Assembly: GCF_002113885.1 (NCBI RefSeq)
Contig: NW_018408627.1
Coordinates: 90,422 to 154,421, forward strand
Reading direction: 5' to 3'
Length of the DNA stretch: 64,000 bases
Source of the DNA: Mizuhopecten yessoensis
Lineage: Eukaryota
Shown here: piece after piece, positions 1-64,000 of the stretch
Position numbering within the stretch: the first letter of the stretch is position 1
How the letters are laid out: each line of letters opens with the position of its first letter
Notes under the pieces: model-generated
What the model saw: only the letters and a program-made list of their open reading frames with translations
Database searches by the model: none
Told to the model about the DNA's origin: nothing
Program-made: the position numbers and the translations under genes

Positions 1-66
1 TATAGCCTTTACAACTACACATTATAAATGGTCGATTAACTTAACTATCACCAAGGTTTATTGAAG

Positions 67-2589
67 CATGTTATGATTGATTGTTGATGCTTGGCGTGGG
101 ACTTTTTTTATCGTGTATAACATGTTATGATTGATTGTTGATGCTTGGCGTGGGCATGGACTTTTTTTTATCGTGTATAACATGTTATGATTGATTGTTG
201 ATGCTTGGCGTGGGCATGGACTTTTTTATCGTGTATAACATGTTATGATTGATTGTTGATGCTTGGCGTGGGACTTTTTTTATCGTGTATAACATGTTAT
301 GATTGATTGTTGATGCTTGGCGTGGGACTTTTTTTATCGTGTATAACATGTTATGATTGATTGTTGATGCTTGGCGTGGGACTTTTTTTATCGTGTATAA
401 CATGTTATGATTGATTGTTGATGATTGGCGTGGGACTTTTTTTTATCGTGTATAACATGTTATGATTGATTGTTGATGCTTGGCGTGGGCATGGACTTTT
501 TTATCGTGTATAACATGTTATGATTGATTGTTGATGCTTGGCGTGGGGATTTTTTTATCGTGTATAACATGTTATGATTGATTGTTGATGCTTGGCGTGG
601 GACTTTTTTTATCGTGTATAACATGTTATGATTGATTGTTGATGCTTGGCGTGGGACTTTTTTTATCGTGTATAACATGTTATGATTGATTGTTGATGCT
701 TGGCGTGGGACTTTTTTTATCGTGTATAACATGTTATGATTGATTGTTGATGATTGGCGTGGGACTTTTTTTTATCGTGTATAACATGTTATGATTGATT
801 GTTGATGCTTGGCGTGGGCATGGACTTTTTTATCGTGTATAACATGTTATGATTGATTGTTGATGCTTGGCGTGGGACTTTTTTTATCGTGTATAACATG
901 TTATGATTGATTGTTGATGATTGGCGTGGGACTTTTTTTTATCGTGTATAACATGTTATGATTGATTGTTGATGCTTGGCGTGGGCATGGACTTTTTTAT
1001 CGTGTATATAATGTTATGATTGATTGTTGATGTTTGGCGAGGGATTTTTTTATCGTGTATAACATGTTATGATTGATTGTTGATGCTTGGCGTGGGACTT
1101 TTTTTATCGTGTATAACATGTTATGATTGATTGTTGATGCTTGGCGTGGGACTTTTTTTTATCGTGTATAACATGTTATGATTGATTGTTGATGATTGGC
1201 GTGGGACTTTTTTTATCGTGTATTACATGTTATGATTGATTATTGATGATTGGCGTGGGACTTTTTTATCGTGTATAACATGTTATGATTGATTGATGAT
1301 GATTGTCGTGGGACTTTTTTTTATCGTGTAAAACATGTTATGGTTGATTGTTGATGATTGGCGTGGGCATGGACTTTTTTTATCGAGTATAACATGTTAT
1401 GATTGATTGTTGATGCTTGGCGGGGGACATTTTTTTATCGTGTATAACATGTTATGATTGATTATTGATGCTTGGCGTGGGACATTTTTTTATCGTGTAT
1501 AACATGTTATGATTGATGGTTGATGATTGGCCTGGGACTTTTTTATCGTGTATAACATGTTATAATTGATGGTTGATGATTGGCGTGGGACTTTCTTTTA
1601 TCGTGTATAACATGTTATGATTGATTATTGATGCTTGGCGTGGGACATTTTTTTATCGTGTATAACATGTTATGATTGATTATTGATGCTTGGCGTGGGA
1701 CATTTTTTTATCGTGTATAACATGTTATGATTGATTATTGATGCTTGGCGTGGGACATTTTTTTATCGTGTATAACATGTTATGATTGATTATTGATGCT
1801 TGGCGTGGGACATTTTTTTATCGTGTATAACATGTTATGATTGATGGTTGATGATTGGCCTGGGACTTTTTTATCGTGTATAACATGTTATGATTGGTGG
1901 TTGATGCTTGGCGTGGGGCTTTTTTTTATCGTGTATAACATGTTATGATTGATTGTTGATGTTTGGCGTGGGACTGTTTTTATCGTGTATAACATGTTAT
2001 GATTGATGGTTGATGATTGGCGTGGGACTTTCTTTTATCGTGTATAACATGTTATGATTGATTATTGATGCTTGGCGTGGGACATTTTTTTATCGTGTAT
2101 AACATGTTATGATTGATGGTTGATGATTGGCCTGGGACTTTTTTATCGTGTATAACATGTTATAATTGATGGTTGATGATTGGCGTGGGACTTTCTTTTA
2201 TCGTGTCTAACATGTTATGATTGATTGTTGATGCTTGGCGTTGGACTTTTTTTATCGTGTATAACATGTTATGATTGATGGTTGATGATTGGCGTGGGAC
2301 TTTCTTTTATCGTGTATAACATGTTATGATTGATTATTGATGCTTGGCGTGGGACATTTTTTTATCGTGTATAACATGTTATGATTGATTGATGACGATT
2401 GTCGTGGGACTTTTTTTAATCGTGTAAAACATGTTATGGTTGATTGTTGATGATTGGCGTTGGCATGGACTTTTTTTATCGTGTATAACATGTTATGATT
2501 GATTGATGATGATTGTCGTGGGACTTTTTTTAATCGTGTAAAACATGTTATGGTTGATTGTTGATGATTGGCGTGGGACTTTTTTTATC
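67..2589. repeat. Minisatellite, ~54-bp unit (TTTTTTATCGTGTATAACATGTTATGATTGATTGTTGATGCTTGGCGTGGGAC), ~46 copies
   Basis: Direct tandem repetition with a variable poly-T run and an occasional GCATG insertion; copies diverge more toward the right end. Confidence 0.98.
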
Positions 2590-3060
2590 TTGTACTTTGT
2601 TATGTTGATGCGCGTTTGATTTCGTCAGAAACTAAACATCAAAATGCACCGACAGGGATTATACACCTGCTATCAGAATCACAAAGAAATGGCATGCTTG
2701 CAATTAACATCCTACTTATTGTCGGAGTAATATGTTTGGAAATCAGCACGTGATCAATTAGCTATCACTAACTGGACGTCAGCACAGCAGGCAGTGGGAC
2801 GTGCCGAGCTGGTACTTGTCCCCTCCCTGATATCGATTTCTCTATGATGATACCCCATATTTATCCACACGTTTTACAACCAGCGTGTTTATTGTCGATT
2901 GCGGTTTGGTGCTTATTTGTAGTTTCTTGTATTGTAGTTGGTGTTTTGGTTTGTATTGCGTCATGCATGTGTTGTTGGTGAGTTGGTTGGTACTTACTGT
3001 TGAGTGTGGTGATGTTGATGTTTGGAGTCTGGTTTGTTTGGGTTTTGTCGTCGATTAGTT
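2590..3060 (+). mobile_element. Decayed 3' end of a Penelope-like (Naiad-type) retroelement
   Basis: Reads RQKLNIKMHRQGLY near 2623, resembling the LTxKLLxQGY motif of the PLE C-terminus, followed by a GT-rich 3' region. Judged by eye. Confidence 0.4.
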
Positions 3061-3175
3061 AAAGAGGTCCTTGTCTTTGACATTCCCGTCAGTGTCGCGT
3101 TCCTCGTTAAGCAGACAGAGATAACTACATCAATGGTTTAAATGATGCCGGCGAGATTATGTATTTCAAACAACT

Positions 3176-3379
3176 TCGGCAGTATATTTCAGTGAGGCAG
3201 CACTATAAAGTCGGCATCAGTTCCACGCTATCACAAGGAGACAGACACGAACATATCGCAGTCTCCCAAAACGCACACGCAACCACTCCACGCATGCATC
3301 TTGCGCACGGGGGAGGCCGTCCTGAAATGACCAAAGCTGTTGATAGGACGTTAAACAATAATAAACCAAACCAAACCAA
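3176..3379 (+). mobile_element. 5'-truncated mollusc-type SINE with (AAACC)n tail
   Basis: Central CAGTGAGGCAGCACTATAAAG block and 3' end CGTCCTGAAATGACCAAAGCTGTTGATAGGACGTTAAAC followed by AAACC repeats; resembles bivalve SINE ends; no tRNA head visible. Confidence 0.7.
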
Positions 3380-3381
3380 CC

Positions 3382-3581
3382 CAGTTGTTCAAAAGGTGAT
3401 TAGCTTAATCAGTGATTAGCGAATATTTTAGTTTTTGTATATTTTTAAAACCCAACCATTGAATTAGTTATAACTTTCCAGATATCAAATGTTTAGAGTT
3501 TACCTTGTTTATTGACAAAATTATGAAATGTTCGAAAATGTCGTTAAATAGTGATTAAGCTAAACACATTTTGAAAAACTG
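3382..3581. mobile_element. MITE, probably PIF/Harbinger-type
   Basis: ~30-bp terminal inverted repeats: CAGTTGTTCAAAAGGTGATTAGCTTAATCA versus the reverse complement of TGATTAAGCTAAACACATTTTGAAAAACTG; AT-rich non-coding interior. Confidence 0.75.
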
Positions 3582-3594
3582 AAAGCTGTTTATA

Positions 3595-4090
3595 AATAAG
3601 ATCTTTCAGCCTGTTCCATTTTGGCACAGCAGCAAACCTCAATAGGACAATAGGACATACCTAACTTGTTTAGAACATTTTACCAAAGCCTGTTATATTT
3701 TGCAGTATTATAATCTATACATCTTCACTACTTACATGTTCTGTTTATTACACATGCTATGCATGACAAATAGAAATATAAATTATGATACGCTCTGTGA
3801 TTGAACTAAAAAGGAATCCAGCCGACACGCCACATATAATGTCCATCTCACGTTTAACGTTTGCAATAAATAAAACGTTTCTCATCATTGCGCTTCTAAC
3901 GTTTTTTTATATAGCAGCATTCCCTGATTAGTGTAATTGTTACAAATGAACTCTAACAAAGCTTGTAAAATGGCTTCGATATGATTTTATTGACAGCAAT
4001 GGTGGAACGCTATATTTGCCAACATATTTTATCCATGTACTGCCGCGGTAGGGGTCTGTCTAGGAAATATGTTCACTATTACAGTAATAT
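3595..4090 (+). mobile_element. Highly decayed Naiad-type PLE RT relic without an array
   Basis: Collinear fragments: IFQ, NLF, FLYSSIP (about 3904-3924, cf. FLxSNIP), KAC, YDFIDS (cf. YxDFIDR). Confidence 0.4.
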
Positions 4091-5296
4091 TGTAAACTCG
4101 GGGACTACAGGCACCGGTGTAATATGTAAATATTCTAATTCTCCTCTCGCTTCAAACACAAACTAAATTTTCATTTCCAGACGGAACATACTAGTTCTGA
4201 TTGGACGAGAACACGATACATTTCACAGAGGGAGAGATCAAAATGATTTAGTTCTGTTTAAGAGAGATATATTATACTGTATTAGAAGCTTACTTTTACT
4301 GTTAAAAAGAAGTGAACTATGACACTAGTACAGTTTCTTAGTATGTTATTTCTAGGCCTAGGGTAAATCAATGTTCGCACTTACAGATGAAACAATTCAT
4401 GGGTATCAAATTAGAATCTTGATATCGAAGAGTTCATTGAGTACATCTGATCAGTTGTGTCCTCCCGTACTTTTGTCTTTTATGTCAATGTGACAATTGA
4501 TTTTAGATTAAACACTGCGCCTCCTGTAACGCTACAGATAATCCGCCAATAATCTCCTATCTAGTAGATCAAGCCTGTGCAGCTTGTCGGAGCTGGTGTG
4601 TGGACGGGTACGGAACATATACTGCAGCTTCTGTAACGACTCAATAACAGAAACCATTCGTTATTTAGTTAGAGCATGCTGTACTCCTGGATGTCGCGTT
4701 AGGTATCTGTGTTAATCACCTAGGCAGGCTAAGGTTATAGTTAATAGGAGAGTTAATCGAGGAAGATGTTTGTTATTCACTATGAATGTTAGTCGTTGAT
4801 ACGTTCAAGGATGACAGAATGCTTAAAATGAACATAGGGATGAAAATGGACTTGAACTTCCGCTGTTGTGCGTTCAAACTTTGCCCCGCTGTGATAACGG
4901 TACAACCTGCCCAAAGACCATGATGTCACAGAAACAGCATGCTGAATTTTGAAAAAATATTTGGCTTGTTATGGTGACAGGCTGGTCTTCTCTCGACAAA
5001 ACAAATTGCACGCTATACAAACAAGCCTCCTGCAAATATCACGATTATTCAAGAAGTTGTAGTAAAATGTATTCAAAGCGAAATTCATTCGTCAGTTTAA
5101 GCAAACATTTGAATAGTATACTGATAGTGGAATTATGTTATCGCCATTTTTACATTAGTCCCTCTGACCCATGGATATATAACAATATAGCCGACATTAT
5201 AGTTTATAAATAGATATGAAGGGAAATTTTCAGGAAACCGCTGTGTTTTCCAAATTAACAAATCATGGCGTAACAAATTCTGTATTACCACCCTCA

Positions 5297-5481
5297 GACT
5301 TTCACTCGCTACTGTTAACATTTATAAGGCTCGTCAGGACCCACTTTTACTCGCTACTGTTAACATTTATAAGGCTCGTCAGGACCCACTTTCACTCGCT
5401 ACTGTTAACATTTATAAGGCTCGGCAGGACCCGCTTTCACTCGCTATTGTTCACGAACATTTATAAGGCTCGGCAGGACCC
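5297..5481 (+). repeat. Minisatellite, 45-bp unit, ~4 copies
   Basis: CACTTTCACTCGCTACTGTTAACATTTATAAGGCTCGTCAGGACC repeated in tandem. Confidence 0.95.
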
Positions 5482-6498
5482 GAAATTTAAATGAATCGGG
5501 TAAACGTTTTCAACTATAATATATTTCAATTAATATATAATGAAAAAAATGTCTTTTGATGACTAATAACTTTTAGAATACCAATGTCGGATGATAAAAT
5601 AGTAATTGCAACTATCAGAAATAAATCAATACACCTACTATTTTATTTGTTAAAAAAATACGTGAACACTACTCCTTATACATGAGTGAATCTGAGTAAG
5701 TAATGTATAAATATATGATACAGTTCACAACATTATTTCTTATGAATATAGTACAAATAATTATAGATGATCACACTGTGTTTTCAGGGATTGTCCTGAG
5801 ATGCGGTGGCCTCTTGATTTTCTCCACGTGCGAGCAATGAGGAAATTGTTCGGACGACAAACACTAAAAATACTGTATGATTAGCTGTTTAATATCTGGA
5901 TACTTCTACCTTATACTTTTCTCCATTGAAAAAAGTCAACTAAACATCATGTTTTCCAAATTACTTTTAAGTTCAAAGGTCAACGATCGCAATTCCTGGG
6001 TCTGTGACAAACGTAAACAAATAGATGATTTGCGCGGAGGAATACAATGAACCTTAAAACTATGTTAAAAAATATTTTTAAATCAATCCTATTGTCATTG
6101 GATTTCCATATGCACTTTTACGATTGAAATGGGGTAATTATCCTCACAACATTTGTTTGGAATTTTTTATTGATTTGTTTATGACGGACTATATTCTTAC
6201 GCTGATCACGTTTGTGGGGCTATCACTTCCAGTTTAATACGTCCCCTGGCGCAAGCAGACGTTCCTTTTTGAAAAGAATAAGTTCCCAAATGCAGAAAAA
6301 TGTGAAAATCCGTTCTCAAGTCGTTTTCAACTTCTTCTGTGGTATTCTCATACTGACAATCCAAGATAATGAATTTATCATGCTACTGGTAGGTAGTATA
6401 AAGTAGATGATAAAACATATATCGTTGACTCTGCTATCTCTCCTTCTCCTTATTATTCCTACTCTGGAGCGGATCTTTCTACATTGATAATATTATAT

Positions 6499-6860
6499 GA
6501 TGATTTTGTGCTCGAGGACAGTCAGGAATATAAATATTTTATTCGAGAATAGTCAAGCACACTATTCCTGTGCTCAAAAACGATCAAGGTTATGCTTCTG
6601 TGGTAAAATACGATCAAGGTCGTGCTTCTTGTGCTCGATAACAGTCAACGTTATGTTTCATTGACTCGAGAATAGCCAGTCAGGGTTGTGATGCCTGTTT
6701 TATAGAACTGTCAAGGCCCTGATTCGTGTGCTCTAGAACAGTCAAGGTCATGGTCGTTGTGCTTGAAAACAGCCAAGATTGGGATTCTTGCGCTCTAGAA
6801 CAGTCAAGCCATGTTTCTCGAGCTCGGGAGCAAACAAGGTCAAGATTGTCGTGCTCGATA
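6499..6860 (+). repeat. Degenerate minisatellite, ~30-bp unit, ~11 copies
   Basis: Recurrent GTGCTCGAGAACAGTCAAGGTCATGATT-like unit. Confidence 0.85.
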
Positions 6861-8736
6861 CACCCCTTTTATTTAGTTATTTAATATAAACCATTCTGTA
6901 TCCATAGTAGGAGTTCCAAGCTATACTGTGCGATACCGTAAGATGCCATTAGATGTCTTCAGTGACCTCAATCCCCACAAATTCACCATTGAATACTATC
7001 ATATTTATAGTAACTTTAGCTTTACACTGTTTATCTTTCTCTCCTTGTTTTTTCTATTTTGTGTAGAGGGAGGTTAGTTTAACTATTGCACCATGGGTTT
7101 ATATGTAGGACATTCCCGGTGCCGAGGAGATGAGACACTGGCGAGAACGACACCTACGTACCAGTCATGTTACCTCGCCTATGTATGTCTTCCCGAAACC
7201 CTTTGACTATTTCAGGCTTACAATTCTTCTTCTTTTTTGTTGTTGCGATTTTGTCAATGTTGGCTTCCATAATTCTTCACTAATCTGATCATGCGAAACC
7301 CCCAGGCATCAATTTGTCGGCGAATTAAAATGCTAGCTTCTCGTTACGCATCGGCGTTGTGATGCCGACCCGGTACTGGCGAGATTTATACCAGATTTAA
7401 TACCAATGGAAAAATGCGGAAAAATTAATTTGATTTAAAGTTTTAGTCTTAATTCCCATGTGAAATAGAAGAAAGACATTTTTTACAAGATTTTCCCGGA
7501 TACAATGTCAAACTCTAACTTCTTAAAGGAAGATCTCCTCATGATTACGTAAGCAGTTGTAAAAATGGGGCACAAACAATCAATCGTTCCCGCCTTAATC
7601 AAAGGTTGGACAGTTGGTTCTGAAATGTTTTCCACATGTGTGAGGAACAATCGATGTTTGGAAGCAGGTGTGCCGATACCAAAGCTAGATAAGGTGGGAC
7701 TTTAATCGAGTAAGATAAATCGTCTGCAATTCATTTGCAATTATTCTGATAAAATTTGGTATCTCGCGAGGGAGGAGGATTCGTTTTTGAGACGGAATAT
7801 CGTATTTGGGTTGTCATGGTAACATGGTAGTCTCATGGGCCACTTCCGGTGAATCGGTTTCTCGCTGGGTATGATTAGCATTCGTATTTACCTAATATAA
7901 TTAATTTAAGACGTATACATGTATCGTAGCTGACAAACGTCATATCTGCCCCGTCAGCAAATAAATCGCCAACAGCAACGGATCTTTTATGTACAGGCAG
8001 TCAATGGGGTTTTATTATACAAATAGGCTTTTATTTATTTCATGATCAAACATCCCATTCAATTAATGATGTCTCATATAATTAAATGTCTTGCAATTCC
8101 TTGTAATTACACCTCAATCCTTTGGGCCACCTAGCAGTCAAAATTAATTTAGTTTCTATTTAAATTAACGACAACTCAACGGTTACAAACTTTTGTTCAA
8201 ATAACGGCAATAAAAAAATAAACAGTGTAGTCTTATGATCAGTAACGACAATATAAAAGCATAAACAATTCAGTGTTATCTGAAGTTAACTACAAAATAC
8301 CGGCACCGCTAGTGTCAGTCACACATAAAGTAGTCCCATAGCTGACGAGCGAACAGTGACTAACAATTCACTGTGATGAGCTCGTGGAACACAAAGAGCT
8401 GGAGATCGGCAGAAGAAAAATCATGATGGTTATGCCTGGAGGCAAGCGCCTGACATTAGATCCTAACTAAGGTCAAGGGAATATTCACATACTGCCAAGA
8501 GTTTTCGGCCAAAAACCCTCTGTGCAAACAAAATACACTACATACTACATGTACAATGTATGAAGAATTAGAAACCAGAGAGATATAATCGAATCTTTCG
8601 TGCTTATCACGGCTCTATCAAAAGGATAGAAGAGTAATTTAGTTAATACCACGTGTACTTGTCTCTCTCCTCCTTTGTTGTGTGTATGATTGGTCGCCAT
8701 GTTGTTACGAAATCACACACAACTTGAATCATGTGT

Positions 8737-8795
8737 GGGGTTGTGGGTGGGGTTGTGGCTTGGGTTGTGGGTGGGGTTGTGGCTTGGGTTGTCGT
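8737..8795. repeat. Short G-rich 12/24-bp tandem repeat (GGGTTGTGGGTG/GGGTTGTGGCTT)
   Basis: Direct inspection. Confidence 0.85.
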
Positions 8796-9639
8796 TGGAG
8801 ATTGGAGGTTATCATATACATAGGGAGACGTCAATGTACGAAAAGAACCAAAAACAATTTCAGATATACTAGGAACCTAACTCAGATATAATGTATCTTT
8901 ATATGTAAACGTCACATCTGGATTATCAAGCCGTTAAATATAAAATACTGTACAAGAATCAGGAAATTCACTTGAAACAACAAAATTCAGCAGACAAACA
9001 TGAAATATATATTTTGTGTATAATTTAGTCATTGAAAATGGAATGGTACATTCTATCCAGATTTTATAATGTAAAAAATATTTTGTTGTACGTTTATAAC
9101 ACCGTTGATCTTTATTTACAATTTGTAAGATTTGTAAAATTCGTTTGGAGTGTTTTATTATAATGAAAACATCAATGGAATGATAATGAGTGTATATGTA
9201 GTTGTTTTGTAAATAGGAAGTGGCCTGGTGCGCGGCCTATTTAGGAACATACAGATTTAAAACACAAAATGTTTGATTGTTTTACACAAATTGAAACGAC
9301 AAGGGTACATACAGGCGCAAAATACTCAATGGTTGAGTTTAGGAAGCACATGGCACAAGAATGATCAAAGCAGATGTTTTTGAAGGTGAACAGTATTTAC
9401 GTCTTATCCTAGACTGGTACAATGTACATCATACAGCTTTCATAATGTACGTCATACATATTTTACATGGGACAGTATGACACGATACATGAAACAATTT
9501 CGACTGTTTCCTGAACATTTACAAAGATCGAATGCCACACCAACCGGGCATTAGTATACAGCTGTTCGGTGTCCTACCACTAGTTATAATTATTTCCCCT
9601 CGATGCTGGGACCAACCCCACAGACTATGACATTAGGAA

Positions 9640-9735
9640 AAATCATTGGTTTATTCAAACTATGACACTGATGTCGTCGTTTGGGCAGTCTATTTCACTG
9701 AAAATATGTGTAAAAACCTTTTGGTTGACTATTTT
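9640..9735 (+). mobile_element. Possible decayed XPG/PIN-like nuclease fragment of an Academ-type DNA transposon
   Basis: Translates LVYSNYDTDVVVWAVYF, resembling the VxxxSxDTDVxVLxxxF motif; only one motif seen. Confidence 0.25.
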
Positions 9736-10254
9736 GCGCTGTTAGAATTAGAATTTGCTAGGGAAAACTCAAAACTGCTGACCAGTATATCCGATTGGAT
9801 GTGTTGTGCTTCTGTCGGGCAAACAGGGTTCGCCAGGTAAGTGTCAAATCCAGCGCTTTTATTTTTTACCACCATAAGACGCCAAACATTCTGTTATTCA
9901 ACTCGTCCTGGGGCTATGCTTTCTGAAATAATTACTCGTGGTGTGCGGAATTGTAACATAAACCCATTGATCTACTTATCACCATCAAAAGCAGATTTAA
10001 AATCAATAAAATTACGTAACATAAGAAAGTGTTATGACTCAGCGATAACATAGAACGATAATTGTCTATCGCTTGTAGCTGATTAATTAGCTTTGTAGAA
10101 AATCGAATAGCTGAGCAGAGCAAGTGTAACGACATTGCGGGAAGTATACTTAAAAATAAAAATAAAACTGCATAATAAAAACACAAAACTACTGTTTAAT
10201 GTATTTCCGTTACATTATGTCGGACATCAGCCTTGATATTACGATTGTATAATG

Positions 10255-10795
10255 CTGTTCACGTCACAAACGTACGTGTCGATTACCTACATTTCATTAC
10301 ACGTGCAGAAACACCGCCAGCAATATTTTATGTAACTGTCATAGACCTACACGTCAATAAAGTTCATGTCAGTAACCTACATTTCATTTCACGCGCAGCT
10401 ACACTGCCAGCTGTTTCTTATGCAACTGTCATAGATTTACCACGTCAATGACGTCATGTCAGTAACCTACATTTCATATCACGTGTAGTTACACTGCCAG
10501 CTGTGTCTTATGCAACTGTCATAGACTTACCACGTGAGTGACGTCATGTCAGTAATCTAAATTTCATTTCACGCGCAGTTACATTGTACACTGCCTGCTG
10601 TATCTTATGCAATTGCAATAGATTTACCACGTCAATGACGACATGTCAGTAACATACATTTCATTTAACGCGCAGGTACATTGTACACTGCCAGCTGTAT
10701 CTTATGCAACTGGCATAGACTTACCACGTCAATGACGTCATGTAAATTAGCTACATTTCATTACACTGATAGCAGTAACCTATGTTACTGTTATA
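10255..10795 (+). repeat. Minisatellite, ~87-92-bp unit, ~6 copies
   Basis: GTCAGTAACCTACATTTCATTTCACGCGCAG...CTTATGCAACTGTCATAGATTTACCACGTCAATGACGTCAT repeated. Confidence 0.92.
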
Positions 10796-11045
10796 ACGTC
10801 ACAGATATATTCGTATTGTGTTAGTTAAGTTTCTTGTATTACAGCACCCGCACCCACTAGTGCAAACGGATTACACTATCTGGTTGAGTTACAATGCTGA
10901 TTGTTACAGCACAATCACTCCAAAACTCAATATTCATGTAAAATGTTAGAAAGTGTATTTTTTGTGATTTTCTAGGTTATGAAAGACGATTGAGTTTGGT
11001 TGTATCATAAATTACAAAAGTCTTAAATGTCTAGAAAGGAAAGTT

Positions 11046-11245
11046 TTTCGCAGTCATAGCACAACTTTTTCCGTATTCGGGAGGTTAACGTCACATTCTG
11101 GCGAACACCCTACAATCCTGTTGGCTGGTATTTTTGTAAATCTGTATTTAGATTTCCCGACCTATCATTTCAAGCCAGCGAGATGTGAGGTGTTCGCTGG
11201 AGCATGACGATAGTCTCATGATATGGAAAAAGTGGCTCAGCGAAA
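11046..11245 (+). other. Imperfect long inverted repeat (hairpin or old MITE)
   Basis: Arm 11066-11126 pairs with arm 11174-11231 (for example CTGGCGAACACC with GGTGTTCGCTGG); loop about 50 nt. Confidence 0.75.
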
Positions 11246-12249
11246 TGGCGTGTCATGTTTGCGGATGGAGAATACGTTTTATGTACATAAAGGAGGTTTC
11301 TAAAAGAAAGAATAGCTACTTTCTAACGGCACTAAATATTCAGGTACATCAACTAGAAATGTGATGTAATAAAGTTACGACATCGAGAGCTTTTCATCCT
11401 GTTCGTATATATAGTCATTGGGGTGGCATTTTTAGGTCCAAATATAACTGTAACAAATAATCAGGTCCCTGTGGTTTGTACCAGTCATAACTGTCATTTG
11501 TTGTTATCTGGGACAACGTAGGTTGCTTGTATAATACTTTGCTATGCACAGACCTGAGTCCACTGAGGTTGTTTGTAGATAATCATACATAATTTAGCTT
11601 TGCATGTTTAAACAACAACCATAAATGACAAAAAGAAACAATGTTGAAGTGATTAGTAACCCCTATCAGCGCGCGAAATGCAGCAGCAGCAGCAGCGGCA
11701 GCATCAGCAGCCGCAAAGAGAAAACAAATTACAATCAATATTCAGAACATATTATGCTTCCTTTTACTAATCGGCAAGAACATCCCAGTTGAAAAAGGGT
11801 GTGACCCGATAGTATTGATGCTTTGTAAATAAAAAACAAGCATGTCAAGCAAAGATAAGTCGTGCGCCTCCTTCATAGAAAGATGCCATGTTAAACCATC
11901 AACTTATCATATCTTCACCTAAGTATTATTAAAGTGAATGGAAAAGATTAATGAGATCTCGTCCTGTCAAACAACACCTATCTGATAGGAGGAATCAGGC
12001 CCCTACAAACTCTTACACATTGAACCAGACAAGTATCGCCAGAAGATGTTATTGACGTGGACAAGGAAACGATGGAACATACCATTAATATGCCTTTCTT
12101 GTTTCTAACCTATCTCTCCCAGACATATATACAACTTCAAACCAGCAAGCGAGACCACAAAACCAAACCCCCCTTCCTNCCAGCCAATATACCTATTCAT
12201 TCCAGCACAATGCTCAAAACTATTAAATATTGCAACTGCCACCAACATT

Positions 12250-13620
12250 GTGTGCTCTGATAGGTATACCAAAACATCATCTTAGAAAATTGTCATTCCC
12301 TCCCGGCAAAAGATTTGCAATAAACAAAGAAGAACCAAGAATAAGAGGCGAAACTACACACCAACTCCACATTAGTAGAATATATCAAAAGGCATGATAA
12401 TACGTTATTCTGTCCGAAACCGCATTAAGTGAAGGAGAGTTGATACGATATTCATATCGTTGTGAAGTGTCCATCTCAGAGGTCATTGGAATCTTCCCAG
12501 AATTTGAAAGAAAATCAATCAAATTTAAAACCCCTGACGTAACTTATAATGGATTTTCTTCCATTAGCTTATAGTTATGGTTTCAATAACACGGGCGTTT
12601 TAATTTCATTATAGCCTCATACAATCCTGGAGAAGTGTGATAACACCCACACCTTACTTGCTGGTTTATGACTGTATGATGGTGATCTATTAAATACTAC
12701 CGTCAAGGAGTTTGTTAGGAAATACAACCCCACAACACAATAAAAGGGAGATTCGACCTTTAAACATCAAACTGTATAATCTACAGTGGAATTTGAATAT
12801 ATTATCAAAAACTACAACAATAGTAACCCATTTTGTTTTGAGGTTTCCTGACCACAAAGGTTTACAAACATCTACTCAATAACTTAACACGAACTAGTCT
12901 GGAGTAGACGTAATTGTCATAGTGCAAACATTTCATAGAAATGCAGCTCTTACCATGTACCCAGCTCTATAGAAGCTACACTACCATAGCTCTGATTGAA
13001 CATTCGATTCAAACCACACGAATGCGCTTGTATTCCAAATAAAAGACTGGTCACATGGTGGAAAAGGAAAACGCACAAGCTACTCCAACACAGCTGTAAG
13101 GCGGATATAGAAACGTGACGGCTTCACGGCAATCCTGACATCCGTAAACATAAGACCTTAATAAGATAAAACAACACGTCAGAAGCCTAGCTTAGAATAC
13201 AAAAGATGTACTACCAAAAGGACGGAAAAGGTCATGCATTCGAAAACTGGGTAATGTGTCATGGTTAACAACAGGAATTAGCTAAACGTTTGGCGAAAAA
13301 GTACATCCCGAGGATAATCCATACATGAACACTACGTCTCACAAAGAGACAATCACCATTCACAAAAGGTATGTCAATCACCATTAACACAACCGATGTA
13401 GAAACACGGAGTTATACTAAACTTAAAAGGAGAACAGTTTAAAGATGGTGTCACTAAACAAAAACGTTAAACCTCTGATCTCTATGGCCTTACTGCCAAA
13501 ACATCAAACTACCTGTGACATCTTATTGGCCACTGATCCCCAACTATATCATGGCTATCTTAAAACTTAGCATAATCAAATCTTCATATGCACCCTAATA
13601 AAGCCCTGGTTACTAAGTAA
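12250..13620 (+). mobile_element. Decayed non-LTR retrotransposon ORF2 (APE endonuclease to RT start; RTE-X-like)
   Basis: Collinear frameshifted motifs: EYIKRHD..ILSET (APE N-terminus), TWWKR (PWW motif), LHGNP, TSDLYGLTAK (cf. KAxDxxGLTAEH); A-rich sense strand. Confidence 0.5.
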
Positions 13621-14578
13621 GGATTAATTGGAAACTGATATCAATTACATGTAATACTTTCTGAGCAATGTATGGTTAAAAAACGAAAATACTCCTCAAC
13701 GCAATGTTAAAAAAAAACTTCTCAAAAGGTATGTACTGTGTATTGTTATTACATATTTAAAACAAGAAAGCCTGATAAAGACTTAAGTCTAGGTAGAGTT
13801 AGCAGTTACTCCACTTCTTTCCAGAAACTACAAACCCGTTATATTGACAATGATGTTTTTACAGCTGTATATGTAAATGTATGGTCCTGTATAGTCCCAT
13901 GCTAGTTAAGCACTGTAAGTGTTTGATGTATTTTGCTGAGTTTCATCAACTTTAGGTTCGAATTACGGTTTCATTTACACTGCGGCATTCTTTTGTTTTC
14001 TGTTGAATTAATCGCTAAGGCACACTTATACCTTCCACATTCGTGGAGAAAACATTCTGTGTTTTCATTCAAGTTAACAGTGCTACCTACCTTACTGATA
14101 TCAACTGATGACCGTCAGAAGGCTAGATGAAGATACTTAAAGATTAAAAATCAGTTGAAAATAATGCAGATAGTGCCTTTCATGTTTTAAATACAACTTT
14201 GGATATCATAATTTCACCCCACCCATACTTCTTCAGACTTTACGTGCCGTACAGTTGTTACCACTCACAATCGCTGCGTGACCAGTCTGTAAACTTACCC
14301 CCATGGTCAATATGAACCATTTAGTTTGACCCAAATATGACTGCGCTAAATATCCTCAGTTCCCTGAACATCTTTATTCATAATAAGATCTGCCTACGCC
14401 AATGACATTGTTGATATTTGCCATTGATTATTACAATATTACTTGATTGCATTACGTTATTGCTTACGGAAGCTAACAATTTTGACCTTGAGTGTTGACA
14501 CAATTATCATTTTTCTACTTTACCTTTAAGTTAATTTTGTATGAAATATAACAACTAAGCAATTCGTTTCGATATTAT

Positions 14579-14712
14579 GATCGGTACGACGTTCTACTTT
14601 ATGGAGTACAGAAAACCAATATCGAACTTGGCCTTCGGCCTTGATCAATATTGGTTTTTGTGCTCCATAAAACGTCGTATTGATCTCACAAAAATGCCGT
14701 AATTGTAAAATA
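14579..14712. mobile_element. Palindromic element end with GGCCTTCGGCC apex (Crypton-like non-autonomous terminus)
   Basis: ~50-bp arms GATCGGTACGACGTT..TTTATGGAGTACAGAAAACCAATAT / ATATTGGTTTTTGTGCTCCATAAAACGTCGTATTGATC, followed by AATTGTAAAATA; same architecture as 53530-53670. Confidence 0.65.
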
Positions 14713-14943
14713 TGTCATCTCTGGTTACATCAACGCCTCCGTTTTTATGTGGAGTTTCGTGATTTCTTTTCGTTCGTTTTCCATTCTCTTGCATTTTAGT
14801 TATTAATCTAACATCACAAATCTGAGTATAAATGGTGTCTTCGTGTGTAGTATTTTATAATACAGGTAGATGGCTCGTGAAACATCCAATGTATAATGTT
14901 TAGACACGTAATCCAAAATCAATACAACTATTGATTGACAGTT

Positions 14944-15573
14944 AATAGTAGTAACATACATTATACCAGTTATTCCTGCTTACACGTCACAGTTGATTCG
15001 TTATAAACTGTAAATAGTAGCAACATACATTGTATTAGCTATATATACCTGCTTACACGTCATAGTTGATTCGTAATAGACTGTAAATAGTAGCAACATA
15101 CATTGTATTAGCTATACCTGCTTTCACGTCACAGTTGATTCGTTATTGTCTGTAAATAGTAGCAACATACATTGTATTAGCTATACCTGCTTACACGTCA
15201 CAGTTGATTCGTTATAGTCTGTAAATAGTAGCAACATACATTGTATTAGCTATACCTGCTTACACGTCACAGTTGATTCGTTATTGACTGTAAATAGTAG
15301 CAACATACATTGTATTAATTATCCCTGCTTACACGTCACAATTAATTCGTTATAGACTGTAAATAGTAGCAACATACATTGTATTAGGTATCCCTGCTTA
15401 CACGTCACAGTTGATTTGTTATTAACATTAAATAGTAATAAATTACATTGCATTAGTTATCCCTGCTTACACGTCACAGTTGATTTGTTATTAACATTAA
15501 ATAGTAATAAATTACATTGCATTAGTTATCCCTGCTTACACGTCACAGTTGATTTGTTATTAACATTAAATAG
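14944..15573 (+). repeat. Minisatellite, 69-bp unit, ~9 copies, derived from a PLE RT motif
   Basis: Tandem unit; first copy 14963-15004 reads IPVIPAYTSQLIRY and is preceded by AGT AAC ATA (SNI). Confidence 0.95.
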
Positions 15574-15989
15574 TTGCCAGAGTTAGATAAACATGATAAT
15601 CAACCATTACGGGTTTCGGAACCTTTTATTCCATCAATGTTCAGATATGATGGAAAAAGATGTTGAAGATATTTCTAGAAAATTGCCATGAAATATGACG
15701 TCACAATGAAAAATGACGACGTAAAACATTGTTACTTGACGTCATGGTTAAAACGTTAACTAATGAAATAACGCCCAGAGTGTTACCAACTTGCAACGAA
15801 AACATGTTCGTTCACTTACTCTATGCAGGTTTATCCATTGAGTCGGGAGTGAGGAAACCTATAGTGATTATTTGGTGAAATCTTATTTTTACATTTATCG
15901 TGACATAATTACTAACTAAAATACATATATAGTATATATCTTGAGTAAAGCTCAAGGCGTCTTACATCGTTTGTGATTTATATGTATTC

Positions 15990-16300
15990 TGGATTTTACG
16001 GTGACTCATGGCTCAGCCTCCAGATATATTAATGGGGTATATGATGCTTCTTTTGATCTGATTTCAAAGTATAAATTATCTAAACTGATAAACCAATGCA
16101 AATTCAATTCCTCATATAAGCAAATTAACAATAGCAAATGGCAACTTAGTTAATATGATATTAATGTGTCCGTCTTATATATTATAGTTACCTGCATTGA
16201 TGTTCAGATAGAATGTTCCCATTAGATATCCTTTACTACATGATATATTTCATATAATATATACAGGGTGTCTTACATAATGTTATCGAATACAGGATCA
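15990..16300 (+). mobile_element. Highly decayed Naiad-type PLE RT relic without an array
   Basis: SRYINGV (cf. FRYIDDV), TIANGNL, NVP and YIS fragments in the expected order. Confidence 0.35.
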
Positions 16301-18709
16301 GCATCGCGCCTTGAATAAAGATTTAGATGGCATTAATTGTATTCGTCTGTTTTATTAAAAACAAAATCAGAAATCAGGTAAAACAAATTAGTTGCATATA
16401 GAAGAACATTGTTAACTTTATATACAGTAAAACAGAAAATAAAAATAACTTTGCACGCATCATCAATGTATAGAAAAAATGGCCATTCCAAACCCACATA
16501 ATCAATACACAAGTAAGCAGAATAAAATAACACAGGGACATCAGCTGAACCTAATGTTTGGAAAACATGACATTTATAGCAAATAAGGAGACTCCCTATA
16601 AAAGTACAGAAAAAATGCCGCGTAGTTCTTAACAGGTTAGATAGGAAACGAATAAAAATGTGTTTCATTCTCTAAATAAAACTCATTTTGAAACACATTC
16701 AGCATAAATAGATATCGATGTTCAAGGGAACTGCTATCTCATTTGAAATACATCTGCCGCTGTCTTATAGAAAGTCTAGATATTACAAGGAAAGGCAGTC
16801 AACTCTTCTCCTGTAAAAAGAAAACATTTTTCTTTGCAGCTTTGTTGCTCATTTTCAATTTATAACTAAAATCCAGAGGTTGATGTGTGTCCTTTCGTCA
16901 GTTTTTATTTGTTAATTATGGAGGCTAAATAACTGCTAGTTGACGTTATGATTTCTCCTTTAAATGGTAAAACACGCACTGTTTGTAAATGGTATAATAT
17001 CAAAAATAAATGATACTGGCAACTACTTGAACTGTGTAAAGCAATATACACAGACAGTAATTTAATACAGAAAAGTATGACAGGAGGTGTGGTTCAACAA
17101 TTCCGAAAGGAATCACATTGACAATAATTGATTTATACAAATACATTTGGCAGAAAGTAATGCATTTTTGCTAACCCGGTTTAAGTTTCGTTAGCCTTGT
17201 GCTGATTTATGGCGCATTCAAACACACAATATTTCTACATGTTATTTCTCAGTGTTGCACAAGTTCAGTACTAATAATCATAGACTGAGGTAATATGTAT
17301 GTTTGTGTCGAGCTTTCTACATTAATCGACATACGTCCATTACTTAAAATGCTACTGAAACGTTTCTATCTTGGAAAAGAGACAAAAGACATCTTTATTG
17401 TCTTGTACTTAATTTGGCAAAAATTCTTACATTCTTAAAGAAGTATATATAGTATTTATTTTAGCAATATCCACTTTTCGTGCACAAAAACTATATGGCA
17501 ATGATATTTGTTGACACTTAGTAAAGAAAAAAATACGATGTTAAAAAGAAAGAGAATCGACTACCCCATGGACAGTGACTAAAACAATCCATTCAAGGAA
17601 CAAACAAACAAAAATTAACATTATAAAATAATTCTGATAGTCAGCAGTTATTTAATTTTAGTTATAATTATTTGTCAATTTAGTACAGAAATAAATACTA
17701 ATCAGTAAAATCGACAGATTAAACTTGTTTTCACATTGAGAAATGACCTTATTAAACCACATTGATTTATTGTAATGAAACATGGTTTCATGATTAATTC
17801 CTTATACAAATAGTAGTATGCCTAGCTTTCACGTACTTTCCAAGGAATGTATTGTCTTTGTGAATGAATGTTTTTCTATCGTTTACCCTTTTGTCAAAGT
17901 AAGTGCGATTTCAAGTGATTTGCCCCTACCCAATTTGGAACCACAAAATCAGTTATCGATCAAGCATTATCATTGGTATTTTTGCACGGAATACAACATT
18001 ACACAGTCATTGTTTCACTCATTCAAATTACACCGGGATCGTTACATCTATTACCAGAGATAAATTACCGGAATGATTCGACCACCAACCAATATAAGGA
18101 CAACTAGCGGAATCCAAACAGGTATAAACACCAACAATAGTCGATATGATACCAAAGAATAACAACACAATTTTATGTTAATGATTTCTTTTATTAAATT
18201 TATTTAATTAACTATGCATTATTTTGCATTTCTGAATATATAAATAAATATGCATTGCATTTTCTCAACTCATTTTGAAGAACATCAGGCACAACCATAA
18301 TCTTTTTGACTGAATGATTTGTAAATTGAAATGCGTGTCTCGTTGTCTTATGGAAAGACTTAATATTACAAGCATGGAGGTTCCATCTATTTCCCTTTTG
18401 AATCATTTCTTTACGTAGCTTTGTTACTCAGTTCTCGTTAAATCAGAACCAGTTTCTCAGATATGGCCAAAACCACGTTATAATCAAATAACGTTACACA
18501 GCTGAAGTCATAATAAACAATCATGTTACTGTATGGACAAACCATGAAAAAACAAAACCATGTTATAACCAAATAACGTTACAGACATAAGTCATAGAAT
18601 CAAACCATATTAGTTATAATTCCTTGCTAAACATCTACGATGAGAATACATTCTGGTTTGTTCGTTACATGACGGGCGTTTACCAACTCCCAGATAATTG
18701 ATATGACAG

Positions 18710-18873
18710 TTAATGAAGCAACATTTGTCGGGTGGGTGTCTCTTTGACCAAACAGTGGATCGGAATGAAAGGCGATAGGCTGTATCGCAGCCTTTGTCCG
18801 TGGTGATAGATGGTGGTGGGACCGTTCCTACCGACGCGCGCGTGCTTTGGAACGATTGAGGATCTATCAGCAC
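18710..18873 (-). other. Candidate terminal exon of an unidentified minus-strand transcript
   Basis: Acceptor TTGCCCTTTCCTACATAG|G at 18874/18873; locally GC-richer unique sequence; minus-strand AATAAA near 18190-18205. No recognisable protein. Confidence 0.3.
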
Positions 18874-20663
18874 CTATGTAGGAAAGGGCAATACGTACAC
18901 TAATAAACAGTGTTCATTCAAAAAAAAGAACAATTCTACATATTTGTCGTAGACGTACATCTTCTACTCTACAGACCGAATACATCCATTAAGTGTGAAG
19001 TTTTCAGACAGGAATTTCAGTTTCCGGTGAATCAAATGAATCAAATGTTCAAAATAATAATGCAATGCGTATGGGTAAACAAAGCGTCTCTATAACAGTG
19101 ATCCTCAATATCGATTATCCCCCTTTGTGTACCTTTGTGGTTACCAGGATAGTTACATGCGAGGGTTAATGACGATTTGGTTGATTAAGTGTTTTATCGA
19201 TGGTTGTTTAGTATTGAGGAACACAAAGGTACACTATACAGTTACGTGGGTACGGCCCCGCCTCCACATCACCAGGTATCTTGTCTCTATTAGACAATAC
19301 AACTACGACAGGATTGTCCTGCCCACATCATACCACGGTCGTGATATAAACGTTGCATCAGATTGAAAACAGATGTAAAACAAATTTTATTTTTATTTCG
19401 CATGCAAGTATCAAAATAAAAAAAACATCAATAATTAAACACAGGTTGCTAGGCTACATGGAAACTAAAACCGGTACATAACATTGTAATGACAGTTTTT
19501 ATCACTCGTGTTGCGCACTTTACTGTGGAAGACCTGGTATATAGGTGGTAATAGACTGCTTATCAACGATAACAGTCATAACAATTCTTGAAACAGTAAA
19601 ATGGTAATTAAAACATGACGGTAAAACTGAGGTACTATTCAGTATTTGACGGCGAACTTCTAGTTGTTATAGCGATCCCTCCGAGACAGTTGCGAAGTGA
19701 CCTGCTGAGCAGTACGAGTCGGTAAATCAACATATAAATGACACGGAAAGGGAAGGTGAATTTATTAAATATAAGGCAAAGGTTGTGAAATTCTCATGTA
19801 TAGGATTGTGATCACTTCTTCCTCCACTGTTCTCTGTATGTTTATAAAAACAAATTAACCTGAACTCCATTTCTGCTCTTAATGATACTAGTACATTAAA
19901 TACTTTTCTCTCTTTATTGGTGTCAATGACTCCCTATCATTATGAATATAAGTATCCTGGATAGGAATAAGAGATTCATTAAAAATACTAGACGCTTTTA
20001 CTAGATTACACTTATTTGTGTATCTATTATCACATGGCTTTACTGTGTGGAGTGATACAATCACAGAATTGTATGTTTAGTATGTGATTTACTCCAGCAC
20101 CATTTGGCTGATGTTTGTATAATCTAGTTTCTATATCAACAATTTTCAATTTAATAATAATGACACGCAATTATCAATATATATAAAATATATACATATA
20201 TATTATCATTACTACAACATGATGTGTGAAAAGTGTTTATTACTGTTGCCCAATTCCTTTGTATCCAAGATATATACAAGAAATTTCTGAAATAAAAAGG
20301 GCTTTGAAAACAATCGTCGTTCCGGTCGCAGTATCGAAGAAAGACAACACAAAGGAAAGGGAATTTTGATTTAGATTATTTTTATACTGATATCTGTACT
20401 GTGAAGTGCACATTTCTCCATTTTTTCTTGCTGAGTTTCCCAAAGTTTTGCAAGGATTATACATTTACTGCTTTTGTGACAGTTCATAAACATGAATGTA
20501 GAAACCAGTCAAACCCAAATGGTATAATATAAGGTAAATATAGGATGGTAAAGTGTCCAGTAGATAGGATGGTACATATATATACTGTAGGGAAGGTTCA
20601 CAGTGAGGATGACTAACTGACAAAGTCAAACTTATAAGTGTTCCGTTTACCATTATGTTATTA

Positions 20664-22021
20664 CAGCTTGTATACGTGATTGTGTTTCGCCCTAACCATT
20701 GTTATCCAGCTTGTATACGTGATTGTGTTTCGCCCTTACCATTGTTATTCAGCTTGTATACGTGATTGTGTTTCGCCCTAACCATTGTTATCCAGCTTGT
20801 ATATGTGATTGTGTTTCGCCCTAACCATTGTTATCCAGCCTGTATACGTGATTTTGTTTCGCCCTAACCATTGTTATCCAGCTTGTATACGTGATTGTGT
20901 TTCGCCCTAACCATTGTTATCCAGCGCGTATATGTGATTGTGTTTCGCCCTAACCATTGTTATCCAGCCTGTATATGTGATTGTGTTTCACCCTAACCAT
21001 TGTTATCCAGGTTGTATATGTGATTGTGTTTCGCCCTACCCATTGTTATCCAGCCTGTATATGTGATTGTGTTTCGCCCCAACCATTGTTATCCACCCTG
21101 TATATGTGATTGTGTTTCGCCCTAACCATTTTTATCCAGCGCGTATATGTGATTGTGTTTCGCCCTACCCATTGTTATCCAGCTTGTATATGTGATTGTG
21201 TTTCGCACTAACCATTGTTATCCAGCCCGTATGTTTGATTGTGTTTCGCCCTAACCATTGTTATCCAGCCCGTATATGTGATTGTGTTTCGCCCTAACCA
21301 TTGTCATCCAGCCTGTATACGTGATTGTGTTTCGCCCCAACCATTGTTATCCAGCCTGAATATGTGATTGTGTTTCGCCCTAACCATTGCTATCCAGCCT
21401 GTATATGTGATTGTGTTTCGCTCTAACCATTGTTATCCAGCTTGTATATGTGATTGTTATCCAGCTTGTATATGTGATTGTGTTTCGACCTAACCATTGT
21501 TATCAAGCTTGTATATGTGATTGTGTTTCGCCCTAACCATTGTCATCCAGCCTGTATACGTGATTGTGTTTCGCCCCAACCATTGTTATCCAGCCTGTAT
21601 ATGTGATTGTGTTTCACCCTAACCATTGTTATCCAGCTTGTATATGTGATTGTGTTTCGACCTAACCATTGTTATCAAGCTTGTATATGTGATTGTGTTT
21701 CGCCCTAACCATTGTTATCCAGCCCGTATATGTGATTGTGTTTCGCCCTAACCATTGTTAACCAGCCTGTATACGTGACTGTGTTTCGCCCTAACCATTG
21801 TTATCCAGCCTGTATGTTTGATTGTGTTTCGCCCTAACCATTGTTATCCAGCTTGTATATGTGATTGTGTTTCGACCTTACCATTGTTATCCAGCTTGTA
21901 TATGTGATTGTGTTTCGCACTAACCATTGTTATCCAGCCTGTATGTTTGATTGTGTTTCGCCCTAACCATTGTTATCCAGCTTGTATATGTGATTGTGTT
22001 TCGTCCTAACCATTGTTATCC
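20664..22021 (+). repeat. Minisatellite, 43-bp unit (CAGCTTGTATATGTGATTGTGTTTCGCCCTAACCATTGTTATC), ~31 copies
   Basis: Direct tandem repetition. Confidence 0.98.
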
Positions 22022-23272
22022 ATGCGTAATTCTCAAAATCACTGTAGATCACTTTGCGGAATCCTCATTTATCAATTGTGCAAACATTCACAAACTTCTG
22101 ATGGTACAATTGAAAGGTACGGTATACATTTGGTCTTCATAAGGTCCAAACGATAAACCCACCATCAGTCACACATTTTGACCGATCATTACAAAACAAA
22201 CAGCAAACGGACATACACTTTTCTTTGTTTTTTTTTCCTCATGTTTTAAAATTCCAAATAAGAAAAAAAGTTTAATACAAGACATTTTTTACTTCTCAGA
22301 GGACTACATTCTTAATTGTACTAACTCTTCTAACATTTATTTCAATATGACAATACAATCTAATTAAATGTTCAAAGATTGCGGCTGAATTTGATTTAGT
22401 TGTTGCCTATAATACATCACTATTTTATTTCACAGGAAAACACTTATCCGAATTATGAGTTATTTGACAAATAGGCACTGTGCCCTGTCACTGAGCTCCC
22501 TTTCTAGCCTCCAGCATCACGACCAGGGCAGCGGTGATGACACTATTGATCATATTTAGGGAACAACATGGCAACGTGAACTCACACACATCAAATATAA
22601 GTCCCAGTGGACCGTCGTACCTCTAAGGCTCTTGTCGTATTGAAATAAAGCATTTCTAAATGGAATGTTTAGGTAACATAAAGAATGCACCGATATCAAA
22701 TAGTAATCCTAATTGATATTGGACATTTGATCCATGTTTTGAGGCAGTACGTAATGATTGTGGACTGTTGATTTGTAATTTAACCGAGATTTTTCAGAGA
22801 ACAAAATAACTCAAAATAATTCGGTCAGCCAACATTGTCATATTTTGTTTATTAACGGTTAAATGTTAATAAAAACATGAACAGCGCCCACTTGTTTATG
22901 TAAAGAAAAATGAACTCAATGAATACACAGGTGCTTGCATCTTACAACAATGATAATAGATACCGTAAGCCGAACATGAATTACACTACACCACACGAGT
23001 GTTTTGTCACATCGCTGACGCTAGAAGCCAACACGTTGAAAGCCCAAATTGGTGTTATGTACTGTTGAAACACAGGGACAGGTGAGTAAAACCCCGTATT
23101 TTACTAATTTAGACGAGTACTGGTTAAAATCAAACAATCGGTAAAGTGTATATTATGAACCGTGCAACTATTCATAAAAGATTCCCGTGGATATCAAGGT
23201 TAATTCAAACCTCGGGGTCTAAGGAATCTACCAGCAGAGTCTACTACCTTGTATCTTTAAAGATAAAAGTAG

Positions 23273-23306
<34 letters not shown>

Positions 23307-23310
23307 CACA
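23273..23310. repeat. (CA)n microsatellite
   Basis: Direct inspection. Confidence 0.95.
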
Positions 23311-26300
23311 GGTTATAACACCTTTAACAATTGGTAAAACAGTTTCCAAACATGCATTGCGCTGCATCGTACAGCTGTTTCCTCCTTTTAAAACTATTTA
23401 TTGATAAAATGAAACTATAATTAGAAATAAAATATGTTTTCGATATATAATCATTATTAACTTTTACAAAAACATTGAAATACCATTAGGCCATTGTCGT
23501 AAGTAGTAATGACTGAATTCAATATTTAAATCACTAAATACAGATGCTCTATGCCTTTTATAACTAATACAACTCTCGTAGGTAGATTAGGATATTACTA
23601 CAATGTCCTTCCGAGTTCAAAATACCACAAAAACGAACATGTTCATACGTATGCCCGGCTTTGTCGTACAATGGCTTCCCCGTTCTAACAATAGTGTAAA
23701 CGGTACTGCGCTCACATCGATATACGTATTTTACGAGGGAGACAATCAACAACCTAACAACAAAAGCATACTCATCAAATTATCCGCTAATCAATGAAAA
23801 TACAGGACAGATTTGTCCGAGATTTAAAACTAATCAGGTAAAAGGGTTATAAAGTGTGTTATGATCTCCCTCCGCCCCGTCTGTCCGCCCTATCTATCTA
23901 AGCAGAGGATGAAATTGACTTCATCAAAGGTATTGTCAGACAGAACCGGAAGACGGAAGATTTCATCTAAACTCAACTATTGTACAATTAAATGAAGCTG
24001 CATTTACCCGAATTGATGTAAAAGGAAAATGTCAATACGATGTAAAAAACACATTGTATGCTTCAGTAACAAAAATAATGTGTTGGTGTTGTCAATCAGC
24101 CATCATCACATCATACAATAGTCACTACCAATACGATGAAAGGATGCAGCTCGAAATTCTGGTTGTAGATGCCAAAAGTCCAACAAAATAAACAATATGG
24201 TGGTTTCGAATTCGTCAGTGAAACTTCAAGTAAAATATAAATATAAATCTAGGCCTTTAGTATTCCGGCATACAAATATACAGTTATATTCTAACAAAAT
24301 ACATAAATCATGTACAGGATAAACAATCCTTTCATAGTCAGCTCGTCATTTAAGATACATGATTTAAATGGTAATTGCATAGTTCATTGCTGAATTTGCT
24401 TTAAAACAATATGTATGTGGTTGATTTTTCCAATATTCATCTACTTCGTACTCAAATTGTTTAACTTTGATAGTTTAACCAACAGATACTCCACCAGCTT
24501 TTTACGTAAATAAGCCACCAGAACTACGAAGAAAAGAATAACTTTGAAAATTAAAATTATCACAGATATAAGAAATTAAGTGGTATTTTCCATATTTATA
24601 CTAATCAGTTAACTTGTATTTCAATTTTTTTCGAGAGCTTTTCAATCTTATTTTTATAAGTTTCCTCCTAAACAACGTAATTTCAGTGTTGGTTTAACAA
24701 GCGGGGTATGTATCTTCCATTTCCTTTTCGCCTCATTTTTCCCACAGGAGAATACATTTGTTATGCCATTAACAGCGCTCCATGGGACAAGCAACATTTG
24801 GGGGCGAATACCACGAGTTGTGTGTAGAAGATGTAAGTTCCTCTGGGTCCATAAATCAGTGTTATGATATAACAATAAACAATGAATACTGGACGCTGTG
24901 ATGTTGAAATTAAAATTATTATGAGATTAAAGCAAATAATTTCTAAACAAGTAGAAGAAGGATAACACAGTAAGGCTGTTATCTTTTTTCCTAATATACC
25001 ATTAAACTTAAAAATTGTATAAATTGTAAATGCAAGGATGTATGTATTAAACAGGCCGTTAAAGAGTCCTTGATTTCAAGATATTTTCTTTCCTTATTGC
25101 TGCAGTGATATTTTGTTTGATAACTACAGTACAAAGACTTCATTGAAAGCAGGTAAAATGTTGGCAATAAGTAACAAAAGATCTACAATTATAACAAGTT
25201 ATGTTCTTATGGATTGAGTTATGTCCCTTCAATGTATTTTTTCATGAGTGCTTAATGTTAATTAAGAGAGTATAATTTGCTAAATGATTACAGGAATCTT
25301 GATTTAATCTAAGACATATACATATATATTTCTCTCTCTATATGTATAAATATGTCTATAAAAATTGTGTGTGTTACAGAAGGGAATGTTATCTATTTCA
25401 GCTCGGATGTTAATTTTATGGATTTTATGCACTATTTACAAGAGGCAGTTGACCTAGAGAAGATTTATTGTTGATACATATGAAGATATCTGTATTAAGA
25501 CAACTTCATTTTTCTCTATATGTATATAATTCTAGTCTAGCTGTCTAAGGTAATGGACCTCTACAACCAGCCACTCAAACAAACGCACGTGCTGAGAGTG
25601 TGACGTGACGTCAGACCGAGGTATGATGTACCAAGACATGTCGGATTGAAATATTATCACGTCTCAAAGATAACGTGTCGAGACGACAGTTTCCGAAAAA
25701 TCACCGTTCGTGATCCCCACGGGACCTCTCTTGTATCAAAGTACACCTTAGTACGGATGACTGTGTGTGATATGTGTACTGAAGTATATAGTACGTAGTT
25801 GACGTAGATATAACTGTAACCTCTTTGCTAATCAATTAAATGTACAGTATTTATCAAAGTATCAAACATACTGAATGACCCTGAGTTTGTACTCTTTATA
25901 CGCGACCTTTACCTTGTCGCACAGTTATCACTCTCTATTAGTGATGTCATTCCGGGTGGATGTGTTGTATTCATCTTTGATCTGTAAGCAATTTCATTGA
26001 AAACAAACTTTCGAATTAATACGGTCCGTTGGTAATTGCTATGTTTAGCAGTGCTTATCCATACAAAAGGAAACCGTATATGTGCTTCTCGAAGTCATGT
26101 ATGTACGCTGCATCAATGATAGTCACTTATGAATGCAGGACATCTCCATCAAATCTATGACAATTATAAATTAAAATAGGCTAACGAATTACCTACGGCA
26201 ACGGCATAAAGTCTGTTGGGAGCATTGGTGACAGCTTTACTAAAACATTAAATCTGCGGAGGAAATATGGTGCTGATACCGACCAACGCATTAATATGTC

Positions 26301-27744
26301 AGACCACGGTTCCTTCTGTTTGGTGGCGTGATGTGATATATAGATTTGACACCTAACAAAAATCAATGATACATGTCAAATTAAGAGTCCTGCAATGAGG
26401 GAATAGCAAGTTCACGTGATGGCCACGATATATGACGCGACATTGCATGAAAAGTTGTCCGTCAAAGTATTTATGTCCACGTACGTGTCACTGACCATTA
26501 CTGTATTGACCGCTGTGCTTACACCTGATATCAATGATAAATTTCCGTGATGTTAGCAGCATGCTTCTGAGAAAGCAACAATATGTCAACAGTGGTCGAC
26601 GTCGGCAACTTCTACAGTGCCGAATAATCCAGGGGGAAAATTAGACGCAGGACAATTGATGAAGGTCCATCTACATTTTACCCGTCAAGAGATGATCCCC
26701 ACAAGGCAGACGTTGAGTGCTTAACTTCGTTGCAAAGCCCGCATTACCGAGTCACCCTGCCATCTCTGGCTCTCCTACACTGTATTAAATTCATTTTTAC
26801 CAGTCCATGCTTTCCCTGATGTTTCGCTTCCCCATCCCGTGGTGCTAACGAGAGGATATACCGCTATAACGTGTCCCCCACGTATCACATCAAGTTGGCG
26901 ATTTTACTCTCCAATCGATAAAATTTGACTTGGGATTTTCTGCTTTAGGCCTAAAATATTCTATTAATTGTTAAATGGACGAACACCTAAGTAGAATCAA
27001 GTAAATGTTTCCATGTCTCGTCCGTGAGCCCCGACATGTTGTAATCATGGTCAACGATGCGCTTTGCTCCGTTATTCTTTTGGGGGTTGATAGCTTGTAA
27101 GCAATATGAAGCCTCTATATGAATACTATCATACCAAACATGACGGTGTTATCTCTACAAAAAAAATGTACTACTGACTTTAATAAAGTAGAGTGAGACA
27201 TATAACACACAATAGATACGGATAATCTGTCAATCTAGAGTGGTCGGATGGCTGATTTTCCGTTTTTTCTTTTTTACTGGGCGACTGATATCTATAGTCT
27301 TTATTACACTGAACTGATCTTCATATTCTGTATCACACGTAAGTGATATCCCATCGTCTCATCACGGAAATAATAGTATATCTCTGCAGAAAGTCAATAA
27401 TCTCCATTGTCGGACCCATAACTAATCTTCCTTTGTCACCATCATATATACCTCATATCTCATTATAACCGTCACACAGAACTAGGTTGAAACACACAAA
27501 GATAATATGTTATTTTTATCAAATAGGAGGTTTCTGTCATAATCCGTATCACTTATGATTTATCTTTGTCGTCACAACAAAGAGCTGATATCTTTTAAAT
27601 ATCAACTTTAACGTCAATAAATATTTTGAAATATAAAACAAGATATCACAACGACAACAATTGAAACAAACCGTTTAAAGTAAAACAAACGATATACATT
27701 AGCGTCGATCATCTACATAACGTTATAGGTAAAATAGAAATAAA

Positions 27745-28600
27745 ATGTGAAAGGATACATAAAAACAATATACCCAAGCGTAAATAATAGATATATACTG
27801 TGACAGGATTAATAAAAAACAATGTACCCAAGCGTAAACAATAGATATATACTGTGATAGGATAAATATAAACAATATACCACAGCGTCAACAATAGATA
27901 AATACTGTGACAGGATAAATAAAACACAATATACCCAAGCGTAAACAATAGATATATACTGGGATAGGATAAATATAAACAATATACCACAGCGTTAACA
28001 ATAGATAAATACTGTTATAGGATAAATATAAACAATATACCACAGCGTTAACAATAGATAAATACTGTGAAAGGATAAATAAAAAACAATATACCCAAGC
28101 GTAAACAATAGATATATACTGTGATAGGATAAATATAAAAAATATACCAAAGCCGTTAACAATAGAAATATATTGTGACATGATAAATATAAGTAATAAA
28201 CCACAGCATAAACAATAGAAATATACTGTGATAGCTTAAATATAAACAATATACCCAAGCGTAAACAATAGAAATATACTGTGATAGCATAAATATAAAC
28301 AATATACCCAAGCGTAAACAATAGATATATCCTGTGATAGGATAAATATAAACAATATACCCAATCGTAAACAATAGATATATACTGTGATAGGATAAAT
28401 ATAAACAATATACCACAGCGTTTACAATAGATAGATACTGTGATAGGATAAATATAAACAATATACCCAAGCGTAAACAATAGAAATATACTGTGATAGC
28501 ATAAATATAAACAATATACCAACGCGTTAACAATAGAAATGTATTGTGACAGATAAATATAAACAATATACCACAGCGTAAACAAATGAAATATACTATA
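27745..28600 (-). repeat. Minisatellite, 53-bp unit, ~16 copies
   Basis: AACAATAGATATATACTGTGATAGGATAAATATAAACAATATACCCAAGCGTA repeated (period checked 28261 to 28314). Confidence 0.97.
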
Positions 28601-30499
28601 TCAGCTAAAAAAAATACATTAAAGAAATGAAATATTAATAACAATCAATTTCATGAATTGTTTTCTTTAGTCAAAAATAACATTAACGCTTGGAGATAAT
28701 TTCTTTATATTCTTTGACCTACGAAAAGACACAGAACACGAACTATCATAACAGATACCAATCAAATGTACAAGCAGACACTCTCTACAGTAAAGAACAA
28801 TGTTTATCTTGTTTACAGATATCTCCCTTGGAACAATCCGTCGTCTGTTTCAACAACCTTACGAAGAAACAAAGGCAGCTGAAATGGACTTCTGCTCGTT
28901 GAAATTCTGCATAATCTGTCTCCAGGGGAGGTAAATAACAAGAATTGTTCAATGTTTGGACAAGTTGAAGTGGAAGGCACTAGAAATACGCATGCTTCTT
29001 CATCATTTGAAGATGTGAGTGCAAGCGATATTGACGACTATCTATCTAACCCGCAAAAGCACAATACACACTGATAAATCGAGAAAAGTCAGTATTACTG
29101 AGTCAGGAAAAATACGTTTAACCAAAGTGTTTCACCGCAAGTGAGCTTAACGCTAAAATGTCTGCAAACGTACTGTAAGTAAGGATTACCGAGTACAAAG
29201 TGCCACCAACCCTGAGAGTACATTAGAGTAACAATGACGCATACCTCAAAGTAAACAACTTTAATACACATACAATGTCTGATAGCAAATAGCAAAATTC
29301 AGTAATTAAAATAATTGTTTTATAAACAAATATAGATAACTGTGAATGGGAAGGAGAAATATTTTCGGACCGCTGATAAATCAGGATTTGGAACATGTGA
29401 ACGTCACACACACGCTTAGCTTCCATTCACATCCACTCCTTTATCGTACGAAGATAACTATGTTTCACATTTGTAAATAGTATCAGAATCTGAGCCATGC
29501 TTGTGGTTTTTATTTTCTAAAACTGAACGCCAGTCTTTACACAGCATAGGTACAATGAATTTGAAATTGAGAAAACAAATAATACATTACAGCTCAACAA
29601 TAAAAATACATTAAAATAACTGAATAGAATATGTTTTTCTTACAGCGTAAACAATATGAATATACAACGAACCATAAGATTTAACATAGAAAGACAATTT
29701 ACAACGGCGTCACAAATAAAAAAAGCGTTAAAAATAAGAAAAGAATAAAAAAAATATTTCACATAGAAAAGGAAACATACAAAAAGAATCAAATATAAAA
29801 TTACCGGAATAAGTAAAATAGAAAGCGGGTAATTCAACACTACTATGCTCGTTACCTCGTGAAAGGGTAAACGTATGCTACTTGTCGACTAGGAACAGGA
29901 AAGCTAACGATTGTGAAAGTAAAGTGAGGTTTGTCATGGAGTTTGAAAGTGTAATGTTTATGCCGTGTATTTAAGACTGAAATAAAAATGTAGATGTGGT
30001 ATATGATTTATTCTTTTAGATTTGCTTAGAGGTATTAGGAAAATAGAAAGGCTCAATAAGAGATATACACTTAAATTTAAATTAATGTAGAAATCTGGCA
30101 AGATAAGTGACCTTCACAAATCTACTCTTAGACAACTCCATATTGCTAAATGAAGAATAAAAAGAATGACACTTATCTTATATAGACAACGTGGAATGAT
30201 GTTAATATGAAATATCAATGTGCTGCAAGCGTATCTGTCACTGGCTTTAGGCAGTATTAATGATGACAAAGCAAAGCCAAATCACGCATGATTTTCTCCT
30301 TACGTTGTTTTGAACATGACGAATGTATCACGGTGGCAGTTAAATATACAGAATATATAGTACGGGCGTTTTCTGTAAGTCAAGTTTATTGTGATGTAAG
30401 ATAATTGTTATCGAACTCCAATCACGTTTTATTTTAATGTCAACATAATAATCCGGAGATTCTTTGTTTAATGATAAGTATGTTGTATTCTTCTCACTC

Positions 30500-30965
30500 C
30501 GTCATGTTTAACATATCTAAAACATACGTCAGACAAAACGTCTTTGCAATAGGAGACCTTTGCAATAATGTCCTCTCAAAATATCGACAAAACAAACATT
30601 TAAATCCGTATAACATTTTACGTGTACATTGTTATTTTTCGTATGTTATCAGGACTTCAGCGATTACTTGCATCTTCACTCGTAGGGATACATGTGTCGT
30701 GGTCCTTTTCTTAAATATGCAATGCACACGGTGCCTCTGTGAATAAAATTCCTTTTGTTTCAAGCGTAGCTTAAATACCCTTGTAGTCTTGCGCACTTGA
30801 AATATCCTAGAATATTATAGTAGAATTTATGTTTCGAGAGTCGATTTATCCTTTGATATCATTTGTTGAATATAGGTTGTTTGAAGTATATTTTTGCTAA
30901 GTATCGCAGGTGCATTCAATCATCCCTAGGTGTAACGGCTGCAAATCAGACTGCATCGTCTAGTT
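30500..30965 (+). mobile_element. Decayed Naiad-type RT core leading into the 24-bp array
   Basis: NVFAIGD..KYRQ, RLLA..LHS (cf. PLLADLFLHSYE), IYP, RLQIRLH (cf. RLxTRLY) in order. Confidence 0.45.
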
Positions 30966-33900
30966 AGTCAATAACATTTCAAAACAGTGAGTCTGTAACT
31001 TGTCAAAACAGTGAATCTGTAACTTGCCAAATCATTGAGTCCGTACGTGTTACATGTTTGAACAGTGAGTCCATAACATGTCTGAACAGTGAGTCCTTAA
31101 CATGTCTGAACAGTGAGCCTATAACATGTCTGAACAGTGAGTCCGTACTTGTAACATGTCTGAACAGGTTACATGTCTGAACAGCGAGTCCATACCATGT
31201 TTGAACAGTAATCAATAACATGTCTGAACAGGTTACATGTCTGAACAGCGAGTCCATAACACGTTTGAACAGTAATCCATAACATGTCTGAATAGTTAGT
31301 CCGTACTTGTAACATGCCTGAACAGTGAGTCCATACGTGTTACATGTCTGATCAGTGAGTCCATAAGATGTCTGAACAGTGAGTTTATTACATGTCTGAA
31401 CAGTAAGACAATAACATGTCCGAACAGTGAGTCTATAACGTGTCTGAACAGTGAGTCTTTATTATATCTGAACTGTGAGTCTATAACATGTCTAAATATT
31501 GAGTCCGTACTTGAAACATGTCTGAACAGTGATTCTATAACATGTCTGAACATTGATTCCATAACATGTCTGAATAGTGAGTCCATAACATGGCTGAACA
31601 GGGAGTCTATGACATGGCTGAACAGTGAGTCTATAACATATATGAACTGTGAGTCAATAACATGTCTAAACAGTGAGGCCATAACAAATCTGAACTGTGA
31701 GTCAATGACATGTCTGAACATTGATTCCATAACATGTCTGAACACTGAGTCCATAACATGTCTAAACAGTGAGGCCATAACAAATCTGAACTGTGAGTCA
31801 ATGACATGTCTGAACATTGAGTCCAGAACATGTCTGAACAGTGGGTCCATAACATGTCTGAACCGTGAGTCTATAACATGTCTAAATATTGAGTCCGTAC
31901 TTGAAACATGTCTGAACAGTGGGTCCATAACATGTCTGATTAGTGAGTCCGTACTTGTGACATGTCTGAACAGTGAGCGTATAACATGTCTGAACATTGA
32001 TTCCATAACATGCCTGAACAGTGAGTCCATATCATGTCTGAACAGTGAGTTTATTACATGTCTGAACAGTAAGACAATAACATGTCCGAACAGTGAGTCT
32101 ATAATATGTCTGAACGGTGAGTTCATAACATGTCTGAACATTGAGTCCATAACATGTCTGCATAGTGAGTCCATAACAAATCTGAACTGTGAGTCAATAG
32201 CATGTCTGAACATTGATTCCATAAATTGTCTGAACAGTGAGTCTTTATTATATCTGAACTGTGAGTCATTATTATTTCTGAAAATTGATTCCATAACATG
32301 TCTGAATAGTTAGTCCGTACTTGTAACATGTCTGATCAGTGAGTCCGTACTTGTACCATGTCTGAACAGTGAGCCCATAACATGTCTGAATAGTTAGTCC
32401 GTACTTGTAACATATCTGAACAGTGAGTCAATAACATGTCTGAACATTGAGTCCAGAACATGTCTGAACAGTGGGTCCATAACATGTCTGATTAGTGAGT
32501 CCGTACTTGTAACATGCCTGAACAGTGAGTCCATACCATGTCTGAACAGTGAGTCAATAACATGTCTGAACAGCGAGTCCATAACATGTTTGAACAGTAA
32601 TCCATAACATGTCTGAACAGTGAGTCGATAACATGTATGAACAATGAGTCTATAACATGTCTGAACAGTGAGTCCATAACATGTCTGAACAGTGAGTCTA
32701 TAACATGGCTGAACTGTGAAATAATAACATGTCTAAACAGTGAGTCCATAACAAATCTGAACTGTGAGTCAATAACATGTCTGAACATTGATTCCATAAA
32801 TTGTCTGAACAGTGAGTCTATAACATGGCTGAACAGTGAGTCTATGACATGGCTGAACAGTGAGTCCAAAACATGTATGAACAGTGAGTCCGTACTTGTT
32901 ACATGTCTGAACAGTGAGTCCATAACATGTCTGAACAGTGAGTCCATAACAGGTCTGAACAGTGAGTCTTTATTATATCTGAANCATAACATATCTGAAC
33001 TGTGAGTCAATAACATTTCTGAACATTGAATCCATAACATCTCTGAACAGTGAGTCTATAACATGTCTAAACAGTGAGTCCATAACATGACTGAACAGTG
33101 AGTCTATAACATGTCTGAACAGTGAGTCCGTACGTGTTACATGTCTGAACAGCGAGTCCATAACATGTTTGAACAGTAATCCATAACATGTCTGAACAGT
33201 GAGTCAATAACATGTCTGAACAGTGAGTCCATAACATGTCTTAACAGTGAGTCCATAACATGTCTAAACAGTGAGTCCATACTTGTTACATGTCTGAACA
33301 GTGAGTCCATAACATGTCTGAACAGTGAGTCCATAGCATGTCTGAACAGTGAGTCCATAACATGTCTTAACAGTGAGTCCATAACATGTCTAAACAGTGA
33401 GTCCATACTTGTTACATGTCTGAACAGTGAGTCCATAACATGTCTGAACAGTGAGTCCATAGCATGTCTGAACAGTGAGTCCATAACATGTCTTAACAGT
33501 GAGTCCATAACATGTCTAAACAGTGAGTCCATACTTGTTACATGTCTGAACAGTGAGTCCATAACATGTCTGAACAGTGAGTCCATAGCATGTCTGAACA
33601 GTGAGTCCATAACATGTCTTAACAGTGAGTCCATAACATGTCTAAACAGTGAGTCCATACTTGTTACATGTCTGAACAGTGAGTCCATAACATGTCTGAA
33701 CAGTGAGTCCATAGCATGTCTGAACAGTGAGTCCATAACATGTCTTAACAGTGAGTCCATAACATGTCTAAACAGTGAGTCCATACTTGTTACATGTCTG
33801 AACAGTGAGTCCATAACATGTCTGAACAGTGAGTCCATAGCATGTCTGAACAGTGAGTCCATAACATGTCTAAACAGTGAGTCCATAACATGTCTAAACA

Positions 33901-34491
33901 GTGAGTCCATACTTGTTACATGTCTGAAGAGTGAGTCCATAACATTTCTGAACAGTGAGTCCATAGCATGTCTGAACAGTGAGTCCATAACATGTCTTAA
34001 CAGTGAGTCCATAACATGTCTAAACAGTGAGTCCATACTTGTTACATGTCTGAACAGTGAGTCCATAACATGTCTGAACACTGAGTCCATAGCATGTCTG
34101 AACAGTGAGTCCATAACATGTCTAAACAGTGAGTCCATAGCATGTCTGAACAGTGAGTCCATAACATGTCTGAACAGTGAGTCTATTACATGTCTGAACA
34201 GTGAGTCCGTACTTGTTACATGTCTGAACAGTGAGTCCATAACATGTGTGAACACTGAGTCCATAGCATGTCTGAACAGTGAGTCCATAACACGTCTGAA
34301 CAGTGAGTCCGGACGTGTTACATGTCTGAACAGTGAGTCCATAACATGTCTGAACAGTTCGGACGTGTTACATGTCTGAAGAGTGAGTCCATAACATTTC
34401 TGAACAGTGAGTCCATAACATGTCTGAACAGTGACTCCATAACATGTCTGAACAGTGAGCCCATAACATGTCATAACATTGAGTCCATAAC
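30966..34491. repeat. Minisatellite, 24-bp unit (ATAACATGTCTGAACAGTGAGTCC) with a 30-bp variant; ~140 units; contains a 126-bp higher-order repeat
   Basis: Direct repetition; diagnostic TCTTAA variant at 33239, 33365, 33491, 33617, 33743 and 33995. Confidence 0.98.
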
Positions 34492-35039
34492 GTCGAATAG
34501 GCGAGTCGATATATCAGACATTGTAGTATATCGGACATATGTCGATATCCTGACACGTGTCAATAACTCAGTTACGTTTTGTATAAGTCCGCATTACCCA
34601 AGCTTTACTCGAACGACACCCAAGAGAATACTTTTAACACTTCAGGTACTGGAGTTTACGACTAACACGTGACCACCCACCCCCTCATTTAGTTTATATG
34701 TCTATATTTGTTTTGTCTCTCAATAATTGACGAGTCTTTACAGTGCTAATTACGTCAATTACCATATATTTCTTTCATGCAGTGCCTAATTGAGTTTGGG
34801 TTATTTACACACAACCTGTTTCACATGTACTATGCTAGTTCATAACTTCTTCCGAGGTCGATTGTGAATGACTTCACCCTTTCAGATGCTATGATGTAGA
34901 CGGGAACGAATCAGATTATTTCCACTATGTTTTGAAAGCATATTTCCTAGTAAATAGTATATTTGTTCTTTGCCGTGCTGCAACGACACGGACATTTTCC
35001 CACCCTGAGTAACGTCTTCAAATAACTATATCTGGGTTG

Positions 35040-35450
35040 ACTTTTACCTATCAACAGAAAACGGGTAGTCGACATAGTCCCACGTATTGTACACCTTAGT
35101 AGTAAACCGCTCCTGCTTGTCTTGTTGTAAGAAAACATTGTGGAAAGCGGCTTCAGTAGAAGAGTCCATAGTGTCTTTGTTTATATACGATCGATGTGTT
35201 CAATGGATTTCTTATTATTAAAAGACAGCAGGCCATCGATATATCTGAATGTGAAACTGAAGGACTCGGCTAGGTCTTTTTTACTAGTCCTGATAAGCTC
35301 ATCAGTAAATTCAGCTTCTAATGAAAACAAAAACAAATCGGCCAGAAGAGAGGCCAAGTTTGTACCCATAGGAATGCTTACAGTCTTCTGGAAAATCTTG
35401 CCACTGAAGTCAACAGAGATATTGTCAACCAGGATCTCCATCATTCTCAC
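35040..35450 (-). pseudogene. Penelope-like (Naiad-type) reverse transcriptase pseudogene fragment
   Basis: LVDNISVDFSGKIFQKTVSIPMGTNLASLLADLFLFSLEAEF...FTFRYIDGLLSFNN, then after a frameshift KDTMDSSTEAAF...QERFTTKVYN; matches the PLE motifs GIPMGTNCAPLLADLFL and FRYIDD. Confidence 0.88.
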
Positions 35451-37463
35451 TCAATTTGTAATACACTGTAATACCCATATTTTAAACTAAAACAAATACA
35501 CAAATAAAAATAGATTGAAAAAGAAAAACTATCTTGGGACAAACAGCGTCCGACTGCGAACGAGATCCACACCATAAGTTTGTACATGTATCGTCTTAAA
35601 CAATATCCAAAATGACGTTTGACTATGTACTTATTTCGCTTATCAAAGTCCACCTCTTGTGCTTTTGAACGATTTGATCAGTTTCCCTCGAGAATTTCGT
35701 TTTATTTCATCGAGATATCAAGGACTTCAAATTGCTCCTGGGACAGGGAAAGGTATGGAAATATACATTTCAAGTTGGGCATCTCTATTGTTTTAATAAA
35801 AACAGTGCTAATGGTGTAGTAAACTTTGCTACATGTATGTGTAAAAAAAAACATTGATGTCAGCATTTCGCTATTTATCTTTTATATAGTTAAGTTATCT
35901 TTTTCTTTACGTATGGCATAAAACGTATATTGCCCAAACTATCCTCTCTAGCGTTCACAATGATGCTCTCTTCTAAGGTATAAATCACATTCAAATATTG
36001 TTTTGATCTAGTTTAAGATTTAAGACATTCTGAAACGTTTTAAAAGCAAATATGCATCTGAATATAAATAAATGACTATATGCTTATTGTTTCAAGAACT
36101 CTTTTTATGGTTTAAATAAAGACTTATTCGGCAATACAATGCTCAACGTCCACCCTTTCAATATTAGATTTATCACCAAAAGTGTCTTTGAAATTTGGCA
36201 AAAACAGAAGCACATTGACTCAGTACACCCCGACCACCCCACCCTATCCCAATTTAAGGGGCTGTTTCAGGAAGAAAAATACATCTTCATTCAAATGAAC
36301 AGTAAGAAAAGTTTAATAGCAGCTATTTATATATCTATCGTTAAATATGAAACAAAAACAAACAAACAAATGAGAAGAAAAAAAGAGATTTAGGAAGAAA
36401 ATAAAAAAAAAAGGCGTTGTGGCTTACCTAAATAAGTCTTCTGAGATGAAAGAGTAAGTTAAAGAAATTTCACTTCCATAATTAGGAAGAAATTACTTTT
36501 TTTATAATACAAACTTTCATAGTTTCATAGATTTTTTTTGCATAAGGCCTAAGAAAAATAAATTCGTTTCACATTTAAGGTTGACCTATCATAGAACAAA
36601 TTTTAACCCTTTATAGGTTTACATCCTTAGGAGTAAGCATTGCTAGCATTGTAGCATACTTTATACATTTAACTGTAGTTTCTCGGTGTGAAGTTTTGTC
36701 GAAGGTAACGTTAGATAAATATCTTATGTGCTAATGATTTTATACACTGAGCTGCATTAGCCGTTGTATTATGATAATACATGTTATATTTACGAGAGAA
36801 ATGTAGAGAATTATCGGTGTTTTAACACGGATATGTTCGCTACATTGACCATATACATCGGTAACTGATCAGTGAGAACAGAGAAATTATATGTATATAC
36901 ATAAAGCCAAAGGTTTCAGACAGCAGCAGTAAACAAAATAACTGATTTCGTCAATCCGAACATAAAAGGGGTCGAGAGTTGCCATTAAATAATGACGGTA
37001 TGCCATATGGTTACAACGCTACTTTATCCCAAAAAACAAGGCAAAAACTGTAAACAAAAAGAATTAAATAAATGAAATAATGTCAATTTGAATTTTATGT
37101 TTATTTTGTTTGTATTTGAATGTTTTCATTCGTGCTCGAACGGCTGCTATATATTTGCATTATCAGCAGAGATTTTATCATCTATAAGATATTTATTCCA
37201 CCTACCAGTATCATGGTAAATACATTATGGATGACGTCTGGAAATACATTAGAAGAAGTTAACAACGGTTCTGTAATTGGTTTACCCATTTGGGAATGCT
37301 TTCTCAAATTTAACTATCAGCACGAACTAGGTGACGTCAATATGTTGAGTGTTCGTATATCATTAATAAGCAGTTGATCAAAGTGCCTCTTTGGATGTGT
37401 TCATCTTGAAATTTCGCAACGCTCGACCGGGAATACGATCTCGAGGCCATTTGATGTGATCTC

Positions 37464-37611
37464 NNNNNNNNNNNNNNNNNNNNNNNNNNNNNNNNNNNNN
37501 NNNNNNNNNNNNNNNNNNNNNNNNNNNNNNNNNNNNNNNNNNNNNNNNNNNNNNNNNNNNNNNNNNNNNNNNNNNNNNNNNNNNNNNNNNNNNNNNNNNN
37601 NNNNNNNNNNN
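37464..37611. other. Assembly gap (148 N)
   Basis: Run of N. Confidence 1.
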
Positions 37612-37859
37612 ATTACACTACGTCATACAGCTTTTATCCAGCGGATTGCGACAAGAAAAAAGAATGTGATAATCTATTAATCCCACTGGGATTTTATTAT
37701 AACAGTTATATCGCTGTCAGGTCGCATGATTTAAGCAAGCGCATCCAATCTGTTTGTGAACGGAACAGCAATCGAAATTAAACGCGATACAAAGTAGGGT
37801 AAAATATGAACAAATGAGCACATTTACATGGTGATCTTTGACAAGTACAATGATGATAA

Positions 37860-38345
37860 GCCAAGGTGTTCGGGGAAGTTATTCAAGCTCTCCAACGACA
37901 GCCGCCGTGTAAATCCAGTAAATCCCAAATAATGTCAAATCAACACAACGATTACATGGACAGTGAAAATGAAACCATCAGCCACATTGTTCAACACAAA
38001 GATATGCATATACACAAGGAAATAAAATATTTCACATTTATATTAATCTATATGAACCTGCACCTCTCAAAACGAAGTGTTCTAAGTTTTTCCGCCAGCT
38101 TTCACCATCGATAACGGAATTACTTATATTCGAAGCAAGTCGTAAGATATCGAATCAATTGCGACAGATCAACGACAAAGTTGGGGGAATTGGGGATTTT
38201 ATTATAAAGAAATGGAAAGTTCACTTTCGGTAAATCGAAATCGCCCCTCTTATAATAAAACTTAAAACTTTGTAATAAACCGTTAGCGAAGATCTGATGA
38301 TCATACTGTAAGAAGAAAAAAACGTCACAACGTACGGATACCATA
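37860..38345 (-). pseudogene. Penelope-like (Naiad-type) RT C-terminal fragment plus 3' end
   Basis: NGLLQSFKFYYKRGDFDLPKVNFPFLYNKIPNSPNFVVDLSQLIRYLTTC matches KLYDKRDDFNFPIVNFPFLxSNIPxSPAYGVYISQLIRYARAC. Confidence 0.88.
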
Positions 38346-39429
38346 TGCAAAATGTCTTATCATACTGCATCCATTAATAAAATCGCTGAGCTTAATATCA
38401 TCGTCAGCAGTCGATAATCACCTTTTCTACATTTTAATTTCTTATTAAAAAAAGACCTCCACCCGAAAATAATTATTTTTTTCAAATTGATTTAATGACG
38501 CACTCTAAATTTGCATTTTACCTCAAATATGTGTAGTTCTAATCAAAACATTAAAAACACCGTTTTAATCATGGAAAACTCTCCTATGTTAGGTTGGTGA
38601 AAACAATAAAGTTGAACAATGATGTTGGCGTCGTTATCTGTGAGGTAGCACACCAAATGTTCATGACGTTGTCAAGCACAGTGCTTGGTGGCGTCAGATT
38701 CAGCTAATGTTATGAACACTGTATTAATATTAGTATGCACTTTATTGCTGTATTCAACTGTTGTGCTTAACCATGGCTTATTTTCATTGTAGATTTTAAG
38801 CATTAGACAAAGAAGGGAATAATTATATAACACTCGTGTGATAACCTATAGTTTCTGTAAAATACATGCGCTATTTAACAGACAACACATCCTTTCTCCT
38901 TTAAACTACGCCTGTTTCTGAGTATCAATAAGCAGCTTGTCAGATCAAGCTTGCGCCCTAGCTTGATCCTAGTATTTATTACATTATAAATGTTATAAAC
39001 TCTACTCTGTGATCGTGATTCCTTGATGGTACGTATGTACGCAACCCTCTGGTATTTCATAACACACCCCAATGATACGTGTAACGATTTCCAGTAATTC
39101 AGAGGAAATAATGCATTTTGCAATACCTATAAATCAACATTGTTATAGATTTACTATAATATGAACGAAAACATGAAACGTCGATTAAACTGGGGATGTT
39201 TTTATTAATCTGTATTTGTGACGTCATTTGGTCCACACGCCCAAAGCTGTCCAAAGTGTACGCCCGTATAAGGTCATGTGTCATGTGGGTAAGACGATGA
39301 ACTGTTGATAGGTGGTATGCTTGTTTATTGTGAAGAACTGATTCAGATTGTGATTCGGCTGAAATGTTTCTGATTCCTTAACGAGGTTTTCATAATTTTT
39401 GTAATGGATGCAAGGGTCATATTCATTAG

Positions 39430-39895
39430 CTCTGACAGCAATAGAACCTTGATACCCTAACTGCCATTACATCAGTCTTCCTAGCTGTGATTGCGCTACT
39501 TTTTCTTTGTTGCGCAATCTCCTTGCTGACAGGGACACCACTGTTTTCGTTCCCCAAAATTCCTAAAATAATATTTCTTTTGTCTACTTTCTCCACCAAT
39601 AGTTGACCATGACAATGCTATGTTGGTCTTTGTAATCATGACAAAATTACTTTGGTCCCCGTAACCGTGACAACATTACTTTCGTCCCCGTAACCGTGAT
39701 ACAATACATCGGGTCTTGCAGCCGTAACGACATTATATTGGCTCCCGTAGCTTTGACAAAACTACCTTGGTTTCTGTAGCTATAACAACAATACATTTGT
39801 CCTCCTAACTGTGACAAGACTCCATTTAGTGTTCCTAGCTGTGATAGCAATACCTTGGTACCCCCCAATAAGACAACAATAGCTAGCTGTGACAA
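39430..39895 (+). repeat. Old degenerate minisatellite, ~30-bp unit (TTGGTCCCCGTAACCGTGACAACATTAC-like)
   Basis: Recurrent TAGCTGTGACAA/TAACCGTGACAA cores at roughly 30-bp spacing. Confidence 0.75.
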
Positions 39896-39901
39896 GCTCA
39901 C

Positions 39902-40215
39902 ATTGGTGCTGGCCGCTGTTTGGTGTGTGGTGGCTGGAAGCTTGTCCCCAGAGATTGCCCATACTTAACCGTGACGCTACTATTGGTGGATTCATATATA
40001 ATTCATTGGAAATTGTGTAGGCGAAGTTCTCCACTCGGTGCGGCTGCTAGCTCCACACGCCGCGCTGTATCCTGGTCTGTATATAGTTTGAGCTTTGGAT
40101 CACGACTTTCCTTACGAACGGACAAGGACGGAACTCGCACAAACTTTTTAAACTGGACTACATTTGTACATCCCTAACTCCTTTGGACGAATCTTCACCC
40201 GGAAAAAAACAAAAT
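39902..40215 (-). other. Candidate 314-bp exon carrying a possible start (MNPPIVASRLSMGNLWGQ...)
   Basis: Acceptor CTTCTCCTTTTCCGTATCCAG| at 40216/40215 and donor T|GTGAGC at 39902/39901; GC-richer than its flanks. Confidence 0.3.
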
Positions 40216-41257
40216 CTGGATACGGAAAAGGAGAAGATATTAATTTTCCTAACCTCTCTTTTCAAGTGGAATTTATTATAAAAGGAAAGTACACACCACC
40301 AAACAGTATAAGGTAGGTCGCGTAGTAATAAGTTACTACATCTGTTTTGTTCTAAATTACGCAAGTGTTAATGAAATAATTGATATACGATTTGGAGTTA
40401 AAATTGTTCATTTTTTAAAACGTCTTTGGATAGTTTTCAGTTCAAACATAGTGTTTAAGAAAGGAGCCGTGGAATATATTTTTGCGCCTTCTTAGCATTT
40501 GACAATGTGTTGTTTGAATAAAAAATCGGTGTAAAATCCTGTAATTTGTAAACCACCCTGTCGACATTGTACTTATAAAACATGTTTTCATTGTAATAAA
40601 ATTAGGTATTATAAATTGATGTTGTCCAAAGACAGCAATAAACGATGCAATTCATGAAAACAAACTTTTTCGGATAACCGACAGCAGCTTGTGTCTTTAG
40701 CTCATTTACTGCTTTTCTCAACTTTCCGCCATGTTGACGATGTCAATTGTATCGTTTGAAATAGTATATTTACCATAACTTGACTTCTATGAAAAGGGTG
40801 AATGTTGTACAGCGGTGTATATATTCCTCGTGCATATTAATGGTAAAACATGTTGCTATAAAAAACAGGTCTAAAGAAAATGTAGCAAAGTATATTTGCT
40901 GCAGTTTGTTTGATATGATAAGTAATTTATGTTCAGTTATGGATATATTTGTTGATGTCGGAGATAACAGTTTGAATGTGTCTTTGCTATGTTAGGATTA
41001 ATGCTGGATGTTTAATGTTATAGAAATCTTCCTTATAACCAAGTAGACAATTTTTGTTATCAATTTTGGTATATCGAAATGTTACAAAATTGGTAAATCT
41101 CTAAAAATGTTGATACCTATAAATTGGTGGTGGTGAGTATTTTGTTAAGAGAATTGCCGACGTTACAGTGCTCGCAGAAGGCGGGGCCTGTCCCCGACAC
41201 TGATCTCACGTAATGTACACAGATAATAAGACGTCAATTTTCTATTTCTTGTGTCAG

Positions 41258-41401
41258 ACAAATTATACGTTGACCGTGCATTCTCGCCCTTTTATGGTAT
41301 CGAACTAATGGTCAGTATTTGTGCTTCGTCTGGTCAGCCAAGCTCTGCGCTGAACGCCTCTTTTCACCTTTGTATAGCACAAGTTGTTGGGATTTCAATA
41401 C
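41258..41401 (+). other. Candidate 144-bp internal exon
   Basis: Acceptor TTTTCTATTTCTTGTGTCAG| and donor C|GTGAGT; open in phase 1-1; product not recognised. Confidence 0.2.
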
Positions 41402-44400
41402 GTGAGTGCTCTAAGAAAAATCTTCAATCAGTTCTCCAACCCCGTAATTTACTCTTTCATTAAACTACATTAAGCTTTTATTATTTGTGTATTGTGACGG
41501 GACCCCTGACGAAATGGTGTCACTATTTTGTTCTAACTGTTTCAATTCCGTTTGTTTTTGTGACGAAAACGAGCATTCTTAATATAACCAAACTTGTATA
41601 ACTCACTCGTCCCTAGCTCAAATTATTATATAAATCTCCTTAAAATTAGCAAAGTATGACTTACCAAGGATTCTGTTTTCTGTTTCGCATAGGTTTTTGG
41701 TTAAAAATCAATCTTCTTATAATTTACATAACATACAAGTTGTAAGATATTGCTTTTCGAAACTCTGTTAGCAGTTGACATCTTTTACGTTTAAATGATA
41801 TAATTTGACTACTGGATAGAATGCAATAGGTTATCATCAAGTAGTTTCCGAAAATGTACAACTCTACAATTGTTTAATTAACCTTGATTCAGCTTAAATA
41901 AAGGCTTTCATATTATTTTAATTGACAGAGATTTGGAAATGCTTTATTCGTTTGTGCACGGAAATCAAATTAGAAACAATTTAAAAATGAAATGTTATTT
42001 TTGAAGGCAAAAGATAATCGTTATCACTTCTAGGAAAGTCATAACAAACGAAACCGTGAATGAAACAGCTTAATTTGCTGGCTGTGACGTCATTGTAACT
42101 GCCACGGTTACCGAGAGATGCCACTCCCAAGACACTTGAGTGACAGGGGGCATGGTTTTGTGACGTCACATTTTCGTATCGTATCACCGTGATAATTAGA
42201 TAAAGATATTAGATAACTTGTTCCGCCATATATTTGTCAATTTCATTTTCTACTTTTAATTTACAAAAGAAGCCATTCCCTTTTATCTTGCTAGGGACTT
42301 TTCAGTTCAAATTCCATCTTATTCAATTCACATTTAAAAATCCACAATAATTAGATACGGCCAACAGTTCTTTTTATTTCAGAACAAAATACAACAAATT
42401 TTCAATCTCTTGAGAACTAAATAAATACATTAATAGATAGATTAATAAATACTTAATTTAATTACTAATGAAATAATAAAATTACTATAACCTACGATGT
42501 TGTTTTGCTGAGAAATATTTGTTTTAAATATTTTCCGAAAGTTGTTTCATAATTGACATTTTCATATGCCTCTTGAATCATTAGCTTTGTTCTGATAATG
42601 AACACCAGGACTTCTCTAATATAAATATTCCAGAATCTATGGGCAGACGTTACGGACCGATAATTGTTTTTTCTCTACAAATTAATGCGAGAATCGTTAT
42701 GCACTGAGCAAGAAATTGGCAATTTTCTCTTGAATATTGGGTTCGATGAATCAACAGTTAGTTATTGATTATGAGCTGTCATCATTCATCGACCAGAAGA
42801 TGAGATCAACTGCAAGTATCCCAGAGAGCCCCTGCTCAGATTGTAATCACGCTGTCGCCTGACACGCCCCCGGTAGGGAGATCACCACCAATACGCGCTT
42901 AAACATATCTGTGTTTGCACAGTACTACCTCGGCAATCGATCTCTCGTTGATTTGCTACTGTTATTCAAATGGCTTTTAAAATGATTTCATATATAATCC
43001 TGCAGGTATTCTTTAGCATAAGGAATAAGTAGCAGAACAATTTGATTCTGTTTTCCATTATAAGTACACTAACTACGGTTTACACTTTTTGTTAGATAAT
43101 TCAGATATCACACTTTACAGAAGGGTTTGAGATAACCTTTACCGATTATCAAACTTCGCATATGCTTGTGGTTAAATCATAATTCTACTTTTGGCATAGA
43201 CAACATCAGCTACAAAATACCGTGTTTTCAACACAAAAATGAAACCTCTAATTTCATTGGAACTTCCTCCTAAAATTTCTTGGGTAAAAAATAATTCATC
43301 AACAGATAATGTTTTCATCAATGAAATATCCCGTAAACCAGCGATAGGATCTCGGACCAGTTACGTCTTTCATCGACGTTTCCTACCTCTCACATCTCTG
43401 GTTCAGCTCCTCTTAAAACGTTGTCAATATTTGATGAGGTCTGTTTGCCCGGTAATTCTACAGTCACTTCACGGCCCTACATTGTAACTCTGTTCAGTGT
43501 TAGAGCAGAGCCAGCTACCGAGGTAGTCACCAAGGATAGCACGGGTCCACACAGTCACATATTGTAAATGTGGGACATGTTTCTTTTTATTATTATATAA
43601 CTAAAAAAGACCAGTATTTGTCCATTAGTTGTGATATATTTACCAATGGGTTAATGTTGTTGTTGGTCGCAGAAATACTTTTTAACTCCATTCAGACTGA
43701 AACTTAAATTTTGTTTACATACCTTTCACAGCAGGTAAAATCATGTGACGTCATTTTCTTGAATAAGGAGGATTGCGTTTGAGATCTGAACATCAATGCG
43801 ATTTAACCAGGAACTTACAGCGAATAAAGACAAATAAAACGGGATAAAGATCTATGCTGACTTACAGCCCCGTTCAGACTCCCGCGGCCGTGCCAGTTCT
43901 CTGTATCCTCCCTCTATCTAGTTACACCCACTCAATCTGCTGTTTGATTATCTATAGCAAATTGTTGACTGTCACTGTCACATTTATATCCTTATTTACC
44001 CAATAATATCCCGGAACACCGCTGTATGACCTGAACCGTCACATTGGTGGTATGTATACTGCCGTTTTATGGAGCAACCTGCCATCCTTTAATTTCCTCT
44101 TGAATTATTAAACGAAATATTTCTAAGGCTTATAATAACATCCTTGATGTGAGATAAGCAGTTGTGGCCGTGCTAACGCGACTAACTCTTGTTGTAACGA
44201 CACGTCAACAGTTGTTTTAATGATGACTCGACAAAAACCGTATCACAATCTTAAATCTAACAAATTACTATCGTACGATGCTTCCTTTCACAATCTATTT
44301 TCGACTAGTCAGGTTTATTATTTAACAGTGAAGAGGCCAATGCTGGCTTCTCAGTGGTTATATACTTCTGCTTTGATAATCATGCTGGATGGATTGATGT

Positions 44401-44439
44401 GACATCGTTAAAACTTGTGTTTTTTAATGTTTTGAAGGA

Positions 44440-45390
44440 CTGCTGTAATATCGTTTATTAAACCTGTTTGGTTACAATGACGTGGACCCGTGTGATATTT
44501 GTATCAAACTGTTTTGTTACAATGCCGTGGATTTCTGTAATATTTGTATCAAACTGTTTTGTTACAATGCCGTGGACCCGTTTGATATTTTTATCAAACT
44601 GTTTTGTTACATAGTCGTGATAGACTTCTGTAATATTTCTATAAAAACTGTTTGGGTTACAATGTCGTGATAGACTTCTGCAATATTTCTATTAAACCTG
44701 GTTGGTTACGTTGTCGTGATCTGTAATATTTCCATTAAACCTCTTGGGTTACAATGTCGTGATAGACTTCTGTAATATTTTTATTAAACCTGATTGGTTA
44801 CAATGTCGTGATAGACTTCTGTAATATTTCTATAAAACTGATTGGTTCCATTGTCGTGTTAGACTTCTGTAATATTTTTTATTAAACCTGTTTGGCTACA
44901 ATGTCGTGATAGACTTCTGTAATATTTCTATTAAACCTGATTGGCTACAATGTCGTGATAGACTTCTGTAATATTTCTATAAAACTGATTGGTTCCATTG
45001 TCGTGTTAGACTTCTGTAATATTTTTTATTAAACCTGTTTGGCTACAATGTCGTGATAGACTTCTGTAATATTTCTATTAAACCGGATTGGTTACAATGT
45101 CGTGATAGACTTCTGTAATATTTCTATAAAAACTGATTGGTTCCATTGTCGTGATAGACTTCTGTAATATTTTTTATTAAACCTGTTTGACTACAATGTC
45201 GCGATAGACTTCTGTAATATTTTTATTAAACCTGTTTGGTTACAATGTCGTGATAGACTTCTGTAATATTTCTATTAAACCTGATTGGTTACATTGTCGT
45301 GATAGACTTCTTTAATATTTCTAGTAAACCTGTTTTGTTACATTGTCGTGATAGACTTCTGTTATATTTCTATTAAACCTTTTGTTATAC
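44440..45390 (+). repeat. Minisatellite, 49-bp unit (45-bp variant at the left end), ~20 copies
   Basis: TTACAATGTCGTGATAGACTTCTGTAATATTTCTATTAAACCTGATTGG repeated. Confidence 0.97.
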
Positions 45391-47050
45391 AATTTCATGA
45401 TGCGCCAGTCGAAGTCTATCTAAATGGTTCGATGACAATGTTTAATGTACTTCTATGAAATCCCTAACATACCCACGCATCATCCTATCACTGCTTCACG
45501 TGTCCACCTGTTAACGCCAGCCGCTGGTCACAAACTACTCCTTATCCCCGCAGTTGTCCCATCGCTTTATTATCTCTGATATAAAATCTACGATAATGGA
45601 TATCACCGATCAGATTTTAATGTCCTAGGCATTATTCATAATTGTATGTTGACATAGTTAGTATCATGCTCGTTTCCACTTCAGCAGGATATTTAAAATT
45701 ATAATCAAATTACCTTGATTGAGGTTGCGTTATTCGTGGAATATCTTGTGGACTTTTCGCTGACGTGATTTTGATCGTGGTCCATTGGTTGCTGGGAAGG
45801 TATGATTATTGGTGAAATAAATGGCTAATATGTGCGGCCCCAGGGACGTCACGGCCCTAACTCGCCTTGCCGATACACAATCGTACTGGCAAATCGCTGG
45901 ATGCAGGCATGCAAAATGAATGAGGCGGATCTTTAGTGAAAGGAGACTGATATTTATGAAGGCAAAACAGAAAGTAATTATTATTTATAATCCGTCCCTT
46001 TGTATACTAGATAGCGTAAAAAGTAGGGATAGGCAGGCTAGTCTGTTAATTCCTTGTAACAGTCTCGGAATGGCCGCACAATTCCCTGCTCTTTGTTTGG
46101 CGTTGCATAGAATATTGGTGTAATGTTAACGGGTATAATGAAGGTCTGACAAGTATTGGGGACGGAGGTTTAAACTTGATAGATAGTATAGCATCGCGTA
46201 CTAGCATTGTTTGTAATATGACCGTTATCATGTAGGAACATTGAAAAGAACATTTCTGTTTCATCAGTGGCAATACTTGGGCTATCTTTTTGAACTTTGT
46301 TTTATAACAAATGCGAATCAAATTTATCTTGTAGAAAGGCGGGTGCGCTATCCATTCCGCGACTCGACTACCTGATATCTATACTCACCCAATGCCATAT
46401 GATGTTATTTCGTTTGCTCCAACAATAATTATACCTGTGATACTTATCACGTTTTTTTTTAAATTTTGCCTGTTACGCTTAAGGCATTAATTATATGGAC
46501 AAGTAATACGCTGTTAATTTTTCTGCGACACATACAGCAATATTTTTTCTTGATGTTAATTTCAAGCGATAAACATTTTATAAAGATTAAATGCGCTATA
46601 TTTAAGTAGGTTTGACAGTATATGTTTTATTGTATAAGTCACTGTGAAAGAGGATATTAACTACAGGTAATGGCATTTTAATGGAATTTCAGTAGGGCGA
46701 AATACACAAAAAATTACTACAAGTTAAGATGTATAATGAGAATTATAGCACAGTTTAGGTCAACTATAAAGTCATACTGACCGGTGGTGACTCGACCATT
46801 TCGACCACTTCAGCCAATTATATGTAAACAAATGTGACGAGACAAGATGTTTCCTGTATAATTTGTTAGCTGAAAAAATACGGTATACACAGGTGCATGT
46901 ACATATGTATAAAAGACCTGGACTGAGTAAAACCATGCACCTCGTAATCGATTAAGATCACCGCCATCTTGTTTGGTTTTATCTAGGAAATTAGTTAGAT
47001 ACACTGAAATACATTACACTTGTATAACATTTAAAGGAACAAACTTTTAC

Positions 47051-47864
47051 AAAATGTTACATATGTCAATGAGATAATAATATAGAATGTTACATACGTC
47101 AATGAGATGATAACATAAAATGTTACATATGTCAATGAGATGATAATATAGAATGTTACATATGTCAATGAGATGATAACATAAAATGTTACATATGTCA
47201 ATGAGATTATAATATAAAATGTTACATATGACAATGAGATAATAATATAAAATGCTACTTATGTCAATGAGATGATAATATAAAATGTTACATATGTCAA
47301 GGAGATGATAATATAAAATGTTACATATGTCAATGAGATGATAATATAAAATGTTACATATGTCAATGAGATGATAATATAAAATGCTACATATGTCAAT
47401 GAGATGATAATATAAAATGTTACATATGTCAATGAGATGATAATATAAAATGTTACATATGTCAATGAGATGATAATATAAAATGTTACATATGTCAATG
47501 AGATGATAATATAAAATGTTACATATGTCAATGAGATGATAATATAAAATGTTACATATGTCAATGAGATGATAATATAAAATGTTACATATGTCAATGA
47601 GATTATAATATAAAATGTTACATATGACAATGAGATTATAATATAAAATGTTACATATGACAATGAGATAATAATATAAAATGTTACTTATGTCAATGAG
47701 ATGATAATATAAAATGTTACATATGTCAATGAGATGATAATATAAAATGTTACATATGTCAATGAGATGATAATATAAAATGTTACATATGTCAATGAGA
47801 TTATAATATAAAATGTTACATATGTCAATGAGATTATAATATAAAATGTTACATATGACAATGA
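47051..47864 (+). repeat. Minisatellite, 33-bp unit (AAAATGTTACATATGTCAATGAGATGATAATAT), ~24 copies
   Basis: Direct repetition. Confidence 0.98.
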
Positions 47865-47867
47865 GTG

Positions 47868-47958
47868 TCATCCACGTGTGCGTACTGTGTTTGGCTGAGT
47901 TCATCCACGTGTGCGTACTGTGTTTGGCTGAGTTCATCCACGTGTGCGTCCTGTGTTT
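47868..47958 (+). repeat. Second 33-bp repeat (CATCCACGTGTGCGTACTGTGTTTGGCTGAGTT) x2.7, also present at 48395-48485
   Basis: Direct repetition. Confidence 0.95.
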
Positions 47959-49497
47959 GCAGTCACACGCACTTGTCAGTTTTCTCCCGAGACTAAACCA
48001 TTCCTGGAATACAAATGTACTTCTGCTCTGTTCAATAATTATGTTTCAAAACACTAGAAATATTGCCGTATGAGGATAATTTAGATTACACCAGAATTAT
48101 TTATGTAACTGCTCTATGCTTGATGTCTGTATCATACATAATACACGAGGTTGTAAAAAGGATGGATTTCTATATCATCTTACCTAGCAAAAAACAAGAC
48201 CGGAGTTTGCATGTTATTAACTGATCATTAGTCAGTGGTACGCTGTTAATTTTTCTGCGACACATACAGCAATATTTTTTCTTGATGTTAATTTCAAGCG
48301 ATAAACATTTTATAAAGATTAAATGCGCTATATTTAAGTAGGTTTGACAGTATATGTTTATGATATAAGTCACTGTGAAAGAGGATATTAACTACATCCA
48401 CGTGTGCGTCCTGTGTTTGGCTGAGTTTATCCACGTGTGCGTACTGTGTTTGGCTGAGTTCATCCACGTGTGCGTCCTGTGTTTGCAGTCACACGCACTT
48501 GTCAGTTTTCTCCCGAGACTAAACCATTCCTGGAATACAAATGTACTTCTGCTCTGTTCAATAATTATGTTTCAAAACACTAGAAATATTGCCGTATGAG
48601 GATAATTTAGATTACACCAGAATTATTTATGTAACTGCTCTATGCTTGATGTCTGTATCATACATAATACACGAGGTTGTAAAAAGGATGGATTTCTATA
48701 CCATCTTACCTAGCAAAAAACAAGACCGGAGTTTGCATGTTATTAACTGATCATTAGTCAGTCTTCTCCCCCAGCGGCCTCTGACGCCTCATTCCCATTG
48801 TTTGCTCGACAACACCACCTGGTAGGAACGATGAAACTATTTGGTATGAATATGTCGTCAATCCAATCGAAGGTGCATTACGTATCAATAAAAGCAAATT
48901 TATACGATAATTACAAGGTAGCGATTTGAACATACATGTATCTATAAATAGTGGTTCATTAGTATCCATTACATCACTTCCGGGTCGCATTGCTGTGGAT
49001 GTCCCGTGCCTGCAGTATGTCTGAGGTTCTACATTACGTGTTTACAACAAACGTTTCTGTGTCATAGTTTTGAAAGCATTAACATGTCTGACAGTTTGAA
49101 ACCGGAAGTAAGGTAACACATCTTGTCACTGCTAAGAGAAATGTGTCGTGGATTGGTTAAATGGTAGCTGTGAGCCCCTCGGCCGCATGGCAACACGCCA
49201 CCTCAACATACCGACTCATTAATGAGAACCAATGACTTGAAATCAAATCACAGTTGGGTCTTAACTCTTTCCGATGAATTTTCTATTCTGTTGTGTAATG
49301 ACAATTAAATATGGCCTGTTTCGTGCAACATGTCCATTGGGACACATTGGGTTCCGGAAATACTCGAGCTATGGATGACGAGATATTGAGATGTGCGCTA
49401 CTGAGTTAGGTCGTGCGCTCGTCTTGGCTTTATTCCATTTGGAGACAAACAAAACACATCTTCGTTAATTCTAAGTTAGTGAACAAGACAAGGGACT

Positions 49498-49700
49498 CGT
49501 AAATAATTCTTTGTAAATAAGACAATACACACGCTTGCTAATTCTTAAATGAAAAGACATGTTAGGGATTCATTCGTTCAATTCTTCATGAACAAGACCG
49601 TAAATAATTCTTTGTAAATAAGACAATACACACACTTGCTAATTCCTAAATGAAAAGACATGTTAGGGGTTCACTCGTTCGATTCTTCATGAACAAGACC
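49498..49700. repeat. ~101-bp direct tandem duplication
   Basis: CGTAAATAATTCTTTGTAAATAAGAC...CATGAACAAGAC occurs twice. Confidence 0.9.
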
Positions 49701-49834
49701 AGTATCTCACTCGTTTATTCTTAGTACAAGGCAAGGTCGAGTGTCTGTTATTATTTTCATTACTGAAACAAGTAGAAATAAGCAATTATACATTTGTGAG
49801 GTAATTGAGGTTCATGTAAGGGTGAATGATACCA

Positions 49835-49980
49835 GTGTTTATCTATGATTCACGTCCCACCAATAGCTAGGGTCACATGGAGACGTATGGGTACGGATAC
49901 ATCACCGAAAAGGCAAGACACATCCCAAGTCTTTCAATAGGGGCAGCAAACCAATTTTAGTCTCTCAAATGTCCCCGAAG
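49835..49980 (-). mobile_element. Decayed SINE 3' end
   Basis: Reverse complement CGTCTCCATGTGACCCTAGCTATTGGTGGGACGTGAA resembles the SINE tail at 3319-3355. Confidence 0.5.
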
Positions 49981-49989
49981 ACACTGAAA

Positions 49990-50380
49990 AACTCCCGATT
50001 CTGCTAGGGGCCCAACATTGTTCGCCTTCTGCGACATATATTGACATACGCAGGCCTTTTTGTTTTTGAGAACCTGCAAAACCTTCGTTATAAGAGTTCA
50101 GCTTCAGCGATGTTTGTTTCGAGTATGCTACCTTTTGATAAAATATAAAACAACAAGAAAGATATTTTCTACCTTAGAATTACTTCCCTTGTCTGGCTAT
50201 TCATGTTTCGTTTTCATTCTTGGCGATAGATATGTGAAGTCTAGGATTGGTAATGTTTAGGTCCCGAATTTAATCCCCATAGTTGTAAGTGTATCCGGTA
50301 TGAAACTCTATCCTGTATAACATATCAATTATATGTATATTTTACTTTGAATATTTACATGGAAACTATTAATTTATTTA
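49990..50380 (+). mobile_element. Decayed Naiad-type RT core leading into the 30-bp array
   Basis: ILLG..CSP (cf. IPMGTNCAP), LF..CY, LAIH..SF..RYV (cf. FRYID), VYP in order. Confidence 0.4.
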
Positions 50381-50510
50381 GTTTCTACACATGAGCTATA
50401 AGTATATGTAGTTTCTACACAGGAGCTATAAGTAAATATGGTTTCTACACAGGAGCTATAGGTATATCTGGTTTCTACACAGGAGCCATACGTATATCTA
50501 GTTTCTCCAC
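50381..50510 (+). repeat. Minisatellite, 30-bp unit, ~4 copies
   Basis: GTTTCTACACAGGAGCTATAAGTATATCTA repeated. Confidence 0.92.
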
Positions 50511-51079
50511 AAAAGTATTGAATGATTAATATCTGCAATAATGGATATCAGGCATGGATTGATCACGACAGGGTTACGTGATACCTCAAAAATTAATCAA
50601 TATTGACATTTAAGATTTAATGTTGATTTAATATTTGGAAATAATAGAATTTTGAGTTAACAAAGTCCGGTTGTTGTTTTTTATCGAGAAATTGGTTTAC
50701 CGTTACCACCAGATAGCACACATTACATGTAGCGTCTACCGAGGTAATCGTGGGAAATACAACATCAGATGAAAAAATTGATTGTAATCTAATTCTGCAA
50801 TAATTCTCATCTGACCTCATTTATATCCCTGCTATCCATTTAACCAGTATTTCCCAAGTAATTAAGTGATCAGATCAATTAAACCGATGTTAACTACTCA
50901 TCATGTCGGGACTTTATTTGTTTTCATACATTCTAACCATACTTGTATTAAACATTTAACAAACCAAGCTGAAACACGATGTCGATGTGATCAGCTCATA
51001 GAATATCGAGATCACTTAATAACGTCAAACGTCTCAATGAGCGTGTTGCTTTTAGGCTGTTTTGTACAATAAAATAACG

Positions 51080-52110
51080 TCCGAAGTATCCTACACAAGG
51101 CGGTGTCCAGGGTACTCTACACAAGGCGGTGCCCGGGGTATCCTACACAAGGTGGTGGCCAGGGTACTCTACACAAGGCGGTGTCCGAGGTATCCTACAC
51201 TAGGCGGTATCCAGGGTACTCTACACAAGGCGGTGTCCAGGGTATCCTACACAAGGTGATGTCCATGGTATCCTACACAAGGTGGTATCCAAGGTATTCT
51301 ACACGAGGCGGTATCCAAGGTATTCTACACAAGGTGGTGTCCGGGGTATTCTATACTAGGCGGTGTCCGGGGTTTCCTACACTAGGTGGTGTCCGGGGTA
51401 TTCTATACTAGGCGGTGTCCGGGGTATCCTACACTAGGTGGTGTCCGGGGTATCCTACACAAGGTGGTGTCCGGGGTATCCTACACAAGTCGGTGTCCGT
51501 TGTATCCTACACCCGGCGGTGAACGGGGTATCCTACACAAGGCGGTGTCCGTTGTATCCTACACAAGGTGGAGTCCGGGTATCCTACACTAGGTGGTGTC
51601 CGGAGTATTCTACACTAGGTGGTGTCCGGGGTATCCTACACAAGGCGGTGTCCGGGGTATCTTACACAAGGCGGGGTCCGGTGTATCCTACACAAGGTGG
51701 AGTCCGGGGATCCTACACAAGTCGCAGTCCGGGGTATCCTCCACAAGTCGGTGTCCGGGGTATCCTACACTAGGCGGTGTCCGGGGTATCCTACACAAGG
51801 CGGTGTCCGTTGTATCCTACACAAGGTGGAGTCCGGGTATCCTACACAAGGTGGTGTCCGGGGTATCCTACACAAGTCGCAGTCCGGGGTATCCTACACA
51901 AGTCGGTGTCCGGGGTATCCTACACTAGGCGGTGTCCGGGTTATCCTACACAAGGCGGTGTCAAGGGTATCCTACACAAGGCGGTGTCCGGGGTATTCTA
52001 CACTAGGCGGTGTCCGGGGTATCCTACACAAGGTGGTGTACGGAGTATCACAGTTTCTTGAGTATCTTACACAAAGTAGTTTCTGGGGTGTCCTTACAAG
52101 GTGGTGTTTC
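51080..52110 (+). repeat. GC-rich minisatellite, 26-bp unit (GTATCCTACACAAGGCGGTGTCCGGG), ~39 copies
   Basis: Direct repetition. Confidence 0.98.
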
Positions 52111-52727
52111 CCCTCCATTCAACCTATTTCTCGGGTAACGCCCTCAATAAACATGATAAATTTTGGAGAAACAAACAATAAAAACTAAAGGAAATGCCGT
52201 CACTATTTTATACCAACCCTGTTCTGTGACTAGCCGGTTTATTATATAAATTACAAAAGGTGTTGCTTGTCCCATTGTCATAGTAGAAAAAACACCAACT
52301 TTATTTTTTTATTTTTTTTATTTTTAACTTTGTATTATATCTTAATTTGCAACGACGAAAATATTACTTCATCAACAAAGTGCGGGATTTAGCTACATTT
52401 GTACATACTCTTTGACGTCAAATTTTAATGACGCCACGATTGGCAACAAGGATGCGCGCCATTTGGAATAAGCTACTTATGCAGTTCTTCAAATTTTTGC
52501 TACTGTCTAGTACATATTTCTAACAAAACAAACGTTATCAATAATTTAGTTATGTTAATAATTAGTGTTTGCACTAAAGATGTACAAAACAACCACTTAT
52601 TCTAGTATCGCGGCAGCTGATCAGATAATCTGCAGCTTTGATATATTTCACTGGTAAAATGCTATAAATGTGTGGCTGATTTTAATTGTACATAGAATTA
52701 CGGCCGTCTTCTAGCTTCGAGCTAAAT

Positions 52728-53054
52728 GGAATTTCTCAGTGGTAGAGCAACGGGCTGAATAGCCAATGGTCGCGGGTTCGAGTCCCAGTGACGGCACTAT
52801 CTTTATCACTATTCCTCGTCTTACTACAAACTGGTGCCTTTGACCCTTCCTGTTCAAGGTCGGAGAACCCTTGGCAGGGAGTCAAAGAACCTGGGTTGGT
52901 GTTTGAAAAAAAGGTTGGTTTACAAGCGTCAGCTGTAGGGAATTTCCCTTTAGCTCAGCGGAAGAGCATCGGGCTGGAGTGCCAAGGGACGCGGGTTCGA
53001 ACCCCAGCGACGACACTCTCTTTATCACTATTCTTTGTCCTACTACAAACTGGT
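52728..53054 (+). mobile_element. Miniature LTR element (TRIM) with tRNA-derived LTRs, Ajax-like
   Basis: LTR2 52934-53047 is TGTAG...CTACA with A box TAGCTCAGCGG and B box GGTTCGAACC. LTR1 (~52728-52828) is 5'-damaged. PBS-like TGGTGCCTTTGACC at 52832, 3 nt after LTR1; ~105-bp internal region. Confidence 0.75.
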
Positions 53055-53104
53055 AAGTATTATACCTGATAATTTCTTACAAACGACAAAAAAAGCTGGG
53101 TGCT

Positions 53105-53670
53105 ACCAATCGTTTTGCCTCTGTAAAAATAGCAATTTTACAAAAATAATACTAGCGGATAAGTGCTGTTAGTACAGAAATGCCACCGTATTTAAACGAA
53201 AAGAATCTGGACTACGCTGCCGAACTGTTAGATTCAATCCTGGCTAAATTTTTCAAGGAAGCTCGTTCGGGTAAAAGTGAACTTTACACAAATGTAAATC
53301 TAACATCAGTTATACAAGTAGATGTTTTGGTGGATTTAACATCATCAACGGCGTAGAATTCCCGAAAACAACGTTCCAAAGTCCATGGAGCTCAAAAGGT
53401 ACTGGGAACCTGCGATAAAATAGAAAAAACAACAATAAATCAAACACAACGAAGAACTGGCAATCAACTCGTCTTATCCAGAACCGTGAGGTTATTATTG
53501 TATCGATGGAGTATATAATAAAAACAAATATGGACTTTGTGCAAGTTATATAAGATGTGATATGAACCTGAAAAATGATATTGACTTTAGCGAAGCCATG
53601 GTTAATATCACTTCTTCAGGTTCATATCACACTTAATCAACCATCACAAAAGTCGATGATTGTATAATAT
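53105..53670 (+). mobile_element. Internally deleted Crypton-like (tyrosine recombinase, KCTD1/ZMYM-related) element relic with palindromic 3' end
   Basis: RFASV; YLNEKNLDYAAELLDSILAKFFKEARSGKSELYTNVNLTSVI (from 53189); FNIINGVEF. Matches the LxxxLxxFYxEARxxxGExY N-terminal pattern. Palindrome 53557-53630 with GCGAAGC apex, then ATTGTATAATA. Confidence 0.7.
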
Positions 53671-54834
53671 CTGCTACAGTGAATAAAGGAGAAATGGGGC
53701 TCAGTGGGAGGGGGGAGGGGGAGGCTAGGACTGATGGTGGAGTGATATGTCTAAACGATTTTCCAAGGAATTTGAAATATGTCCGCATCGTCGTAGTCCG
53801 CCATTATTTATGTATAAATGGCCGTGCTAAGTAAATGTTATGGTTTCATGTTGTTCCTTTTATGGATAATATGGAATATGAATTCAATAAAACTCCTACA
53901 GTCGGGATGCGACGGGCGAGCAATTCGATTTAGATAAGTATTAGTGGACGAATCATCAGTGGAGTCTCCCTAGGGTCAGCGTCAATTAAGTTATACCGTC
54001 GCTCATCAGGTGGGGCCAAATCGCAGCTCAGATCGGAAACAACAGCCAAATTTAAAAGGATCCCGAAACGACTAAACACCATATGTGTGCTCACGTGATG
54101 CTCCAAGCAATGTTAACAATCTTGACGTTTTTGCAAAATAGGGAATGAAATTAGTGTTAATAAATGTAGATGTGCGCTCTTCAGTTTGGGATTAACAGTA
54201 AAGTCCTACGAGCTGTCATTTTGCTGACCAACCAAAGCTTCATACGGGCCTCGATACAAGTATATAACTATCTGTATCCCAAGAGCACTTGTTACCCTCG
54301 AGTTTATTTGCCCTTGTAACAATAAACGGTAGTCGTGATCCAGCAGGCACTTTGATAACGATTCTGTGGAGGTTTAGCTGTCTGACCCGATTTATGGTAT
54401 TCCGATTCTCCTGGGCGCTTTATTAATCATATCATGTGATCGGAGTCGCGGAGATGCAACACTTCCTGCCCAGTAAACAAGTGCGCAACTGAGAGATGAT
54501 GGCACGCGATTTCGTTACCAAACGCCACGTGGTTTTCCAGGCGGATTTATGACATTACTGGACATTGATTCGCCATTAGTACTAATTATAGCAATGGCTT
54601 CAAAGACATAAAACGGTGAGCTTGCTTTTATGTTTGTTAATAGAGTCGAGTATCAACGACGTGCTTGATTCACAACTGTCTTAAAGATCCGTGTCTTGGA
54701 ATTCAAACTTGACGCGGAAACGATATCATTGAATCAAAACAAAACAAAATAAGATATATTAGCAAAACAAAACTTTCATTTTAATATTCGATGCTTAAAA
54801 TAAGCATCCTTACCCAGCTGGATGATGTCTTGTT

Positions 54835-55500
54835 ATTGTGATCTACCTCGATAACTTAAGTGAGTGTGATCTACCTCGATAACTTAAGTGAGTGTGATCA
54901 ACCTCACTAGATAACTCTGGTTTTAGTGATCTATCCCACCCGAAAACTTTTGTAAGAGTGATCTACCTCACTCGATAACTCTTGTTATAGTGATCTACCT
55001 TACTCGATAACTCTGGTTAAAGTGATCTACCTCACTCGATAACTCTGGTTAGAGTGATCTACCTCACTCGATAACTCTGGTTATAGTGATCTATCACAAC
55101 CGATAACTCTTGTAAGAGTGATCTACCTCATTCAATAACTCTGGTTATAGTGATCTACCTCACTCGATAACTATGATTATATTGATCTACCTCACTCGAT
55201 AACTCTGGTTATAGTGATCTACCTCACTCGGTAACTCTGGTTATAGTGATCTACCCCACTCGATAACTCTGGTTATAATGATCTACCCCACTCGATAACT
55301 CTGCTTATAGTGATCTACCTCACTCGATAACTCTGGTTAAAGTGATCTACCTCACTCGATAACTCTGGTTATAGTGATCTACCCCACTCGATAACTCTGG
55401 TTATAGTGATCTACCTCACTCGATTACTCTGGTTATAATGATCTACCCCACTCGATAACTCTGGTTATAGTGATCTACCTCACTCGATAACTCTGGTTAT
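54835..55500 (+). repeat. Minisatellite, 32-bp unit (GTGATCTACCTCACTCGATAACTCTGGTTATA), ~21 copies
   Basis: Direct repetition. Confidence 0.97.
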
Positions 55501-58500
55501 GAATGCCAGCTGAGAACATTCGATCCTTATGAGTAAGATAAAACTATTACACGACAAAGGCATTTGTAAGTGAGCATATAATCTAACTTAATTCATTTGT
55601 CAGTTGTAGCCAACTGTATGACCAGATTTACATGATATCTGTGCCGTTGGTCGATAAACTAGGCATGAACAATTGACAATCTTTGAGGGATGTAAAATCG
55701 TACAAAGGCCTTTATATATTGATTCAAATTTTAAAAAATATACTCTTTGTTATTAAATGTGATTTTTGTTTACTTTCCATCAGGATTTTCCACGGACTAT
55801 TTTGTAAAATCAATAGGCCCGTGCTTTGCAATGTACAGTCATTTGAACATTTCAAGCGTATATCATAACTACAATTTGATTTATTCCAATTGCTTTCACA
55901 AAAACAGTTGCAGTAAAAGTTATAAAAAGTATAAAAGTTAAATAAAGTTAAAAATGTAAATAAGATTACTGAACTGCTTTCTGTTGACAGAAGGCACATG
56001 AATGTCATAGCGAATGTCACTGTAAAAATACGCGAAACGTGCAAGGCCCTTCCTGTCAATTGTTCATGTCATTCTGAAGGCTTCTGTCTACTGACAATAT
56101 TCATAAAACAGTAACTTGAACAGGGAAGAGTGGACCTGGCTTCTGTGGGGAATGCGGGTGTGACTTCTGTGTAAGTTGTATGTTATCGAAATTTTGAAGT
56201 TCCTTTATAATTATGTTGTTTTGTTATTTGCCTTCAAATTACTTTGTAACTAAATATGAGCAATACAGTTGGTTTCCTCCGGTCAGGGAGCAGTTCAAGA
56301 CTTTCATTAAATCCTAACTAGTTTGTCACTAACATAGTCCTTCTGGTAAACGAATACCAAATAAGTCAGGACACTAAACGCAGAGTAATAGCTAGTAACG
56401 ACATGTTTATATCTCCGTATAATTAGTCCGCTTTAACATGATGTACAACGCACTTATCATAGATAGTCGGAATTAGTTCAAGAGAATTGATTTGCATTAA
56501 AATATCCACGTGATATATAATACAACAGGATACGTGTATAGTTGGCACTTCCTGTTGTGGCCCTCGGGTATGGTGGAAAGCAGTAAAACTACACGCATGA
56601 AACATAACAGAGCAGTGATGTAGCTCTGCCATTGGAGAGGACATCGACACAGCTATCATCTGATTATGAGGTTGATACAATTCGTGCTTACACAAGAAGG
56701 CAATCACGTAATAATTGTGCGAATGGTTATATGCCTTTGGACAAATACATCGTATGTACTTAACAGTATCCCGAAACATTTTCTACATAAATAACCTCAG
56801 TACCCGTGTTAAATCTTACATCAGTAACATCAGTTGTCCTTGTGTTGCCGTGCCCCATACTAATGTCGCTGTGGTCCTGTTAGTAAACACGTAAAATAGG
56901 TTGCCATTTCTGGATATATCGCAGTTCCAGCTCGAGTACTACTCCTCGACGACATCCATACAAGGTGGTGATTCTGTAAAGTATAACAGATCTAGTGATC
57001 GCCTTATCACCTTTCTGATAAGTCCTTTACAGACCCCTTACCATGACTGACATGGTTCGAGATTAATACATGTTCCTTCATGCTTCTTTACCGACTGCAT
57101 TACCACAAAAACATACTAAGGATGAAACGGTTAATGGATATATCAGCACTAAAAATAGGGCATTTCTGGTCTGTATGGAACCTAGGTGCGTTCATTTCTG
57201 GGTAACTATTGGGTTGTACATTGGATAACCATTGCTTATTTGTATGTCACTGTATGTCAATTCTCCAATGTGTCTTACACAAGAAATAAAATAACCTGAA
57301 TCAGAATCCATGGTGACTGATTGCCCTTGTTTTATCCTTGATAACGGGGTAAACTTTTTCTTCAATAGATAACCGATGTTTTATCAGACCCATATATTAG
57401 ATACGTCTCTACTATCACCAATCATGTGATGTTTATCCTACCCAGGTGAAGGCACGGGGCTATATATTTGGACAACACCTTCAGTTTTCGACCAATATGA
57501 TAACGCAGTTTTACGTTTTACTATCTTTGTTTTATTTTCTATATGACGATGGACATTTCAGACTAATAATGTAAACACGTAAAAAGCAATAGCTGTAATT
57601 GAAGGTGAACGTCATCGAGGGTAGAATTATATACCATAGCTCACGGCTCCGATACAGAAATATATTTGGTATTGCAGAATTGTCTTGAGTTGGGACCGGT
57701 TCATGTACACGCTTACACCGTAATGGTCGTGCTGGAAGCGGCCCTGGCTATGTACACCAGGCAACCCTGCTCATTACAACTCATGGATTATAAAACCAAT
57801 CGTGATATTGAGACGGGAGTCATAAAACTCGGCAAAGTAGGGCAATGTGCCGCGTGCATAGCAAATCAAGTGCTCGACCGGGCGACGTAACCCTAGAATG
57901 GCCCCAGACTGGCACACCTATCATTGAGTGACTTCTTTATTTGGCCCTATTTCTGCAACTGATAGTACATGCTACATATTTAATGAGTATGAGGACCTAT
58001 GTCAGCTTATTCGCCCCTATAAAAGTACAATGGCTAGCTTGACTACAACTGTGTATGCTATATGCAGTCTAAGTGCATTACGGACTCTTGGCCTCAAGAG
58101 AAGGTATATTTTAACCTGTGTTATATATTGCCAATATAAAACATCTACCAAATCAGCGGTGATTTGTTTTACGTGTAACGTGTGGATAGCGGCGGCTTTA
58201 CAATTGTGACATAATAATCATTCAGTTAAAAATCTCTGGCAGACACTAACTGATGAATGTTTCGTTTATTAACAGGAAGGGCATTGAAACCTGTTCACAT
58301 TTAGAACTTAAATTCTGATAAAAATTAGTACGGTGCTTAATAGTGACACATTTTAAGTTTTTGAATTTCTCTTTAAATACACAACCTTAAAGACGAAGTG
58401 CAAACTGCACACCTCGTAGAAATCCTATAGTGTAGTTTTATTGTCGTCCATTTCCTTTGATACGCTAATTAAAGCAATCAATTATAAGGCAGAAACTACC

Positions 58501-58899
58501 GTATTTGTTTATAGTCGCCTCTTTCAATGAGACGACCGGATGTTGAGAACGCACCCTATCAACAGTCATTGGAAGTCACCTAAATTCCTCTATCATCACA
58601 ACCAGCTATACAAGGAACCCCCAGTCACGAGATGTGTGCCGTGTACGTACGAACACATTATTGCATCTCATTTGTGCAAATTATTGGTGTATTTGCATTC
58701 TTTGCTGAATTATTCAAAGAAAATGCAATAATGGTACAACGTCCTCTCAGAGCCCGACGATTTATGCTGGTCATCCATTATGGCCGTATATCATCGATCA
58801 TCTGGTAAGCACAAGTGATTTATCAGTTGATAAAATTGTCTGGACATGATGTCGTAATTGATGCGGCGATTGTTGCCCTAACGAAACATGTGTATAACG

Positions 58900-59790
58900 T
58901 CGGGATTACATGACACGTCACAATTGACCGGATCACCACCTCGCCCTACGCGTCCAACTCCCGCGTCATCAGTCAGCACTCGCTCCGCGCCAGCCATAGC
59001 GGCGGGAGGCGAGACGCATTCTGATTTCCTCTACAATGATTTCATGTGCTTCTCAGCTATTTACATTTCATCAAATTCCATCAGTCGCTCACAGCGGCAG
59101 AAGCCAAAGAAGTCGGTATATTGTATCAATAGTAACAGCACTGATGGCTTTCAATTGCAAACATTTCTCATTTTGTCAACACGACCGGAAGTAATTTGTC
59201 TCGCAGCAATCATCCACATGGAAACGAGCGTAGAACTATCGCAAACTGATTCAATTTATCGTGTACTTGTTGCTGGTGATGCTTGTGTAACATGGCTGCC
59301 GTATGATACTGTGTGGGGCTTTGTCGCGATATTGGGGTAAATTAAACTAGAAAACAAGCCCGACTCTCACGTATGTGTCGGATACGGGCCTGGCTTCGGG
59401 CTGATGGTGGCAGCGGGTGGCATGTATTGCCCTTGATTTTTTTTTTATTTCAAAAATGTATTCCTGCACAAACTACCCATATCCCTTCATTTCTTTTTTA
59501 ATTAAGTGAAAAAGTCTAAATTCAGATCCTGATTAAGTGTGAAACAGCCATAGTTGAGTCAGAGGGGAATTCGTCGCGAATGTGTGAGACAATATGTGGT
59601 AATTGAAAGCGTCGCTGGATATCAATCTGTTTCTCGGTGCCTGGTTCAGCGCTCATGTATAGACATACTTCTACTCGCCTCAGAAACAAAAGGTTTGAGA
59701 CTGGTGGCCTTGGTAATAATATCAGTCTTTCTAATACCCGCACAGTTATTAACAGTGACTTCCGGTATTAAAGGTTAGCAACGGAAGACA
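58900..59790. promoter_or_regulatory. CpG-rich, promoter- or enhancer-like unique region
   Basis: Local GC/CpG enrichment at 58930-59020; ETS-type CCGGAAGT at 59185 and ACTTCCGG at 59758. No transcript can be assigned. Confidence 0.25.
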
Positions 59791-60034
59791 CAATGCCGGC
59801 TTTCGGTTCTAGGAAATCATAACAATATACTTTATGCATACCCGGTACATATATTTTTTTCCTAAAATGTGGTACTGAACGTTTATACAAATATAAGCAA
59901 CACTAATAATGGCAATGGAGTTTGAAGAGGTGTCCTTAAGATTGGTTTTGATGTTGATGTTATGTCTATTTTGTAATCGTGTACTTGGCGTTAACCGGAC
60001 GGTGTAAATATGTAGCAACGATTGATAGAGATCA

Positions 60035-60309
60035 AGTACCAAGGAATCAGACATGAATTGTCCCATCCCTCTCTGTACCAAGGAATCAGACATGGATTGT
60101 CCCATCCCACTGTGTACCAAGGAATCAGACATGGATTGTCCCATCCATCTGTGTACCAAGGAATCAGACATGAATTGTCCCATCGCTCTGTGAACCAAGG
60201 AATCAGACATGAATTGTCCCATCGGTCTGTGTACCAAGGAATCAGACATGAATTGTCCCATCGCTCTGTGTACCAAGGAATCAGACATGGATTGTCCCAT
60301 CCCTCTGTG
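60035..60309 (+). repeat. Minisatellite, 39-bp unit, 7 copies
   Basis: GTACCAAGGAATCAGACATGAATTGTCCCATCGCTCTGT repeated. Confidence 0.97.
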
Positions 60310-60804
60310 GTAACGTAACACCAGGAATGCTGGCATAGTTACCCGGCTAGGACCGGGCTTAATAGTGATTACGAGCAAACACCTACACGATGATGCCAAA
60401 AATAATCGCTCAGAAGAATTGACATCAGGTCATCTTGGTCATGTGAGAACAGTTGTCAGTCGGCAACATTCGTGTTTTATTACCGTTGTGTCAGCAGGTT
60501 CCTCATCTACTTCATATCTAACATTTCGCGCTAGAAAAAATAGTAGTTATTGAATCACTGTCAGCTTAATGAATATTCATGATCTGTTGTCCCATCCTAA
60601 AGTCCCTATTACCACTAGATGGTAACTACGGGTCAATAGTTGAGATTTGTCTGACCCAGGCGTTCCCTATAGACAGACAGGGGCGTTATCGCCGGCCAGG
60701 GAATTGCCCGGGAGACACCAGTAATCCCTTTCCCAATAAACTTGGCCTTAACCTTTCTCTGCAATATTGGCATACAAATAGTTTTACATGGCATGTTTAG
60801 AGAT

Positions 60805-61853
60805 CGAACGGTATTATCTCGCAAAAACCCTTTATCAGGGCACAAAGAGCAGACGGGGTTATCTCATAAAATCACGTGTCATGGCACAAAGATCGGTCAG
60901 GGTCATTCCGGAAAACTCTGTGTTAGGGCACAAAGAGCAGACGGGGTTATCTCATTAAGCCCTGTGTTAGGGCACAAAGAGCAGACGGGATTATCTCATA
61001 AAACCCTGTGTTAGGGCACAAAGAGCAGACGGGGCTTTCTCATAAAACCCTGTGTTAGGGCACAAAGAGCAGATGGGATTATCCCATAAAACCCTGTGTT
61101 AGGGCACAAAGATCGGATGGGATTATCCCATAAAACTCTGTGGTAGGGCACAAAGAGCAGACGGGGTTATCTCATAAAACACTGTGTAAGGGAACAAAGA
61201 TGGGATGGGATTATCCCATAAAACTCTTTGGTAGGGCACAAAGAGCAGACGGGGCTTTCTCATAAAACCCTGTGTTAGGGCACAAAGAGCAGACGGGGTT
61301 ATCTCATAAAACACTGTGTAAGGGCACAAAGATGGGATGGGATTATCCCATAAAACTCTGTGTTAGGGCACAAAGTGAAGACGGGATTATCTCATAAAAC
61401 CCTGTGTTAGAGCACAAAGAGCAGACGGGACTATCTCATAAAACCCTGTGTTAGGGCACAAAGAGCAGACAGGGTTATCTCATAAAACCCTGTGGTAGGG
61501 CACAAAGAGCAGACGGGGTTATCTCATAAAACCCTGTGTAAGGGCACAAAGAGCAGACGGGTTTATCTTATAAAACCCTGTGTTAGGGCACAAAGAGCAG
61601 ACAGGGTTATCTCATAAAATCCTGTGTTAGGGCACAAATAGCAGACGGGGTTATCTCATAAAACACTGTGTAAGGGCACAAAGATCGGATGGGATTATCC
61701 CATAAAACCCTGTGTTAGGGCACAATGATCGGATGGAATTATCCCATAAAACCCTGTGTTAGGGCACAAAGATCGGATGGGATTATCCCATAAAACCCTG
61801 TGTTAGGGCACAAAGATCGGATGGGATTATCCCATAAAACCCTGTGTTAGGGC
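60805..61853 (+). repeat. Minisatellite, 44-bp unit, ~23 copies, two interspersed variants
   Basis: GTTAGGGCACAAAGAGCAGACGGGGTTATCTCATAAAACCCTGT and variant ...GATCGGATGGGATTATCCCAT... Confidence 0.98.
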
Positions 61854-62722
61854 CTCAGAGTATTTATCCCTCAATCAGTATATATAGCCACGTAAGGGTA
61901 CGAAACATCTTTTACCTTGATATCTTGGCTACTTGAAAGCCACCTTTTGGTATCTTTTTGTTCGTAGATAGGTGTCGTCATTTCCGTTTTAAATGTGAAA
62001 GTATTGACGAACCGAAGAAGTGTGCGTTGTAATACAAAATATGATATCTTCCACTGGAAAGACTGACACATTTTGTCGTCTTGGGTTCGGTTACGTTAGC
62101 ACGCTCTGTTAATGGTAAGGTTCTGCGTAGGTCGAATGCATATATACACAATAATTTAGTTATATAGCGTGCTTGCGGCAAGCTGGGATATCTCGCGAGT
62201 GAAAGAATACTTTTGAAATTACTCAGCGAATCATAAGCAGGATAATTTATTGCAATTTATTCTGCGATTATTTTGAAATATCAAACTTTAAGTAACTTTT
62301 TTGGTGCATCGTAAATATGAAACGGAATAATTAATTTTGATGTGTTCATCATACACGGTACATGTACTATAGGGTTATCGAGAAGGCAGTCTACGCGGGC
62401 CCGGTTGTGACGCAGGCTTATTAATATTCATGTGAAATAATGTGTTACCTTTTGTGTAGTTAAATGTACAATGTACAAAAGTTTATTGTCACACATTTAC
62501 TGTCCTGCCGTCATTGCAAGGACATCTTCGCAGACACTAAACTAGCTAAGATGTAAATTCAAGGCGATAAACAAATGGGTTTCTTTCAGAACATGATTAT
62601 CATACTGGACAATTAATACAAATACCCGTTATCAAACAGTGACTAGCGCACTGACCGCTACCTAAGGGTGCTAGTCGTGTATAACCAAGCATTTTACCGT
62701 TTGATATTAATGTCCCGAACGC

Positions 62723-62974
62723 GTATTCATGAAACAATTAACATGCTCAAACTTAGATTCTGTGCTTTGGCCCAATTTCTTGTTTCCGAGAAAGAAAGAA
62801 AAAAGAAAAAAAAAATGTCAATCAAACGGACAAATTTTCAAAACTAAGTTCAGTTGTATGCTTTTTTCCATGTTTACACTTGACCTTTTTCATGATTTAA
62901 GCGAGTTACAAAAGTGTTGTCTTGAGCACAGACTCAATGTGTGAGTCTGTGAACGGTTTCATGAATACTGACCC
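62723..62974. mobile_element. MITE, probably PIF/Harbinger-type
   Basis: Inverted termini GTATTCATGAAAC (62723-62735) and GTTTCATGAATAC (62956-62968), followed by TGACCC. Confidence 0.6.
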
Positions 62975-63782
62975 GATCCGTGATGACCACACAGTCGCTG
63001 GTTCTACCACAATCTACCGCTCAACCTTTATTACCTAACTTCCATTGGACACAAGGCATCTCATTAGTATCCAGATCTATCACACAAACAGTTTTATGGG
63101 TGAACTAGATTGTAGAGGCGCCTTTCCTTACATTATGAATTTATTTTTCCAATAAATAGTGTAGCCTCCATCACTCCCCTAACTTCTGTAGGTTTCGTCA
63201 CTCCCAAAACTGCTATGTAGTTCATCAATCAGTAACCGGTATCGATAATGAATTGTGTCCATTTTTTGCAAGTGAATTCTGAAATTTAACCAACCCACTT
63301 GAGTTTCATAGCTTACTCGTTGGATATGTGTATAGTTGTCTTGGGGAATCGGTATACATTCTTGCTCCATTTTGTTTTAATTTAACATTTGTATTTGATC
63401 ATATTCGCATTTGAGATACATGCTCACACCATGAATCAACCAAACCGAAGTTGCGTTCATGAGATTCCGGTGGCTAGGCAACAATTTCATGCATTTGTCA
63501 ATGTGACGCTTAGCTCTACGCTAAAAATTAACGCTGAATCGCTAGCAATCAATCTCTCAATTGACTAAGATTGTTATAGCATTGTTCCGTCAATATCGTT
63601 TCACTGATGATGCACACACACACACACACAAACACAGTATTAAAAAAGAGAATATTTTCAAATAAATGCCCGAAAGCTATATATTTAGAATATAAATATA
63701 TGGATTGTATATAACTGTTCAGAATGAAAATAAATCGATAACGTACATATTCAACAGAACCAGTTAAATAACTACATGCTAC

Positions 63783-64000
63783 TATACAGACAGGAAGGTT
63801 ACGTCCCCTGTTTAAACTTGTCACGGCAGTGTTACTAGTTTATACAGAAGAAAAGGGTTACGTCCCCTGTATAGACATGCCACGGCAATGTTACTAGTAC
63901 TTTACAGACAGGAGGGTTACGTCCCTTGTATAGACATGTAACGGCAGTGTTATATATACTTGTTATATACAGAAAGGAGGGTTCCGTCACCTGTATAGAC
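63783..64000 (+). repeat. Minisatellite, ~59-66-bp unit, 4 or more copies, runs off the window
   Basis: TACAGACAGGAAGGTTACGTCCCCTGTATAGACATG..ACGGCAGTGTTACTAGT repeated. Confidence 0.9.

What the first reader, a model, noticed from the sequence alone, without database searches (positions are those of the whole stretch)
14944..15573. 69-bp minisatellite encodes the PLE signature SNI..IPAY[GVY]TSQLIRY
Clearest single case. 14963-15004 translates IPVIPAYTSQLIRY, and unit-internal AGTAGCAACATAC reads SSNI. SQLIRY is identical to the residues in the relic at 38120-38350. It is strong evidence that this satellite unit is retroelement coding sequence.
Basis: partly seen in the sequence, partly recalled or inferred. 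Interest (0 to 1): 0.7.

Follow-up and report, generated by a model that had tools for sequence, protein, structure and literature searches.

The report
Minisatellite born from dead Naiad retroelement
A 69-base DNA repeat, present about nine times in a row at one place in this animal genome, is a scrambled copy of a short piece of a dead Penelope-like jumping gene; it likely makes no protein, likely arose by an ordinary copying slip, and the same old element has seeded other repeats across the genome.

Summary
The array is 14934-15574, period 69, 9.2 copies, one locus in the assembly. Its unit derives from the RT C-terminal coding DNA of an old Naiad-type Penelope-like subfamily ('B') found by searching the genome. 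Corrections: 'encodes' is figurative (two frames, stops throughout, no RNA reads); the protein match alone is not significant; the 38-kb relic is another subfamily, not the parent. Best explanation: slippage in place between short direct repeats in a decayed relic, then local expansion. The same 200-base stretch seeded 10 unit types on 20 scaffolds, but a weak control shows no special hot spot and 24.5% of this window is tandem repeat. TE-derived minisatellites are well known, and this scan found the same kind before in other genomes. Real, tidy, ordinary.

The parts
14934..15574 (+). 69-bp minisatellite, 9.2 copies; unit derived from Naiad-type PLE RT C-terminal coding DNA (subfamily B profile positions 288-359)
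   Evidence: 47/58 identity
14947..14955 (+). Unit 1, start of the SSNI segment
14956..14962 (+). 7-base insertion relative to the element (placement ambiguous by a few bases); shifts the frame; present in all well-aligned units
14963..15004 (+). IPVIPAYTSQLIRY segment; 9 bases (GVY) missing near 14980
15005..15015 (+). Unit end and junction; either downstream element sequence after a 5-base deletion, or upstream element sequence (not resolved)
14882..14945 (+). Left flank: weak match to the element sequence upstream of SSNI, probably the rest of the parent relic
   Evidence: score 34.5, 10 of 2000 shuffles, 9 of 1268 window tiles reach 34; one search gave 29 of 500 with a shorter reference
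15579..15869 (+). Right flank: right part of an unrelated, abundant ~455-bp dispersed repeat whose palindromic left arm is missing here
37958..38314 (-).
   Evidence: E 4.6e-48

Best explanation
The array is a likely non-coding minisatellite whose unit comes from the reverse-transcriptase tail of an old Naiad-type Penelope-like retroelement, and it likely formed in place by a copying slip in an already decayed relic, followed by local expansion. Shown: homology of 50-58 of the 69 bases, the shared indels, a single locus, and stops in every frame. Inferred: (1) a subfamily-B fragment inserted here and decayed (7-base insertion, 9-base deletion between two short TTA repeats, one more deletion); (2) mispairing between short direct repeats duplicated one segment; (3) slippage, unequal exchange or conversion added units; (4) a junction with an unrelated repeat removed the right-hand part of the relic. 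It most likely does nothing and behaves as a neutral length-variable repeat.
For: Units align to the majority of 19 dispersed subfamily-B copies far above shuffles. The part outside the motif used to pick those copies still scores 35-38 against about 16 +/- 3, with 0 of 2000 shuffles reaching it for 5 of 5 units tested. The best internal 9-base near-repeat of the majority (7/9, one of two such) lies 76 bases apart, which fits 69 - 7 + 9 + 5. The well-aligned units share the insertion and deletion, so decay came before expansion or was homogenised. Units 8 and 9 are identical and units 3-5 differ by 2, as expected for local stepwise growth. The left flank weakly continues the element. Two sister arrays sit inside relics with clear flanks (L153, L207; 0 of 500 shuffles on the left side). 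No RNA reads cover 12204-15514 in 2 raw RNA-seq runs. Contigs from 2 of 4 DNA runs join 15034 to 15524, which suggests a shorter or reordered allele. The 5-10 bp flanking-repeat route is the standard model (PMC6947457, passages).
Against: The left-flank match is weak: 10 of 2000, 29 of 500, not found by nhmmer, and weaker in the allele lacking 14933-14940 (28 of 2000). The right flank shows no element sequence (276 of 500). The junction is not fixed, because an 83-base origin with a 12-base deletion also gives 69. Most sister arrays show no clear element flank, and two 53-mers on different scaffolds share an identical consensus, so arrays do move in this genome. A profile from 9 copies picked by an upstream motif did not hit the array; few of those copies extend over the unit. 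About 19% of each RNA run was read, tissue is unknown, and the neighbouring unique DNA is also uncovered.
Confidence: 0.75

Rival explanations
1. Same retroelement origin, but the array was born elsewhere and moved here (circular DNA, ectopic conversion, or carriage by another element).
For: No element sequence on the right flank and only a weak match on the left. 53-mers with 92-100% identical consensus lie on 4 scaffolds with different flanks.
Against: No second 69-bp array in the assembly (L055/L220 is an allelic contig). The left flank matches the expected upstream part in the expected orientation. The right flank is explained by a junction with another repeat.
Confidence: 0.14
2. The element's own reverse transcriptase, a sister of telomerase RT, made the first repeats by copying one template segment several times during insertion.
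For: Ten unit types come from one 200-base stretch. Array units are closer to the family majority (81-96%) than dispersed copies are (mean 70%, 13 copies). One 53-bp array lies next to an inverted element fragment (L136). PLE RTs are related to telomerase (PMC8557442, abstract).
Against: Units here share three indels and about 19% divergence, which fits decay before expansion. The inverted neighbour at L136 has subfamily-A sequence. The identity gap is inflated by motif selection and by consensus averaging. Host sequences become arrays just as readily in this genome (24.5% of the window; earlier notes e1-9564777, e1-9911939). The in vitro PLE study (PMC11167929, parts 1-2 of 4 read) reports no reiterative synthesis in those parts.
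Confidence: 0.06
3. Chance resemblance of an AT-rich repeat to a short motif.
For: The protein-level match is not significant. The subfamily-A DNA profile gives only E 0.017-3.8 on a core of about 27-32 bases.
Against: 60 genome matches to the core against 0 for the control. 0 of 1000 and 0 of 2000 shuffles. The top 5 of 871 window tiles all lie in the array. Four segments fall in colinear order.
Confidence: 0.02
4. The array is functional: a coding repeat or an RNA that silences the element.
For: 69 is a multiple of 3, and one frame is open for 72 codons.
Against: That frame has no methionine and stops in 4 earlier units. No RNA reads. No Rfam match on the array. Copy number appears variable. 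Small RNAs were not examined.
Confidence: 0.03

Closest known systems
TE-derived minisatellites (Ahmed and Liang 2012, PMC3389668, passages read; reviews PMC6947457 and PMC9659126, passages read)
   Same: A short piece of a transposable element amplified head to tail by local duplication. At least 23% of human mini/satellites arise this way, some TE regions yield more arrays than others, and short flanking repeats are the proposed trigger.
   Different: The source is RT coding DNA of a Naiad-type PLE, not Alu, LTR or MITE sequence. The two reviews have no occurrence of 'Penelope' in their main text.
Naiad clade of Penelope-like elements (Craig et al. 2021, PMC8557442; abstract, passages and section 6 read)
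   Same: [quoted passage not shown] The SNIP..SQLIR motif lies at residues 913-943.
   Different: The array is not an element: 69 bases, no frame, no pLTR. In that paper the word 'satellite' at a word start has 0 occurrences; it describes partial tandems of whole copies.
Penelope-related satellite DNAs (Harttia HviSat02-2707, PMC11955569, passages; listed as a satDNA source in PMC12692304, passages)
   Same: Tandem repeat related to a Penelope-like element.
   Different: Those are satellitome families with long units. This is a nine-copy, single-locus minisatellite mapped to codon level.
Non-LTR retrozymes (bioRxiv 10.64898/2026.07.22.740005, abstract and outline only)
   Same: Tandem arrays derived from PLEs.
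   Different: Retrozymes come from the pLTR and carry hammerhead ribozymes. This unit comes from RT coding DNA and has no Rfam match.

Membership tests
Minisatellite (VNTR) | Head-to-tail unit of 10-100 bp in a short array | tested here: met
   Period 69, 9.2 copies
Minisatellite (VNTR) | Copy number varies between individuals | tested here: inconclusive
   Contigs of 2 of 4 runs join 15034 to 15524, and depth differs along the array; short-read contigs cannot give copy number
TE-derived minisatellite | Unit homologous to part of a transposable element | tested here: met
   42/50 to 47/58 identity, 0 of 1000 shuffles for 8 of 9 units; 0 of 2000 outside the anchor motif
TE-derived minisatellite | Element sequence continues in the flanks | tested here: inconclusive
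   Left flank 10 of 2000 or 29 of 500; right flank none, taken by another repeat
TE-derived minisatellite | Short direct repeats bound the duplicated segment in the parent | tested here: inconclusive
   7/9 near-repeat with exact AGTA at distance 76 in the family majority; an alternative junction also fits
Naiad PLE (source family) | GIY-YIG endonuclease N-terminal to the RT | tested here: met
   PF01541 at residues 129-222 in P0042, P0061 and P0014 (the last below the curated cut-off), RT after 640. In G000, L097 has the endonuclease piece upstream of RT on one strand. Not shown for subfamily B itself, which is placed by its RT 3' match to the same protein profile (iE down to 3e-16).
Naiad PLE (source family) | CxC motif and DKA motif | tested here: met
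   Present in 4 of 4 full-length relatives checked; DKA in 11 of 11
Naiad PLE (source family) | Insertion-in-fingers domain, pLTR structure, lack of canonical hammerhead | not tested
   No intact copy was examined, and no tree with reference clades was built
Naiad PLE (the array itself as an element) | Open reading frame with RT and endonuclease | tested here: not met
   5-32 stops per frame; motif split over two frames
Non-LTR retrozyme | Hammerhead ribozyme in a pLTR-derived unit | tested here: not met
   No Rfam match on the array at E <= 1; unit maps to RT coding DNA

The most novel reading that the evidence does not exclude
The 3' RT region of one Naiad subfamily is a true minisatellite nursery: ten unit types on twenty scaffolds were seeded by the element's own telomerase-like reverse transcriptase copying short template segments repeatedly during insertion, which would make Penelope-like elements direct writers of tandem repeats.
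Probability: 0.06. Interest if true: 0.7.

Novelty: new member of a known kind. Interest (0 to 1): 0.2.

Why it matters
It is a clean worked example of a retroelement codon stretch turning into a minisatellite, with the indel history readable base by base. The set of 10 unit types from one 200-base stretch is a small natural series for studying how minisatellites start, whether the same junction recurs, and how arrays spread between loci. It changes no view of PLE biology unless the RT-made reading proved true. Practical point: such units escape protein searches, so annotation will call them anonymous repeats.

Tried and rejected
Ungapped register (LAIPAYTSQ laid on PAYGVYMSQ with 2 bases lost): suggested by subfamily A, dropped once subfamily B gave the +7/-9 alignment.

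Relic at 38 kb as parent: rejected (16/19 at the core).

Pattern joining SNI to an intact GVY motif: 0 matches.

Pfam on the relic peptide and on the L013 frame: no relevant family.

Protein profile on 21 window arrays: nothing under iE 0.4.

26-bp array at 51079-52049 as a further derivative: its right edge scores 28, a level reached by 17 of 871 window tiles; not established.

Special hot spot at the SNI..SQLIRY site: not supported. The motif lies inside an array at 9 or more of 66 listed places (35 places inspected, several chosen for clustered hits), against 1 of 9 places for an upstream motif. A third motif gave 1 match and is uninformative.

Flank test used dimer spans that overshoot; it was redone, whose numbers are used apart from the window's left flank.

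Rows dropped: from the 33 loci, 11 with arrays nearby and one duplicate short contig were left out of the profile. Four more (L194-L197, another element carrying the motif) were removed and L127 and L153 added, giving 19 rows.

No RNA holder was listed for the stretch.

Paper searches listed no study of Naiad-derived minisatellites; the library is partial and no supplements were read.

Full report
Observation. TRF reports an array at 14934-15574 with period 69, 9.2 copies and 91% matches; unit 2 is 73 bp. 14963-15004 reads IPVIPAYTSQLIRY. SSNI is read in 7 of 9 units, but in another frame than PAY..SQLIRY of the same unit. The relic at 38126-38356 (minus strand) carries SQLIRY. A DNA search with two units, a tight pattern and a 1.6-kb query found the array only at this place, plus an allelic contig of its right edge. 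Over the array the six frames hold 5-32 stops, and the longest open stretch is 72 codons without methionine.

The element family. The relic peptide has 87 matches in G000 (150 of 477 candidates scored). One copy has a 247-codon frame with RT motifs. Its longer relatives number 435 at E <= 1e-20; the named ones are from a bivalve. Full-length relatives of about 1000 aa have GIY-YIG at residues 129-222, CxC near 430, DKA near 555, YIDD near 840 and SNIP..SQLIR at 913-943. This is the Naiad layout described in PMC8557442 (abstract, passages and section 6 read). All 50 matches to a full-length relative in G000 are fragments with stops (46 of 5388 candidates scored). L097 has endonuclease and RT pieces in Naiad order. 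A DNA profile of 39 such copies (subfamily A) finds relics at 35067-35311 and 37958-38314, but hits the array only on a core of about 27-32 bases, at E 0.017 and weaker.

Finding the real source. The unit's 25-base core, with up to 2 mismatches, has 60 matches against 0 for the reversed control. These include 53-bp arrays on other scaffolds and dispersed relics (7 of 8 confirmed by the profile). A search for two cores 55-84 bases apart found an 81-bp array and a 29-bp array inside a relic. Their sequence pointed to an older subfamily B, with 103 motif matches against 0 for the control. B copies match the Naiad protein profile at the RT 3' end (iE down to 3e-16). They are about 70% identical to their majority (13 copies).

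Unit anatomy. Against the majority of 19 dispersed B copies, unit 1 aligns at 42/50 and units 4-5 at 47/58, with a 7-base insertion after SSNI, a 9-base deletion of the GVY codons and a 5-base deletion near the end. Scores are 35.5-51 against about 19 +/- 3.4; 0 of 1000 shuffles reach them for 8 units and 1 of 1000 for the last. Units 8-9 align only in their 3' half. Because the B copies were picked by a motif that overlaps SSNI, I rescored only the downstream part: 35-38 against about 16 +/- 3, 0 of 2000 for 5 of 5 units. A profile from 9 copies picked by an upstream motif did not hit the array, but few of those copies cover the unit. Its peptide evidence alone would not carry it: iE 4.8 against a protein profile, and E 1.7e-4 in a 78,000-residue library of relatives. 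Of 21 window arrays tested, only this one matched the 3' DNA profiles; those profiles cover about 580 and 420 bases, not the whole element.

Surroundings. The left flank (14882-14945) weakly matches the element upstream of SSNI: 10 of 2000 shuffles and 9 of 1268 window tiles, 9 of 500, 29 of 500. The right flank does not match (276 of 500). From 15579 it is the right part of an unrelated ~455-bp dispersed repeat whose palindromic left arm is missing. Rfam has nothing on the array. Two raw RNA-seq runs (about 19% of each read) put no reads on 12204-15514, and none on the neighbouring unique DNA; reads fall only on dispersed repeats, and no splice joint was seen. DNA contigs from 4 runs of 3 studies hold parts of the array. 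Two runs from two studies join 15034 to 15524 and lack 8 bases at 14933, which suggests alleles of different length or order.

How it most likely formed. Inferred order: insertion of a B fragment, decay with three indels, duplication of one segment by mispairing of short direct repeats, then stepwise expansion. In the B majority, one of the two best 9-base near-repeats (7/9) lies 76 bases apart, which matches the unit after the three indels. An 83-base origin with a 12-base deletion would give the same length, so the junction is not fixed. Units 8-9 are identical and units 3-5 differ by 2 bases. This is the flanking-repeat model summarised in PMC6947457 (passages).

Sister arrays. Units on 20 scaffolds map to B positions 191-386: 28 bp (5 scaffolds), 30, two different 44-mers, 50, 51, 29, 53-54 (8 scaffolds), 81-82 and this 69. 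All 26 rows tested exceed shuffles (at most 1 of 200). Two have clear element flanks (L153, L207), two have marginal ones (L059, L039), and many flanks are assembly gaps. Two 53-mers on different scaffolds have the same consensus, so both repeated birth and later spread probably occur. A special hot spot is not shown: 9 or more of 66 places for the SNI motif against 1 of 9 for an upstream motif, a small control in which arrays have more chances to match. Tandem arrays cover 24.5% of this window.

Comparison and verdict. TE-derived minisatellites are common (at least 7,276 in human, PMC3389668, passages), and Penelope elements are listed among satellite sources (PMC12692304 and PMC11955569, passages). 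Six paper searches listed no report on Naiad-derived minisatellites; supplements were not read. Earlier notes of this scan describe the same kind of event in two other genomes, and arrays born from transposon ends and splice sites in this one; a look-up by sequence found nothing. The finding is real and correctly read, and it is a new member of a known kind. Interest 0.2.

Noticed in passing
window 35067-35450 (-): Second Naiad-type relic of subfamily A, covering the GIPMGT to YDKR region with a frameshift.
   Followed up: partly
window 29871-29956 (-): Short relic of subfamily B (E 0.00086).
   Followed up: partly
window 51079-52110 (+): 26-bp array whose right edge reads like the residues after SQLIRY (tblastn E 0.011); DNA score marginal, so origin unproven.
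   Followed up: partly
window 15579-15869 and L221 1389-1843: Abundant ~455-bp dispersed repeat with a ~165-bp palindrome at one end; 828 candidates in the first look. Not classified.
   Followed up: partly
window 14579-14685: About 107-bp palindrome, 74% self-complementary, possibly a small inverted-repeat element.
   Followed up: no
G000 C314, C869, C2634, C4241, C76706, C3918, C5569, C4985 (L056, L059, L039, L138, L123-L126): 53-54 bp minisatellite family from the same element, profile positions 321-373; L199 appears to hold a two-copy duplication of this segment inside a relic.
   Followed up: yes
L136 5090-5890: A 53-bp array lies back to back with an inverted subfamily-A fragment that starts at nearly the same profile position (322); L066 also starts at 320.
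   Followed up: partly
L203, L199, L141, L163: Deletions of 6-9 bases over the GVY codons recur in other subfamily-B copies and in the 81-bp unit.
   Followed up: partly
L194-L197: Four near-identical copies of another element carry the SNI motif next to a simple-repeat tract; possibly a captured fragment.
   Followed up: no
whole window: Tandem arrays with period 10 or more cover 24.5% of the 64 kb, with about 20 unrelated units.
   Followed up: partly
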